Source of the DNA: Dehalococcoidia bacterium
GTDB lineage: Bacteria; Chloroflexota; Dehalococcoidia; Plut-88900
Length of the DNA: 64,000 nt
Reading direction: 5' to 3'
Assembly (NCBI GenBank): GCA_965197645.1
Contig: OZ240219.1
Span: 2,304,001-2,368,000 of the forward strand
Shown here: one piece after another, positions 1 to 64,000 of the stretch
Position numbering within the stretch: the stretch's first letter is position 1
Layout of the letters: every line of letters begins with the position of its first letter
Made by a program: the position numbers and the translations under genes
Notes under the pieces: model-generated
The model's input: only the letters and a program-made list of their open reading frames with translations
Databases searched by the model: none
What the model was told of the DNA's origin: nothing

Positions 1-1415
1 AAGCCGTCGGGGTTGGTCCACACGGGGTTGTACACTCGGGTGAAATAAACGTCGATGGACCTGTCCCGCTCCTTAAGTAGGTGAGGCAGGAGAAAACTCA
101 TTTCGAAATGGGACAGCGGGAACTCGGGAGGAAAGTGTACGTCGTTCCAGCACTCGAGCGGTGGAGGTTGAGTAACAGCCCGCGGCACGAACTTGGCCCA
201 GGCATTGGGCAACGTGCCTCCAGGAGTGCCCACCGAGCCGGTGAGCACATTGAGGAAGAAGAGGGCCCGGGGCACCATCCATCCGCCCAGATGACCCGCC
301 GCCGCATTCCTCCAGATGTGACTGGCGAAGGCCGTCCCGGCCTGGGCCACCTCCTTGGCTATGGTGAGAAGCAGATCCGGTGACACGCCGGTCTCCTCCT
401 CGGCCCATTCGAAAGTGTAACCTCGATAGAGGTCCTTCAACAGCGTAATTAAGCCATCGAAGGAGGTATCCTCCGGCACCTGGTCCAGCAGCTCCTGGCC
501 CACCAGGTAGCCCAGGTAGGCCTCATCCTTCATCAGCTGCCGCCAGTTGGTCCACCTCTCCAGGAAGGCACGGTTGTACAGGTCCTCTTGAATCAGGTAG
601 TTGGCGATGGCCAGCAGCAGCCCGGCTTCGGTGCCTGGTCGAGGGGCCAACCAGTAGTCGGACTGGGAAGCGGTGTTGGACAGGCGGGTATCGATCACCG
701 CTACCTTGGCGCCCGATGATTGGGCCTCCACGATACGCTGGGCCTGGGGCACAAAGTAGTGACCCGACTCCAGGTGAGAGCTCATGAGGAGGATGAACCG
801 GGCGTTGGCATGGTCGGGGGTGGGCCGGTCCATACCCATCCACGCCGCATAGCCAAAACGGGCGCTGGAGGAGCATATATTGGTGTGGGAGTTGTGGCCA
901 TCGACGCCCCAGGCCTGGAGGACCCGTTCCGTATACAGGTCCTCTCCGGGTCGGCCCACGTGATACACCACTTGGTCTCGGCGGTCCTCGATGATGGCGC
1001 GGCGGATGCGCTGAGCGATGTCGTCCATCGCTTCGTTCCAGGAGACCCTTTGCCACTTGCCATCTCCTCTTTTGCCGGTATTCCGCAGCGGGTACAGGAT
1101 GCGCTCGGGGTTGGTGACCTGGCTCAAGGTCGCTGGCCCTTTGGCACAGTTCCTGCCCCGGCTTGCGGGGTGGTGGGGGTGGCCCTCCAGCTTGCGAATC
1201 TGCTGGGTGTCCTTGTCTACGTATGCGAGAAGCCCGCAGGCCGACTCGCAGTTGAAGCACGCCGTCGGGATCAGGCTGTATCGCCGTTCCACCTTCCGTG
1301 GCCATTCCTTGGGGTCGTACTCCGTCCAGTCATCCCAGTCCTCGACGTCAGGCCCGGATTTCAGACCCCGAGGTGCTTCCGATTGGGCCCCTGCCTGATC
1401 TTTGCCTATTGCCAT
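1..1415 (-). CDS. Molybdopterin (DMSO reductase family, Psr/Ttr/Soe-like) catalytic subunit, runs off the window edge
   Basis: Absent from the ORF track because it has no stop in the window. Manual translation from ATG 1415: MAIGKDQ...TACFNCESACG...SRGRNCAKG...RILYPL...VSWNEA...HNSHTNICS...VIDTRLSNTA...PRPGTE. This gives the FS0 4Fe-4S motif and Mo-bisPGD family motifs. Confidence 0.9.
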   Translation of the reverse strand, partial: MAIGKDQAGAQSEAPRGLKSGPDVEDWDDWTEYDPKEWPRKVERRYSLIPTACFNCESACGLLAYVDKDTQQIRKLEGHPHHPASRGRNCAKGPATLSQVTNPERILYPLRNTGKRGDGKWQRVSWNEAMDDIAQRIRRAIIEDRRDQVVYHVGRPGEDLYTERVLQAWGVDGHNSHTNICSSSARFGYAAWMGMDRPTPDHANARFILLMSSHLESGHYFVPQAQRIVEAQSSGAKVAVIDTRLSNTASQSDYWLAPRPGTEAGLLLAIANYLIQEDLYNRAFLERWTNWRQLMKDEAYLGYLVGQELLDQVPEDTSFDGLITLLKDLYRGYTFEWAEEETGVSPDLLLTIAKEVAQAGTAFASHIWRNAAAGHLGGWMVPRALFFLNVLTGSVGTPGGTLPNAWAKFVPRAVTQPPPLECWNDVHFPPEFPLSHFEMSFLLPHLLKERDRSIDVYFTRVYNPVWTNPDG

Positions 1416-1454
1416 TTCGTTCCTGCTCTCAACCCTATAGACGTACTGAAGATA

Positions 1455-3041
1455 CTAGCTTTGCGGGACCGATTGTCCTGCCTGGACATAGGCGTGCTCG
1501 TAGAGCAAAAGGCCGGCAAGAGCCGACGCCGATGCGGCGATGTGAGTCCAGTCGGGCGACCCAGCCAGGGCCATCGCAGTAAGGACGAAGGGTACGAGGC
1601 CTCCGAGAAGTATGCCGGTCCAGTAGTAGATTCGATACCTACCCAAGAACATGTTCCGAGCAGCGGCCGCGGCCTGGGGGGTGGGGTGGAGATTGACAAG
1701 ATCGCTCAGCCCGAGGGCCAGGAAGGCGGAGACCGAGATGATCAACGCCCACTGCAGTAGAGTCACGCCCCTTGTCTCCAGGTCTACGAAGCTGCTCAGT
1801 ATCAGCAGCGATGCGGAGCCGGCGACTACGGCGTGGGCGATGAAGGCCAGCACCAGCAGAGGATTTTGCCATAGGTCTCGACCCTTGGATTGACTTAGCA
1901 GGAAAGCGGTATACGCGGCCACGGCAACGGAGGTAACGAGACCGGCCCATCTCAGTACCTGGATGAGCTCTCGCAACTCGGCGAGGGCAGCGACTAGGAA
2001 TAACAGCAGCAGCAATCCGTGGACGCTTATAATGTACGCGCCCCGTACCAGCCACGACCTCCACTGAGGTCGAGTCAACACATAGTAGAATCTCCTGGGA
2101 TGGGATAGGTCCCAGACCAACAGCAGTCCGGTCAATCCCAAGAAGGCCACTGATAGTACGGTAATGATTACTTCCCAGCCTTGACTGAGGGAGATGCCAA
2201 GTATCCCGAGGATAGCCATCATCAGAAATGCACCCGAGGCGATCGACTTGGTCCAGGTATAGGTGGAGACCCTCCAGTCCCAAGGAATCCGGTGGGGCTG
2301 ATCGTAGACCAGGATGGCGGCAGCTGCGCTCCGGTCCGGGGCCCCACTTCTCTTCCGTTCGACGGGGTCCATGACGGTCCCGCCAGGCAAGGCGTCGGGT
2401 TGAGACTGGGCCCACGGCAGTCTGCCTTGAGCAGAAGCGCTCTTGGGATTCGAGGCGTGTTGAGGGTCGAGGGTACGATCGCTGGCGCCCACGTAGTGAA
2501 GCTTGGGAACAGTCTTTTTTTCGGGGCGCCTGACCTGGACGTCGCCGTCTTCCAGTATCCGGGACACCTGGCTGCTTGGATCGTTCATGTCTCCGACTAT
2601 AATGGCCTGCGTAGGGCAGACGACTACACAGGCCGGTTCAAGGCCGATATCAATGCGATTGGTACAGAAGTTACACTTCTCGGCGCTATGGCTCTCGGGA
2701 TCGATGTAGATGGCGTCGTAGGGGCAGGCTGCTATGCAGGCCTTGCAGCCGATACATATGTCCCTGTCGAAATCTACGATCCCGTCGGGACGCCGGTACA
2801 TGGCGCTGGTGGGGCACGCAGCGACGCAGGGAGGCTCGTCGCACTGGTTGCATCGGGTAACCTGGAAGTCGTATTTCGAGTCGGGGAAGGTCCCGACCGC
2901 TACCTGCTTCACATAGGTGCGGGTGACTCCCAGCGGGACGCTATGCTCCTGCTTGCAAGCGATGGTACAGGCATGACACCCGATACACCTGGTCTGGTCT
3001 ATGACCTTGCCCCACTTTATCTCTCGTGCATCGTCGCTCAT
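1455..3041 (-). CDS. Fused 4Fe-4S dicluster (NrfC/PsrB-like) and NrfD/PsrC-like membrane anchor
   Basis: CIGCHAC, CNQCDEPPC, CIGCKAC..CPY and KCNFC motifs at the N-terminus. The C-terminus has about 8 TM helices with the DLSHPRRF...SWLVRG NrfD signature. Confidence 0.9.
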   Translation of the reverse strand: MSDDAREIKWGKVIDQTRCIGCHACTIACKQEHSVPLGVTRTYVKQVAVGTFPDSKYDFQVTRCNQCDEPPCVAACPTSAMYRRPDGIVDFDRDICIGCKACIAACPYDAIYIDPESHSAEKCNFCTNRIDIGLEPACVVVCPTQAIIVGDMNDPSSQVSRILEDGDVQVRRPEKKTVPKLHYVGASDRTLDPQHASNPKSASAQGRLPWAQSQPDALPGGTVMDPVERKRSGAPDRSAAAAILVYDQPHRIPWDWRVSTYTWTKSIASGAFLMMAILGILGISLSQGWEVIITVLSVAFLGLTGLLLVWDLSHPRRFYYVLTRPQWRSWLVRGAYIISVHGLLLLLFLVAALAELRELIQVLRWAGLVTSVAVAAYTAFLLSQSKGRDLWQNPLLVLAFIAHAVVAGSASLLILSSFVDLETRGVTLLQWALIISVSAFLALGLSDLVNLHPTPQAAAAARNMFLGRYRIYYWTGILLGGLVPFVLTAMALAGSPDWTHIAASASALAGLLLYEHAYVQAGQSVPQS

Positions 3042-3112
3042 AGCCCGTTACCGCACCGTATTGAATCAACGTTGGCCTACCGTAAGAGAAGATTAGCAGT
3101 AGGGCGTTACCG

Positions 3113-3907
3113 ATGACAATAGCTGAAGAGATAGTTTTGGGAGCATTGCTCGGCTTTGCCACGGGGTTGACCGGGGTTGGGGGGGCGGCGCTGACCATCC
3201 CTGCCCTGGTCTTCCTGTTGGGATTCTCGACGGTAGGCTCGGTTGCCGTATCCTTCCCCTTTGTCGCAGTCATCAAGCTCTTTGGCTTCTTCCAGCACCG
3301 CCGCCAGGGGACGTTCCATCTGCGTCTCAGCCTGGCGCTGCTCGTAGGGAGCATTCCGGCCACCGTGCTAGGCGTATTGATCATTTCACGGCTCTTCGAC
3401 CGGTTCGGGGAAGAGCTGGATTTGTGGCTCAATCTCTCAATCGGGGCCCTGATCATCGCCAGCATAAGTCTGCTTCTGGTGCAAACCCGGTCCGCCAACC
3501 GGTCCGATGACAGGGAAGACGAGACGTTTGGCCGGCCCCAGTGGCTCCGAGGTATGGCTCTGGGCTTCCCAATGGGAGCGATCATCGGCGCGACATCCGT
3601 TGGAGCCGGCAGTATCATGATCACGCTATGTCTTATCGTGTACCGCATCAGTACAGCCAAGATAGTGGGCAGCAGCATCGGGGTTTCGCTGGTACTTATG
3701 ATCGTAGGCGCCGTTGGATACGCGGGGACCGACCTGGTCGACTACTGGGCGGTCCTGTACCTCAGTATCGGCGGGGTCCCCGGAGTCATTCTGGGCAGCA
3801 TGCTGATCAACAAACTGCCCCAGACGGTGCTGCTGAGGCTGGTGTCCTTGGCCGTGGTGGCTGCCGGACTCGCTCTTATAGGAAAGGGGATCCATCAGTT
3901 AACATAA
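3113..3907 (+). CDS. Sulfite exporter TauE/SafE family protein
   Basis: GLTGVGGAAL and repeated GATSVGAGS motifs; hydrophobic, two-fold internal repeat. Confidence 0.85.
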   Translation: MTIAEEIVLGALLGFATGLTGVGGAALTIPALVFLLGFSTVGSVAVSFPFVAVIKLFGFFQHRRQGTFHLRLSLALLVGSIPATVLGVLIISRLFDRFGEELDLWLNLSIGALIIASISLLLVQTRSANRSDDREDETFGRPQWLRGMALGFPMGAIIGATSVGAGSIMITLCLIVYRISTAKIVGSSIGVSLVLMIVGAVGYAGTDLVDYWAVLYLSIGGVPGVILGSMLINKLPQTVLLRLVSLAVVAAGLALIGKGIHQLT

Positions 3908-4053
3908 CACATCCGATATACAAGGGTCTGTTTTCGAAACTGCTCTCCACACCGGACATCGAGCGTTACCCCGGGAACTAGGTCGACCAACCGTTTGCCA
4001 AAATGTAGAAGCTCAGTGCTTCCACGGCTAACGGTAGGATGCTCCGTCGGCGG

Positions 4054-4917
4054 TCACGTAATACTCAGCAGGATGACGCCGGCCACGACCGATGCGACCC
4101 CCAGGACCTGGATGGGGTGCAGACGCTCGCGAAGGAATACGATGGCGCCAGCTATGGGCACTAGGGTGTAGCCGGCCGAGACAGCGGCGACGACTACTAC
4201 GATCCCTACTTGCGTGCCTCTGGCGAAGGCGAACATGCCAGCGATCTCGATGGCGCCAATTACGAGTATTGCGAAGATGATTCTAGCGGTTAGGCGTTGG
4301 TCCGGTTCCGGCCGTTCCCTTATCGCCAAGGGCAACACGAGAACAGCCGTGAACATCCTGATCATGTAGATAGGCAGGAACCAACCCAAGTCCTTTGACA
4401 GGACCGCGATGGAGTAGTAGAAAACCCCGAAGGCGATCATGGCCAGAAATGCGAAGAAGACACCTCTTCCGATGACGACGCGTCCGCCTTTCAGCTCCCC
4501 GAGGTTTATCGATGCAAGGAAGGCACCGAGCAGGGCCGCTGTGACGCCGGCGGACCGGCCCGGAGACATGCTCTCGGCGAGGATCAGGACGGCGAGGATG
4601 ATAACTATGCCCTTGTAAGCGGACATGATAGGGCTGACGATGGCCACGGGCCCACGCTGTAGAGCGGCGTAATACAGGGCGTAGTTGATGGTGTAGAGGG
4701 CACCGAGTCCGATGGCTGTGAGCCACTGCTGGCCGGATGCATGGACGATGCCGCCATCGAAGGGGACGTAGGCGGTCGCAGCCAGCACAGAGGCTACATT
4801 TACTCCGAAGATCAGCCTGAAGTGGCTGGTCCTCCGGGCCAGCAGCGCACTGGCAAACTCCGCCAGTCCGAAACCCAGGGCCGCCAGCAGGCCCATGCTC
4901 ACGCTGTCAGCAATCAT
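4054..4917 (-). CDS. DMT/EamA family transporter
   Basis: 287 aa, about 10 TM, two EamA repeats (GPVAIVSPI; FLRERL). Confidence 0.85.
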   Translation of the reverse strand: MIADSVSMGLLAALGFGLAEFASALLARRTSHFRLIFGVNVASVLAATAYVPFDGGIVHASGQQWLTAIGLGALYTINYALYYAALQRGPVAIVSPIMSAYKGIVIILAVLILAESMSPGRSAGVTAALLGAFLASINLGELKGGRVVIGRGVFFAFLAMIAFGVFYYSIAVLSKDLGWFLPIYMIRMFTAVLVLPLAIRERPEPDQRLTARIIFAILVIGAIEIAGMFAFARGTQVGIVVVVAAVSAGYTLVPIAGAIVFLRERLHPIQVLGVASVVAGVILLSIT

Positions 4918-5136
4918 GCTGCTAGCCCGTCGGATACGTAGAGGAGACTACAGGTATCTGGAAAAGTCGAGACCTTCCTTGATCGTACGGTCGATGGGGG
5001 TTGCCGGATTCGGCACGACGTTACTTGAAAGAGATCCAAGAGGAGCCGGTCGTGATGGACAAAGTCTGCTAGTCGATGTCCATCGGAGCTCTAAAGGCCC
5101 TCGGTCACCACTTACTCGCGCTCTGAAACCCGACGG

Positions 5137-6444
5137 CTATCGTCCATATCCCCTAGAGGCGAGGGCCAGGGACACCTCTTCGCCTGCCTGGTGGCCGTCG
5201 AGATCGACCATCTTGCCGTCTTTGATGACGGTCTCCAGATTTGTCGTGTCCTGCAAGACCCGGATGTCGGCCACCGGATCGGTATTCCAGACCGTCAGGT
5301 CGGCCAGTTTGCCTTCCTCGATGGTACCGACCTCTCCGTCCAACCCGACCGCCCAGGCGTTGTCCCTGGTGAATGCAGAGATCGCCTCCAGCGGCGAGTA
5401 CCTCGACTCTCGCACCATGAGCGCCGCTTCCCTGGCGTGGTATTTGCCATAGGGCATGATGTCGGAGTTGCCGGAATCGGTGCCGGCCAGCACCCTGATG
5501 CCCAGCCCTCGACACTTCTCGATGACCCCCGCCACCCCTTCCAGGTTGCGTTTCACCAGGTCCGTTTCCTCGTCGGTAGAGACATCCTCCCAGCCGGATT
5601 CCAACACCCGCTCCAGGAAGGTTGCGGCCGGCAGAATGGGGATCCCGGCCTCGGCGACGGCTTCCAGGTCTTCATCGGTGGCCAGATCGGCGTGCAGTAT
5701 GCAGTCCACGCCGGCCTCGGTGGCGTCCCGTGTCGAGCCGGTGCCCCTAGAATGGATGAACACCCTGGTGTTGCGCCGGTGTGCCTCTCCCACCACCGCC
5801 GATAGCTCCTCTCGAGAGATCGTTTGCGAATCGCCCCAGGTGCTGTCGGCCAGCTTGATGAAGTCGACGCCGTGCTTGATCTGGCGTCTCACCTCGGTGA
5901 TCATTTCGGGAACGCTGTTGGCAAGCACGCCCACCGAGTGCTCCGGAGTTCCAACCCACGAGGGCTCGTTATCGATGATGCTGCCGTAGGTGACGATAAA
6001 CCGGCCGGCGCAGGCTATACGGGGCCCTTCAAGCAGTCCGGTGTTTATGGCATCTCTCAACGCTACGTCGATGAACCAGGTCCCACCCGGTACGGCGATG
6101 CTGGTTATTCCCGCGCGCAGCACCTCGCGCGCATTGATAGCGGCCCGAATCGTTCCCATCTCGGGGTTTGCCGTCCCCCGCCCTCCGGGTACGCCCGGAA
6201 ACTCTGGAAAGCCGAAAGAAAGGTGGCAGTGGGCATCGATGAGGCCAGGCATCACCCATCGACCCGATGCGTCGATAACGTGGACTGTAGGGCCGTTCAC
6301 GTCGATGTGTGCAGGCAATTCGCCGACGTTGGTGATGCGGTTACCTTCGATGACAATAGCCTCGTTGGCCATTGGCTGCCTGCCCGTGCCGTCGATGAGC
6401 GTGCCGTTTTCGATTACAGTGATCGCGTTGCTGCCGTTCCTCAT
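5137..6444 (-). CDS. Amidohydrolase family protein (Xaa-Pro dipeptidase/imidazolonepropionase-like)
   Basis: PGLIDAHCH, AGTDSG, GTIEEGKLADL. Start reassigned to ATG 6444 after a GGGGT/AGGAG-type RBS. Confidence 0.85.
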   Translation of the reverse strand: MRNGSNAITVIENGTLIDGTGRQPMANEAIVIEGNRITNVGELPAHIDVNGPTVHVIDASGRWVMPGLIDAHCHLSFGFPEFPGVPGGRGTANPEMGTIRAAINAREVLRAGITSIAVPGGTWFIDVALRDAINTGLLEGPRIACAGRFIVTYGSIIDNEPSWVGTPEHSVGVLANSVPEMITEVRRQIKHGVDFIKLADSTWGDSQTISREELSAVVGEAHRRNTRVFIHSRGTGSTRDATEAGVDCILHADLATDEDLEAVAEAGIPILPAATFLERVLESGWEDVSTDEETDLVKRNLEGVAGVIEKCRGLGIRVLAGTDSGNSDIMPYGKYHAREAALMVRESRYSPLEAISAFTRDNAWAVGLDGEVGTIEEGKLADLTVWNTDPVADIRVLQDTTNLETVIKDGKMVDLDGHQAGEEVSLALASRGYGR

Positions 6445-6682
6445 GCTTCTACCCCTCCTGCGTATCCGGCCCCTTCTTCGTACACAGCATACTACCAGAT
6501 TTGCCCGGTAAATCGAAAGCGGACCGGCCACCCGACGGTCTTGTTGATGGGGACATATCCATTTCAAGGCCCTCTCCCCAAGTCCTGTTGCCGGATGTGG
6601 ACTCTCCTTCCGGTGCGGGCATATACTAGGCCCAGTCTTCCCATTCCATCTCTGTATCCGAATCGCCCGTCCATCGGAGGAA

Positions 6683-7747
6683 GTGATGTGTGCAGCGAGC
6701 TACCCCAGCTGGGAAAGGTTCCTCAAGACCAGCCGGGCCAGAAGGTACAAATGGCCTCTCGTGGCCCCGGAGACACCCTCCTTCATGGGCGCTCCTCCCG
6801 TGACGAGACCCGATGAGATCAAGGGGGCCGACATCGCCATACTGGGCGCGCCCTACGTCGCCACCTATGGCGATCAGTACGCAGGGGTCCACATGAACGA
6901 ATGGATCGCAGCGCCCAAGAGGGTCCGCCAACAGTCGGTACGGTACCCCGGCGGCTATATCCAGGACTTCGACATCGAGGTGTTCGACCACATCAACGTC
7001 GTCGACTATGGAGACGTGGACATACCCCTGTCCCTGATGCAGAACCAGACCGCGGAGGGAATACTGGATGCCCAGGCGATGGTGGAGGAGAAAGTGAGTC
7101 ATATTCTGGACGCCGGGGCCATCCCCATCGTCATAGGCCAGAACTCGCCCTGCGGCACCTATGCCGTCGCCAAGCCCATCTGTGAACATACCATGGGCCA
7201 GGTCGGCTGCATCAGCCTGGATACCCACTGGGATTCTCTGACCTTCGACGAGCTGACCAACGACCCTCGGATCGCAGGCAGCGGCTGCTGGAAGTACAGA
7301 ATGTACCAGTTCCAGCCCACCATGCATCCTCGTAGCCTTGTCGAGATAGGAGAGCGGGGCCCGATGGAGGAGCGAGAGACCGTCCACCACTACATCGATG
7401 ACGGGGCTCGGTTCATCTCGTCCTGGGACGTCAGAAGCGGTGTCGGAATAGAAGGTGTCGTGGACGCCCTGGACCAGGCCTATCGCGGCACAAACGGCGT
7501 CTACGTTCACTTCGATATGGACGTTCTCGGCGGAGCGGGTCCGGCGCCGGGCGACATCCTGGGCGAGCTGGCCGAACCCATCGGGTTGACCGACTACGAG
7601 ACGATCCGCATCGCCCACGAAATCGGTAAGCGAGGCCTCTCCGGTATGTCCCTGGTCGCCATCCCGCCGGGATCCCAGGTCATCTACCGGGTGATAGTCT
7701 ATGTGATAATGTACCTGATGGCCGGCATGGCCATGAGGACAGACTAG
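6683..7747 (+). CDS. Arginase/agmatinase (ureohydrolase) family protein, atypical active site
   Basis: DIAILGAPY, VDYGDV, SLDTHWD, HFDMDVL motifs; GGAGG RBS upstream. Confidence 0.8.
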   Translation: MMCAASYPSWERFLKTSRARRYKWPLVAPETPSFMGAPPVTRPDEIKGADIAILGAPYVATYGDQYAGVHMNEWIAAPKRVRQQSVRYPGGYIQDFDIEVFDHINVVDYGDVDIPLSLMQNQTAEGILDAQAMVEEKVSHILDAGAIPIVIGQNSPCGTYAVAKPICEHTMGQVGCISLDTHWDSLTFDELTNDPRIAGSGCWKYRMYQFQPTMHPRSLVEIGERGPMEERETVHHYIDDGARFISSWDVRSGVGIEGVVDALDQAYRGTNGVYVHFDMDVLGGAGPAPGDILGELAEPIGLTDYETIRIAHEIGKRGLSGMSLVAIPPGSQVIYRVIVYVIMYLMAGMAMRTD

Positions 7748-7778
7748 CCAATTAACATAAAGATATAGATCGGGACGT

Positions 7779-9014
7779 TTGATGAGCCAGATACTGTTCC
7801 AGAACTGTACCCTTCTCGACACCATCGAGGGCCGTATGCTCCCCGAGTACCACGTGCTGGTCGAGAATGATGGCATCAAAGAGGTCTCCGACCGCCCCAT
7901 CACGTCGTCCGGCGCCCATTCCGTGGACGTCGGAGGCCGCACCCTGATGCCCGGGTTGATCGACGTGCATGTTCACGCCACCGATTCGACTATGAACTTC
8001 GAAGAGATGGCCCGCAAACCGGTCACTCTCATAGCCCACGAGGCAGCGCGCATCCTGGAGCGAATACTGGCCAGGGGTTTTACCTCGATCCGTGACGCCG
8101 CCGGCGCCGACTACGGGCTCGTCGCCGCAGTCGATAGGGGCCTAATTCAGGGCCCTCGCATCTTCCATTGTGGCAAGGCGATCAGCCAGACGGGAGGCCA
8201 CGGCGACTTTCGGCCCCTGGGTGACTACGATCAGCTCTGCTCCTGCACTATTCATACTGGATTCATGTCCCACGTAGCCGACGGCATCGATGCAGTGCGA
8301 AAGGCCGCCCGGGAGGAGCTGCGACGAGGGGCACATGCCATCAAGATCATGGCCTCGGGAGGCGTTTCGTCGCCCATGGACCCGATCTGGAACATCCAGT
8401 TCTCCAGCGGTGAGATACGGGCCATAGTAGAGGAAGCGGCCAGCTGGCACACCTACGTCCTGGCCCATGCCTACACCCCGGAAGCCATCTCTAGAGCCGT
8501 TCGTGAAGGCGTCCGCACCATCGAGCACGGCAACCTGATAGACCAGCCAACCGCTCAGCTCATGGCCGAGCGAGGCGCCTACATAGTGCCCACCCTGGTG
8601 ACCTACGGCGCTATAGACCGGTTCGGTAGAGAGCACAACTTCCCCGAGGTCAGCCAGCGCAAGGTGAAAGACGTTCTCGAATACGGGTTGTCCTCTCTGG
8701 AGATAACCCGGCAGGCGGGTGTCAGGATGGGCTTCGGTACGGACCTGCTCGGCGAGCTCCACGACCACCAGTCCGAAGAGTTCCTGATCCGCTCCGAAGC
8801 CATGTCCTCCATGGAGATCATTCAGAGCGCCACGTCGGTCAATGCAGAGATACTGAAGCAGGAAGGCCGGTTGGGGGTGATTGCCCCAGACGCAACCGCC
8901 GATCTGCTGGTAGTAGACGGTGATCCCGTCCAGGACCTGCAGCTGCTCCAGGACCAGGGCGCCCATCTCCCCGTGATCATGAAGGCCGGCGAATTCATCG
9001 TGAATCGCCTGTAA
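7779..9014 (+). CDS. Amidohydrolase family protein (prolidase-like)
   Basis: PGLIDVHVH, TGGHGD, KIMASGGV, AHAY, IEHG, FGTD motifs. Confidence 0.9.
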   Translation: MMSQILFQNCTLLDTIEGRMLPEYHVLVENDGIKEVSDRPITSSGAHSVDVGGRTLMPGLIDVHVHATDSTMNFEEMARKPVTLIAHEAARILERILARGFTSIRDAAGADYGLVAAVDRGLIQGPRIFHCGKAISQTGGHGDFRPLGDYDQLCSCTIHTGFMSHVADGIDAVRKAAREELRRGAHAIKIMASGGVSSPMDPIWNIQFSSGEIRAIVEEAASWHTYVLAHAYTPEAISRAVREGVRTIEHGNLIDQPTAQLMAERGAYIVPTLVTYGAIDRFGREHNFPEVSQRKVKDVLEYGLSSLEITRQAGVRMGFGTDLLGELHDHQSEEFLIRSEAMSSMEIIQSATSVNAEILKQEGRLGVIAPDATADLLVVDGDPVQDLQLLQDQGAHLPVIMKAGEFIVNRL

Positions 9015-9102
9015 GACCGCCGGTTACCTGATCGGTAATGATAGTGCAAGGACAGGCCTGGCTTCGATGGTGTAGATATATTAGAGTTCGAAAGGAGCCC
9101 CA

Positions 9103-9564
9103 ATGTCAGAGCTAAACATCGGCGATCCGGCGCCTGAATTCAGCCTTCAGGACTGCCACGGCAACACAGTTTCGCTGAGTGACCAGCGAGGCAAGAAAGT
9201 CGTCTTATACTTCTACACCAGTTCGGGGGGCGGTAACTGAACCCGCATGGCTCTCGGGTACCGAGAGAATGCTCAGCTGCTGGCGGACAACAACATAGTC
9301 GTGTATGGAATGAACGACAAGGACGCTGAGAGCGCCAGGGAGTGGATAGAGAAGGAGCAGCTGCCCTTTACCGTACTGATGGACTCGGACCGAGAAGTCG
9401 GCATCGCTTACGGGATGTCGGCTGCGGACTCGGAACGGTACGTGGCGAACAATGCCGAAGGTCGCCGTCCTGCGGTAGCCATCGACGAGCAGGGTAGGAT
9501 AGCCGCCTGGGAGCCGGACATGAATGCCGTAGACCAGATAGCAGCTATGCTGGCCCGGCTATAG
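9103..9564 (+). CDS. Peroxiredoxin (BCP/AhpC-TSA)-like selenoprotein; TGA 9238-9240 read as Sec46
   Basis: ATG 9103 after AGGAG: [58 protein letters not shown]..., in frame with the 9247..9564 ORF. The TGA aligns with the peroxidatic Cys of BCP (YFYPxxxTxGCT). Confidence 0.85.
9245..9272 (+). promoter_or_regulatory. Putative bacterial SECIS hairpin
   Basis: GCAT-GG-CTCTCGG-GTA-CCGAGAG-A-ATGC: 7-bp upper stem, G-initiated apical loop about 17 nt after the UGA. Confidence 0.7.
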
Positions 9565-9572
9565 CCCGCGGG

Positions 9573-10454
9573 CTATCCGCAACCGAAGAATCCCTCCGAA
9601 ACGGCGTCCTTGATCGCCTGGGCCACCTCCACCGGTCGTTGGATAGGCACGTCGTGGACCGAGTCCTCCATCCAGACCACTCGTGCGTTCGGAATGAGCT
9701 TCGCTGCCTGCTCGACCTCGATCTCCTTCCTCTCCTGCCAGCTCCTCTCCGACTCCGGTGGGCTGCTCTGCCGGGCGGGCATCAGCAACACCGGACAGGG
9801 GATGCTGCTGTATAGTCCGGACACCTTCTGGTCCCATAACGCCCGCACTATGAGCATGTGCTTGTCCAACCGGAGCCGAGGCAGCACGTAGCCATCGGGC
9901 TGTACCTCGAAGTTGTTCTTGAGGAAGTCCTCGGCGTGCTTCCTCCACAGGGAGTTCGGGCCCCAGTTCTTGCCTCGCTCCAGGAAGTCGTCCCATGTCA
10001 TCCGCATGCTTCGGAAGTCCGGCGGCGTCAAGGCCTTCGCCGTCTTCTCCCAAGTGGCGCCTGGGTGTGCCGAGGGATCGATAATTCCGCCATCGATGCA
10101 GACCAGGCCGGACAGCAGATCCGGGTGGTCCGAGGCCAGTTGGACTGCAACGTTCCCTCCCCACGAGTGCCCCACTACCAGCGGCCGCTTCAAACCCAGC
10201 CCATCGATTACTCCCGCCACGTCCGACGAAAAGCTGGAGAATTCGTACCCACCCTCCGGCTTGTCGGTCAGGCCGTGCCCTCGCTGGTCTATAGCCACGA
10301 TGCGAAAATCGCTCAGCAGGGGGGCCAGCATGTCCCAGAAGCGGGCATTGGAAGCCAGTCCGTGAAGCAGCAGTACGTCCCTGCCCTCGCCGCCCCAGTC
10401 CCGATAGTGGAACGAAAGGCCCTCGGCGGTTATATAGCTGTCGCTAACCGGCAT
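9573..10454 (-). CDS. Alpha/beta hydrolase
   Basis: LLHGLAS, DQRGHG, GHSWGG nucleophile elbow, C-terminal His (SVHDVP). Probable start ATG 10454. Confidence 0.9.
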   Translation of the reverse strand: MPVSDSYITAEGLSFHYRDWGGEGRDVLLLHGLASNARFWDMLAPLLSDFRIVAIDQRGHGLTDKPEGGYEFSSFSSDVAGVIDGLGLKRPLVVGHSWGGNVAVQLASDHPDLLSGLVCIDGGIIDPSAHPGATWEKTAKALTPPDFRSMRMTWDDFLERGKNWGPNSLWRKHAEDFLKNNFEVQPDGYVLPRLRLDKHMLIVRALWDQKVSGLYSSIPCPVLLMPARQSSPPESERSWQERKEIEVEQAAKLIPNARVVWMEDSVHDVPIQRPVEVAQAIKDAVSEGFFGCG

Positions 10455-10707
10455 CCGTTCCGGTCTCACAATGGGAAGCGTGCAGCGGCAGAATTGTGAA
10501 CCGCTTGATGGGAAATGTCGATAGAGGGATGTGGCATTCGCGCAGACCACGATGTTAAATGCCAGTCAGCCGCTGATATGCAAGCCTTCTTGGGCTTCTT
10601 TGGCATGGGTTACAACCTCCTTTTGAATGGCGGTGACTTGATGCGCTGGACACGCGAGAGCTGTGCTTAGTGGCTACCCGGGTCTTCCTTCGATGAGTTG
10701 GAAGTCA

Positions 10708-11478
10708 CTAGGAAAGTTCTGACTGTGCAGTTTCCATCCTGATAATCTTAGCGGCTTCTTCAGTGCCTGGGGGTAGTATCTCTACGCATTTCTCATCATC
10801 GTAGAGTTCCACAAGACGTTGACTGTGCATCCTGCGCAATAAAGTCCTGAAATATCTAACATTACGATACTCAATCCACCGCAAGAGTTCGGATGTACGA
10901 ACAGGACTTGTCGATGTAGCCAACAACAAGAGTATCTGAGATTGCACCTTCAGAGTCGGTAGCAGGACACGACGCGTATCGGGGCCTTCCCATATGAGTG
11001 GAACTCGTCGTTGAGCAAGATGATCTACTAGCGACTGGGCCTCTCCAATGGTTACATCATGGAGTACTCGTACCAATTCTCCCATCACCCAACTGCAACT
11101 CGCGACGACGAAAGCGGCGTCCATGTAGTTGGGGTTGACGTCCCCTCCCACATGCCCAACGCCTCGATTGTTCCTGACCTCGAAAAGCGTGGGCAGGAGC
11201 CTCGGTATGAGAATCTGAAAACTTCTGGGCACATGCGTGTTCTGCTCTAACCGGCGGCATGCTCCTACAAAATCCTGTGGTTTCTTGGGGGTGTCTGGAT
11301 AACTTCCACTTGCATGGCCTTCGAGAACCGTGAAAACAATCTCGCAAAATCTACCCCCGCTCAACTCGGAAGGAAGCCACCTGTTCTCTGAGAAGGAGTG
11401 AAGAATGTTCTGGTATTCCTCCAGCAGACGATCCCTCAGGCCAGTAGGCAACAAACCAAGTACGTAGTGCAGACTCAC
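10708..11478 (-). CDS. Hypothetical protein with HEPN/Abi-like Rx6H motif and C-terminal winged helix
   Basis: Helical protein with EVRNNRGVGH; wHTH-like C-terminus; visibly lower GC than the flanks. Confidence 0.55.
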   Translation of the reverse strand: MSLHYVLGLLPTGLRDRLLEEYQNILHSFSENRWLPSELSGGRFCEIVFTVLEGHASGSYPDTPKKPQDFVGACRRLEQNTHVPRSFQILIPRLLPTLFEVRNNRGVGHVGGDVNPNYMDAAFVVASCSWVMGELVRVLHDVTIGEAQSLVDHLAQRRVPLIWEGPDTRRVLLPTLKVQSQILLLLATSTSPVRTSELLRWIEYRNVRYFRTLLRRMHSQRLVELYDDEKCVEILPPGTEEAAKIIRMETAQSELS

Positions 11479-11957
11479 TAATCTTCACCTTCACCCAATT
11501 GCTTGAGTCCCTCGGGGGTAATGAAGAATCCTACTGATGTTTTCTCGCAGAAGCCTCTTGAGACATTCTGGTTGAGGCAGTCTGAAGCATTACTCAGCCG
11601 TTTCTGCTGATTATCTTGGAGAGCCTTGGAAACTGCTTTGGTAGTCAGGTCTTTCTCTCCGCGGTACCAAAGCCATCCGGCAGTAGCCAAGAACCGTTGA
11701 ACCTGTACAGTATCGCCACCCTTCTCTCTCAAATAGCTGGCTAGCGATCTATTCGACAAAGTTTCATTCCGTTTCCCACCCAGCTTGGACGACACACTGT
11801 CTACTGGGGTAACGGTCTGTACTTTGGGAGCCAAATCGATTAGTTTGTTGATTTGCCTATCAAGCCACTCCTGGTCCCCTTCACCCGAAAAACTCAAGTT
11901 GCCTATAGTCAGTTCGATCTTGCCGCGCAGTGCTTCGGACTCCTTCATCATAGTCAC
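11478..11957 (-). CDS. Hypothetical protein, C-terminal winged-helix-like (FFITPEG)
   Basis: 159-aa ORF with AGGAG RBS; its stop overlaps the start of the downstream gene at 11478. Confidence 0.6.
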   Translation of the reverse strand: MTMMKESEALRGKIELTIGNLSFSGEGDQEWLDRQINKLIDLAPKVQTVTPVDSVSSKLGGKRNETLSNRSLASYLREKGGDTVQVQRFLATAGWLWYRGEKDLTTKAVSKALQDNQQKRLSNASDCLNQNVSRGFCEKTSVGFFITPEGLKQLGEGED

Positions 11958-12256
11958 TCCTTGTACTGAACCTTCGAGTCATCACTATCCATCAATACTA
12001 GCACACATAGCACGGTTGCACAATCGCTGTATGAATCATAACCCAATTCATAGTCCAGGCTGAGGAGTGTCTTGGCGGTGGAGGTGGAATTAGGTGTAAG
12101 GTGAAGTGCGGCCCGGGTCGGGAGAAGATAGGGAGGGACGATTCAGGAGTGACCTTCGCAAGAATTGATTTGATAAATCGGCATAAGAAATCGTGGACAC
12201 AGCAACGCTTGAAATGACTGTTTGACATGGCTTCGGGGCAAGATGGGAGTTGTCAT

Positions 12257-13441
12257 CTAGGGGGCTACGGCGATGGCATCGATTTCGCAGAGAGCCTCGG
12301 GAAACCCTCCGATGCTGTCCACCACCACTCCGGTGACCGCTTTCGGCTGACCTTTGAAGAACTCTTCGATAATCTCGACTGACCGGCCGTACCATCCGGC
12401 ATGGGTAATGAAGTAGGACATCTTGGCTATGTCATCGATGTTACAGCCCACCGAACCAAGGGCCGACTCCACTTTTTCCAACGCGTTGCGGAACTGGACA
12501 TCGAAATTGCCTGGGCCTACAAAACCACCGCCCGTTTCCAATGCCGTCTGCCCGGATACGTGAGCCAGTCCATCCGCTACTACCACGTTGCTGAAATTGA
12601 AGGGCGGCGGTTGGCCCGGGAGATTAACATAATCAGCCTTTGAAGGCGGCTTCAGGCCAATGGCATCGGCTCCGACAAGAGCCTGGGGATCGTCCAACGC
12701 CCGTATAGATACGACGTTGTCACCGGGAGGGTTGCCGTGGAAAGCTCGGTCCCTGAGGCGGGACAGCTCTCGATAGTACAGTGGGTTCGTGATGAAGTAG
12801 TTTATCTTCACCAGGTCGTTGAAACTACTACCGGCCGCTTCGAGGGCATCACCGACGCCCTTGTAAACGCCCCTCAGCTGCCGGGAAAAGGCCGAGTCCT
12901 CGCTCACCGGGTCCAGGGAGCCGGAGGACGTGAGGCACGAGACCCAGACCGTATCTCCCGTGGTGACCGATTGGGACGTGGATGAACCGGTCTCGGTAGC
13001 AGTTCTCAAGCCGGTAGTAGCGTGGGCATAGGCCTCTACGGCGATCAATGCCTCGGGGACAGCCAGGGAGGTGACGGCCACCGTCGTATTGGCGGGTGGG
13101 CCCACAGGGAAGCGACTGCCAACCACCTCGTAGTAGTCCTGAAAGTGCACCGGGTTGACGATGTAGCCCGTGAGCTTGGCCACGGCGCGAGGGCTGAGCC
13201 CCGACGCTTCCAGCACCTGCTCCACGGCATCGATGAGCCGGTTTGCCTGGGCAACGAAGTCTCCCTCGCCCACCAGTGCTCCCTCGGCGTCCAATGGCAG
13301 CTGCGCCGATAGGAACACCCAGCCGCCGGCCCTGGTACCCGGGCAAAAGGGTCCGGTTGCTACGTAGGAAGGTAGGTGGATAGCCTCGACAGCCAACATC
13401 TGATCCCCGGTGTCTTGGACGAATAACTCGCCGTTACCCAT
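12257..13441 (-). CDS. Triple-domain RidA/YjgF family protein
   Basis: Three ~125-aa Rid repeats (FLSAQL..AKLTGY..AVEAYA; VKINYF..GADAIG; VSGQTA..AKMSYF..EIDAIA). Start may be 13399. Confidence 0.8.
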   Translation of the reverse strand: MGNGELFVQDTGDQMLAVEAIHLPSYVATGPFCPGTRAGGWVFLSAQLPLDAEGALVGEGDFVAQANRLIDAVEQVLEASGLSPRAVAKLTGYIVNPVHFQDYYEVVGSRFPVGPPANTTVAVTSLAVPEALIAVEAYAHATTGLRTATETGSSTSQSVTTGDTVWVSCLTSSGSLDPVSEDSAFSRQLRGVYKGVGDALEAAGSSFNDLVKINYFITNPLYYRELSRLRDRAFHGNPPGDNVVSIRALDDPQALVGADAIGLKPPSKADYVNLPGQPPPFNFSNVVVADGLAHVSGQTALETGGGFVGPGNFDVQFRNALEKVESALGSVGCNIDDIAKMSYFITHAGWYGRSVEIIEEFFKGQPKAVTGVVVDSIGGFPEALCEIDAIAVAP

Positions 13442-13503
13442 ACCGGTAGTAGGGACTATCTTCGCCCCAGTCTCAGAGTTCCAGTCCGGAGGCCTGGTCC
13501 CGG

Positions 13504-14751
13504 TTAGCCGGCAACCATCACCCCGGCCCTACGCAGCCTGTCCGCTGCCACGTCGGCCTTCTGGAAGTCCTCCTCGGAGAAGTTGTAGAGACCGGCTCCA
13601 CCGCCGAGGATGTTTCCAGCCATCTCCTTGGGCACGGTGTTCAACAGGTTGTTGGACACGTTGGGGAAGTTGGAGTCGAAGTGGGGATAGTCGGTGGACA
13701 TGCACATTCGGTCGGCGCCGATCAGGTTGGCTGTCGGCTCTATCTCAGGCTCGCTGCCTTCCACGGCGGCCCAGCAGTTTCTTCGGAAGTACTCCCTGGG
13801 GCTGAGGGTAAGGTAAGGAGCGTGGGAGTCTCGATAGTTGGGATAGTCCCACTCGATGCGGGTCAGCAGCCCCGGCACCCACGAGTTCTGGGCCTCCAGG
13901 TAACCCACTCTCAGGTTCGGATGGAACTCGAAGACTCCCCCGATGAGCTGGGCTATCAGGGACTGCTGCATCTCTATCCAGTGGCTGGCCACGTGGCGGT
14001 ACCACCTGTTCTCTCCGTACAACTCGTCCATGTGAGAGTACCAGGATCCGGTGCCTTCGTGGAAACACCAGGAGACGTCCAATTCCTCGTGGAGACTGTA
14101 GAGGGGGTCCCAATAGTTGGAATGCCAGTAATGTTCGTTCACCTTGTTGGGGCGAACGAAGGAGGCCACGGCCCCGAGCTCGGTCACACATCGGACCAGC
14201 TCCTGGCAGGCCAGGTTCACGTCATGCACCGGCAGGATTGCGGCGAATTTAAGCTGGTCTGGGCTGTACTGGCAGAAATCGTGGATCCAGTTGTTGTAGG
14301 CGCGACAGATGGCTGCCGAAAGGTGGGGGTCCATGTCGTTTCTGGCCAGGAAGGCTAGGCCGAAGGTGGGGAACAGGGTGGCGATATCGATCCCCTCCAT
14401 CTCCATGGCCATCACCTGGGCTTCCTCGTTGTAGTTCCGATCGAGGGCGAACTGCATTTGACCGGTCTTGGCCAGGCGAGAGCTGGAGAGATTGATGAAC
14501 TGGGAGGGGTCTTGGGCGGGGTCCAACTCCTCCGGCTGCTTCACTGGGATCTTTTTGCGGTATCTCTGTAGCAGTGTGTCGCTCGATGTGGGCATCCGGT
14601 CGAACACCCATTCACCTGGGACCGGTTTGCCATCTGCGCCCACCGGCGTGGTGATCCGCTCCTTGAACTTCGGGTCCAGATACCTCTGGAACAGGTCGGG
14701 CGGCTCCATGATGTGCATATCGCAGTCGACGAACCTGTAACCTTCCTTCAT
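13504..14751 (-). CDS. Amidohydrolase_2 family protein
   Basis: VDCDMHIMEP, AYNNW, FHEG, GGVFEFHP.LR, STDYPHFD. Confidence 0.9.
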   Translation of the reverse strand: MKEGYRFVDCDMHIMEPPDLFQRYLDPKFKERITTPVGADGKPVPGEWVFDRMPTSSDTLLQRYRKKIPVKQPEELDPAQDPSQFINLSSSRLAKTGQMQFALDRNYNEEAQVMAMEMEGIDIATLFPTFGLAFLARNDMDPHLSAAICRAYNNWIHDFCQYSPDQLKFAAILPVHDVNLACQELVRCVTELGAVASFVRPNKVNEHYWHSNYWDPLYSLHEELDVSWCFHEGTGSWYSHMDELYGENRWYRHVASHWIEMQQSLIAQLIGGVFEFHPNLRVGYLEAQNSWVPGLLTRIEWDYPNYRDSHAPYLTLSPREYFRRNCWAAVEGSEPEIEPTANLIGADRMCMSTDYPHFDSNFPNVSNNLLNTVPKEMAGNILGGGAGLYNFSEEDFQKADVAADRLRRAGVMVAG

Positions 14752-14835
14752 GGCCTCCTCCTTCGAGTGCTCTATTCCCTGTGACTCGGTAGGTTAGACG
14801 TGCCGCATGGGGCGGAAGCTTGCTATGGAGCTGTT

Positions 14836-14863
14836 GGCCCGAGGACCGTACGGTCCTCGGGCC
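14836..14863. terminator. 28-bp perfect palindrome downstream of dppC
   Basis: GGCCCGAGGACCGTACGGTCCTCGGGCC is its own reverse complement; no long U-tract. Confidence 0.55.
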
Positions 14864-14897
14864 TTGCGTTCGAAAATGTTTAGCCGACCGATAGGCG

Positions 14898-15912
14898 TTA
14901 AGTACTGAAGCGTCCGCTCTTGCCCTTTAGCCTCGGGTCTAGCAGGTCCCTCATCCCGTCTCCCAGCACGTTTATGCCGAACACTACCAGGATTATCATC
15001 ACGCCGGGGAAGATGGCGAGCCAAGGCGCCCGGTGGAGATAGTTCTGGCCCTGCATGCTCAGCATGGGCGCCCCAGGAAGGCGTTGGAGGTGTGATGCCG
15101 TAGCCCAGGAAGCTCACTGCGGCCTCCGCCAGGATGGCATATCCCATACCCAGAGTAGCCAGGGTAATGATGGGGGCCATGATGTTGGGCAGGATGTAGC
15201 GGAGATTGATCCGCCATCCTGAAGCCCCGAGGGCGCGGGCTGCGTCCACATACTGATTTTCTCGCACGGTCAGGGATGCCGATCTGATGACCCTGGACAA
15301 CCAGGCTACGTTGGTGATAGCCAGGGCAAAGACCACCTTTGATACCTCCCAGTTGGTCTTGCCGAGGGCATCGATCGGCGAGTTATCACCGAGGATGCTT
15401 GCCACGACTATGACGACCACCAGCCAGGGGAAGATCATCATCCCGTCTACGAGCCTTTGAGCAAGGATGTCAACCTTCCCCCCCAACCAGGCCGACCCCA
15501 TGCCAATGATACAGGCAACAAGGGTCGCAATCACCACGGTGAACACGCCCACCATCATGGAGATCCGGGCGCCGTAGATTACTCTGCTGAAGACGTCCCG
15601 TCCCAGGTTGTCCAATCCCATAGGGTGGAACGGAGCTAGAGATGGACCTACCAACACGGATTGGGTGGTGCCTGCAATCCCCTCACCTAGCTCTATTCTC
15701 TCCGGGTGAGGCTCGTTAAGACCCTCGGGCGCCAGGAAGTTGGCAAAGATGCCGACGAAAAACAGTATCGCCACGATGACCAGCCCAACCGTCGCCAGCG
15801 GCTTCTGCTTTACGATCTGTCCCCATACCGTAATCCAGAGGGGGAGGTTTATCCGTCGCTCCTCAACGAGTTCGCTGGGCGGTATCCCGCCTATGCCTGT
15901 TTTGTCTAACAT
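14898..15912 (-). pseudogene. Peptide/nickel ABC permease DppC/OppC with +1 frameshift near 15067 (or sequencing error)
   Basis: GLDNLGRDVFSRVIYGARIS and YVDAARALGAS motifs. Removing one C after PSWGA restores MLSMQGQNYLHRAPWLAIFPG...LGDGMRDLLDPRLKG, ending at TAA 14898. Confidence 0.85.
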
Positions 15913-15958
15913 GCGTATCCGTCCCTAATGCTTCTTTACTTTCCTGTGCCCCTCTATC

Positions 15959-17911
15959 TTAGTTGTAACGTATCCTGGGATCCAACCAGCTATAGATCAG
16001 GTCTACCGCGAGATTCAGGCCGACTACTACCACGCCCATGAACATGGCGACTCCCTGTATCAGAGGGTAGTCTCGGTCTTCGATGGCCGTGAGCATTAAT
16101 CCGCCAACCCCCGGTATATTGAATATGCGCTCGATGATGACCAACTCTCCGAGCTGGAATGGGATCAGCAGCCCTATCAGGGTGATGACCGGGATCATTG
16201 CGTTCTTCAGGGCGTGCTTAACGATGACGGCTCGTTCTCGGAGTCCCTTGGACCATGCCGTCCTAACGTAGTCCTGACGAAGCACCTCCAGCATCATGGA
16301 CCGGGTCATCCTCATGGTCTCGGCCATCGCCGGTAGCGCCGCCACTATGGCCGGCAACAGGTAGAAGTACAGATTTTGGGCCGGATTGTCAAAGAAGGAA
16401 ACATAGATCAAGCGGGGCTGCCAAAAGCCCAGATAGTAGCTGGGTACAAGTATAGCCATGCTGCCGAACCAGAAGGATGGCACGGCGAGGCCACCTATCG
16501 CAAATGTCCGTCCCACGTAGTCGCCCACGGTATCCTGCCTGATCGCCGAATAGATTCCTATGGGGATAGACACCACTAGGGCCATGGCGATGCTCATGAT
16601 CATGAGCTGTACACTGGGACCCAGCTTCCGTCCCAGCTCGGCGCGTACCGACTCGCCGAAGAACAGGAAGCGCTCTCCCAGATTGCCCCCGATAACGCCC
16701 CAACGCCAACTGGTCTCTTTAGTGGTGATCCATGCCCTGACCGTGCCGGAACTGCTAACCGTCAGGTTCACGTCCACAACCGGATCACCGACGGTTCCTT
16801 TGTCAACGATCTCACCGTTTTCCCTGGCGGTCAGAGCGATCTCGCGCACGGTCCAAGAAGCGCCACCGTCGGCGGTGGAGAGTATGGTCCCACCTGAACC
16901 CACTATCATCCCGGCATCGGCGGAGCCGAAGACCAGGTCATTGAGGTCAATGCCCTCGGCCGCGCTTACGTTCAAGGGCGCCCACGCGGCCCCTCCATTG
17001 GAGCTTCGCAGGACTGAACCGGATTTGCCGACAGCCCATACGTTGAGGGAATCGGCAAAGGCTACGGCGTTAAGGTCTTCTTCGGTGCCGCTGTTTCTAA
17101 CAACCCAACTGTTGCCGCCATCGTTCGTAGCGAGGATCGTGCCCGCCTCACCCACTGCCCAGCCTGTTCGTTCATCGGCGAAGCCCACGGAGGAGAGACC
17201 GGTCTCGATGGGCGTACTCTGGGTCTGCCACGAGGCGCCGCCGTCATCGCTGCGGATCACCACCCCGTTGTCTCCTACGGCCCAACCGGTCAACGCTGTT
17301 TCGGACTCAAGAAATACTACATCGGTCAATCTCTGGTCAGTGTTGCTGTTCTGCGCTACCCACGTGAAGGGGGCCCCGGGAGCGCTGGATCGCTTGCCGC
17401 CTTCCGAGGTGTGCAAGATAGTCCCGTTGTCTCCAACGGCCCAGCCGCGGTCCTCGTCCAGGATGAACATGGAGTGGAAGTTCTCGTCGCCGTTGTACTG
17501 CCTGGACCAGAGCCGACCGCCGTCGTCGGTGTTGAAGATCATGTTCTCGGCCAACCCCCAGCCCAGTACGGGCGTTAGGAAGGTGAGCTGATCGAAGGGT
17601 TTGATAACCCCCACCGCCATCTGATTCCAGGTTTCCCCAGCGTCGGAGGTCCGGTATACAAAGCCTTGTGTCTTGGGCCAGCCGAACATCCAGCGGACGT
17701 ACTGTTTATGGAAGGGGGCGTCCAGTCCAAGTCTGGAGCGGGTGTACTCCTCGGCCTCTTCTGTCCCGCCGGACCTGCCGCCCCTCCCCCCGGCTTGCAT
17801 GGTACTGATGATATCACCCGGCAACAGCCTAATGACGCCGACCACCAGCAACGAGGCGATCATCAACGTGGGTATGATTAGTAGAAATCGTCTTACTGCA
17901 TACTGGCCCAA
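15959..17911 (-). CDS. Peptide ABC permease DppB/OppB with inserted YCF48/BNR beta-propeller
   Basis: DppB N-terminus (RRFLLIIPTL..LPGD..LGLDAP..QYVRW) and C-terminus (RSMMLEVLRQDYVRTAWSKGL..HALKNA..RDYP..DPRIR) flank about 320 aa of SxDGGxTW/GWAVG repeats. Confidence 0.9.
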   Translation of the reverse strand: MGQYAVRRFLLIIPTLMIASLLVVGVIRLLPGDIISTMQAGGRGGRSGGTEEAEEYTRSRLGLDAPFHKQYVRWMFGWPKTQGFVYRTSDAGETWNQMAVGVIKPFDQLTFLTPVLGWGLAENMIFNTDDGGRLWSRQYNGDENFHSMFILDEDRGWAVGDNGTILHTSEGGKRSSAPGAPFTWVAQNSNTDQRLTDVVFLESETALTGWAVGDNGVVIRSDDGGASWQTQSTPIETGLSSVGFADERTGWAVGEAGTILATNDGGNSWVVRNSGTEEDLNAVAFADSLNVWAVGKSGSVLRSSNGGAAWAPLNVSAAEGIDLNDLVFGSADAGMIVGSGGTILSTADGGASWTVREIALTARENGEIVDKGTVGDPVVDVNLTVSSSGTVRAWITTKETSWRWGVIGGNLGERFLFFGESVRAELGRKLGPSVQLMIMSIAMALVVSIPIGIYSAIRQDTVGDYVGRTFAIGGLAVPSFWFGSMAILVPSYYLGFWQPRLIYVSFFDNPAQNLYFYLLPAIVAALPAMAETMRMTRSMMLEVLRQDYVRTAWSKGLRERAVIVKHALKNAMIPVITLIGLLIPFQLGELVIIERIFNIPGVGGLMLTAIEDRDYPLIQGVAMFMGVVVVGLNLAVDLIYSWLDPRIRYN

Positions 17912-18007
17912 TTTTTTCAGCCTTTCACGAAACGTTGCAGCGGGGATGTGGCGGGTACTATAAAGTAATCAGTCTTGAAACGCAACCAGTAGACCTCGCA
18001 AGCAATA

Positions 18008-18044
18008 AGAAGAGGGCCGCCTCAATTTGAGGCGGCCCTCTTCT
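18008..18044 (-). terminator. Hairpin between SBP and permease genes (terminator or mRNA stabiliser)
   Basis: AGAAGAGGGCCGCCTCAA-T-TTGAGGCGGCCCTCTTCT perfect 18-bp inverted repeat about 10 nt after the SBP stop. Confidence 0.8.
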
Positions 18045-18053
18045 ACTATGCTC

Positions 18054-20015
18054 TTATTGCATGGAAGGAGCGTCTTCCGTGAACCAGGACTCCAGGAAGG
18101 TATAGCCCTGGTGGGCGTAGCCCTTCATCCCACCGGCGTTTATCAGGTAGTTGGGGTAAACGTTCTCACTGATCCAGTGGGGCATCGGCCACCAGTACAG
18201 CTTCACTGCGAAGAGCTTCTGCAGCTCTCCCACGACCTGCCGCTGCGTCTCCAAGTCTCTCGCCGCCAGTCCGGCGTCGATCAAGGCTGTCAACTCAGGG
18301 TCGTCGATCTGTTGAATGTTCCTGATGGTGCCCGGGTAGAAGTGGTTGTAGTAGAAGTCGATCAGGTCGGGATAGGCCGTCCACGACCAGTCGAAGACCA
18401 GCTCTGATACCCACTCATCGGTGGTCTTGCTCCAGAAGAAGTCGGACATCTCGGGATACGTTATCACCGTGAACTGGATGTCCATTCCCAGCTCTTTAGC
18501 GTTGGCCTGGAACACCGATGCGTTCTGCTCGAAGAACTCTTCCAGGCGGTGGAGGTACATGTCCAGCTCGATCCGGTCTCCCACCTGGAACCCTTCAGGA
18601 GCCAGACCCTCGTCTATCAGCTCCTGCAGTCCCTCGTTGAACAGCACCTTCGCTCCCTCGATGTCGGTGGTAAAGTTGCCGTCCGCGTCCACCGGGAAGT
18701 AGGCTGCTCCCTCGCCCAGCTCGTCGTTGGGCAGGTACCAGGGGTGGCGGGATACTACTTCCCTGTTCTGGATGTTGGAACCTCCGTACCACAGCTGGGC
18801 GCTCCGGTCTACGACCATGTTGATCGCCTGCCGCACCTTCTGGTTCATGAAGGGGAAGGATTCCAGCCTGGGTACAAGCCACACCGGAGCGGTGGTGTTT
18901 TCCACCACAGCCCGATAGTTCTCGATGAGGTCGGGCCTGTCCTCGAGGGCGTTCAGGCTCTCGGGGTCACCGGTCCACCAGCCCCAGTAGTAGAAGGCCG
19001 GGCCCACGTCCAGCTCGCCGCCCCGGTACAGGGCCATCTTGGCCGCATCGTCGGCGACGAACAGCACTTCGATGTTGTCTATGTAGGGCAGGTTCTCACC
19101 GGTAATCCCGTTGGGGCCACGCCAGTAGTTTGGATTCCTCTCATAGTACTGCTTAACTCCGAACTCGTGATCCACCAGGATCCATGGCCCCGTTCCTATC
19201 ACCGTCTCCGGCGTCTCCAGGGTGCCGAACTCCTCCAGCACCTCGGGGGCGTCGATCACGAAGTAGTGGTAGGCGGCGTAGCCCAGCAGGGCGGACCAGG
19301 GTCGCTTGAGGGTGAACACTACAGTGTAGTTGTCCGGCGCTTCCACGCTGTCTACGAAGCCTAGTATGTCTGAGTGGGGCGATCCCTCCGCCATGTAGCG
19401 GTTGTAGGAGAACACCACGTCGTCGGCCACCAGCTCCCGGCCGTTCAGCGGGGGTATATCCTGCCACGTGACACCCTGCCTCAGGTGGAAGGTGATCGTC
19501 AGGCCGTCTTCACTTATCTCCCAGGACTCGGCCAGGTCGGGGTAGGGAGACAGGTCGGAAGAGTCGTGGGGGTCACAGATGTTGTAGGTGATCAGCTTGT
19601 TATGGGTAAAGCTCTTGGTGGCGGCGCCTTCCCAGGCGTTGTACTGGGCGGTGTCGTAGGTTCCCGGGTCGTAGCCGGTCATGGTGAGGGTCCCGCCATA
19701 AATGGGGTCGGCGCCTTCCGGCGTGCATACCGGGGGCAAGCCGCCATGGAGGGCCGTCGGTCCATCCTCGTCCATCATCCCATCATCAACATCCGTTGCA
19801 TCTTGCGGGTCATCCGCCATCACCTCATCCGCCGTCTCCTCCTCCATCACGTCCTCTTCCATTACCTCCTCAACCGGAGCCTCCTCCACCACTTCCTCCA
19901 TCACTTCGGGCGCTGTCGTAGGTTCTGTGGCTTCCTCGCCACAGGCCAGCGCCACCAAGGCAATAACGACGACTATGCTGGTCAGTAACCAGAGCCGCCT
20001 GTTCAATAATTTCAT
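18054..20015 (-). CDS. ABC substrate-binding lipoprotein, family 5 (DppA/OppA-like)
   Basis: Lipobox ALAC, acidic linker, PDLAESWEIS.DG.T.TFHLRQGV.W, ADDVVFS, GTGPW. Confidence 0.9.
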   Translation of the reverse strand: MKLLNRRLWLLTSIVVVIALVALACGEEATEPTTAPEVMEEVVEEAPVEEVMEEDVMEEETADEVMADDPQDATDVDDGMMDEDGPTALHGGLPPVCTPEGADPIYGGTLTMTGYDPGTYDTAQYNAWEGAATKSFTHNKLITYNICDPHDSSDLSPYPDLAESWEISEDGLTITFHLRQGVTWQDIPPLNGRELVADDVVFSYNRYMAEGSPHSDILGFVDSVEAPDNYTVVFTLKRPWSALLGYAAYHYFVIDAPEVLEEFGTLETPETVIGTGPWILVDHEFGVKQYYERNPNYWRGPNGITGENLPYIDNIEVLFVADDAAKMALYRGGELDVGPAFYYWGWWTGDPESLNALEDRPDLIENYRAVVENTTAPVWLVPRLESFPFMNQKVRQAINMVVDRSAQLWYGGSNIQNREVVSRHPWYLPNDELGEGAAYFPVDADGNFTTDIEGAKVLFNEGLQELIDEGLAPEGFQVGDRIELDMYLHRLEEFFEQNASVFQANAKELGMDIQFTVITYPEMSDFFWSKTTDEWVSELVFDWSWTAYPDLIDFYYNHFYPGTIRNIQQIDDPELTALIDAGLAARDLETQRQVVGELQKLFAVKLYWWPMPHWISENVYPNYLINAGGMKGYAHQGYTFLESWFTEDAPSMQ

Positions 20016-20378
20016 TCTCTCGCCTCCTGTGTGATCGTCCTCATTCCTCCACTACCCGCGGCCCTTGTTTGATACAACAGCCTCGTAAGGTAAGGATTGG
20101 CTTTTGACGACGTTACTGCTACATTGGCTATCTCCTACCTGCCTTCGGTTAGTGGGATTGACAGCGTGCACCGGGGTACGGTGAAAGCTGTTTGCGGCAT
20201 TTTCCTTCGGCATAATGGTCTTGTCAAGATTGAGTAATAATTCACAATCACCCTATGTGCTTGAGCCGCTTTGGTCACCTACCGCCATGTGCATAGGCCC
20301 TCAACCCAGACTTTTAGGCCTATGCGTGTAATAACGCAGCTGGATAGAATAAGATAGATTCTCCCAAGGAGGGATCTG

Positions 20379-21584
20379 ATGAGTGGACCCTTGGAAGGCA
20401 TTCGGGTGCTGGAAATAGCGAACTGGTTGGCGGCGCCGGCCGCGGCGGCCCTTTTGGCCGATATGGGCGCCGGCGTGGTCAAGGTGGAGCCGCTGAATGG
20501 AGACCCCTGGCGTCACTATCGTGCCAAGTCCGACGGCTCGGGCGAGAAGTTCGAGATCAACTACGGCTTCGAGCTGGACAACCGCGGCAAACGGAGCATC
20601 ACTTTGGACCTCGCCAAGGAAGAGGCCAGGGAGGTTGTCCTGCAGCTGGCCAACACCGTGGACGTGTTCATTACCAACCTGATTCCCTCTCGCATGGACC
20701 GTTTCCACCTCGGCTACGAAGCTCTATCGGCAACCAATCCCGGGTTGGTCTACCTCTCCTTTTCGGGTTACGGCAGCCGGGGCCCTGATAAGGACAAGCT
20801 GGGCTTCGACTACTCGGCCTTTTGGGCCCGCTCGGGAATCATGTCCCTGATACGTGAGGAGGAGACGCTGCCCCTGTTTCAGAGAGGGGGTATGGGAGAC
20901 CACTCCTCTTCTCTGAGCCTAACCACCGGCATCCTGGCCGCCCTGTTCGAAAGGGAGAGGACAGGAAAGGGTCAGGAGCTATCCGGCTCCCTGTTCAACG
21001 TGGGACTGTGGGTATTGGGCTGTGATATTCAGATGGCCCTTGTGGAACGGAGCAACCCCTCGCCCGATTACCGCGTCAACCGAATGCCCGTCTTTAACGA
21101 CTACCAGACCAAGGACTGCAAGGGGCTGATGCTGACCAACCCTAATCCGGTAGTTTACTGGCCGCGAGCCTGCCGCGCCCTGGGACGGCCTGACCTGCTG
21201 GACAACCCCCGATATCAGACCATCGAACAGGTGCTGGAACATTCCCGCGAGTTGGTCGTTCTGTTCGACGAAATCATCGCCACCAAGACGCTGGAGGAAT
21301 GGGGACGAATCCTGGATGAACACGGCGTGATCTGGGCCCCGGTTCAGGAGCTGAGCGAAGTGATAGAGGACCCTCAGGCCCGGGCCAACGACTACTTCAC
21401 TACCGTCCAGCATCCCATCGTCGGCGAGTACGAGACCATCGACACGCCCGTCAGATTCCGGTCCGGCAACGTGCGAGCCAGAGGACCCGCCCCCGAGATA
21501 GGCCAGCACACCGAGGAGGTGCTGCTGGAGAACGGCTACTCCTGGGAGAAGATTGCCAGCTTGAGGGAGGCGGGCGCCATCTAA
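20379..21584 (+). CDS. CoA-transferase family III (CaiB/BaiF)
   Basis: GPLEGIRVLE, LADMGA.V.KVEP..GD, NRGKRS, GMGD, APEIGQHT. Confidence 0.92.
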   Translation: MSGPLEGIRVLEIANWLAAPAAAALLADMGAGVVKVEPLNGDPWRHYRAKSDGSGEKFEINYGFELDNRGKRSITLDLAKEEAREVVLQLANTVDVFITNLIPSRMDRFHLGYEALSATNPGLVYLSFSGYGSRGPDKDKLGFDYSAFWARSGIMSLIREEETLPLFQRGGMGDHSSSLSLTTGILAALFERERTGKGQELSGSLFNVGLWVLGCDIQMALVERSNPSPDYRVNRMPVFNDYQTKDCKGLMLTNPNPVVYWPRACRALGRPDLLDNPRYQTIEQVLEHSRELVVLFDEIIATKTLEEWGRILDEHGVIWAPVQELSEVIEDPQARANDYFTTVQHPIVGEYETIDTPVRFRSGNVRARGPAPEIGQHTEEVLLENGYSWEKIASLREAGAI

Positions 21585-21586
21585 TC

Positions 21587-22042
21587 GTGGGTATTGGAGT
21601 TAAACTGGTGCATCCACGCGCACGAGTGCCGGAAAAGGCCACCGCCGGCAGCGCAGGCTTCGACCTTTTTGCAGTGGACCAATGCTCCGTGCCACCCTCT
21701 CGTGCCAAGGCTGACGGTACCGTCGACGTCGGCAGGGCGCTGGTCCCTACGGGCATCGTCTTGAGCCTACCGGCCGATACAGTCGGGATAATAGCCAGCC
21801 GGTCCGGCCTGTCGGTAAAGTTCAACATCGAGGTAGGGGCCGGCTGGATAGACAGCGATTACAGGGGCGAGGTGATGATCGAGCTGAAAAACCTGGGCTC
21901 ATGCCCTTACAGGATCAACCCGGGAGACCGGATAGCCCAGCTAATCGTCCTGCCGGTAAGTACCACTGACATACGGATCGTAGACCAGGTTGACGACACC
22001 GTTCGAGGCTCCGAGGGCTTCGGATCGACGGAGCTTGGCTAG
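21587..22042 (+). CDS. dut: Trimeric dUTP diphosphatase
   Basis: All five motifs: AGFDL, SRSGL, GWIDSDYRGE, GDRIAQL, RGSEGFGST. Confidence 0.92.
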   Translation: MGIGVKLVHPRARVPEKATAGSAGFDLFAVDQCSVPPSRAKADGTVDVGRALVPTGIVLSLPADTVGIIASRSGLSVKFNIEVGAGWIDSDYRGEVMIELKNLGSCPYRINPGDRIAQLIVLPVSTTDIRIVDQVDDTVRGSEGFGSTELG

Positions 22043-22100
22043 AGCCCTATTGCACACGCGGATTACGCTTGCCGCCTCATTCAACTAGGAGGTATATCCA

Positions 22101-22859
22101 ATGAGTTCAGACGGCCGGGTCGTCATTATCACAGGCGGAGGTACCGGAATAGGGAAACACTGTGCCTTGGCCCTCCTGAAAGACGGGTACAGCGTTGCCC
22201 TGGCGGGACGTCGAGTTGGACCGTTGGAGGAGACCGTCGCGGAGGCTGGGGTAGGTGAGGAGCGAACACTCATCGTGCCAACCGATGTCGGCGATCCCGA
22301 TTCGGTCAAGGCCCTTTTCGCCCGGACGAAGGAGGCGTTTGGCCGGCTGGACGTTCTGTTCAACAATGCTGGGTTTGGAGCTCCGGCCGTATCCTTGGAG
22401 GACCTCACCCACGAACAGTGGCAGTCGGTGGTCGATACCAATCTGACCGGGGCGTTCCTGTGCACCCAGGAGGCGTTCAAAATAATGAAGGCTCAAACGC
22501 CCATGGGCGGACGTATCATCAACAACGGCTCGATATCGGCCCAGACGCCCCGCCCGGACTCCGCGCCCTACACCGCCACCAAGCACGGGATGGTGGGTCT
22601 AACCAAGTCCACGTCCCTGGATGGTCGGAAGTACAACATAGCGTGCAGCCAGATCGACATCGGCAACGCCTGGACCGAGATGACGGCGGGGATGGCAGAC
22701 GGTATTCCTCAGCCCGATGGATCGATCAGGCCGGAGCCGACCTTCGACGTGGCCCACGTAGCCGAAGCGGTGCTGTATATCGCCAATCTGCCCTTGGAAG
22801 CCAACGTCCTGTTCATGAACATAATGGCGACCAAGATGCCCTTTGTAGGTCGAGGCTAG
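22101..22859 (+). CDS. Short-chain dehydrogenase/reductase
   Basis: [17 protein letters not shown]. Confidence 0.92.
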
Positions 22860-22908
22860 GACATGGGAGCCGGTTGATGGCTACCGGTAGAACGGCGAAA
22901 GCAGAGCG

Positions 22909-23943
22909 TTAGCCGCAGGCCAGGGAGTATATCTGGGACTCGCCTTCCGGCAGCGGCCGAGCCTCCCAGGAGTCTCCGCCGTCCCGACTGGCGAACACCT
23001 GCCCGCCATAGCTGGAGCACCACATGTGCCTGGGTTGCCGCTCGTCGAAGCTGAGGCAGAACAGGCTGCTCTTCGGCTGAAGCCCCATGTCCACCCGTCC
23101 CCAGCTCAGGCCGCCGTCATCGCTGCGAAAGAGGCCGCCCACGTCGCTATCGAAGCCGGCGCCTGCCGCCATCCAGACGGTCGTGGGGTCTCCGGGGACT
23201 TCCCGGATGGCGCGGCAGTACAGGCCTCCTCGATCGTTGAGAGGCTCTATATCCACGTGCAGCCAGTGATCGCCCCGGTCGGCGCTGCGGAACATACCTG
23301 CCCCAGTGATACTGAGCAGCGAGCCGTGGTGCAAGCTGCTCACCAGCACCCCGTGGGTATCGACTGCCTGGTCGTCCAGGTAGAGGCCGTGGCTCAAGTT
23401 TTCCCAGTGCTCACCGCCGTCCAGGCTGCGAATGACCCCGCCCACTTCCAGGGCGCCGTACAGGGCATCCGGCTCAGCGATGCTGGATGACATCATCAGG
23501 ACCCGCTTGGCCGGGTTTGCCGCCGAGCCCACGCTTACTTCCGGAAACCTTACGCTGACCGGAAGTGAACTCCAGCTCTCACCCGCATCATCGCTGCGAT
23601 AGATCTCGCAGGACTCGTAGCCGGCATACATCACCGTGGGGTCCCGCGGATGAAAGAGAAGAGACCACACCGGCAGGCCGTGGTCCGCCACGTTGGCCTT
23701 CTCCCAGTGGTCGCCGTGGTCGTCGCTGCGGTATGGGCCGTCCTGGGTGCCCGCATACACTATCCCCGGTTCTTGGGGATGGACCGCGAGCGCACGCACG
23801 GCCGGTTCCTCGGGCAGCCCCTTAGTAATCGGCTCCCACTCGCCGTCCTCGTAGGCCATCCGATACAGCCCCGATCTCATAGTCCAACCGGGGCCGGGCT
23901 CGCCTGCCAACCCGGCGTACACGTATTGTCTGTTATTAGTCAT
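22909..23943 (-). CDS. BNR/Asp-box repeat beta-propeller protein, no signal peptide
   Basis: Repeated RSDD(H/A/G)GxxW Asp-boxes; directly downstream of DUF1501 on the same strand. Confidence 0.8.
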   Translation of the reverse strand: MTNNRQYVYAGLAGEPGPGWTMRSGLYRMAYEDGEWEPITKGLPEEPAVRALAVHPQEPGIVYAGTQDGPYRSDDHGDHWEKANVADHGLPVWSLLFHPRDPTVMYAGYESCEIYRSDDAGESWSSLPVSVRFPEVSVGSAANPAKRVLMMSSSIAEPDALYGALEVGGVIRSLDGGEHWENLSHGLYLDDQAVDTHGVLVSSLHHGSLLSITGAGMFRSADRGDHWLHVDIEPLNDRGGLYCRAIREVPGDPTTVWMAAGAGFDSDVGGLFRSDDGGLSWGRVDMGLQPKSSLFCLSFDERQPRHMWCSSYGGQVFASRDGGDSWEARPLPEGESQIYSLACG

Positions 23944-23967
23944 TCTCCAGCCCGCCTCCTAGAACGA

Positions 23968-25092
23968 TCAGTTGAGGTTGAACTGCTCGAAGTGCCCGTT
24001 CACGATGGGCGCGGCCTCCAGGTCCAACCAATTCTCCAGGATAGTGGAGTAGATGGACCGGAAGTCGTTGTTGAAGTGCAGGTCGCCGTTGAGCTGGTCC
24101 TCTTCCTTCAGCGAGGGGTACTCTCCGTACATGCCACCCTGGACCGAACCTCCGATGACGAAGGCCACTCCACCGGAGCCGTGGTCCGTCCCCGAGCCGT
24201 TATCCTTGATCCTGCGTCCAAACTCGGAGAATATGAGTATGAGGGTATCTTTCTCCCGACCGTGCTCCTTGAGATCGGCATAGAAGTCGCCTACTGCGCC
24301 CGACACCTCCCGCCACAGCATGGAATGCTGGGACATCTGCCCTCCATGGGTGTCGAAGCTTCCGTGCTGGGTGTAGTAGACCCTTGTGCCCAGATCGGCG
24401 AACATCACCTGGGCGACGCCCTTCAACGCCTGCCCCATTGGATCGGGCGCGTACTCTATGCTGGAAGAGTAATTAGCCGGTGCGGTCTGAAGAATCTCGG
24501 CGCCGGTGAGGGCCTCCATGCCGGTCTGCGCCAGATGATCGATGGCCGATCCTCGGCCCTCAGGGCCGTACATCTTGGCGAAAGCGTCAAGCGCGTAGCT
24601 TTTCATCCGTTCGCTCTCGAGGTTGGAGAACAGGCCGTAGGTCTCGAGCTCGGCTACCGAGGCCACTGGGACTCCTCTGCAGGCCAAGGCCCGCGGAAGA
24701 ACAACGCCGAAGTTGACAGCAGTCAGCACGTTGTCTTTGTTAGGGTCCAGGTCCCGCACCGCCCGGCCAAGCCATCCTTCGGTCCCTACCTTGTCCGGTT
24801 CGGCCGTGTGCCAGATGTCCATAGAACGAAAGTGGGAGCGGTTGGGGTTGCCGTAGCCTATCCCGTTGATGATGGCCACGTTGCCCTCGTCCCACAGGCT
24901 CTTGATGGCCGGCATGTTGGGGTTGAAGCCGTACTCGTCGTCGATGGGCAGCACCTCTTCCGGCGCCACCCGTATCGTCTGCCGAGAATCGTAGTAGACG
25001 CCATTGTTGTAGGGGACCACCGTGTTGAGATAGTCGTTCCCGCCGGAAAGCTGGATCACCACCAACGTCTTTTCGCTGCTATCGGATGCCAC
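23968..25092 (-). CDS. DUF1501 family protein (copy 1)
   Basis: QLSGGNDYLN, RSHF, FDTH, SEFGRR..NGSGTDHG, DFRSIY. GTG start after AGGAGG. Confidence 0.85.
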   Translation of the reverse strand: MASDSSEKTLVVIQLSGGNDYLNTVVPYNNGVYYDSRQTIRVAPEEVLPIDDEYGFNPNMPAIKSLWDEGNVAIINGIGYGNPNRSHFRSMDIWHTAEPDKVGTEGWLGRAVRDLDPNKDNVLTAVNFGVVLPRALACRGVPVASVAELETYGLFSNLESERMKSYALDAFAKMYGPEGRGSAIDHLAQTGMEALTGAEILQTAPANYSSSIEYAPDPMGQALKGVAQVMFADLGTRVYYTQHGSFDTHGGQMSQHSMLWREVSGAVGDFYADLKEHGREKDTLILIFSEFGRRIKDNGSGTDHGSGGVAFVIGGSVQGGMYGEYPSLKEEDQLNGDLHFNNDFRSIYSTILENWLDLEAAPIVNGHFEQFNLN

Positions 25093-25152
25093 GATACGCC
25101 TCCTATCTAACAGATGCTGCCGCATACATATGCGTGTATGAATGTCCGGGTT

Positions 25153-26169
25153 CTAGCTCTGCTTCTGATATATCTGGATTCGGTGCCGGCCGCTGTCCAC
25201 AATGTAGATCCGTCCCTCGCCGTCCACCTTTACCGAAGTGGGGCCCCAGAACAGCTTCTCCACCAGCGATGATCGAGGCTGGAAGCGGCTGTCGGGGTTG
25301 GTAACCTTCGGTTCCAGGTTGGATGCTTGCCTGGCCTCGTACTCCTGCGGGTTGCTCTTGAAGTAGTCCTCCGCCCAAGTGGACGGCGTGGCCTCTCCCC
25401 TCAGCTCCATCTGAAATCGGCCATCGGAGTCGAGCACCTGTACCCGTTCGTTTCCCCAGTCGGTCACATAGACCAGCCCATCGTCGTCCACCGCCACGCT
25501 GGAAGGCCGGTTGAACTCTCCCTCGCCCTGTCCCGAGCCTCCCCAGGTGGCCAGGTGCTTGCCGCTGGAATCGAACCTCTGGATCCTGTCGTTTCTCCAG
25601 TCGGCCACGTATACGTCGCCGCCGTTGTCCACGGCGATCCCCCAGGGCATGTCGAACTCGCCGTCGCCCTTTCCCCCTTGGCCCCACTGACCGACGGACT
25701 GGCCGTCCGAGGTGTACCTTTGGACCCGGTTGTTCAGACTATCGACCACCATGAGGTGTCCGTCCCGGTCAAATGCGATGCCCGAGGGGCCGTTGAACTC
25801 TCCCTCCCCGTCTCCGTTTACACCCCACTTGGCGATGAACTTGCCGTCCTGATCGAATACGGAGATCCGGTGAAGTGCCTCGTCGGAAACGTACAGCTTG
25901 TTGTCGTTGTCCACCACGCCTGCTACGGGCCACATGATCTTCCCGTCCTCGGTGCCCACGCCGCTGAACTCACCGAGGAAGCCGCCGGTGTTCGTGCATA
26001 TGGTTATCCGCTTGTAGGGTATGTCGGCGTAGTCGTCGAAAGCTCGACACAGCACGTACATCACCCCATCGCGAGCCAACCCCACGTCCACCGGATTGAA
26101 GAATCCCCTGCCCAGGTCGCTGAACAGTCCAACCGTGTGGCTGTATCGACACACTGGCCCGTTGCTCAT
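25153..26169 (-). CDS. NHL-repeat beta-propeller protein (copy 1)
   Basis: GEFxxPxGIAVD...VYVADWRNDRIQ repeats. Confidence 0.88.
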   Translation of the reverse strand: MSNGPVCRYSHTVGLFSDLGRGFFNPVDVGLARDGVMYVLCRAFDDYADIPYKRITICTNTGGFLGEFSGVGTEDGKIMWPVAGVVDNDNKLYVSDEALHRISVFDQDGKFIAKWGVNGDGEGEFNGPSGIAFDRDGHLMVVDSLNNRVQRYTSDGQSVGQWGQGGKGDGEFDMPWGIAVDNGGDVYVADWRNDRIQRFDSSGKHLATWGGSGQGEGEFNRPSSVAVDDDGLVYVTDWGNERVQVLDSDGRFQMELRGEATPSTWAEDYFKSNPQEYEARQASNLEPKVTNPDSRFQPRSSLVEKLFWGPTSVKVDGEGRIYIVDSGRHRIQIYQKQS

Positions 26170-26227
26170 CTGTTCCTCCCTTCAGCCCACTTCTCGTTTC
26201 GAGGGCTGACAACCAGGGGTAGTAGCG

Positions 26228-27655
26228 TTACGTTAGCTGGTATTCCGGCATAGCCCCTATGAGCTGCAACACCATTCCAACCCTGCCGGCGGATACCTGT
26301 CCTTGTGACCCCGCTGCCGGAGAGGCGGCGGCGACCCGTTCCACCAGCTCAGCTCGCGATTCCTCCGAGACCTCCAGCGGTCCTATCAGGTCGAGGCAGG
26401 CGTCCACCAGTTCCTCGGTGGTGCGGTCGGCGCCCTGGGCCTGGATTTTGCTTGTTATCGACTGCACGCCCGGCCGTCCCGTGTCCTGGAACTGCTCGGA
26501 GGCGAAGTTGACCCGGTTTACCAGGCTTGCGGTGTTGATCCACTCGTCGCCGGTGTGCCATCCCTCTACGCTGGGGGGCTCCAGAAGCTCCTGCCCCATC
26601 GTTATAGCGGCGGATTTCAGGCCCGCGTCGCTCATACTGGGAAACTCGTAGCCTCCCACCAAGCGTGAGGTGCCCACCACCAGCTCCGTCGGGCTCTTGA
26701 TCTTCTTGAAGACCGCCTGCTTGAAGAAGTCCGAGTTGAACAGGACCCGTAACACGGACCGGATGTCGTAGTTGCTTGAGAGATAGGCTTCGGAAAGAGT
26801 CTCGATGGCCTGGGGGTCCCGGGGTGGGGTTATGTTCCAGGCTGGGACCTGGGCCTCGTCGGCGACGAAGAAGGTGTAGAGATGCCGGGATACAAACCTG
26901 GCGGTTGCAGGCTGGTTGCAGATGACGTCGATGATGTCTCCGCCATCCAAATCCCCGGTCTCTCCCAGGAAGGACTTTTCTCCGCTGTCATGGTCATTCG
27001 GGTCGAACTGGAACTCGGGCGCCAGATCACCATAGGGCCAGGGCGAGTTGGCTTCCGCCTTGGCGGCGTGATACGGGTTGTCCCTGACGGTCCACCCCGT
27101 AAAAGCCCGGGAGGCGTGCCGGATATCGTCTTCCGTGTAGTTGCCCACGCCCATAGAGAACAGCTCCAGGAGCTCCCGGCCGTAGTTCTCGTTGACCGCG
27201 TCCTTGTGATTGCCGTTGTTGTCCAACCAGAAGATCATGGTGGGGTCCTTGGACACCTGAACGAGCAGGGTATGGAAACTCCCCAGCCCGTACCTCCGGA
27301 ACATCTCTATCTGGTTGAGCATGGCTCGGGCCTGAAAGAGCTTGGTGTACCCCGTGGCGAAGACCCCGTGCCAGAACAGGGCTATCTTCTCCTCCAGCGG
27401 CCGCGTGGTGTTTATCATGCGGCGCATCCAGTAGGTCTGACAGGCCTCGATGGGGTAGAAGTTGTTATGGGTTACGTGGTACCGCCTGATGATGTCCTCA
27501 TCGGCGTATGGAGATGGGGCACTCTCCGGGTCCAGAAGCTCATCCACCGTCGCCTCGTACCCCTTGGCTGCGTAGTCCTCCAGCTCATCCCGTGTCGCTC
27601 CGAACCCGGCGCGGCGCAACAGATGGGCAATGAGGGTTAGATCGTTCGTACTCAT
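26228..27655 (-). CDS. DUF1800 family protein (copy 1)
   Basis: AHLLRRAGFG, EKIALFWH, NENYGRELLELFSMG, RAFTGW, PPSVEGW. ATG 27655 after AGGAGG. Confidence 0.88.
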   Translation of the reverse strand: MSTNDLTLIAHLLRRAGFGATRDELEDYAAKGYEATVDELLDPESAPSPYADEDIIRRYHVTHNNFYPIEACQTYWMRRMINTTRPLEEKIALFWHGVFATGYTKLFQARAMLNQIEMFRRYGLGSFHTLLVQVSKDPTMIFWLDNNGNHKDAVNENYGRELLELFSMGVGNYTEDDIRHASRAFTGWTVRDNPYHAAKAEANSPWPYGDLAPEFQFDPNDHDSGEKSFLGETGDLDGGDIIDVICNQPATARFVSRHLYTFFVADEAQVPAWNITPPRDPQAIETLSEAYLSSNYDIRSVLRVLFNSDFFKQAVFKKIKSPTELVVGTSRLVGGYEFPSMSDAGLKSAAITMGQELLEPPSVEGWHTGDEWINTASLVNRVNFASEQFQDTGRPGVQSITSKIQAQGADRTTEELVDACLDLIGPLEVSEESRAELVERVAAASPAAGSQGQVSAGRVGMVLQLIGAMPEYQLT

Positions 27656-27783
27656 GTCTCGACCTCCTTCCCCTACCAGAACTTGGCCACTACTCAGACT
27701 CTGCCCCGGCATCAAAAAGAGACTGCTGGTGATGGGAGTCCTCCGCCGGAGCGAGAGAGTCCCGTCACCGCTCAGGGGAGTCT

Positions 27784-27812
27784 AATTTACTGAATATACC
27801 GCTGGTCGTCAA
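27784..27812 (-). promoter_or_regulatory. Sigma70-like promoter for DUF1800 operon 1
   Basis: TTGACG-N17-TAAATT on the minus strand. Confidence 0.5.
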
Positions 27813-27972
27813 GGTTGATCAGCCCCTTACGCAGATTGAATGGAGCAAAGAAGCCGGGTGGGGAGGAAAAAGCCGGTGAATGCTCGACTTCGCTTTTCGA
27901 GAGGGCGGAACGTACAATACTGTGAGATAATTGGGCCGGAGTGTATTAGGTTTATCTGAAGGAGGGTTAGAA

Positions 27973-29112
27973 ATGGACAACAAGGTGATTTCCGGCGACA
28001 CCCACGTGGACCTAGCTTATCTACCTGAGGACCTCTTCGTCTCCAACGCTTCCTCCGGGTTGAAGGACCTGATGCCACGAGTTGTAGATACGGATAAGGG
28101 GCCGCGGTGGAAGGCGGAAAACGTAGACCTTGGCCGGGTCGGGATGTATACAGAGGAGGACATGAGCCACTTCACCGCCGAGATGATTCACCGTCTCGAG
28201 GCGATGAAGGCGGCAGGATTCCTGGACGACGTCGACAAGGGACACCATCCCACCACTCCTGAGCTGCGCATTGGAGACCAGGACAAAGATGGAGTAGTTG
28301 GAGAGGTGATATACGGGCTATTCAGCATTGCTACCCAGCTCGATAACGCCCAACAGATCGCCGAGGTGTTCCGCATCTACAACGAGTGGATAGCGGACTT
28401 CTGCAATACCCATTCGGACCGGCTGGCAGGGCTCGCCTGTCTGCCGGCCTTCGACGCTGGCGCCGCCGGCGATGAGCTTCGCCGATCAGCTCGGCTGGGT
28501 CTAAAGGGCGGCGAGTTCATGATAGCCGAAGGAGCCAAGCCAGCCTATCACCGCGACTGGGACCATCTGTGGTCGGCCGCTTCGGAAACGGGCCTGCCCA
28601 TCTCCTTCCATACCACAGGCATAACGCCAAAGCTCGTCGATAAGTCGGAAGCCGACAGCTACCGGCAGGTACAGTCCAACATAACCCTTACCATATTCCA
28701 GCTGTCTGGGGCCGAGCTGCTCGCCAGCGTCATCTTCTCCGGGGCGTGCGAGCGGTTCCCCAACTTCAAGTTCGTGCTGGGCGAGTGCGGCGTGAGCTGG
28801 CTGCCCTACGTCCTCGACCGCATGGACCACGAAAGCCAAGGACAAGCGGATTTGAAAATGAGGCCCAGCGAGTACTGGCACCGACAGGGGTACTCCACCT
28901 TCCAGGAAGAGAGCGTGGCCGGCGATCTGGTCCACCTGATTGGAGAGGACACCGTGATCTGGGGCTCCGACTACCCTCACCCCGACGGCGTATGGCCCGA
29001 CTCTCACGCCGTGATAGAGAACAACTTCAAGAATCTAAAGAGCGAGACCGCTCTCAGGAAGATCACCTGCGATAACACCGCCAAGCTCTACGGTTTCCCG
29101 ATGCCCGCCTGA
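27973..29112 (+). CDS. Amidohydrolase_2 family protein
   Basis: ISGDTH, YNEW, SFH, ERFPNFK, WGSDYPHPD. ATG 27973 after GGAGG. Confidence 0.88.
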   Translation: MDNKVISGDTHVDLAYLPEDLFVSNASSGLKDLMPRVVDTDKGPRWKAENVDLGRVGMYTEEDMSHFTAEMIHRLEAMKAAGFLDDVDKGHHPTTPELRIGDQDKDGVVGEVIYGLFSIATQLDNAQQIAEVFRIYNEWIADFCNTHSDRLAGLACLPAFDAGAAGDELRRSARLGLKGGEFMIAEGAKPAYHRDWDHLWSAASETGLPISFHTTGITPKLVDKSEADSYRQVQSNITLTIFQLSGAELLASVIFSGACERFPNFKFVLGECGVSWLPYVLDRMDHESQGQADLKMRPSEYWHRQGYSTFQEESVAGDLVHLIGEDTVIWGSDYPHPDGVWPDSHAVIENNFKNLKSETALRKITCDNTAKLYGFPMPA

Positions 29113-29194
29113 GTGGTTGCCGCGTGGCGTTCCTCGCCTTACGGCTTGGCCGGCTCGCTGCTGGGGGAGATTACCTGAAGATTAGGGCGAGTGC

Positions 29195-30343
29195 TCAGCA
29201 GCCCAGCTCCCGGGCGATGACCATCCTCTGTACCTCGGACGTCCCCTCGCCTATGGTCAGCACCTTGGCATCCCTGTAGAACCTGGCCACGGTGCTGTCC
29301 TCTATGAACCCCTGACCCCCGTGGATCTGGACCGCTTCATCCACTACCTTGAGCGCAGCCTCGGTGGAAAACAGCTTGGCGATGGCCGCCTCCTTCTTGT
29401 GGGGTAGCCCCTGGTCTATCAGGGACGCGGCACTGTAGGTCGCCAACCGGGACATATGGACGGATACGGCCATATCGGCCAGCTTGAACTGGATGGCCTG
29501 ATGTTTGCTGAGGAGCTTGCCGAAGGCCTTGCGCTGCTGGGCGTGGGCCAGCGACATCTGCAAACAGGCGTCGGCGAGCCCAACCGCCATCGCCGATATC
29601 GTCACCCTGCCCCCGTCCAGGACAGCCATGAACTGGGCCAAGCCGCGGCCTCGCTCACCCAGCAAGTTCTCCTCGGATACGTGACAGTCCTCCAGGAAAA
29701 GTGGATGGGTATCGGATGCCCGCCACCCTATCTTCTTGTATCCGGGGCCCACCGTCAGGCCCGGCGTGTCCTTGGGCACGACGATGTTGCTTATCTCCTT
29801 CTTGCCGTCCTCGTTCGCTCCCGTGACCGCCGCCACGATTATGAAGTCGGAGATGGAAGTGCCGGAGTTGGTGATATAGCTTTTGGCCCCGTTGATGGTC
29901 CAGTGGCCGTCCGTTAGCTCGGCTCTTGTGGTGATGCCGCGGGCATCGGAGCCGGCGTCGGGTTCGGTCAGGCCGAAAGAACCGAGGGTGTAGCCCTGGA
30001 GCAATGGCGTCAACCATCTGTTTTTCTGGGCATCGGTCCCGAAGCCGCGGAGAAGGGGACCGGACAGGGAGGTGTTCACCTCCACTGTGATGGCCACGGA
30101 AGAATCGACTTTTGACAGCTCTTCCAGCGCTAGAACCAGGGACAGGGTATCTCCGCCGCTGCCGCCGAACTCCGGAGGATAGGTGAGACCGAGAATGCCC
30201 AGCTCGCCCAGCTTGCTCATAACCGAGGGTGGGAACTCTCCCGCCTCATCCCACTGAGCCGAGTAGGGAGCTATCTCCCTGGCGACGAAGTCGCGCACCG
30301 TCCGCTGCACCATCAACTGGTCGTCACTCAGGGTTATACTCAT
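29195..30343 (-). CDS. Acyl-CoA dehydrogenase
   Basis: FGLTEPDAGSD, NGAKSYITN, AVQIHGG.G, IGEGTSEVQR. Start reassigned to ATG 30343. Confidence 0.92.
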   Translation of the reverse strand: MSITLSDDQLMVQRTVRDFVAREIAPYSAQWDEAGEFPPSVMSKLGELGILGLTYPPEFGGSGGDTLSLVLALEELSKVDSSVAITVEVNTSLSGPLLRGFGTDAQKNRWLTPLLQGYTLGSFGLTEPDAGSDARGITTRAELTDGHWTINGAKSYITNSGTSISDFIIVAAVTGANEDGKKEISNIVVPKDTPGLTVGPGYKKIGWRASDTHPLFLEDCHVSEENLLGERGRGLAQFMAVLDGGRVTISAMAVGLADACLQMSLAHAQQRKAFGKLLSKHQAIQFKLADMAVSVHMSRLATYSAASLIDQGLPHKKEAAIAKLFSTEAALKVVDEAVQIHGGQGFIEDSTVARFYRDAKVLTIGEGTSEVQRMVIARELGC

Positions 30344-30387
30344 GAGTGCGTCTGCCTTCCCTGTATTAGCGGAACGTCGCCTGGTCT

Positions 30388-31635
30388 CTACAGGACACCC
30401 TCTTCTTTGAGCCGGGTTACCTCTGATGAATCGAGGCCCAGCAGCTTGGTGTAGACCAGATCGTTGTCGTAGCCCAGTCCAACTGAACCCCGCCATATCT
30501 TGCCCGGCGTTTCGGACATCTTGGGAACCACGCCGATGCCCTTGACCTTTCTTCCCAGCTGCACGTCCTCCCACTCGATGTGCATGTCCCGCATCTTGTA
30601 GTGAGGATCTTCGGCCGCGTCTTTGGGCGTCATTATCGGGCAGCACGCTACCTGGGCCGCATTCATGGTCTCTACTATCTCGCCTACGGTGCGATTGCCG
30701 GCCCACGCACGAAGGAGGGAGTCGAACTCTATTCCTTCCGGCGAATCCACCTCTTGATGGGCTTTACGCCACTTTTCCTCCGTCGGGTCGATGCCCAAGA
30801 CCTCGCAGACGCGGTTGTAGGGCGTGCCCACGGCGGCTATGATCACCCATCCGTCCGAGGCTTGAAAAACGTCATAGGGCTGGAACTGTCCCGCCTTGTT
30901 ACCCGATCTACCTCTGACCATTCCCAGCTCGTAGTAGGCCACCATGGTCCCCGCCAGAATCTTGTGGATGGCTTCGTACTGAGCGAGATCGATGACCTGT
31001 CCAACGCCAGTCTTTTGAGCGTAGATGTAGGCTGCTAGGGTGGACCAGAGACAGAAGCCGGCGGTGATGTAGTCCGCCGTCCAGGGCACCGCCCTGACAG
31101 GAGGCTCCGGGTCGGGGAATCCCGTCAGGTGCATCAGTCCGCCAAATCCCTGCCCAATGAAATCGTAGGAGGCCCGTCCCAGGTAGTCCGGATGGCCGGA
31201 CTGACCGTATCCCGAAACGTGGGTAACTACCATTTTGGGGTTGGTCTTCATAACGACGTCGTCAGTTAGCCCCCACTTCTGGTAGGTCCCCGGCTTGGAC
31301 GACTCCATCCAGACATCAGACTGGGATACCAGCTGGAGGAACATCTCCTTGCCCTTGGGCTGGCTCAAGTCCAGGCTGACGTGGAACATGTTGCGCCGCT
31401 CCTGGACCCACCCGCTGGCGGCTGAGACGCCCTCTGGCCCTTCGATGGGGAACTCCAAGTTGCGCCAGACGGCATCGCCGCCCTTTGGCCGCTCTACCTG
31501 GATAACCTCGGCCCCCATCTCGGCGGCCAGTTCCGCGGCAAAAGGCTCAGCGATGATGGTGCCGCTGGAGATGATGCGTATGCCCTGAAGCGGGCCGAAC
31601 TCCTCGGGCACCAGCCTGACCTGATTGGGTTCCAT
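30388..31635 (-). CDS. CoA-transferase family III (CaiB-like)
   Basis: FGPLQGIRI, AEMGAEVI.VE, VSGYGQSG, ADY. Confidence 0.9.
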   Translation of the reverse strand: MEPNQVRLVPEEFGPLQGIRIISSGTIIAEPFAAELAAEMGAEVIQVERPKGGDAVWRNLEFPIEGPEGVSAASGWVQERRNMFHVSLDLSQPKGKEMFLQLVSQSDVWMESSKPGTYQKWGLTDDVVMKTNPKMVVTHVSGYGQSGHPDYLGRASYDFIGQGFGGLMHLTGFPDPEPPVRAVPWTADYITAGFCLWSTLAAYIYAQKTGVGQVIDLAQYEAIHKILAGTMVAYYELGMVRGRSGNKAGQFQPYDVFQASDGWVIIAAVGTPYNRVCEVLGIDPTEEKWRKAHQEVDSPEGIEFDSLLRAWAGNRTVGEIVETMNAAQVACCPIMTPKDAAEDPHYKMRDMHIEWEDVQLGRKVKGIGVVPKMSETPGKIWRGSVGLGYDNDLVYTKLLGLDSSEVTRLKEEGVL

Positions 31636-31656
31636 TCTCCTGCTCCTATCCGTTAG

Positions 31657-33660
31657 CTAAGAACGCTCCAGCTCCAATAGGACGGCGCCTTTCCCCACCT
31701 GCTGTCCCTCCTGGCAAGTGATTCGTGCCACCGTGCCCGAGAAGGGGGCCGTTATCAGGTGCTCTATCTTCATGGCCTCCAGCACAACGAGGGTCTGCCG
31801 TGCCGAGACCTGCTCACCCTCCTGAACGCGGATGTCGTCTATCATGCCGGGCATGGGAGCAGTCAACTCTGAGCTGGCCTCGGCATCGGCAGCAGAAGCG
31901 TTTGTCATGAATCCCAGGTCGGGCCGAGGCGGTTCCAGCAGGTAGCTCTTGCCTTCCCAATCTACTCGTAGGCCCTCTTCCTCGGGCGCTACATCAGCGG
32001 GCCAGGCAGCACCGTCCCATCGTACCCGGATGCCGGCGCCGTCGTCGTATTCCAGCTCAATATCGTAGGTCTCGTCGCCGGAGCGAACCTCCCAGGAGCG
32101 GGTATCCGTCTTTTTAGACACCATTGTTTTCAATGATTGCTCGCCGTACTGGAAGCTGTACTCCAGTCCCCAACGGCCCAGCCGCCAGGGGCCCGCGGTG
32201 TTCCAGGGGTTAGGGTTCGAGTAGCCGCCCGCCAGCAGACTGGCCTCCGAGAGCTTGTAGGCCACCGCGGACATCAGCACCTGGGGCGGGACCTCGTCAA
32301 CCTGGCGCAGATGAGGCTCTATGCGACGCTCGATGAAGCCGGTGTCCAGCCGCCCGGCGGCGAACTCGGGGTCAGAGATGATGGAGCGCAACAGAGACAG
32401 GTTGGTGGTTACGCCGGTGAGATCGTATTGCTTCAGCGCCGATCTGAGCCGCTCCAGCGACTGCCGGCGATCATGCCCGTGGACGATCAGCTTGGCCAGC
32501 AGGGAATCATAGAACACAGAGACCTCGGCGCCTTCATTGAACCCCCCGTCGTGCCGGACGCCCGTTCCAGAAGGAGGTTGGAAGCGCTGAATGGTCCCCG
32601 TGCTGGGGATGTAGCCCTGGGCCGGGTCCTCGGCGCAGACCCGAACCTCTATAGCGTGACCCGTCAACGAAACGTCCTGCTGCCCAAAGGGCAGGGGTTC
32701 CCCGCAAGCCACCATCAGCTGCAACCGCACCAGGTCCATCCCCGTCAATCCCTCGGTTACCGGGTGCTCGACCTGCAGCCGAGGGTTGACCTCCAGGAAG
32801 TAGAACTCCCCGTTTTCATCCAGCAGGAACTCGACAGTCCCGGCGTTGACATATCCGGCTTTCGCTGCGAGCTTGACTGCAGCTTCGCCCAGCCGCTGCC
32901 TCAATTCGGTGTCCACCACCGGCGACGGGGACTCCTCTATCACCTTCTGGTACCTTCGCTGGATGGAGCACTCCCGCTCGCCCAGGTGCACCACGGCTCC
33001 GCTGTTGTCGCCGAAGACCTGCACCTCGATGTGCCTTGGACGGGAGATGTACTTTTCCAACATCAAGGCGTCGTCGCCGAAGGCCGCTTTCGCTTCTCTT
33101 CTGGCGCCTGCAATCGCCTCCTTGAGGTCGTCACCGTCTTCGACCAGCCTCATACCCCGCCCGCCGCCCCCTCCTACCGCTTTGATCAGGACCGGGAAGC
33201 CCACTTCGGAGGCCTTGCGCAACAGGGTAGCGTTGCTCGGCTTACGGGCGTAGTACCCCGGTATCACCGGCACGCCGACCGATTCGGCCAGCTTCTTCGC
33301 CTGAGCTTTGTCTCCCAGCAGCCGGAGGGTATCGGGTTTGGGGCCTATGAACGTCAGCCCCTCGGCGGAGCAGGCCTCGGCGAAGCCCGGGTTCTCGGAA
33401 AGGAACCCGTATCCCGGGTGCACCGCCTCTGCCCCGCTGTCCGAAGCCGCCGACAGGATGGCACCTATATCGAGATAGCTCTCCTCTGCAGGCGCCGGAC
33501 CGATGTATAAGGCTTCGTCGGCTGTTTCAACGTGGAGCGCGTCCCTGTCGGCTTCGGAGAACACGGCGACAGAGGAGATGCCCATCTCCCTGCACGTCCT
33601 CATGACGCGGACGGCTATCTCCCCTCGGTTGGCTATCAGCACCTTTTCGAACATGGCCAT
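31657..33660 (-). CDS. Acyl-CoA carboxylase alpha subunit (biotin carboxylase + BCCP; MccA/LiuD-like)
   Basis: KVLIANRGEIA, HPGYGFLSEN, GGGGRGMR, ERECSIQRR, RLQVEHPVTE, EAMK. Confidence 0.92.
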   Translation of the reverse strand: MAMFEKVLIANRGEIAVRVMRTCREMGISSVAVFSEADRDALHVETADEALYIGPAPAEESYLDIGAILSAASDSGAEAVHPGYGFLSENPGFAEACSAEGLTFIGPKPDTLRLLGDKAQAKKLAESVGVPVIPGYYARKPSNATLLRKASEVGFPVLIKAVGGGGGRGMRLVEDGDDLKEAIAGARREAKAAFGDDALMLEKYISRPRHIEVQVFGDNSGAVVHLGERECSIQRRYQKVIEESPSPVVDTELRQRLGEAAVKLAAKAGYVNAGTVEFLLDENGEFYFLEVNPRLQVEHPVTEGLTGMDLVRLQLMVACGEPLPFGQQDVSLTGHAIEVRVCAEDPAQGYIPSTGTIQRFQPPSGTGVRHDGGFNEGAEVSVFYDSLLAKLIVHGHDRRQSLERLRSALKQYDLTGVTTNLSLLRSIISDPEFAAGRLDTGFIERRIEPHLRQVDEVPPQVLMSAVAYKLSEASLLAGGYSNPNPWNTAGPWRLGRWGLEYSFQYGEQSLKTMVSKKTDTRSWEVRSGDETYDIELEYDDGAGIRVRWDGAAWPADVAPEEEGLRVDWEGKSYLLEPPRPDLGFMTNASAADAEASSELTAPMPGMIDDIRVQEGEQVSARQTLVVLEAMKIEHLITAPFSGTVARITCQEGQQVGKGAVLLELERS

Positions 33661-35297
33661 CACATCCGAAAGACGCCGAAGCGAGTCTCGGGGATTGGGG
33701 CGTTGAGGGCAGCAGCGATTCCCAGCCCCAGTACCATGCGGGTATCCACCGGATCGATGATTCCGTCGTCCCACAGGCGGGCCGTGCTGTAGTAGGGGCT
33801 GCCTTCCTCTTCGTACCGCCCCAAGATTGGGGTCGTGAACGCGGTCTGCTCTTCCTCGGACATCTCCTCTCCACGGGCTTTAAGGTTGTCCATTCGTAAA
33901 GTCAGCAGCGTGTTGGCCGCTTCCCTTCCCCCCATTACGGATATCCGGGCGTTGGGCCACATCCAGAGCTGGCGGGGGTTGTAGGCCCGGCCACACATGG
34001 CGAAGTTCCCCGCCCCGAAAGACCCCCCGATTACTACGGTGAACTTGGGCACCTGGGCGTTGGCCGTGGCCATTACCAGCTTGGCGCCGTCCTTGGCCAG
34101 GCCCCTGTTTTCGTACTCCTTGCCCACCATGAACCCGGTGATATTGTGCAGGTAGAGCAACGGTATGCGACGCTTGCAGCACAGCTCTATGAAGTGGGCA
34201 CCCTTCAACGCAGATTCGGAGAAGAGGATCCCGTTGTTGGCTATGATCCCTACGGGGTATCCCATGATCCTGGAAAATCCGCACACCAGGGTATCGCCGT
34301 AGAGCGCCTTGAACTCCTGGAACTCGGACCCGTCCACTATGCGGGCGATTATCTCCCGCACGTCCAGTGACGTTCGAAGGTCCGAAGGCAGGAGCGAGTA
34401 AAGCTCTTCCGGGTCGAACACAGGAGGCCTGGGCGGGGCCACCTCCCAGGGATACTCTTTCTTGGTGTAGAGGTTGGCCACTATCTCGCGGGTTATGGCC
34501 ATGGCCTCCTGGTCGTTGGTGGCGTAGTGATCGGAAACTCCCGATATCCTGGTGTGGACATCGGCGCCACCCAGCTCCTCGGCGGACACCTCTTCCCCTG
34601 TCGCCGCCTTGACCAGGGCCGGCCCACCTATGAATATGGTCCCGGTCCCCTTTACGATCACCGTCTCGTCGGACATGGCGGGCACATAGGCGCCGCCGGC
34701 GGCACACGATCCCATCACCACGGCGATCTGGGGTATTCCCATGGCAGACATCGACGCCTGGTTGTAGAAGACCCGCCCGAAATGCTCCCTGTCGGGGAAG
34801 ACGTCGGCCTGGAGAGGCAGGAATGCACCTCCGGAATCGACCAGGTAGATGCACGGCAGCCTGTTCTGCTGGGCGATCTCCTGTGCCCGGAGGTGTTTCT
34901 TGACGGTGAGGGGATAGTAGCTGCCCGCCTTGACCGTGGCATCGTTGGCTATGATCAGGCACTCCTGGCCCGATACGACGCCGATGCCGGTGACCATGCC
35001 CGCTGCGGGGGCTCCATCATCGTACATCTCCCAGGCTGCCAGGGGGCTCAGCTCCATGAAGGGCTTCTCCGGATCGAGCAGTAATCTCAGCCGCTCCCTG
35101 GCCGTCAGCTTGCCCCTCGCCTTGTGCCGTTTCAAGGAAGCCTCGGCCCCGCCGCGTTGCACCGTTTCCAGGCGGTGGCGAAGCTCTCCGAGGATGCCCA
35201 GGTGGTATTCCCGGTTCTTGAGCGCCTCAGGGCTATCCACGTCGATGTGGCTCTCAAGGGTCGTGATTCGTGTCGAGTTACGGGTGGCGGTGGTCAT
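33660..35297 (-). CDS. Methylcrotonyl-CoA carboxylase beta subunit-like carboxyltransferase (MccB/LiuB)
   Basis: [44 protein letters not shown] terminus. Confidence 0.92.
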
Positions 35298-35444
35298 GTG
35301 GTTTTGCTCCGATTGAGAGATGCGAAATGAGGTAGTCGGTTTTCCGGAGATGGTACTTAGGGATGCTCTCCGGTGTCAAGACGACGCGCGTCGTCCTATC
35401 GGGGCTCTCTGAAGGAGTCCATGCGACCGGGGCGCCGGGGCCGT

Positions 35445-36455
35445 CTAGGTTACCTGGAGCGTGGGTGACCGGAGCTCGGGGATGATCTGCTCCGCCGTCA
35501 ACGGGATGGCCTCTTTCTGGTACATCTGGATACGGTAGGAACCGAAGTCGGTCACGAGCAATCTCCCCTCGGAGTCGACGTGGACCGAGGTGGGGCTTCG
35601 TAACCGTTTCTGGGGCTCCAGCGAGGCCATCTCCCGCAGTCGAAGGGGCTTGGCGTTGGTCATCAGGTAGCGGGTGGCGGACTTGGACAGCGAGGCGTCC
35701 CCGATGAACTTCTCCAGGTACTGGCCGTTCTCATTGAACATCTGGACCCTGTGGTTGCCCCTATCGGCGACGTAGATGTCGCCGTCGGAGTCCACGGCCA
35801 CGTCGGAGGGCCTGTTGAATTCTCCGTTTCCATCGCCGGAGCCACCGATGGACAGGACGAAGTCGCCGGTCGGCGAGAACTTCTGCACCCGATCGTTGCG
35901 CCAGTCCGCCACGTAGACGTCGTTCACCTCGTCCACGGTGATGCCCCACGGCATGTTGAGCTGTCCTTCACCATCGCCGAGGCTTCCCCAGCTGAGCAGG
36001 TGTTTGCCGTCTTTGGTGAACTTCTGTATCCGATGGTTCAGCGAATCGGCGATGTAGATGTTCCCCTCGGAGTCGAATGTCATGCCGGCGGGCCGGTTCA
36101 GCTGGCCCGGCTCGCTGCCTTCCTCGCCCCATTTGCTTAGAAACTCGCCCTTTTCGTTGAACACGGAGACGCGATTTAACGCTTCGTCGGAGACGTACAG
36201 GTTGTCGTCCCCATCCATGATGACCGAAACGGGCCACAGCAGCTTGCCGTCCTCCTTGCCCATGTCGCTGATGATGCCCAGATCGTCATCTTCCCAGCTC
36301 AATCTCCGGACGTCGGCTTCCCACTCGCCGCGACACAGAACGTAGAGGTGTTCCTTGCCTATGGCCAGATCGACGGGGTAGCTGGTGACCCTCCTCATGC
36401 CCAGAGTCTTTACATAAGGAAAGCCGGTCCGAAGCAGTGCGTAAGGTCTGTCCAT
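35445..36455 (-). CDS. NHL-repeat beta-propeller protein (copy 2)
   Basis: NHL repeats; YVSDEAL, MPWGI..VYVADWRNDR shared with copy 1. Confidence 0.88.
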   Translation of the reverse strand: MDRPYALLRTGFPYVKTLGMRRVTSYPVDLAIGKEHLYVLCRGEWEADVRRLSWEDDDLGIISDMGKEDGKLLWPVSVIMDGDDNLYVSDEALNRVSVFNEKGEFLSKWGEEGSEPGQLNRPAGMTFDSEGNIYIADSLNHRIQKFTKDGKHLLSWGSLGDGEGQLNMPWGITVDEVNDVYVADWRNDRVQKFSPTGDFVLSIGGSGDGNGEFNRPSDVAVDSDGDIYVADRGNHRVQMFNENGQYLEKFIGDASLSKSATRYLMTNAKPLRLREMASLEPQKRLRSPTSVHVDSEGRLLVTDFGSYRIQMYQKEAIPLTAEQIIPELRSPTLQVT

Positions 36456-36511
36456 AGTTCACCTCGATAGGGGCTAGATATGCCCGAGTATCTTGCTACG
36501 CGATCGATTGA

Positions 36512-37645
36512 TTAGTTGAACGGTCTTATCTGCTCGAACGACCCGCCTACGATGGGGGCGGGGTCGATGCTCAGCCACTGTTCCAGGATAGTGCCGTAGA
36601 CGCCGCGGAAATCGATGGTGTGCTCCAGGTCTTCGCCCCTGGCCCACGTCTCGGGTTGAAGCGAGGGATACTCGGAGTAGAAGCCACCGTTCACCCGCTC
36701 GCCGATGATGAAAGCGCCTCCGCCGGTGCCGTGATCGGTGCCGCTCCCGTTGTCCTTCATGCGTCTCCCGAACTCGGTAAACACCAGCATGACCACCTCT
36801 TCCGATGCGTCATGGGACTCGATATCTTGGAAGAAGTCGGTAAGGGCGCTGGCGAGCTCGCTGAGAAGCCTGGGGTGGACTGGGCCCTGTCCGGCGTGGG
36901 TGTCATATCCGGCGTGCTGGGTGTAGAAGATGCGGGTGCCCAGGTCTGCGAAGTGCACCCTGGCCACATCCCGCAGGCTCTGCGCTATCGGATTGGGGGC
37001 GTACTCCACGTCCGACGTGTAGCCGGCCACGGCTTCTTTCAGGATCTCCGCACCCTTGATCACGTCCAAGCCGGTACGCGCCAGGTAGTCCGATACGGGA
37101 CCGGTGCCGATGGCCGGGCTGTAGATATCCTGGAATATCCCCAGTGCCTCGTTTCGTTGACCCACGTCGGTAATGCCGGCCAGCAGCCCGTAGGTCTCCA
37201 GATCGCCTACCGATGTTATCGGCACGTCGGGGCAGGCCAGGGCGCGGGGCATACCGCGCCCGAAGCTGACCGTAGTCAAAACGTTTTCGTGTTTCGGGTC
37301 CAACTCCTGGGTCGCCTGGCCTAGCCATCCCTTCAGACCCACGGCATCGGGCTCGCAGGTGTGCCAGATGTCCATGGCCCTGAAGTGAGAGCGGCTGGAA
37401 TCCGGGTAGCCTATCCCTTGGACGATGGCCATCTTACCCGCATCATAGAGGTCCTTTGCCGGAGCGAAGGATGGGTGAAACCCCAAAGTGTCGTTCAGGT
37501 GCACCACCTGGTCTTCGGGCACGTTCAGAGTCTTTCTCGTATCGTAGTAGATCGGGTTGGTGTAGGGGATGAGGGTGTTCATGAAGTCGTTGCCCCCACT
37601 TAGCTGCACAACCACCAGAACCGGCGACTTTCCATTGCCGACCAT
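36512..37645 (-). CDS. DUF1501 family protein (copy 2)
   Basis: QLSGGNDFMN, RSHFRAMDIWHT, YDTH, TEFGRR..NGSGTDHG. ATG 37645 after GGAGG. Confidence 0.85.
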   Translation of the reverse strand: MVGNGKSPVLVVVQLSGGNDFMNTLIPYTNPIYYDTRKTLNVPEDQVVHLNDTLGFHPSFAPAKDLYDAGKMAIVQGIGYPDSSRSHFRAMDIWHTCEPDAVGLKGWLGQATQELDPKHENVLTTVSFGRGMPRALACPDVPITSVGDLETYGLLAGITDVGQRNEALGIFQDIYSPAIGTGPVSDYLARTGLDVIKGAEILKEAVAGYTSDVEYAPNPIAQSLRDVARVHFADLGTRIFYTQHAGYDTHAGQGPVHPRLLSELASALTDFFQDIESHDASEEVVMLVFTEFGRRMKDNGSGTDHGTGGGAFIIGERVNGGFYSEYPSLQPETWARGEDLEHTIDFRGVYGTILEQWLSIDPAPIVGGSFEQIRPFN

Positions 37646-37659
37646 ATCCTCGCCTCCTA

Positions 37660-39063
37660 CTAGTTGAACTGGTACTCCGTAGACGAAACAATCAACTGAA
37701 TCAACCGCTTTACGAGAGCAGTGCTGTCCGCTCTTTCGGCGTCGGTCCCGAAGCTGAGACTTCCCGCAGATTGGGCGTGGCCTATCAGGGCGGAACGGGT
37801 ATCCTCCTCGACTTGCAGCGAGCCCACCTGGGCAAGGCACCGCTCCACCACCTCCTCCGGCGCCGGGGCGTCTCCACCCGAGCTTAGTACTTCGACCGCT
37901 TCGCTGATCGCCTCACTGTCCGGCTCGCCCAGCCGATCGACGGCGAAGTTGACCCGTTCGTTCAGGGTGCCGGCGTCTATCCACTCCTTGCCCGTGTGCC
38001 AACCCTCCACCGAGGGAGGGTTGTACAGGAACTGGCCCATCGCCTCGCTGGCAGAGACCAGGTTCAACAGGCCCGGCTCGGGGAACCGGTGCGCCCCGGT
38101 CAGTTTGACGGTGCCAACCACAAACTCGGTGGGGCTTTTCACCCGCTTGTACCGGGCTTGCTTGAAGAAATCGGAGTTGAACAGGGTCTCCAGCACGGCC
38201 CGCATGTTGCCGCCGGAGGCATGGTAGGACTCCACCAGAGCATCGACGGCCTTGGGGTCCTGCGGAGGGACGGTGCTCCAGGCCGGGACCTGGGGTTCAT
38301 CGGCGACGAAGAAGTTGTACAGATGTCTCGCTATGAATCTGGCGGTGGCGTCCTGCTTGACGATGATGTCTATGATGTCCTCGCCGTTGAACCGCCCCGA
38401 GTTGCCGAGGAAGGTCTTTTCGCTATCGTCGTGGTCGTCCTCCCGGTATACGAACTCTGATTCGTAATGACCGAAGGGATAGAGGGGTATGGGCTGGTGG
38501 AAAGTCCACCCGGTGAAGGCCCGGGCGGCGTGCTTGATATCGTCTTCCGTGTAGTTGCCGATACCCATCGAGAACAGCTCCAGCAGCTCACGCCCGTAGT
38601 TCTCGTTTATTTCATCCTTGTGGTTCTCGTGGTTGTCTAGCCAATCGATCATCGCCGGGTCTCTGGACAGGTCCAGGAGAATGGTCTTCATGTCCGAAAG
38701 CCCGTTGGCGCGGAAGGTCTCAATCTGGTTCATCGAGGACCGGGGATGCTCGCTCTTGTGCCAGCCCGTGGCGAAGACGTGATGCCAGAACAGCGCCATC
38801 TTCTCCTGGAGAGGGCGTTGGGTGTTGATCATGATGTAGAGCCACCGGGCCGCGTACTCATCCGGGACCTCCACGGAGTCCAGGGAGGTATAGTATCTCC
38901 GGAGAATGTCATCAGCGACTTCCGGGGATTGCTCCGGATGAAGAAGATCGCCCAGAACGGCATCGTATCCCCGGGCTGCGTACTCATCCAGCTCTCTCCT
39001 GGTCGCCCCGAAACCGGCGCGTCGCATCAGGTGTGCTACGAGATCCAGGTCGTTGTCTGCCAT
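37660..39063 (-). CDS. DUF1800 family protein (copy 2)
   Basis: AHLMRRAGFG, EKMALFWH, NENYGRELLELFSMG, PPSVEGW. ATG 39063 after AGGAGG. Confidence 0.88.
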   Translation of the reverse strand: MADNDLDLVAHLMRRAGFGATRRELDEYAARGYDAVLGDLLHPEQSPEVADDILRRYYTSLDSVEVPDEYAARWLYIMINTQRPLQEKMALFWHHVFATGWHKSEHPRSSMNQIETFRANGLSDMKTILLDLSRDPAMIDWLDNHENHKDEINENYGRELLELFSMGIGNYTEDDIKHAARAFTGWTFHQPIPLYPFGHYESEFVYREDDHDDSEKTFLGNSGRFNGEDIIDIIVKQDATARFIARHLYNFFVADEPQVPAWSTVPPQDPKAVDALVESYHASGGNMRAVLETLFNSDFFKQARYKRVKSPTEFVVGTVKLTGAHRFPEPGLLNLVSASEAMGQFLYNPPSVEGWHTGKEWIDAGTLNERVNFAVDRLGEPDSEAISEAVEVLSSGGDAPAPEEVVERCLAQVGSLQVEEDTRSALIGHAQSAGSLSFGTDAERADSTALVKRLIQLIVSSTEYQFN

Positions 39064-39125
39064 CTGATTCCTCCTGAATGGGGATCGAGGGTGCGCCAAC
39101 GTTACCCCGGCTGTATGTTAGTCCG

Positions 39126-39154
39126 ATTTTAAAGAGTCCCGAATAAGGTGTCAA
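39126..39154 (-). promoter_or_regulatory. Sigma70-like promoter for DUF1800 operon 2
   Basis: TTGACA-N17-TAAAAT on the minus strand, about 60 nt upstream of the ATG. Confidence 0.65.
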
Positions 39155-39323
39155 CAGATTCTCCGTGATAGCGTCCAGCGATGGCAGGAGCCGCATCTGC
39201 GAAAGAGACACCAATTCGACAAGCAAATCCGCACCGGTGTACACTTGCAGCTAGGCTACAAATCATTCGCCGCATCGGTGACGGGAGTGTCTCCGTAGCT
39301 GGAATCGATAGAGGGAGGAAGAG

Positions 39324-40427
39324 ATGGCGAAGAACGGATTCAAGGTGCTGGATTCGGACATGCACGTCATAGAACCCCCGGACCTCTGGCCCCGATACAT
39401 CAATCCCGAGTTCAAGGACCGCGCCCCGACAAGCGCCGACCGGTGGATGGGGGACATGCACGTGTCCGTGGAAGGGCACGAGATGCCCCAGGAAGGTGAC
39501 GACTGGGCCGAGGACAAGGCCTGGGAGCTATCGGACATCTACCGCGAGGCCGCTGAGAGCGGCTGGGACGCGGAGTCCCAGGTGCGCGCTATGGACGCGG
39601 AAGGCATCGATACTGCGGTGCTGTATCCCAGCCGGGGACTGTTCGCTCTGGCTCTCGACACCATGGACGCCGGACTGGCAGCCGCCATCGCCACGGCCTA
39701 CAACGACTGGATGCGGGACTTCTGCGACGTTTCACCAACCCGCCTGTACGGAGCGGGAATGGTATCCCCCTTCGATGTTGAGACCGCCGTTATAGAGGCT
39801 CGCCGAGCTGTCCAAGAGCTGAGTATGAAAGCCGTTTTCGTGCGGCCCAACATAGTCAACCAGCGCAACTGGTACGATCCCTACTACGACCCCCTGTGGG
39901 CTGAGATCTCCGACCTGGGTGTCCCGTTGGGCTTCCACGAAGGCGCCACAGCGGCCATGGACCAGGTGGGCAAGCGGTTCGGCAGCTACATGCAGCTGCA
40001 CACCTGTTGTCACCCCATGGAGATGATGCTGGCGGTAGTGGACATGATAGGCGGCGGGGTGTTCGAGCGTTTCCCTGGGCTGCACGTAGGTTTTCTGGAG
40101 GGGAACTGCGCTTGGGCGCCCTGGCTCCTGTGGCGGCTGGATGAGCACTTCGAGCTATCGGGTCACTTCGAGATGCCTGAGCTGAAGCTGGAGCCGATGG
40201 AGTACTTCAAGCGCCAAGCCTACGTCTCCGTCGAGCCGGACGAGGAGCCCGCCATCTTTCTCGAGCAGTTCGGTCTAATAGAAAACGTGGTCTTCTCCAC
40301 CGACTATCCCCACAACGACTCCAAATACCCCCATGCCATCGATACCTTCCTTGAGATGCCCTTCACCGAGGAGTCCAAGCGCAAGATTCTGTGGGATAAC
40401 TGCGCACGACTTTACAGCTTCTCTTGA
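39324..40427 (+). CDS. Amidohydrolase_2 family protein
   Basis: LDSDMHVIEP, AYNDW, FHEG, GVFERFP, STDYPHND. Confidence 0.9.
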   Translation: MAKNGFKVLDSDMHVIEPPDLWPRYINPEFKDRAPTSADRWMGDMHVSVEGHEMPQEGDDWAEDKAWELSDIYREAAESGWDAESQVRAMDAEGIDTAVLYPSRGLFALALDTMDAGLAAAIATAYNDWMRDFCDVSPTRLYGAGMVSPFDVETAVIEARRAVQELSMKAVFVRPNIVNQRNWYDPYYDPLWAEISDLGVPLGFHEGATAAMDQVGKRFGSYMQLHTCCHPMEMMLAVVDMIGGGVFERFPGLHVGFLEGNCAWAPWLLWRLDEHFELSGHFEMPELKLEPMEYFKRQAYVSVEPDEEPAIFLEQFGLIENVVFSTDYPHNDSKYPHAIDTFLEMPFTEESKRKILWDNCARLYSFS

Positions 40428-41182
40428 TGAAGCTCGCGCTCGTCATTCGCCACTCGCCCCACGAGTCGCTGACGGATAGCTACGCTTCCATACTGAAGGC
40501 CAACGGCTTCGAACCCCGGGGTCTCAACCTCTTCGAATCGGCGCCGGCCTATGACGCCTTCGAGCCCCCAGATATCAATGAGGTCAGCTGCCTGATCATT
40601 CTGGGAGGCTCGATGTCCGCCAACGACGATTTCCCGGCGTTTCACGCCGAGCGTCACTACGTGCGAAGCGCCGTAGATCTGGGTAAGCCGGTCTTTGGCA
40701 TATGCCTCGGCGCTCAGATGTTGTCCCTGGCCCTCGGCGGCACGGTGGAGCCTACGGGCGGCTACCAGTTCGGCCTGCGCAAAATAGACGTCACCAGCGA
40801 AGGCGCCACCGACCCGGTCTTCAGCAAGATCAATGTCCCCCTCGTGCCCACGCTGCACGGAGACTGCTTTTCCATTCCGGCGGGCGGTGTGAAGCTAGCG
40901 GAAGGGTTCATGCTGTGCTGGGATGGGGGATTTCGAAGGATAAACATGGCCTTTCGCTACGGGAACTCCTACGGCTTCCAGTTCGAGCCCCAGTTGACCT
41001 TCGACGAGCTGCGCATCTGGAACCGAGAGATGAGCGACGATTACAAGCTCATGGGCAGCCGGTTTGACCCGGAGGAGGAAGCGGAGCGCAACATGCGCGA
41101 GTTCGCCAAGTACGCCCCCTACTACGTGGAACAGATGGGGGACCTGCTAACAGCGTTCCTGTCCAACGCCAGGCTGGCGTAA
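40424..41182 (+). CDS. Class I glutamine amidotransferase-like protein, atypical triad
   Basis: ILGGSMS, GICLGAQ; QFEPQ in place of QFHPE. Overlaps the upstream stop. Confidence 0.8.
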   Translation: MMKLALVIRHSPHESLTDSYASILKANGFEPRGLNLFESAPAYDAFEPPDINEVSCLIILGGSMSANDDFPAFHAERHYVRSAVDLGKPVFGICLGAQMLSLALGGTVEPTGGYQFGLRKIDVTSEGATDPVFSKINVPLVPTLHGDCFSIPAGGVKLAEGFMLCWDGGFRRINMAFRYGNSYGFQFEPQLTFDELRIWNREMSDDYKLMGSRFDPEEEAERNMREFAKYAPYYVEQMGDLLTAFLSNARLA

Positions 41183-41185
41183 TCT

Positions 41186-42040
41186 CTACTGCCCGGGCCT
41201 TATTCCGGCGACGTTGATTTGTACGCTATAGAGTCCGGTCTCGGCGGTGGCGTACAGGGTCTTGTAATCGTCTCCGCCAAAGGCCAGGTTAGCCGGTATC
41301 TCCGGGAAAGCGATGGTCCCGATATGCTCTCCCTCCGGCGTTATCACCCAAATGCCTCCCCCGCCGGTGATGTACACGTTGCCTTCGGTATCCACCTTCA
41401 TGCCGTCGGGGCCACCCGGTGCATCGACAGCCATTTCCATAAAGACGCGGTCGTTGCCGAGGGAGAAGTCTTCCTGAAGGTCGAAGGCGCGGAGGTTCTC
41501 CCGTTCGGAGTCATCGACGTACAAGACGGACTCGTCGGGAGAGAAAGCCAGGCCGTTGGGCCCAACAAAATCCGATGCCAGCAACGTGATGGTGTTGTCC
41601 GTGTCTATCCGGTACACGCCGCTGAACTCGATCTCAGCCTGCTCGGGCTCTATGCCGTAGGTCGGATCGGTGAAGAATATTCGGCCGCTGCTGTGTACCA
41701 CCACGTCGTTGGGACTGTTCAATCGCTTCCCCTCCCAATGGGATGCTAAAGTCTCCATCTGCCCGTTGGGGTCCTGCCTGGAAACCCGGCGGCCGGTGTG
41801 CTCGCATGCGACGAGCCGCCCCTGCAGGTCGAGAGTCAAGCCGTTGGAGTTTTGGCTGGGAGCCAGGTAAGTATCCACGGCCCCATCGGGGGTGTACTTG
41901 ACAATCCGGTTGTCCGGGATATCGCTGAAGAGGAGGTAGCCGTCGGGAATCCAAACGGGTCCCTCGGTGAACTGGAAACCGCTGGCTAGTTTCCTGGGCT
42001 CCTGGTCGGGTACCAGATCAGAAAGCTGCTTCGGCATCAT
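41186..42040 (-). CDS. SMP-30/gluconolactonase family protein
   Basis: FTEGPVW, SNGL, LNSPND, PNGLAFSPD, PDGMKVD. Confidence 0.92.
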   Translation of the reverse strand: MMPKQLSDLVPDQEPRKLASGFQFTEGPVWIPDGYLLFSDIPDNRIVKYTPDGAVDTYLAPSQNSNGLTLDLQGRLVACEHTGRRVSRQDPNGQMETLASHWEGKRLNSPNDVVVHSSGRIFFTDPTYGIEPEQAEIEFSGVYRIDTDNTITLLASDFVGPNGLAFSPDESVLYVDDSERENLRAFDLQEDFSLGNDRVFMEMAVDAPGGPDGMKVDTEGNVYITGGGGIWVITPEGEHIGTIAFPEIPANLAFGGDDYKTLYATAETGLYSVQINVAGIRPGQ

Positions 42041-42240
42041 TCGTTCCTTTCGATTGTCCGAGCACTGGCGATGAGGCCAATATGACAGGACGGATGATTT
42101 TGGTCAAGAATCGGCCGTCCTGGCCCCGAGATATCGGTTCCGGGAGTGACCGGCCCGCCCTAATGAATTAGAATGCGGGGCAACGGGTATTATCCATCTT
42201 GCTTCGGGGCAAGATAACGGGCAACAACGAGGAGGTAAGC

Positions 42241-42558
42241 ATGATCCGGGTAACCATCATCTACAACAGGACCGATTCCACTACCTTTGACTACGACTAC
42301 TACGTCAAGACCCACATGACCATGGTGGGCCGGCTCTCCAGCCCCGTAAAGATCGAGGTCGACAAGATAGGCCCCATGCCCGACGGCAGCCCCGCGCCTA
42401 TCCACTGTCTCGGGCACATCTACTACGAATCCCTGGATGCGATGGAGAAGTCCTCTACGCCGGAAGAGGCCGAAGAGCTCATGTCTGACATCCCCAACTA
42501 CTACAAGGGCGGGCAACCGACCATCCTCGTCAGCGAAATCGAAGACGTCCCCATTTAA
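42241..42558 (+). CDS. EthD family protein
   Basis: FDYDYYVKTH..., DIPNY; ATG after GAGGAGG. Confidence 0.75.
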   Translation: MIRVTIIYNRTDSTTFDYDYYVKTHMTMVGRLSSPVKIEVDKIGPMPDGSPAPIHCLGHIYYESLDAMEKSSTPEEAEELMSDIPNYYKGGQPTILVSEIEDVPI

Positions 42559-42573
42559 CCCCTTAGTAACTGA

Positions 42574-42724
42574 CTAGCACGCTGATGAATATGGGGTGTG
42601 CAGAGTCGCGAAGCCCCTTTGCCAGGAGATTGAGGGTGTCCCGCAGAAATCATTTTTTCTCTTTCCCCTCCTGACTAGGAAGGGGGCCGGGGGATGGTAG
42701 AAGAGTTGTCGAAAACCCTGCTAG
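42574..42724. repeat. MITE/REP-like intergenic element
   Basis: CTAGCA...TGCTAG termini; internal hairpins GGGG..GCCCC and CCCCTCCT..AGGAAGGGG. Confidence 0.5.
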
Positions 42725-42742
42725 AGCAAGAGAGGCAGGCAA

Positions 42743-43777
42743 ATGGCTGACACAGAACAGCACTGGGAGTACGGCGTAAAGACGGCGGGCCATACTGAGG
42801 TATACGCGGCCTCCGGCCCGGCGTTACTCGGAGAGGGCGGTTTCAGGTACAGCGTATCCGGCGAGAACTGGGGCGACCTCCCCGATGGGTGGACCTACAA
42901 GGAAGCCACGGCAGTGGACGTGGACTCCAGGGACCAGGTTTATGTATTCAACCGGGGTACGTGCCCCATGATCGTCTTCGACTCGGCGGGGAACGTGCTG
43001 AGGACCTGGGGCGAAGGTGTATTCAGCAACCCCCACGGCGTCACCATCGCTCCCGATGATACGGTGTTCTGTGTCGACAACGGCGATAGCACGGTCCGGC
43101 AGTTCACCCCCGAAGGCAAGCTGCTCATGACCCTCGGCACGGCGAATAATCCAAGCGCCAAGATGAGCGGAGACCCCTTTTCTCTGCCGGCCCACGTGGC
43201 CTTCGATAAGAGGACCGGGGAGTTCTACGTGGCCGATGGCTACTCCAACGCACGGGTACACAAGTACACCCCCGATGGCAAGCTCCTGTTCTCCTGGGGC
43301 GAATCGGGCACCGGCGAAGGGCAGTTCAACATCGTTCACAACCTGACCGTTGACAGCAATGGATGGGTCTACGTGGCCGACCGGGAGAACCACCGGATTC
43401 AGGTGTTCAGTCCCGAGGGGAGGTACGAGACCCAGTGGGTCAACCTCTCCCGGGCTGCGGCGATCTGCATCGACGACCGGTCGGGAGAAGAGCTGGTCTA
43501 CATCGGAGAGTACTTCTGCGGGATTGCCACCAACGATATAGGCACCGATCTGGGCCCACGCGTTACGGTGATGAACACCAGTGGCAAGGTCCTGGCGAGG
43601 GTAGGCCGGGAAAGCTACGGGGCCCAGATGGGTAGGTTCTACTCTCCTCATGGAATCGCCGTGGACTCGAAGGGCGACATCTACGTGGCCGAGGTTTCCT
43701 GGAGCGACTACGGAAGCGTAATGGACCCGCCTCGCGAGCTCCGCTCGATGCAGAAGCTGGTCAAGGTGCCGGAGTAG
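42743..43777 (+). CDS. NHL-repeat protein, peptidyl-alpha-hydroxyglycine alpha-amidating lyase (PAL)-like
   Basis: PHG, YVADGYSNARVHK, VH, ADRENHRIQ, PHGIAVD, YVAEV. Confidence 0.8.
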   Translation: MADTEQHWEYGVKTAGHTEVYAASGPALLGEGGFRYSVSGENWGDLPDGWTYKEATAVDVDSRDQVYVFNRGTCPMIVFDSAGNVLRTWGEGVFSNPHGVTIAPDDTVFCVDNGDSTVRQFTPEGKLLMTLGTANNPSAKMSGDPFSLPAHVAFDKRTGEFYVADGYSNARVHKYTPDGKLLFSWGESGTGEGQFNIVHNLTVDSNGWVYVADRENHRIQVFSPEGRYETQWVNLSRAAAICIDDRSGEELVYIGEYFCGIATNDIGTDLGPRVTVMNTSGKVLARVGRESYGAQMGRFYSPHGIAVDSKGDIYVAEVSWSDYGSVMDPPRELRSMQKLVKVPE

Positions 43778-43779
43778 AA

Positions 43780-44889
43780 CTAGGTATCGAGGCCCATGAC
43801 CCGGGCCACGTTTCCCCCGAGTATTGCCGATCGTTCGGCATCGGTCAGAAACTCGCAGTGGACCCTGTACTGGTCCAGAAGCTGCCGGTAGGTACAGAAC
43901 CTGGCCACCATGGGCAGGTCGGTGCCCCAGATCAGCCGCTCGGCGCCGACCTTCTCGAGACACTCCTGGATAGTCGGTTCCGTTTCCTTCCACGGATACT
44001 CCCAGATGGCGCCCAGCTGTATCTGAAACAGGAGCTGTAGATGGCACTGGGGCGCTTTGAACACGTCCCATATCTCCTCAGGGAAGCGGATGCGGTTACC
44101 TTCCAGGAAGGTGCGCCAGGCCAGGCCGTGGGTTATGACTACGGGGACGTCGGGATAACGCTCCATCCAACGGAGGAGATGCCGATGCTGCTCCAGATAC
44201 GCCGGCTGCTCGGCACTAGTGTCACGCTCCCCGGCCCTGGACGTCGGCCCCAGGGTGAAGTAGACGGGGGCTTTCAAGGAGGCGACCGCCTCCCAGTACG
44301 GGCGCATCGGCCCGTCGTCCCAGGGAACGTCGAGGCCGCTGTCGTAGTAAGGCTTGGTGAAGTACTGGATTCCATAGTGGTCGCCGGCTTCAGCCTCTCG
44401 CTGCAGCTCCGCAATCGCCGCATCGGGGTCCCCAGGGATAGCCGACTCCGGCAGGTTGATGAGCCTCATAAAACGAGATGGGTAACGGGACACCACCTGC
44501 CGTAGGTAATCGTTGAGCAGTCCCAGATGGGGAGAGGTGTGGAGTACCGCCTTATCGACACCGATGTAGTCCATCTCGGCGATCAGCAGTTCGGGGGGAC
44601 ACTCCATGTCGTGGAGCATCGGCGGGAAGTACTGCTTGGTGTAGCTTTCACCCTGGTAGGACCAGGTGTACCCGTAGCGATTGTAGCCCCAGCTTACATC
44701 CCGCAGTTGGGACGTCTCCGGGTCGACCAGGGTATCGTTGTTCACCCGTGCTCGATCTCCCACCCGCCATGCCGGCTGGTGATGACCGCCCAGCTCACGC
44801 TGGACGACGCGCATCTTCTCCTCTAGGGAGGCGTAGCCCGCCGTCGATTTCATAGGTGGAAAGCTGTAGGCGTGACCATCGATGATCAT
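43780..44889 (-). CDS. Amidohydrolase_2 family protein
   Basis: IIDGHAY, VITHG, LIWGTDLP, ILGGN. Confidence 0.8.
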   Translation of the reverse strand: MIIDGHAYSFPPMKSTAGYASLEEKMRVVQRELGGHHQPAWRVGDRARVNNDTLVDPETSQLRDVSWGYNRYGYTWSYQGESYTKQYFPPMLHDMECPPELLIAEMDYIGVDKAVLHTSPHLGLLNDYLRQVVSRYPSRFMRLINLPESAIPGDPDAAIAELQREAEAGDHYGIQYFTKPYYDSGLDVPWDDGPMRPYWEAVASLKAPVYFTLGPTSRAGERDTSAEQPAYLEQHRHLLRWMERYPDVPVVITHGLAWRTFLEGNRIRFPEEIWDVFKAPQCHLQLLFQIQLGAIWEYPWKETEPTIQECLEKVGAERLIWGTDLPMVARFCTYRQLLDQYRVHCEFLTDAERSAILGGNVARVMGLDT

Positions 44890-44954
44890 TCGTCTTTTCT
44901 CCTGCTCGTAGCCTTGATCCGACCGGAACTCTACGAAGGGTTAGACCTGGTGCC

Positions 44955-46595
44955 CTATCCGAAGCGCGATCTCCGGCCTTCCATGTTGGTATGCACGTCC
45001 AGCAGCACGGTCCTGCCATCCTCGTTCAGTTCCCGGGCCTTGATAAGGGAAGGCGCTATTTCCGAGGGCCGTGTGATGGTTATGCCCACTGCGCCCAACC
45101 CCTCGGCTATCTTGGCGTAGTCACCCGTCATCTCGGTGGCGCCGAATCGCTCTCTGGCCGTTGGATAGCCTCCCGGATAGGTGGACATGCCGCCGTTGTT
45201 CAGGACTACCGTCGTGATCGGAGCGTCTGCCCGGACCGATGTTTCGATGTCCAGTCCGGACATGCCGAAGGCGCCGTCCCCCATGAAATTGAGGCAGAAT
45301 TTATCGGGCTTTGCCAGCTTGGCGCCGATCATCAACGGGATTCCGTAGCCCAGGTGGGTGGTCTTGCCCCAGCCTATGTAGCTGTGGGGAATCGTGGCCG
45401 TGTAGAAGGGCATAATGGAGTCCCGGGGAGCACCGGCATCATGGGTGACTATGCTGTTCTCCCTGTCGAGGGTCTTGTCCAGCTCGCCGATCACCCGGTA
45501 GGTGTTGATGGGCACCTCATCGGACTCCAACAGTGGCTTCCACTCGGCGAGCCACTGCTCCCGGAGCTCTCCTATCGCCGCAGCGACCTGCTCCTGGTCC
45601 CGGCGTCCCCTATCTCCGATCTGGGCCTTGACCTCCTCGATCATCGCCTCTAGTGTCAGCTTGGCGTCGCCGGGTAGGCCTACAGAGACCGAGTAGTCCT
45701 TGTTGATGTCATCTATCCCTTCCACGTTATGAATTATCGTCTTTCCATTGGGAATGGACTGCCCATAGGGAGTTCGTGTCATGCTGGACCCAACGGCAAA
45801 CAGAACGTCCGACTCCTGTATCCATCGCCAGGCCGGCAGGGTCGTAGCCCCGCTGCCGGAACCCAGGGCCAGGGGATGACGTTCGTCGAAGGAGGACTTG
45901 CCCGGCATGGTGCAGTACACCGGTATCTGGGTAAGCTCGGCCAGCTCTTTGAGCTGTTCCGAAGCGCCAGAAAGCAGCACACCCATGCCCGACCAGATGA
46001 CCGGCTTTTCGGCGTTCAGCAGCAGCTTGACGGCGTCCTTGATGTCGCCGGAGGACGGGCACTGAGGCGACCGGCGGGGCGAATGATAGACCGATGCCTC
46101 CTCCGGGACCTGCTGGTCGCCGATGTCCTCAGGGATCTCGACGATTACCGGGCCTGGAGTTCCGTTGCGTAAGGCGTGAAAAGCGCGGCGCATCGCGCTG
46201 GTAACTTGACTCGGGTGGGTGATGATTTCGCCCCGCTTGGAGACGTTCTGGTAGGAGTGGACGGGCGAAAAGTTGGGCCGGACGGCATACTGATCGAGGG
46301 CCGGGCCCGCGGGAAGATACAGTATGGGAACGTTATCGGCGAAGGCCTGCGCTATCCCGCCCATCGAGTTCTCCGAACCCGGGCCTCCCTGGGTGATGAT
46401 GACCCCGAACTTGTTCCTATTGTTGACCCGGCTGAACCCATCCGCGGCCATCAGCGCGCCCCGCTCCTGTCTGAACATGATCGTGCGGATGCCCTCCCTG
46501 GCCACCACCTCAATCAGCTCGTTGGACGGGAAGCATGAAACCCACTCGACGCCTTCCTTCTTCAGGATCCGGGACACGGACTCCAACACGTTCAT
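44955..46595 (-). CDS. Thiamine diphosphate-dependent enzyme (acetolactate synthase-like)
   Basis: RQE (catalytic Glu), GPGSEN, GDGAFG..NN ThDP motif. Start ATG 46595. Confidence 0.88.
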   Translation of the reverse strand: MNVLESVSRILKKEGVEWVSCFPSNELIEVVAREGIRTIMFRQERGALMAADGFSRVNNRNKFGVIITQGGPGSENSMGGIAQAFADNVPILYLPAGPALDQYAVRPNFSPVHSYQNVSKRGEIITHPSQVTSAMRRAFHALRNGTPGPVIVEIPEDIGDQQVPEEASVYHSPRRSPQCPSSGDIKDAVKLLLNAEKPVIWSGMGVLLSGASEQLKELAELTQIPVYCTMPGKSSFDERHPLALGSGSGATTLPAWRWIQESDVLFAVGSSMTRTPYGQSIPNGKTIIHNVEGIDDINKDYSVSVGLPGDAKLTLEAMIEEVKAQIGDRGRRDQEQVAAAIGELREQWLAEWKPLLESDEVPINTYRVIGELDKTLDRENSIVTHDAGAPRDSIMPFYTATIPHSYIGWGKTTHLGYGIPLMIGAKLAKPDKFCLNFMGDGAFGMSGLDIETSVRADAPITTVVLNNGGMSTYPGGYPTARERFGATEMTGDYAKIAEGLGAVGITITRPSEIAPSLIKARELNEDGRTVLLDVHTNMEGRRSRFG

Positions 46596-46817
46596 CGCTT
46601 CCCTCCTCAATGCCTCAGTGCTATGCCCATTCAACCTGGCAACGGCTTGTCGAAAGCGTCCTGGTCGCCGGCCCGGACAGATCGGCCTTCGATGCTTAGG
46701 AGTAACAGTCGTCCGGCGAGGGACTTCTCCCCGATTACGCTACTGGCAATCATCGTCTTGATAGTCAAGTCATGCACTCGACTCGCGGGGCTAACCGCCG
46801 GAAAGTGTCCTGCCGAT

Positions 46818-47834
46818 CTATGGGATGGGCTGCCACCTGCGAAGGCCGGATCCCTCCAGCACCGATGGGTTGACGCAGGCAGTGGGCCACCGGCCGCTCA
46901 ACGCCAGCGCGATCTCCCTCCCAACGCGACGCCTCGACCCATCATCGAACCTGGAGGACGCCGACGCCACGTGGGCTGTCAAGGTAACGTTTTCCATTTT
47001 CAGCAACGGATTGCTCGGGTCGGGCGGCTCCTGCTCCAGCACGTCCAGCGCGGCGTGAGCAATGTCTCCCTCCTGCAGTGCGCGAATCAGGGCTGCTTCG
47101 TCAACCGTACTGCCTCGACCGGTGTTCACGAAGATCGCTCCGGGCTTCATCATCTTGAACTGCTCCTCGCCCATCAGCTTGGTCGTGCCACCGGTGCCCG
47201 GCAGATGGTTGGAGACGATGTCCGACTGGCGCAGCAGCTCCGGTAAGGTAGCGGGCTCCACACCGTGCTGGACCATCACCGTCTCCTTGACGAAGGGATC
47301 GTTGGCGAGGATGCGTAGCCCGAACGGTTTCATCAACGGGACGACCGCCCTGGGTATGTTCCCGAAAGAGATGAGGCCCAGGGTCTGTCCGTACAGGCGG
47401 GGATACCGGTATAGCTCCGGGCGACCCTCCGACCACCGGTCCTCCCGCACCATCCTGTCCATGAGCAACAGCCGGCGGTATGCGCCGAGGACCAGCACCG
47501 CCGTATGCTCCGCTACCTCCTGGACGAAAGTATCGGGGCAGTTGGTTACCGGAATGCCGCTGGAGGTTGCTGCCGGGACGTCCACGAGATCCGTGCCCAC
47601 GCTGCCCAGGGCGATGATCCTGCACTTCTCCAGCCCGTTGATGACCTTCTCTGGAAGCGGGCTGCCTATCACCATCACGGCGTCGGCGTCGCGGGCGCTG
47701 TTCAAGAACTCGTCGTCCGATTCGGCAGAGACTTCCACGATCTCCACGTCCATGCTCTCCAACGCTTCCATCTCCCGCGAGTAGTCTCCCGGTTTGTTGG
47801 GACGGCTCTGTGCCACGATCTTGTACGTCGCCAC
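46818..47834 (-). CDS. D-isomer-specific 2-hydroxyacid dehydrogenase (CtBP-like)
   Basis: VNTGRG, LDVLEQEP, TAHVA; Rossmann motif ISFGNIP. Confidence 0.9.
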   Translation of the reverse strand: MATYKIVAQSRPNKPGDYSREMEALESMDVEIVEVSAESDDEFLNSARDADAVMVIGSPLPEKVINGLEKCRIIALGSVGTDLVDVPAATSSGIPVTNCPDTFVQEVAEHTAVLVLGAYRRLLLMDRMVREDRWSEGRPELYRYPRLYGQTLGLISFGNIPRAVVPLMKPFGLRILANDPFVKETVMVQHGVEPATLPELLRQSDIVSNHLPGTGGTTKLMGEEQFKMMKPGAIFVNTGRGSTVDEAALIRALQEGDIAHAALDVLEQEPPDPSNPLLKMENVTLTAHVASASSRFDDGSRRRVGREIALALSGRWPTACVNPSVLEGSGLRRWQPIP

Positions 47835-47974
47835 GTTGACCTCCTGGGATACTCTTCCAATCCGGTGTCAAGCTCTGTTTATTCGGGTGCCCCTAGCTTA
47901 TGGCAACCCTAGGAGCTTGTCCATTTATCCCTTAGCCTTAAACCAGGGTCTGCCCACACTCCCGTCCTCCAATC

Positions 47975-48151
47975 TCATTCCGAAACGGAGCGCAGCGTAG
48001 TGAGGAATCTATAGTACTTGTCAGTAACCCACCGCGCGTAGGCAGCCCTATCGGATGGTATGCGCAATCCCGCGATTATAGGGCCCGCCAACGGAATCGG
48101 GCCGCAGTTTCCAACAACCCTGTTAGATTCCTCACTGCGTTCGGAATGACA
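47975..48151. repeat. REP-like inverted repeat pair
   Basis: TCATTCCGAA..AGTGAGGAATCTA (47975-48011) and TAGATTCCTCACTGCGTTCGGAATGACA (48124-48151). Confidence 0.7.
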
Positions 48152-48315
48152 TCCAAGGTGGATAGGTGGCGTGGTTCTAATGTGAACAGGCGCAACCCGG
48201 CCCAGATGGTCCCGATAACTGACCCAGGCATCGGGCATCCCTGGAAATGGAGCGTTGGATTCGCGGTTGGCGTTGAGGCCGCAGAGGGCGAGACTCGGCG
48301 GCAGCCTACCCTACC

Positions 48316-49947
48316 TTACCCCGCCGCCACAGCCTCCGAGCGATGGGCGATGTCCGCCAGCACGGCCCTGCTGGTGTTGCGTCCGGGCACGCCTGTCACA
48401 AAGCCTCCCGGCCAGACCCCCGCTCCCGTCAGGTAGAGTCCCTCCAGGGGTGTCCGGTAATCGTTGGCAAGGGGGTGGGGACGCGGCCCGAACAGGGTGT
48501 GGGGCAGCATTTCGCCGTGGGTGATGTTGGAGCCGATGATGCCCAGCTCCGCTTCGCATTCCACCGGACTGAAGCTGCGCACGTCCAGGATCCGGTCGGG
48601 CAGATCGGGCATGAACTCCGTGAGCGTCTCGATGGACCGTTTGGCAAACCGGTCTTTTTCCTCGGGCCACTCACCCTCGGCCAGATGGTAGGGAGCGTGC
48701 CAGATGTTCAGACTCATGATGTGCCTGCCCTCCGGCGCAAGCTGGGGGGATGTGACCGAGGGGATGAGACCCCAGATGTTTGGGTTCTCAGACGACCGAC
48801 CGGACATGGCTTCTACGGTCGATCTTTCGATGCTTTCCAGGGAATCAGCTATCCGCACCTGGCAGGTGGTAGCCTGCTCCTGGGTGAGACCGTCGGGTAG
48901 GTTGGCGTAGGTTGGGACGCCGTCCAGGGCGAGGGCCATCTTGAACGTGGAACCCCTCATCTGCAGCCGTGAGATATCGTCCCGCATCTCTGCTCCCACC
49001 GCGGCGTCATCCAGCAGGTCCCCGAACAGGGTCTTTGGGTTGATGGAGGAGATGACGATTCCGGCCTCGTGGACCGTGCCGTCCTCGCACTCTACACCGT
49101 AGGCCTGTCCGTCTCGATGCATGACACGGGCGACCCGCGTCCCCGTTTGGAGCGACACGCCGAAGCCCCGGCATCGATTGGCGATGGCATCGATAATCGC
49201 TCCCATACCGCCTATGGGGTGACCGGTGGAGCCGCGAAGAGGCATGCGCCGGAAGTCGCCGGCCGGAAGCGCTGTTGAGGAAGCGAGGGCGAGAGGCCGC
49301 AGCATCAGCCCGCACGCTGTGCCAGGGGATGACTGGGTCACCATGCCCGCGTTGGAGGCCAGCAATCCGAGCAGGGTGCGGGCCTCGTTAGTTTTCAGAT
49401 GGTCGTAGAGGATGTCCCGCAGGCTGCCGTGAAACACCCTCTCGAACAGGTCGCTGTCTGCTGCCGTCTCGAGGCCCGAGGCCATTGAGGTAAGTCCTGG
49501 GCAGGGCTCGAAGATCGACACTCCCAGCCGTGTCGCCAAGTCCTCCAGCGAGGCGATGAAGCTCCGGTAGCGTTCTCCCTCGCCGGGGGACAGCGCGTCC
49601 ATCTGGGCAGCTACACGGGACTGGTCTCGCCAGACCACGAAGGGACTCTCGGGGAAGAAGTGTATAACCGTGGGGTCGGACCGCTCGAAGCGGAGGCCTG
49701 CCTCGGTTAGCTCCAGCTCTTCGACCACCCGCCATTCCAGGGACCCGGGGGAGTTGGAGAAGCTGGCGGTGTATCCGGGGAAGAACTCGAAGCTGCCGCA
49801 GGGGCCTCCGAACACCTCCCGAGATTCCAGCACCAGCACTGATAGGCCCGCTTTGCCCAGGTAGGCAGCACAGACCAGCCCGTTGTGGCCGCCACCGACG
49901 ATTATGGCGTCCCACCGGCGGGACCCGTTGCGTCCTGATGTAGTCAC
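48316..49947 (-). CDS. Phytoene dehydrogenase-like FAD oxidoreductase
   Basis: GGGHNGL..AAYL, GGMGA, YRTPLEGLYLTGAG.WPGG.VTG.PGRN. Confidence 0.88.
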   Translation of the reverse strand: MTTSGRNGSRRWDAIIVGGGHNGLVCAAYLGKAGLSVLVLESREVFGGPCGSFEFFPGYTASFSNSPGSLEWRVVEELELTEAGLRFERSDPTVIHFFPESPFVVWRDQSRVAAQMDALSPGEGERYRSFIASLEDLATRLGVSIFEPCPGLTSMASGLETAADSDLFERVFHGSLRDILYDHLKTNEARTLLGLLASNAGMVTQSSPGTACGLMLRPLALASSTALPAGDFRRMPLRGSTGHPIGGMGAIIDAIANRCRGFGVSLQTGTRVARVMHRDGQAYGVECEDGTVHEAGIVISSINPKTLFGDLLDDAAVGAEMRDDISRLQMRGSTFKMALALDGVPTYANLPDGLTQEQATTCQVRIADSLESIERSTVEAMSGRSSENPNIWGLIPSVTSPQLAPEGRHIMSLNIWHAPYHLAEGEWPEEKDRFAKRSIETLTEFMPDLPDRILDVRSFSPVECEAELGIIGSNITHGEMLPHTLFGPRPHPLANDYRTPLEGLYLTGAGVWPGGFVTGVPGRNTSRAVLADIAHRSEAVAAG

Positions 49948-50041
49948 GACGCGGGTCCAAGAAAGCTGTAGTTACATAGCCGCATCTGTTGGAGACCTGC
50001 CATTCTCGGAGCCTCCGCCACGAGCGCTTACTCCCTGTCCT

Positions 50042-51172
50042 CTAGATACCGTATATTCTGGCAGCGTTTCCGCCTACGAGCTTGGCCCGCTCCTCGTCGG
50101 TACACTCGGCCAAGGTCTCTTCGATGAACTCCTGAGACTTGGGCCAGGTGCCTTCCGAGTGAGGATAGTCGGAGCCCCACATGATGTTGTCCACGCCGAT
50201 GATGTCCCGGTGTTGGATCCCCAGGACGTCCTCCTGGAAATCGGCGAAGCAGTTGCTGCGAAAAACGTCGCTGGGGAGGGTATCGCCCGGCAGCCGGTAC
50301 CCGTCCCTGCCCAACGCTCGATCGTTGTAGCTGAAGTCGGTGCGCTCCAACCAGTAGGGGATCCAGTTGAGCTCGTGCTCGGCTACGCCTAACCTGAGTT
50401 TGGGGAACCGGTCGAACACGCCGCTGAGGATGGCCTCGGTGAGGGAGACCCGAACCCAGAAGTCGGCGTTGTGTAAGAGGAAGTTGGCGAAATCGAAGGG
50501 GTCTGTCAGGTCCCTGTCCCACCCCCGGCCCGGCTTCACCCGGGCGGTGGAGATGTGAAAGGTAAGGGGTATGCCTAGGTCCTGGGCGCAGGCCCAGAGA
50601 GGATCATATTCCTCGGACCGATAGCTCCTTGCGGCGACGTACTCGGGAATGGTCGCTCCTACGAACCCCAGCTTGGCGCAGCGCTCTATCTCCTCCACAC
50701 CCTCTTGCACGTCGTCGATGTTGATTACGGCCACGGCCTTGAGTCTTTCGGGGTTTGCTTTGCAGAAGTTGGCGGCAAAGTCGTTGTATGCCCGGTCGAT
50801 GGCTGTCAGGAGCCGGCTGTCCTCGACGAAGGGATACAGGAAAATGGTGAGACTGGGATAGACCAGACCCATGTCGAGTCCGTCTATGTCCATGTCTTTT
50901 ACCGCCTCTTCGCCGATATAGGCCCCGGGCCGGACGTTCTCCCAGGACTCCACCTGGTTCAGCTCCTCCGCATCCTCTAACCGCTGGCCCGGCTGGGCCC
51001 CCATGGCGAAGATATTGAAGTGGGGCATGCCATCGACGAACCAGAAGGGCCCCGTTTCCGTATCTCTGACGTTCGGCCCCCGTTCTCTAAGCTCGGGCTC
51101 AAGACCGTTCGACCATAGGTCCGGAGGCTCTACGATGTGGTTGTCAGACGAGATTATCCTGTAGTCGGCCAT
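50042..51172 (-). CDS. Amidohydrolase_2 family protein
   Basis: ISSDNH.VEP, AYND, FH, GVFDRFP.L, WGSDYPHSE. Confidence 0.9.
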   Translation of the reverse strand: MADYRIISSDNHIVEPPDLWSNGLEPELRERGPNVRDTETGPFWFVDGMPHFNIFAMGAQPGQRLEDAEELNQVESWENVRPGAYIGEEAVKDMDIDGLDMGLVYPSLTIFLYPFVEDSRLLTAIDRAYNDFAANFCKANPERLKAVAVINIDDVQEGVEEIERCAKLGFVGATIPEYVAARSYRSEEYDPLWACAQDLGIPLTFHISTARVKPGRGWDRDLTDPFDFANFLLHNADFWVRVSLTEAILSGVFDRFPKLRLGVAEHELNWIPYWLERTDFSYNDRALGRDGYRLPGDTLPSDVFRSNCFADFQEDVLGIQHRDIIGVDNIMWGSDYPHSEGTWPKSQEFIEETLAECTDEERAKLVGGNAARIYGI

Positions 51173-51264
51173 GACGCACCCTCCTCTGTTGATCTACATC
51201 ATACCAAACTGTTCCAAACATCCCTAGGGGCCGCACTCACGGGTTCAAGCAGAGCACTCAACCG

Positions 51265-52818
51265 TCATCCCCGGCTGCCCAGCAGCTGGTCTCCCAGCTT
51301 CATGCCGATAAGCATGCTCGTAAGGTTTGTGTTGGCCAGGGGAATGGTCGGCATGATGGAGGCGTCGGCCACGTAGAGGCCCTCCGTCCCGTGTACCCGG
51401 CCCCGGCTGTCCACCACGGCCTCCGGGTCCGAGGCCGGCCCCATCTTGCACGTGCCGACGGCATGGGCGTAGTTGACGATACTCAGCTTCAGATGGTCCC
51501 TGATCTGGCCCTCGGTCCGAAGGCTGTTCCAGGGCTCCGACTCCATGTCGAAGGCCGAAGCCAGGGGCTCCTTGCCGGCGAAGCTTCGCACCAGGCCCAG
51601 CCCGTAGGTCAGCACTGCCATGTCCCGACCCTCGGGATCGGACAGGTAGCGGGTCAGTATCCTCGGCGGAAAGTCCGGGTCTTTGCCCCTGAGCAGCACT
51701 TCTCCTCGGGATACGGGGGCCATGTTGCACACGAAGAGCTCTAGGGCCCGGTCCTCCAGCGACCTGATGACCTGGGAGGGCATGATATGAAGATCGAAGG
51801 GGCCCTGGCAGTAGGGACTCTTTGCTCTCAGCATCACCTGGCCCCGGTAGGTGTCCCGTTCCGCACTGGCCCGGGTTATCCTCTGCCACATATCGGAGGT
51901 GGGCAGGTGTCGCATGTAGAACGAGGGATGATCGTGCAGGTTCCGGCCCACACCGGGCAGATCGGTTTTCACGTCGATGTCCAGCTCCCGGAGATGGTCT
52001 CCAGGGCCGATACCCGACCGCATTAGGATGGCCGGAGAGCCGTATGTCCCGGCGCTGAGCACCAGCCTTTCCGCCCTCAACTCGACCAGCCCGTCCTTCG
52101 ACCGGCATGCAACGCCGACAGCCCTGTCACCCTCGATAATCAGCCGGTCGGTCAGGGTCTCGGGGAGGATGGTGAGATCGGGATGCCGTCTCACCGGGTC
52201 GAGAAAAGCAAAGGCAGCGCTCCACCTGATCGAGTCCTTGACGTTGGCGTGATAGGACCCCACACCCTCCTCCGGCTCCGGACTGCTCATGTCGTCGAGC
52301 CTGGGAAAACCGTCCGCGGCGCACGCCTCTATGAAGGAGCGTTGATAGATGGACAGCTCGTCCTCGTCCATCCGCTCGGTGTAGAGGGGGCCATCGAGCC
52401 CGCGGTAGGGAGTGACAGAGCCGGGTGCGACCCCCTCGATCCGCTGGACCAAGGGCCGGAGGTCATCGTAGCTCCAGCCGGGATTGACTGCCTGGGCCCA
52501 GGCGTCGTAGTCAGAGGGAAGTCCCCAGATGGCGGCGCAGTCGTTATGAGCCGAGCACCCGCCGACAACCCTGGCCCTGGCCTCGACGAAGTCGGGGCCT
52601 TCGTGTCGTTCCGCATAGTAGCCCCAATCGTGGCTCACCGGGTCGTGCCTGGGATCGAGCAGCTCCGGCGGCCATCGGCCATCGTCCAGATGTCCGTAGT
52701 CCGGGCCCGCCTCCACCAGGCAGACCGAGAGCCCGCCCGACTGACACAGCTGATAGGCCAGTGCGCACCCGGCGGATCCGGCTCCTATAATAACTACGTC
52801 GAACCGTTGTTTGTCTAT
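51265..52818 (-). CDS. GMC oxidoreductase (choline dehydrogenase-like), apparent ATA/ATC start
   Basis: The frame extends upstream of the listed GTG to IDKQRFDVVIIGAGSAGC. Also VGGCSAHN, VGRNLHDH, HAVGTCKMG, ANTN. Confidence 0.85.
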   Translation of the reverse strand: MDKQRFDVVIIGAGSAGCALAYQLCQSGGLSVCLVEAGPDYGHLDDGRWPPELLDPRHDPVSHDWGYYAERHEGPDFVEARARVVGGCSAHNDCAAIWGLPSDYDAWAQAVNPGWSYDDLRPLVQRIEGVAPGSVTPYRGLDGPLYTERMDEDELSIYQRSFIEACAADGFPRLDDMSSPEPEEGVGSYHANVKDSIRWSAAFAFLDPVRRHPDLTILPETLTDRLIIEGDRAVGVACRSKDGLVELRAERLVLSAGTYGSPAILMRSGIGPGDHLRELDIDVKTDLPGVGRNLHDHPSFYMRHLPTSDMWQRITRASAERDTYRGQVMLRAKSPYCQGPFDLHIMPSQVIRSLEDRALELFVCNMAPVSRGEVLLRGKDPDFPPRILTRYLSDPEGRDMAVLTYGLGLVRSFAGKEPLASAFDMESEPWNSLRTEGQIRDHLKLSIVNYAHAVGTCKMGPASDPEAVVDSRGRVHGTEGLYVADASIMPTIPLANTNLTSMLIGMKLGDQLLGSRG

Positions 52819-53004
52819 GATAACCTTGTCCCAACAGGAGGGCGGATACTACTGGCGGGCACGCTGCAGTGCTCCTCGCTCTGCCCGCTTCGTCATCCCT
52901 GCTATCATATACCAACCAACAACAGCGATTGTATACGTGACGAATACGGTTCGAAGAGTCCGGAGAGCCGACTCTAATGACCAACATAGCGATGGAGGGT
53001 TAGG

Positions 53005-53694
53005 ATGCCGCAGCTACCGATTATCTACACGGTTAGACTAGACATAACGCCCGAAGCAAGGGACGAGTTCGAGGCGTGGGCCAGCACCAAGCACATAGAT
53101 GACCTGCTGGCGGCGGGCTTTCTCAGCGCGACGAGGTTCAGGGCCTCCAAGGGTCGCCCGGAGTACATGCACCTGTACGAGCTGCCCGACATTGAGCTGC
53201 TGCAGACCGAGGAGTACCAGAACGTAGGCAAGAACGATGCGACCATCGCGAAAGTGAAGGACCAGCTAAGTAACCACTCGGCATCGCTGTATGAACAGGT
53301 GATAGCGGTGAATGTGCTGGAGACGCCGCGCAGCTTTCCCAGCCCAAGGGAGAGCTCGGTGGGAGGCGTACAGAGCAAGCACCTGATAACGGTGCAGATG
53401 GACGTGGAAGCGGGGCGGGAGGAGGAGCTTGTAAAGTGGCACGAAGAGGAGCACATACCGACTCTGTTGCAGGCCAAGGGCATGGTGAACGGTCGTCTGT
53501 GCCGGAGGGCTGCCAACCATCCGACGACACCCTGCCGCGACCCGGAGTGGGTTTCGATCTACGAGATGGAGGGCCCCGAGACTTTAAGGGACCCTAAAGT
53601 CAAGGAGGCCAACGAGACGGAGTGGGCCAAGCGGATGCACCAGGCCACCTCGGACGTGAGGTTGTGCGTGCTGGAGCGAATCACCCCTGCGTAG
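53005..53694 (+). CDS. Tandem dimeric alpha/beta-barrel protein (DUF4286/EthD-like)
   Basis: Two repeats: W...H...L...GF..A.R...Y..LYE and W.EEEH.P.L...G...R...IYE. Confidence 0.6.
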   Translation: MPQLPIIYTVRLDITPEARDEFEAWASTKHIDDLLAAGFLSATRFRASKGRPEYMHLYELPDIELLQTEEYQNVGKNDATIAKVKDQLSNHSASLYEQVIAVNVLETPRSFPSPRESSVGGVQSKHLITVQMDVEAGREEELVKWHEEEHIPTLLQAKGMVNGRLCRRAANHPTTPCRDPEWVSIYEMEGPETLRDPKVKEANETEWAKRMHQATSDVRLCVLERITPA

Positions 53695-53754
53695 AGCGTT
53701 TTTGGACCGGACCCAACCTGGAAACAGTCTGCCTGGCCGCGGGGTCCTTCAGCG

Positions 53755-53935
53755 CTACTGAAGGGCTCCTGTCATAATGTCGTTGTTGGCCCTGTTGGCG
53801 CCGTGGTAGGCCTGGCACGCGACTATCTGGCCTTCCGCCAATACCGTCCTGTCCGCCGCCCCTTGGCCCAGAACCAGTCTTTGTGGTCCGGGTTATACCC
53901 CGACTTCTTGTACATGACGGTGGTTGCATCGAAAG
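53755..53935 (-). pseudogene. Degraded C-terminal fragment of a cytochrome P460-family gene
   Basis: DATTVMYKKSGYNPDHKDWFWAK, frameshift, then AADRTVLAEGQIVACQAYHGANRANNDIMTGALQ*. CxxCH has decayed to CQAYH. Confidence 0.65.
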
Positions 53936-54026
53936 CACATTTATACCCGAGACCAACCGCGGGAAGTCGCGGAAGTGGTATCGGAATGGGCCGGTCTGGA
54001 CATCCGGGATAAGAAAAGAGGGCGCT

Positions 54027-54419
54027 ATGGACTTTGAAACGATCTCCCAGATTGCAAACATCGTGATGGCTGGGTTCATCATCCTGGCCCCGATGGCCGC
54101 TTTCATCCTCTGGGGGCTGGCAAGGCGCAGGCGCAACGAGAGCGTGCGCGAGGTCTACGACCAGCTCCAGGAATGGGAGGATATCCTGGAGAAGGACGAG
54201 GACCAGCTGTTCAAGAAGATAGAGGACGAGAAGATGCCCAGGGAAGCCGCCACAATGGCCCTGCTGATGCAGATCGAATCCAGGCTGACCGAGCTGCACG
54301 CCATCCTCATGACCGACTTCACCTACAAGCACATGCGCCCCCACGAAGTCCCCAAATGGCTGAAGAGCCTGGAGGTGCGCTTACTTAAGTCCAAGCGGGA
54401 ATGGGCTGACCGAACCTAA
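54027..54419 (+). CDS. Hypothetical single-pass membrane protein
   Basis: ATG after AGAGG; N-terminal TM followed by RRRR and a helical region; host-like codon usage. Confidence 0.6.
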   Translation: MDFETISQIANIVMAGFIILAPMAAFILWGLARRRRNESVREVYDQLQEWEDILEKDEDQLFKKIEDEKMPREAATMALLMQIESRLTELHAILMTDFTYKHMRPHEVPKWLKSLEVRLLKSKREWADRT

Positions 54420-54446
54420 CGTCTGGTACAAGACCACGAAGAAAGG

Positions 54447-55106
54447 ATGGAGATGATGGCGACTCAGGACAGGCGAAATGTAGGAACACCAAACAATCCG
54501 GTGTCTTGGCTTCACCAGCGGGCGGTAGCACTACTCTATGACGAACTTACACGTCCCGATAACGAAGAAGGGATACGCGCAATGCTGTCGCCAGACAGTG
54601 AGCTATCTCACGACCTCAAGGAAGGTGTCGAACGAGTCAAAACTCCCGACGAGTGGGACAATATTGGCGGGATCGTTCCTGACCTTATCCTGTACGGCCA
54701 CGACGACAAGCCTGTTCGAATCATCGAAGTCGTCGTTAGCAGTCCGCCGGACGCCCGGAAGCGCAAGAAGCTGGAAGCCCTACGCAGCAGGGGAGTTGAT
54801 GTGGTCGAGATAAAGGTCAACGAGGAGAGAGACCTTTTGAACCTGTGTTGGGTACCGTGGACGCCCAGGTTTACTTCTCTAACCAGCAAGGACACGTTCT
54901 CAGTCAATATAGCGACGAATCAACACAAGAGCGGTAAACGCCGCCAGCAGGACAAGGTGATTCAAGAGCTGATTGTAGCCTTACAATCTTGCAGCCCTAA
55001 GGTACGTCGCGATTTTTGGAATGTCTTGAAGCACCTGGGGCAGTTGGATTCTCTCTACCCAGTCAGGCCAGACAACCCGTATCGACAAGAGCTGGAGGCA
55101 TCCTGA
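54447..55106 (+). CDS. Hypothetical protein with PD-(D/E)XK-like motif
   Basis: IVPDLIL...IIEVVVS...K; lower GC. Confidence 0.5.
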   Translation: MEMMATQDRRNVGTPNNPVSWLHQRAVALLYDELTRPDNEEGIRAMLSPDSELSHDLKEGVERVKTPDEWDNIGGIVPDLILYGHDDKPVRIIEVVVSSPPDARKRKKLEALRSRGVDVVEIKVNEERDLLNLCWVPWTPRFTSLTSKDTFSVNIATNQHKSGKRRQQDKVIQELIVALQSCSPKVRRDFWNVLKHLGQLDSLYPVRPDNPYRQELEAS

Positions 55107-55141
55107 ATAAGGGGATGCAACCGGCAATTCCAGCCCCGCCG

Positions 55142-55849
55142 TCAGCTGCCCAGGAAGACCTCGGTGAGGATGTCGGTTTCCCGTACCGATTGGGGAGTGC
55201 CGTCATGCACGACTTGGCCCTTGTCCAGCACATAGGCCCGGTCCACGATGTCCAGAACGCCCTTGATATTGTGTTCCACTACCATGATGGTGGTCTGGAG
55301 CACGTCGCTGATGTCGGCGACCTTCTGGAACACCTCCCTCACCAGGATGGGCGCCAGTCCCAGGGTGGGTTCGTCCAGGAGCAGCATATCGGGAGCGGCC
55401 ATCAGACCCCGGCCCAGGGCCAGCATCTGTTGCTGGCCCCCGGACATCTGGCTGGCCAGGTCGCCGCGTTTCTCATACAGGATCGGGAATAGCTCCAGCA
55501 CCGACTCCATCCGACGCTGTTTTTCCTCCCTGTCTTCCAGGTAGAGACAGCCCATCTCCAGGTTCTCCTGGACGGTTAGATGGGTGAAGACCCGCCGCCC
55601 CTGGGGCACGAAGGAGATCCCCTCCTTCACTATCTCGTGAGTGGCCGCCGCCAGCCGACTTTCCCGCCAATAGACATCGCCTTCGACCACGGGTGCCAGA
55701 CCCATGATGGCCTTGAGGACGGTGGACTTTCCGGCCCCATTGGGGCCCATCACCGCCACTACCTCGCCCTTCGTGACCGCCAGCGAGACCTTGTCCAGGG
55801 CTACGACCACCCCATAATGCACCGATATGTCGGTCAACTTCAGCAGCAT
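55142..55849 (-). CDS. livF: Branched-chain amino acid ABC ATPase
   Basis: GPNGAGKST, VPQGRRVF, SGGQQQM, LLDEPTLGLAP. Confidence 0.9.
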   Translation of the reverse strand: MLLKLTDISVHYGVVVALDKVSLAVTKGEVVAVMGPNGAGKSTVLKAIMGLAPVVEGDVYWRESRLAAATHEIVKEGISFVPQGRRVFTHLTVQENLEMGCLYLEDREEKQRRMESVLELFPILYEKRGDLASQMSGGQQQMLALGRGLMAAPDMLLLDEPTLGLAPILVREVFQKVADISDVLQTTIMVVEHNIKGVLDIVDRAYVLDKGQVVHDGTPQSVRETDILTEVFLGS

Positions 55850-55929
55850 AGTACTAGTCCTTCTACTCCATTCCTCTCAGGATATCGGATTGGGTAGGAT
55901 GTGCCCGACTCCACGTATAAGGCGGCAGT

Positions 55930-56691
55930 CTAGTCGCCCAGGTAGGCTTCGATCACCTCTTGTCTGCTCAGGACCTCGTCCACCTCCCCCTTTGCCAGCA
56001 GGGTGCCGCTATCCAGGACGATTATGCGATCGGACAGCTCCCGAACGATGCTCATGTTATGGGAGACGAAGACTATGGTGTGGCCCTCGGCGCGCATCTG
56101 CTTAATTATGGTCTTGACCCTCTCCACCATCTGGGGAAACAGCCCGGCGAAGGGCTCATCGAGCAGGTAGGTCTTGACGTTCAGCGCCATGGCCCGGCCT
56201 ATCTCCAGCAGCTTTTGCTGGCCATAGGACAAGTCCTGGGCCAGGAAGTTGCGCTTGTCCCAAATGCCGACGTTTTCCAGGATGCTCTGGGCCTTTTCGC
56301 GGTGCCGGGCCTTGCCGCGTTCCAACAGGGCGGACAGGAGGCGGCGCTCGGTCAACACCACCATGATGTTGTCCCACACACTGAGCTGGCCGAACAGCCT
56401 TACTTCCTGGAAGGTGCGGGTCAAGCCGTGCTGGGGACTTTCATAGGCCTTCAAGACCCGCAGGCCAACGTCATCGATGATCACCATCCCCCCATCGAGG
56501 GGCAGCGTTCCGCTCAGCAGGTTCACCAGGGTCGATTTTCCCGAGCCGTTCGGGCCGACGATGCTGGTGATGCCTCCGCGAGAGATGGTAAGGCTGAGCC
56601 GGTCGACGGCCTTGACCGCTCCGAAGTGCTTGGAGATCTCCCGCGTCTCCAGGGCAAGTTCCTCCGCGTGGTCGGTGTCGAGTTCGCTCAT
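55930..56691 (-). CDS. livG: Branched-chain amino acid ABC ATPase
   Basis: GPNGSGKST, RTFQ, LSYGQQKLLEI, LDEPFAG, EAYLG. ATG 56691 overlaps the livM stop. Confidence 0.9.
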   Translation of the reverse strand: MSELDTDHAEELALETREISKHFGAVKAVDRLSLTISRGGITSIVGPNGSGKSTLVNLLSGTLPLDGGMVIIDDVGLRVLKAYESPQHGLTRTFQEVRLFGQLSVWDNIMVVLTERRLLSALLERGKARHREKAQSILENVGIWDKRNFLAQDLSYGQQKLLEIGRAMALNVKTYLLDEPFAGLFPQMVERVKTIIKQMRAEGHTIVFVSHNMSIVRELSDRIIVLDSGTLLAKGEVDEVLSRQEVIEAYLGD

Positions 56692-57743
56692 AGCTTGTAC
56701 CTCCCCGCCAGCCCCTGGGGCCGGAACAGCATGAGCACCACCAGTAAGATACCTAGGACCACCTGTCGAGCTTGGCCAACGTACTCGGTGGGCAGGCCCG
56801 GTAGAAAGCGCATTCCTTCCTCCAGCAGAACGAAGGCCATCGCCCCCAGGAGGGAACCTCTGAGCGATGCCAGCCCTCCCAGTATTACTATCGATACCAG
56901 CAGCACCGATTCCAACAGAATGAAGGAGTTGGGGTCTATGAACGTGGTCCAGCTGGCGAACAATCCCCCGGCCAGGCCGGCCATCATCGCCGATAAGACC
57001 CATATGGCCAGCTTGTAGTGGGTGGCCCGGTAGCCGAACACCTCTATCGCCTGCTCGTCTTCCCGGATGGCCGTCAGCACCCGTCCAAAGGATGAGGACA
57101 CGATGAGCCAGCAGACCAGCAGGACCAGGGCCAGGAACACTAAGACCAGCAGCAGGAACTCCAGATCGCCGTTGAACACCCAGCCGCCTATGGCGGGAGT
57201 CGCTATTTCGTGGATGCCGAACGGCCCCCGGGTCAGCGTCCTAAAGTTCAGGAACACGCTGAAGGCGATGATGGCGAACCCGAAGGACACCAGGACATAT
57301 ATGTCGTCCCGGAATCGATTGAACATCACCCCCACGATGACGGCCACCAGGCCCGCTGCGGCCGCGCTGATGGGCAGCACTGCGAAGAAGGGCCAGCCGA
57401 AGGTGGGGATGGCCTCGGTGCGCAGCTGTTCGTAGAGCGGGTCTGAGGTCAGGATGGCCATTGCATAAGCGCCGATGCCGAAGAAGCCGATGTGCCCCAC
57501 CGACAACAACCCTGTATAGCCCACTACCAGATTCAGGCTGACGGCAAGTATGGCCCAGATGCCGAAGACGGTGCCCACGGTGATAGCGAACCCGGGCCCT
57601 TTCCACAGCATGAAGCCAACCGCCCAGCTTATGATCAGCAGGTTGGCCCACAGCTCCAGGTTGCCCTTGCCGGCTTGCCAGAGCACTCCGGGATCACTGG
57701 CCAGTCTCTTTACTCCTGTGTAGAGCCTTGAAGTCATCAGCAT
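56688..57743 (-). CDS. livM: Branched-chain amino acid ABC permease
   Basis: GYTGLLSVGH..FFGIGAY, FGRVLTAIREDE, RPQGL. Confidence 0.9.
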   Translation of the reverse strand: MLMTSRLYTGVKRLASDPGVLWQAGKGNLELWANLLIISWAVGFMLWKGPGFAITVGTVFGIWAILAVSLNLVVGYTGLLSVGHIGFFGIGAYAMAILTSDPLYEQLRTEAIPTFGWPFFAVLPISAAAAGLVAVIVGVMFNRFRDDIYVLVSFGFAIIAFSVFLNFRTLTRGPFGIHEIATPAIGGWVFNGDLEFLLLVLVFLALVLLVCWLIVSSSFGRVLTAIREDEQAIEVFGYRATHYKLAIWVLSAMMAGLAGGLFASWTTFIDPNSFILLESVLLVSIVILGGLASLRGSLLGAMAFVLLEEGMRFLPGLPTEYVGQARQVVLGILLVVLMLFRPQGLAGRYKL

Positions 57744-57747
57744 AGGC

Positions 57748-59100
57748 CTACTTCCTCGGTATCAGTCCGTTGGGCCAGAAGGACAGGAACAGGATCAGGA
57801 GAATGAAGGAGATGGCGTCCTTCCACTCCCCGGCTAGGTCCCAGATGCCGAACTGTTCCACCAACCCCAGGGCGAATCCTCCGACGATGGCACCGTACAG
57901 GTTCCCTATGCCGCCGACCACCGAGGCGATCCATCCTTTGAGCAGGAGCAGAAGGCCCATCCTGGGCTGAATGGCGGTATCGTGGCCACTCAACAGCCCG
58001 GCGAGGGCGGCGTAGACCGCTCCTATGAAGAAAACGACGGCGATTATGGCTGTAGTGTCTATCCCCACCACCTTGGACACCTCTTCATCGTCGCCAATGG
58101 CTCGAACGGCCTTGCCGAAGGAGGTTTTCTTGAGGAGAAGGATCAGCGCTGCGAAGGCGGCTATAGCAACGCCGATGTTGAAGACGTTGGAGGGCTTGAT
58201 GAACGCCCCAGCTACTGACCAAGAGCCGCCGCCAAAAGTCGCCGGCAGGGGGCGGGGAACGCTTTCGAATACGATGGAGATGAAGGCGGATATGGCCAGC
58301 AGGATACCCAGGGAAGCGACCAGCATGATCAACGGCGATCTCGCCCGCCGGCGCATGTAGACGTATAGGCCCCGGTACAGGGCGAGGCCCACGCATCCCG
58401 CCAGAAGGCAGGAGACTCCCCAGCTCATGTAGAGGCTGGCGGCGGGTGCACCGGCCACCAGAAAGCCGCAGTAAGCCCCAAGGGCTGCCCCTGCCAGCGC
58501 AGCGAACGCGCCAAAGGGCGCACGGCCCACCCATGGCAGTACTGTCCGGCGCCCCCGGCAAAGTACCAAGCCCGCGGCTAGGGCGACTAAAGCCCCCACG
58601 GCCGGCGACAGAACGACGTTGAGTTCGTCAGGATAGGACAGCACGAATCCCGTGTACACGCCGATACCTGCGGCCAGCAGGGGGCCGCCAGCCCGCAAGA
58701 CTGAGGGATCGATACGGTCGCGGAGCCGGGAGTATAGGCCCACGTGCAGGGCCCAGGCAACGACCCCTGTTACCACTACGGCAAAGACGATGTTGACGAA
58801 TATGTTATTGACGTCCTGCCGGCCTACAACCGCCTCTGAAGAACGCAGGTAGAACACACCGTAGGCGCCCAGGGCCGCCGCTGCGCCATAGTACAGATCG
58901 AAGAACCACACCGTGCTGTAAACGAGGGTGAAGCCCATGGCCAGCAGCGCGTAAACCGCTCCTACGGCGACCCCGTTGAATGCAAACTGCAGCGCCTGCT
59001 CGGACGACTGGCTCACCTTCCAGGCAAGGTAGGCTACAACTAGCAAGGCCAAGGCAATCGCTAGAAGCTTGCCCTGGCCTTGAAGGTATCTGCTAAGCAA
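57748..59100 (-). CDS. livH: Branched-chain amino acid ABC permease, extended
   Basis: GAVYALLAMGFTLVY, FGKAVRA, VVGGIGN, PNGL; about 150 aa longer than typical. Confidence 0.85.
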   Translation of the reverse strand: MLSRYLQGQGKLLAIALALLVVAYLAWKVSQSSEQALQFAFNGVAVGAVYALLAMGFTLVYSTVWFFDLYYGAAAALGAYGVFYLRSSEAVVGRQDVNNIFVNIVFAVVVTGVVAWALHVGLYSRLRDRIDPSVLRAGGPLLAAGIGVYTGFVLSYPDELNVVLSPAVGALVALAAGLVLCRGRRTVLPWVGRAPFGAFAALAGAALGAYCGFLVAGAPAASLYMSWGVSCLLAGCVGLALYRGLYVYMRRRARSPLIMLVASLGILLAISAFISIVFESVPRPLPATFGGGSWSVAGAFIKPSNVFNIGVAIAAFAALILLLKKTSFGKAVRAIGDDEEVSKVVGIDTTAIIAVVFFIGAVYAALAGLLSGHDTAIQPRMGLLLLLKGWIASVVGGIGNLYGAIVGGFALGLVEQFGIWDLAGEWKDAISFILLILFLSFWPNGLIPRK

Positions 59101-59141
59101 GGTGGACCTACGCCACGGAAGTACCGGCCGGTGGACCTATA

Positions 59142-60479
59142 CTACTGAATCGGGGCCGGTCCAAGCACTACGAAACCCAGGTTGTCTTCAGTGCGTTCGG
59201 CCACCGGCAGGACCTGGATGACCACGTTGGATAGCCCTACCACGTCGCCGTTTTCGTCGAAGCTGTAGTTGTCACCGATGGCCCCGCTCCAGGTGAGGTT
59301 GTACAGGCAGTCTCTAAAGCCATCGGCGTCCTGGTCGTCATTGGTCTGACTCAGGCACTCAGCGGCGATGTAGACATCGTCGTATGCCGAACCCTGGAAC
59401 CAGGGCAATGTGGCCCCGACGCCGTACCGTGCTCTGAAGTTCGTCAGGAACTTCTCGCCTGCGGCACTGGTCAGGTCCGGGTTGGGGACTATGGCCTTCA
59501 GGCCCGTGGCTGCCTCGCCGGCTATGCTGAGAGCCTCCGGAGCTGTGGCGACGATTTCGGAGTACATCGGGCCCTCGTACCCCAGTTCGCGGGCCTGCTT
59601 GATGATGGTGCCGCCTGCGGACTCCTGCTGAACGGCTATGATCAGGGCATCGGGGTTCTCATTGAGCAGCTTGGTCAACTGGGTGCGGAAGTCGATGACG
59701 TCGGGGGGGAAACTTTCCCCCGCTGCCACGGAGCCTCCCAGTTTTTCGAACTGAGCAACGGCGGTTCGTCGGGCGCCCTCGGCGTAGTCGGTTGCCTCGG
59801 TTATGGTGACTATGGTGCGAATGTCATCGGCCCACAAAGTATTGCCCATGTCTATGCCTAGCTGGAGGTCGTTGATGGCTGTCCGGAAGATGTAGTCGCC
59901 GGCGTTGGCGATGTCGGGACTGGTGGCGGATGCGGAAAACAGGATCACACCATCCTCCCCAGCCAGGGGTGCAGCGCCCAGCATTGAACCGCTGCAAGTA
60001 GTGCCCAGGATGATCTTGACTCCATCCACCTCGGTCAGCTTCTTGTAGGCTAGTATGCCGTCGGCCGCGGTGCATTTGGAGTCCTCTGCTATGAGCTCCA
60101 ACATCCGGCCGTTGATACCGCCGACAGCATTGATCTCTTCCACAGCCAGGAGCTTGGCCTGGTGAAGGGGGTTACCGTAGGACTCGGCGCCCCCGGTGAG
60201 AGCGTCCATTGCGCCAATCACGAAGGGCTCCTCCGATGGGGCCTCTGTTGGTTCGGCCATCGCAGTCTCGGTTGGTTCGGCCATCGCTGTCTCGGTTGGC
60301 TCGGCCATCGGGGTTTCCGTTGGCTCGGCCATAGCAGCTTCCGTTGGCTCGGCAGTGGCGGGTTGCTCGTCAGGAGTCGGCTCTACAGTGGGGTCCTCGC
60401 TGCCACATGCCATAGCCGCCACGGCCAGAATCGCCAGCAGAACTAAGGGAATCGTCCATTTACTCAGAAGCGTTTGCAT
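59142..60479 (-). CDS. Branched-chain amino acid-type substrate-binding lipoprotein
   Basis: Lipobox AMAC, AEPTET repeats, EEINAVGGINGR, EDSKC, YIFRT, AYD. Confidence 0.9.
   Translation of the reverse strand: MQTLLSKWTIPLVLLAILAVAAMACGSEDPTVEPTPDEQPATAEPTEAAMAEPTETPMAEPTETAMAEPTETAMAEPTEAPSEEPFVIGAMDALTGGAESYGNPLHQAKLLAVEEINAVGGINGRMLELIAEDSKCTAADGILAYKKLTEVDGVKIILGTTCSGSMLGAAPLAGEDGVILFSASATSPDIANAGDYIFRTAINDLQLGIDMGNTLWADDIRTIVTITEATDYAEGARRTAVAQFEKLGGSVAAGESFPPDVIDFRTQLTKLLNENPDALIIAVQQESAGGTIIKQARELGYEGPMYSEIVATAPEALSIAGEAATGLKAIVPNPDLTSAAGEKFLTNFRARYGVGATLPWFQGSAYDDVYIAAECLSQTNDDQDADGFRDCLYNLTWSGAIGDNYSFDENGDVVGLSNVVIQVLPVAERTEDNLGFVVLGPAPIQ
60247..60353. repeat. 24-bp coding tandem repeat, about 4.5 copies (AMAEPTET linker)
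   Basis: GTTGG(T/C)TCGGCCAT... units start at 60247, 60271, 60295, 60319 and 60343. Confidence 0.9.
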
Positions 60480-60636
60480 AGTGCCCTCTTTAAGACATAT
60501 AGAAAGCGTAGCTGCTGGGAGGCCATCGCCGAAACTGTCCTGCCCTCAGCGATGCCATTGCGAGCGGCATCATATCATGACGTCGTTCTGACATTCAATA
60601 CTCCTGGCTTGCCAGCCTCCATAGCGGGATTGGCGT

Positions 60637-61908
60637 CTATTCGGGGGCGAAGCGATAGACGATGGGTAGCTCCGCAATGTCTGTGACGCTGGAATCGGTA
60701 TGGTGGGATATGTGAATGCGACCGGTGCCGCAGTCGCCGAATTCGTCGCAGGAAATGGTCCCGATGACCCCCTCGAAATCGATAGTGCCGGCCACCGCTT
60801 CTCGGAGCTTGGATCGGTCGATGTACAGCGTATCTCCTATTTCAACGGCGACCTGATCGATGGCCCGAAGCAGAACGGTGGCTGCGTCGTAGGCGTGGGC
60901 CAGGTAGGCGGACGTTGGGGCCTCGCCGTAACGCTCCCGATATTCGGAGACGAGGGCTTCTCCGCTCTTGCCGGTCGCCTCGTTGGTATTGTCCGCGAAA
61001 CTGGACTCCGGGCCCGGGAAGTAGATGCCCTCAGATTCGGGGATGGCCAGGAAATCGGAGACAAGAAGGGCGGCGCCCCCGATTAGCGTCACCTCCTCGA
61101 GTACTGGGACCTGGCCGATCTGCCGGACGATGGCGGCGCCTTCTCCCGGGAAGAGAGGGAAGAAAAGACCGTCCGGGCTCTCCTCCGCGATCCGGGTGAG
61201 GACGGGAACCATGTCCGTATCGCCTCTGCTGACCGCGTCGGTGTACGTCGAGCCGCCCAGCTCCTCGAACGCAGCGGCGAATGCGCCGGTTAGACCGGTC
61301 GTGTACGGGTCGCCGTCATGGATGGTGGCTATCTTGCGCAGTTCGAGATTGTTGTAGGTGAACTGGGCGACGGCCTGCGCCCCGTAGAGATCGTTGTTGG
61401 AGGTGCGGTAGTAGCCGGAGTGATGGTTGGAACCGGCTTCGCCCTGAAGATCGGAGGTCAGCGATGGGGCCGTATTGGAAGGAGCGACCATCACTAGGCC
61501 TGCCTCACTGAGGAGGGGCGAGGCGGCCATGGCTGCGACGGAGCAGGACGTGCCTATGACGCCAACGACTTGGGGGTCTCCGAGGACCGTTTTGGCGGCG
61601 GCCCGGCCTCCTTCCTCGGTGCAGAGCGAGTCGAGACCAGCGCCCATGGAGACCTCGCGTCCTTTGATGCGGCCGTAGTCCGCCACCGCCATCGCAACCC
61701 CACGCTGGTTCGGAGCGCCCAGGTCGCCGACTCCGGTGAGGACCTGCATCGAACGTATCTGTATCGCCTGCCCGGGGGATACTTCCACCGCTCCCAGCGG
61801 GCCGGCTTCGAAGTCTTCTCCGCCGCAGGCGAAGGCCACCAGCGCAATAGCGAGGAGCAACCCAAGGCTGGGCAGTGTTCTGCACAGGGGTAGGGATGCT
61901 ATCGACAT
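60637..61908 (-). CDS. Second LivK-type substrate-binding lipoprotein
   Basis: Lipobox AFAC, DSLC, GTSCS, YYRT..ND, AYDA. Start uncertain. Confidence 0.85.
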   Translation of the reverse strand: MSIASLPLCRTLPSLGLLLAIALVAFACGGEDFEAGPLGAVEVSPGQAIQIRSMQVLTGVGDLGAPNQRGVAMAVADYGRIKGREVSMGAGLDSLCTEEGGRAAAKTVLGDPQVVGVIGTSCSVAAMAASPLLSEAGLVMVAPSNTAPSLTSDLQGEAGSNHHSGYYRTSNNDLYGAQAVAQFTYNNLELRKIATIHDGDPYTTGLTGAFAAAFEELGGSTYTDAVSRGDTDMVPVLTRIAEESPDGLFFPLFPGEGAAIVRQIGQVPVLEEVTLIGGAALLVSDFLAIPESEGIYFPGPESSFADNTNEATGKSGEALVSEYRERYGEAPTSAYLAHAYDAATVLLRAIDQVAVEIGDTLYIDRSKLREAVAGTIDFEGVIGTISCDEFGDCGTGRIHISHHTDSSVTDIAELPIVYRFAPE

Positions 61909-62240
61909 AGTGGTCTTGCTCTCCAACCTAACCCGGGATCGTGGTGGTCCCGACTGTTGCAATAGGGCCTGTTCTGTTCGGTTGCTCCGCTCAACCAACC
62001 TGGACTCCGGCTTGATAGTCGTGGGTTTGCCCAGTCAGTGAGCCCGGCGGATTATATCACGAGCTTTTCGATAGCAAGTCTTATTTGCATGCCGCCGGCC
62101 CTCACACGTGGATGACCTTCACCTTGCCTCACGAACGCCTGTTCGGTAGTATGGGGGTAAGGCAATAAGAGGCCCAAGCGATAGGATGTGGTGGTGGGGA
62201 GTTGGAATGAGTCACTCAGTTCGATCAAGGTCTTGAGGCA

Positions 62241-63311
62241 ATGAGTACATTGCAGGAAATGTTCGAGTCATATCTATTTGATGTGCTGGCAGATAAAGAT
62301 GCTAGTTGGAGTTCAGATGATCTGAAAACGAAGGTGACTGATATGGTTCCTGGCGTAGTGGAGTCACTTTCCGCGCCAATACTTGCAAGGATTAAGAAAA
62401 ACTATCCTGCTACTGCAGAGGAACAATGGCGAAATCGTCAAGAATTTGAGGAGAGACTTTGGTCCTATTGGCAGGAACCTCTTGTCCTCCTCGACTTATT
62501 TATCTCGGTGGCAACAGAGGCTGGAGACGTTTGTACCAGTGACCTTAGAAAGAACGGTGAGATTCCCAGCGCCAATTTGGTTGATGCAATAACTAGGCTG
62601 CACGCTAGAGCATGCCAGCTCTCTTCCGCGATCTTCCTCCTCTTGCGATCCGGATTTGCAGACGACGCGTATGCCCGATGGCGTTCCCTGCACGAGATTG
62701 CGGTCGTAGGGAGTTTTATTGGAGAGCATGGCGAGAAATTAGCTGAAAGATATCTTCTCCACGATATAGTCCAACGGTATAAACTTGCCTCTACACACCG
62801 TGACCACGCCGACCTGCTAAATGAAGATCTGATATCTCAAACGGAGTTCGAGAACCTCAAGTCAATGCGCGGTGAACTCATACATCGTTTTGGCAGTGCA
62901 TTTAGTGAAGACTATGGTTGGGCCGAGTGCGTGCTCGAAACAAAGCACCCCACCTTGAAGGACATCGAGTGCTCCGTTGGACTCGAACATTGGAGACCCT
63001 TCTATAGAATGGCGAGCGACAATGTTCATGCTAATGCACACGCAATTTACTCTCAGCTAGGGGTAAATCAAACGCCTCAAGACATACTCCTGGCAGGCCC
63101 TAGTAATATGGGCCTGGTCGACCCCGGACATTCCACAGCAATTTCACTTATGCAGATTACAGTAGCCTTACTCACGATTGAGCCAAGCCTCGATCACCTG
63201 GTCTACTCCTCAATACTGGAAAAGCTACAAGCAGAGATCGGCAAATCGTTTCTTGAAGTTCACAATAAGCTGGAAAGCTTAGCTGAAAGTGAGAATGATG
63301 GGACGGCATAA
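62241..63311 (+). CDS. Hypothetical helical protein, DUF5677/HEPN-like
   Basis: LLRSGFADDAYARWRSLHE and YRMASDNVHAN; lower GC than the flanks. Confidence 0.6.
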   Translation: MSTLQEMFESYLFDVLADKDASWSSDDLKTKVTDMVPGVVESLSAPILARIKKNYPATAEEQWRNRQEFEERLWSYWQEPLVLLDLFISVATEAGDVCTSDLRKNGEIPSANLVDAITRLHARACQLSSAIFLLLRSGFADDAYARWRSLHEIAVVGSFIGEHGEKLAERYLLHDIVQRYKLASTHRDHADLLNEDLISQTEFENLKSMRGELIHRFGSAFSEDYGWAECVLETKHPTLKDIECSVGLEHWRPFYRMASDNVHANAHAIYSQLGVNQTPQDILLAGPSNMGLVDPGHSTAISLMQITVALLTIEPSLDHLVYSSILEKLQAEIGKSFLEVHNKLESLAESENDGTA

Positions 63312-63381
63312 CCTCCCTCACCAAAGCCGCGTTTGACTAGCCGCACGGGTTGGCTTACCTCACTGCACATAATGTCCTCAC

Positions 63382-63846
63382 ATGAAAAAGACCATCTACC
63401 TCGCTAATCCTTACGGGTTCTCCGCCCAACAGAAGACGGTGCTCCTGCCGCAGCTGGTGGCGGCCCTCGAACAGCTTGGGCTAGAGGTCTGGGAGCCGTT
63501 CCAGCGGAACAATCAGACGGACCGCCTGGAGCCTGGGTGGGCGTATCGCATCGGGCAGAAGGACTTCAGCGACGTGGTGGAGTCGGATGCCATCTTCGCC
63601 GTGGTCAATGGAGTTCCTCCCGACGAGGGAGTGATGGTGGAGCTGGGCATGGCCATCGCTCTGAAGAAGCCCACCTTCCTGTTTCGAGACGATTTCCGCC
63701 GCGTGACCGACAGCGAGGAGTATCCCCTCAACCTGATGCTCTTCACCGGCATGCCGGAGCAGGACTGGCAGGACCACTACTACACCTCGGTGGAGGAGAT
63801 AACCTCGCCGGGGAAGGCGCTGGCTCGATGGGCCAGACAACTGTAG
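63382..63846 (+). CDS. Nucleoside 2-deoxyribosyltransferase family protein
   Basis: IYLANP.GFS, D..SDAIFA, DEGVMVELGMA, NLML. Confidence 0.85.
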   Translation: MKKTIYLANPYGFSAQQKTVLLPQLVAALEQLGLEVWEPFQRNNQTDRLEPGWAYRIGQKDFSDVVESDAIFAVVNGVPPDEGVMVELGMAIALKKPTFLFRDDFRRVTDSEEYPLNLMLFTGMPEQDWQDHYYTSVEEITSPGKALARWARQL

Positions 63847-64000
63847 AGCAGATGCTTTCAGACCCTGACTCCACCATCGTCGACATCCAACCCAGGAGTC
63901 CGCCGGTCCCGGCTTGTCCGTGGGATATGCGCCCCGAGACTCGATGAAGCTGTTGGTGGGGTTATGGGAAACCGGAGCGGGGAGCGGATTGTAGACAGGG

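What the first reader, a model, noticed from the sequence alone, without database searches (positions are those of the whole stretch)
35445..39154. Second, diverged DUF1800-DUF1501-NHL operon with shuffled order
Seen: the same three families recur about 8 kb away in a different order, clearly diverged, with their own TTGACA-17-TAAAAT promoter. Both NHL proteins share an unusual insert before the last blade (GEATPSTWAEDYFKSNP..R.ASNLEP vs GDASLSKSATRYLMTNA..REMASLEP) that the third NHL at 42743 lacks. Both DUF1800s share FVADE.QVPAW...PP.DP. Inference: retention through old duplication and rearrangement argues for an obligate three-part module with paralogue-specific substrates.
Basis: partly seen in the sequence, partly recalled or inferred. 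Interest (0 to 1): 0.75.

Follow-up and report, generated by a model that had tools for sequence, protein, structure and literature searches.

The report
SAR202 propeller-capped DUF1800–DUF1501 enzyme module
Three of the most abundant unexplained protein families of SAR202-type bacteria turn out to be one repeatedly duplicated gene module, in which a propeller protein is predicted to dock on an uncharacterised helical protein and a phosphatase-like enzyme is a looser third partner.

Summary
Operon B (DUF1800-DUF1501-NHL) and operon A (DUF1800-NHL-DUF1501) lie 7.8 kb apart and are 46-52% identical. The promoter, NHL insert and motifs are as described.

The interpretation needs a correction: the obligate unit is DUF1800+NHL, not three genes. 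All 77 related loci (Dehalococcoidia/SAR202/Chloroflexota) with an insert-bearing NHL carry a same-strand DUF1800, but 26 have no DUF1501. None of the 7 loci with several DUF1800s has more than one DUF1501.

DUF1800 and NHL trees track each other (r=0.93, against 0.73-0.75 with DUF1501), and their indels match in 97 of 97 pairs. A complex model scored 0.87 against a best control of 0.00. In it, DUF1800 Arg56 (97/97) and Tyr57 plug the propeller's top face, and the NHL insert contacts the co-varying DUF1800 loop.

DUF1501 has an alkaline-phosphatase-superfamily fold (Z 17.8) and no Tat signal (0 of 53), unlike the canonical exported pair. DUF1800 has no solved fold match.

Best reading: a cytoplasmic metallohydrolase with paralogue-specific DUF1800-NHL heads and a shareable DUF1501. 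The substrate is unknown, and paralogue-specific substrates are untested. The DUF1800-DUF1501 pair and the abundance of the three COGs in SAR202 are published; I found no report of the module.

The parts
39126..39154 (-). sigma-70-type promoter candidate of operon B, TTGACA-17-TAAAAT
   Evidence: 11/12 match; consensus match only
37660..39063 (-). DUF1800-B, 467 aa, all-helical, no signal peptide. NHL-docking helix 52-62 (D52, R56, Y57) and short PxPxYPxG loop 189-201
36512..37645 (-). DUF1501-B, 377 aa, alkaline-phosphatase-superfamily fold, no Tat signal. Invariant D20, S86, H87, R89, D248, H250, E291, R294, R295, D304, H305
35445..36455 (-). NHL-B, 336 aa six-repeat propeller with a short (33 aa) insert between repeats 5 and 6 and a C-terminal tail
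27784..27812 (-). promoter candidate of operon A, TTGACG-17-TAAATT
   Evidence: 9/12 match
26228..27655 (-). DUF1800-A, 475 aa, long-loop type (+9 aa after FTGWT)
25153..26169 (-). NHL-A, 338 aa, long-insert type (49 aa)
23968..25092 (-). DUF1501-A, 374 aa, GTG start after AGGAGG, no Tat signal

Best explanation
A lineage-specific, cytoplasmic variant of the widespread DUF1800-DUF1501 pair, expanded into paralogues in SAR202-type Dehalococcoidia, with relatives in Entotheonellaceae. Well supported: each DUF1800 has its own NHL propeller. In the model, DUF1800 R56/Y57/D52 plug the propeller's top face (W170, W185, R186, R215, E91, W74), and the NHL insert contacts the DUF1800 loop 189-201. The insert is therefore a partner-binding element, and DUF1800+NHL duplicate as a cognate pair. 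Inferred: DUF1501 is the catalytic subunit, a metal-dependent Ser86-nucleophile hydrolase or transferase of the alkaline phosphatase superfamily acting on a phosphate- or sulfate-type ester. It binds the conserved DUF1800 core and can serve several DUF1800-NHL heads, in trans where a locus has lost it. Weakest step: the variable heads tune substrate access, so paralogues work on different small organic substrates.
For: Linkage: DUF1800 with NHL in 77 of 77 loci; equal copy numbers in 75 of 77; DUF1800 never in excess. Indels: long/long 72, short/short 25, discordant 0 of 97. Trees: r=0.93 for DUF1800-NHL against 0.75 and 0.73 with DUF1501 on the same 45 modules; 23 of 30 supported splits shared. 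Complex: score 0.87, best of 3 controls 0.00. The mark was reached by 116 of 157 solved complexes and 2 of 215 mismatched pairs; these counts hold only roughly for my own alignments. Runs agree in at least 89% of contacts and partner pLDDT is at least 92. No solved DUF1800 relative was found by sequence or fold, so recall of a known complex is unlikely. R56 is 97/97 and D52 82/97; NHL W170, R274 and R308 are 97/97. The docking helix motif and the loop are absent from 8 of 8 canonical DUF1800s, whose loci have no NHL. Of the top 50 MI-APC pairs, 9 join interface residues against 0.41 expected. DUF1501 fold: Z 17.8, rmsd 4.2 over 277 residues to PafA; ENPP7 17.7; ENPP6 17.6. No twin-arginine motif in 0 of 53 module DUF1501s, while canonical ones carry it. 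In 4 of 5 genomes with a DUF1501-less locus and a second sampled locus, the second locus has DUF1501.
Against: DUF1800-DUF1501 binding was not modelled. It rests on the canonical operon and the conserved DUF1800 core. The long/short indels are one evolutionary event each (the short clade is monophyletic, 99), so 97 of 97 is not 97 independent tests. MI is confounded by kinship and by indel-adjacent columns. The DUF1501 second metal site departs from the NPP/PafA pattern (E291-F292 in place of Asp-His; pattern recalled, mapping inferred from strand order), so catalysis is not shown. The 77 loci are the best 80 of 581 matches to a long-insert query. Operon B's own subtype is linked only through 13 of 120 matching contig lengths (0.62 expected). 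No flanking pathway points to a substrate.
Confidence: 0.55

Rival explanations
1. DUF1800-NHL is itself the working enzyme, with an active site made from invariant DUF1800 polar residues (H94, H148, N153, E154, N155, R158, E159, E162, H211). DUF1501 is a trans-acting activator or maturase that loads a metal or modifies DUF1800, so one copy serves many heads.
For: At most one DUF1501 in all 7 multi-DUF1800 loci and none in 26 of 77 loci. The DUF1800 core residues are invariant or nearly so and kept in DUF1501-less loci. Segment 101-106 varies by paralogue. DUF1501's second metal site looks non-canonical (inferred).
Against: Canonical loci keep a 1:1 adjacent pair in 8 of 8 cases. The DUF1501 tree still shares 17 supported splits with DUF1800.
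Confidence: 0.25
2. One reading: an obligate three-gene module whose three subunits are all paralogue-specific.
For: 51 of 77 loci and both window operons have all three genes, in several orders. The DUF1501 data do not reject the DUF1800/NHL grouping (p=0.226). DUF1501-B groups with the short-loop clade like its partners (96).
Against: 26 of 77 loci lack DUF1501 by tblastn, 24 of them with at least 4 kb of flank on both sides of the module. Clusters with two or three heads share one DUF1501. The DUF1800 data reject the DUF1501 grouping (p=0.020; the group was named after seeing the trees).
Confidence: 0.12
3. The propeller binds a nucleic acid or small ligand on its Arg/Trp-rich top face, as TRIM-NHL domains do (recalled), and is a co-transcribed sensor rather than a subunit.
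For: The nearest solved sequence relatives are TRIM71, Thin and Brat NHL domains. The top face is rich in Arg and Trp.
Against: The model places DUF1800 on exactly those residues. The complementary D52/R56/Y57 motif is found in NHL-linked DUF1800s and not in the 8 canonical ones. The TRIM hits reflect generic repeats.
Confidence: 0.06

Closest known systems
Canonical DUF1800-DUF1501 operon (PF08811/PF07394; COG5267/COG4102), PMC5122149 (passages read)
   Same: Same two families, same DUF1800-then-DUF1501 order in operon B, and the same RSHF, DTH, EFGR and GTDHG motifs.
   Different: Canonical DUF1501 carries a twin-arginine signal (paper), while 0 of 53 module copies do. Canonical loci have no NHL (0 of 8). 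Here DUF1800 has an added docking helix motif and loop, and DUF1501 is often absent from the locus.
SAR202 abundant unknown COGs COG3391 (YncE propeller), COG5267 and COG4102, PMC6946804 (section 8, passages and supplementary sheet 5 read; figures not seen)
   Same: The same three families are named together as uncharacterised members of the 50 most abundant SAR202 COGs. JGI labels many of the NHL hits here as YncE.
   Different: In the text I read, the paper reports abundance correlation only. It gives no operon, interface, localisation or fold, and COG3391 also covers unrelated propellers.
PVC DUF1501 + PSCyt1/PSCyt2/PSD1 modules, PMC3542564 (passages read)
   Same: DUF1501 expanded in many copies, each beside a larger partner protein, function unknown.
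   Different: Those modules are exported and carry cytochrome c motifs. Here the partner is DUF1800 capped by an NHL propeller, with no signal peptides.
Alkaline phosphatase superfamily: PafA (5too), ENPP7 (5udy), ENPP6 (5ege), Xac NPP (7mw8)
   Same: Fold of DUF1501-B, Z 17.6-17.8; invariant Ser at the start of a helix; Asp/His ligands.
   Different: Identity 9-14%. D-x-H and E-F in place of D-x3-H and D-H (canonical pattern recalled). Needs partner genes; substrate unknown.

Membership tests
DUF1800 / DUF1501 / NHL Pfam families | score above the Pfam gathering cut-off | tested here: met
   340.6, 78 and 140.3 bits against 26.1, 27 and 20
Canonical exported DUF1800-DUF1501 pair | adjacent co-oriented DUF1800 then DUF1501 | tested here: met
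   operon B, 14 nt gap; but only 12 such junctions across the clade, window included
Canonical exported DUF1800-DUF1501 pair | twin-arginine signal on DUF1501 | tested here: not met
   0 of 53 by motif search; the proteins start directly at the first core strand; no dedicated predictor was run
Alkaline phosphatase superfamily | core alpha/beta fold | tested here: met
   Foldseek 174 matches at E<=0.001 led by sulfatases; VIA-align Z 17.8, rmsd 4.2, 277 aligned
Alkaline phosphatase superfamily | Ser/Thr nucleophile at a helix N-terminus plus metal ligands | tested here: inconclusive
   S86 invariant just before helix 87-96; D20, D248, H250, E291, D304, H305 invariant; no residue-level superposition was available
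NPP/PafA bimetallic enzymes | Asp after strand 1, D-x3-H and D-H ligand pairs (recalled) | tested here: inconclusive
   sequence shows variable residue 16, D248-x-H250 and E291-F292, which departs from the pattern; the mapping is inferred from strand order
Formylglycine sulfatases | C/S-x-P-x-R motif (recalled) | tested here: not met
   the motif is S86-H-F-R89, invariant in 53 of 53
Alkaline phosphatase superfamily | hydrolysis or transfer of phosphate/sulfate esters | not testable with these tools
   needs an assay
TRIM-NHL RNA-binding domains | RNA binding on the top face | not testable with these tools
   sequence likeness only; the model fills that face with DUF1800

The most novel reading that the evidence does not exclude
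SAR202 has a further, unrecognised catabolic paralogue expansion built combinatorially: a few shared alkaline-phosphatase-fold catalytic subunits are redirected by many interchangeable DUF1800-NHL specificity heads of unsolved fold toward different dissolved organic phosphorus or sulfur compounds. This would be the first function for the widespread DUF1800-DUF1501 system.
Probability: 0.3. Interest if true: 0.85.

Novelty: new variant of a known kind. Interest (0 to 1): 0.62.

Why it matters
COG3391, COG5267 and COG4102 are among the 50 most abundant gene families of SAR202 and are listed as uncharacterised (PMC6946804). Tying them into one module gives a concrete subunit layout, an interface and candidate catalytic residues. 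Because this variant has no signal peptides, it should be an easy route to express the complex and to solve a DUF1800 structure, for which no solved relative was found. It could also give the first function for a DUF pair found across several bacterial phyla. Two DUF1800 proteins were detected in an Entotheonella factor vesicle-fraction proteome (PMC12981691, passages read); whether they are NHL-linked could not be checked.

Tried and rejected
1. The 50%-representative search with a two-sequence insert profile returned only long multi-repeat proteins; 0 of 150 carry the insert. It gave no census of the family.
2. No conserved fourth gene or pathway. ORF clustering found only generic families, the commonest an SDR in 16 of 78 loci. 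Pfam on the 139 nearest flanking genes was heterogeneous. The 130 second-nearest genes were not scanned.
3. No shared operator upstream: Gibbs motif scores equalled controls, and the gapped k-mers enriched were AT-rich and promoter-like. No Rfam hit in the window.
4. FVADE.QVPAW as the family marker was rejected (70 of 97).
5. DUF1800 has no fold match: Foldseek gave 0 hits at E<=0.001 and the best VIA-align Z was 5.9, C-terminal region only. This does not show a new fold; the N-terminal part was not searched alone. The ApcE likeness mentioned in PMC12981691 was not tested directly, and no phycobilisome chain is among the listed rows.
6. Sequence searches of the PDB found nothing significant for DUF1501 or DUF1800. 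The ESM Atlas added nothing.
7. The ancestral gene order could not be inferred, because the outgroup branches are long.
8. Left unchecked: accession-level adjacency of the protein hits, cognate versus non-cognate and DUF1800-DUF1501 complex models (one job only), fused forms outside 0.55-1.75x length, the metagenome and viral contig collections, and the supplement of PMC12981691. Four image-only supplements and the figures of PMC6946804 were also not seen and could bear on the novelty claim.
Full report
Observation. The window holds two minus-strand clusters of the same three Pfam families. Operon B is DUF1800 39063-37660, DUF1501 37645-36512 and NHL 36455-35445. Operon A is DUF1800 27655-26228, NHL 26169-25153 and DUF1501 25092-23968. 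Identities are 51, 52 and 46%. Between them lie a biotin-dependent carboxylase/CoA-transferase cluster with its own promoter candidate and an amidohydrolase. The promoter TTGACA-17-TAAAAT is at 39154-39126. Promoter counts in the region are not above shuffles (4 against 5.0), but module heads in related loci carry such sites more often than other intergenic regions (43 of 72 against 118 of 635). The insert sits between repeats 5 and 6 of a six-repeat propeller, read from the sequence. The NHL at 42743 lacks it.

Relatives. Region searches with the two inserts gave 299 and 309 hits, of which 120 each were listed. The few named ones are Dehalococcoidia/Chloroflexota and Entotheonellaceae. DUF1800-B relatives carry the same names. 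The two NHL sets form distinct subtypes sharing a G-x-A-x-L-S...Y...N...R...LEP core. The first row was a long-insert protein, so the sample is biased to that type. The window's origin among SAR202-type Dehalococcoidia is inferred from these relatives.

Gene linkage. All 77 loci have a same-strand DUF1800 clustered with the NHL. Copy numbers are equal in 75 of 77, NHL is in excess in 2, and DUF1800 is never in excess. Secondary DUF1800s that were not the partner of the scan match also have their own NHL. DUF1501 is present in 51 and absent by tblastn in 26 loci, 24 of them with at least 4 kb of flank on both sides. The 7 loci with two or three DUF1800s hold one DUF1501 (6) or none (1). Cluster orders, window included (D = DUF1800, N = NHL, P = DUF1501): DN 26, DNP 23, PDN 14, DPN 9, PDNDN 4, and four single cases. 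DUF1501 presence changes at least 7 times on an 84-row DUF1800 tree. In 4 of 5 genomes where a DUF1501-less locus and a second locus were both sampled, the second has DUF1501. For operon B's own subtype, 13 of 120 NHL hits share an exact longest-contig length with a DUF1800-B hit, against 0.62 expected.

Co-evolution. The DUF1800 loop after FTGWT (32 or 23 aa) and the NHL insert (47-55 or 33-36 aa) match in length class in 97 of 97. This reflects one event each, because the short type is one clade. On the same 45 three-gene modules, tree-distance correlations are 0.93 (DUF1800-NHL), 0.75 (DUF1800-DUF1501) and 0.73 (NHL-DUF1501); shared supported splits are 23, 17 and 17. Paralogues from one genome fall in matching clades of both trees, so this is more than the species tree. 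Window operon A's DUF1800 sits in a starred six-row clade whose five other members lack DUF1501, while its DUF1501 falls among PDN-type loci without firm support. AU tests are mixed. The DUF1800 data reject the DUF1501 grouping (p=0.020), the NHL data do not (0.156), and the DUF1501 data do not reject the DUF1800/NHL grouping (0.226). DUF1501 therefore mostly follows its partners but more loosely.

Structures. DUF1501-B (pLDDT 83.6) has the alkaline phosphatase superfamily fold: Z 17.8, rmsd 4.2 over 277 residues to PafA, tied with ENPP7, ENPP6 and Xac NPP; Foldseek lists sulfatases first. Invariant residues include D20, S86, H87, R89, D248, H250, E291, R294, R295, D304 and H305. By strand order and recalled patterns, S86 is the nucleophile, one metal site is intact and the second is altered; the formylglycine motif is absent. 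DUF1800-B (pLDDT 92.1) is all-helical with no convincing solved match.

Complex model. DUF1800-B with NHL-B scored 0.87 against a best control of 0.00. The mark was reached by 116 of 157 solved and 2 of 215 mismatched pairs, counts that hold only roughly for my alignments. Runs agree in at least 89% of contacts and partner pLDDT is at least 92. DUF1800 52-72 lies on the propeller top face (D52 with R215/R186, R56 with W185/W170, Y57 with W74/R121/E91). The 189-201 loop is at the interface together with NHL insert residues 254-282 and 304-308, the two parts whose lengths co-vary. R56 is 97/97, and NHL W170, R274 and R308 are 97/97. Of the top 50 inter-protein MI-APC pairs, 9 join interface residues against 0.41 expected, with the caveat of kinship and indel-adjacent columns. 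The model supports binding; it does not show it.

Outgroup. Eight canonical DUF1800 loci from plasmid records (8 of 56 hits) all have an adjacent DUF1501 and no NHL match. Their DUF1501s begin with twin-arginine-type signals, seen in the printed N-termini for 7 of 8 and inside the open reading frame for the eighth. Their DUF1800s lack the D-x3-R-Y helix motif and the P-x-P-x-Y-P-x-G loop, but share the core motifs and the DUF1501 active-site words. None of 53 module DUF1501s and none of 87 module DUF1800s has a twin-arginine motif, so this variant is most likely cytoplasmic.

Mechanism. Shown by sequence: the linkage, the loss of Tat signals and the cognate co-evolution. Supported by modelling: NHL caps DUF1800, and the insert serves partner binding (I put this step near 0.85). 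Inferred: DUF1501 is a metal-dependent ester hydrolase or transferase that binds DUF1800 and can be shared (whole model 0.55). The main rival makes DUF1800-NHL the enzyme and DUF1501 a trans-acting activator (0.25). Neighbourhoods are heterogeneous and no operator was found, so the substrate is open.

Prior knowledge. Searches for DUF1800+DUF1501, DUF1501, DUF1800, SAR202/paralog/NHL repeat, PF07394/PF08811, COG4102/COG5267, COG3391+SAR202 and Entotheonella/SAR202/beta-propeller found the following. PMC5122149: the pair as an operon with a Tat signal (passages). PMC3542564: DUF1501 with PSCyt/PSD1 modules (passages). PMC6946804: the three COGs named together among SAR202's top 50 (passages, section 8 and supplementary sheet 5). 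The sheet lists COG3391 above COG5267 above COG4102 without counts. PMC12981691: two DUF1800 proteins in an Entotheonella vesicle proteome (passages; supplement unreadable). Term look-ups in PMC10444878, PMC5615132 and PMC3597751 added nothing relevant. None of the text I saw describes the operon, the NHL partner, the interface or the cytoplasmic location. The library lacks most subscription papers, and DUF1501's place in the alkaline phosphatase clan may already be recorded in Pfam (recalled, not checked).

Verdict. A real, new variant of a known but functionless system. Interest 0.62.

Noticed in passing
window:42743-43777 (+): Third NHL is a different subfamily: His at several top-face positions (PHG, PAH, VHN, PHG), no insert and none of the DUF1800-docking Trp residues. 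The resemblance to peptidyl-alpha-hydroxyglycine lyase-like propellers is recalled; PAM is hit at E 6e-21 but below TRIM-NHL domains.
   Followed up: partly
window:22909-23943 (-): BNR/Vps10-type propeller directly downstream of DUF1501-A, likely in the same transcript; not a conserved neighbour in the 77 loci.
   Followed up: partly
L013:13650-14666, L023:13639-14649, L050:11037-12020: A separate His-rich propeller family lies co-oriented just downstream of the module in 3 of 77 loci; a fourth copy is on the opposite strand in L003.
   Followed up: no
L029, L030, L036, L041, L045 (between DUF1800 and NHL); L010, L020, L027, L053, L058: Uma2-like and PaREP1-like small genes (named by clustering and recalled likeness) repeatedly sit inside or beside the module, in three tandem copies in L029, suggesting an insertion hot spot.
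   Followed up: no
L018:8529-11032 and 11216-13719: Two apparently identical DUF1800-NHL copies in tandem: a recent duplication or an assembly artefact.
   Followed up: no
L063:4588-5040; L073:1320-1781; L010:8692-9153: Fur-family regulator genes next to or inside the module in 3 of 77 loci (Pfam for L063; recalled likeness for the other two): a weak hint of a metal link.
   Followed up: no
window:29195-35297 (-): Methylcrotonyl-CoA-carboxylase-like alpha and beta subunits, a CoA-transferase III and an acyl-CoA-dehydrogenase-like gene, with their own TTGACA-18-TACCAT promoter candidate, separate the two operons.
   Followed up: no
window:15959-17911 (-): ABC peptide-type permease whose translation appears to carry an inserted Ycf48-like (BNR-repeat) propeller, upstream of which lies a family 5 solute-binding protein; read from the translation only.
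   Followed up: no
window:37660-39063, residues 265-300: Weak Pfam hit to PSD2/DUF1585 (E 0.002, below cut-off), hinting that DUF1800 may be related to the Planctomycete PSD partner domains.
   Followed up: no
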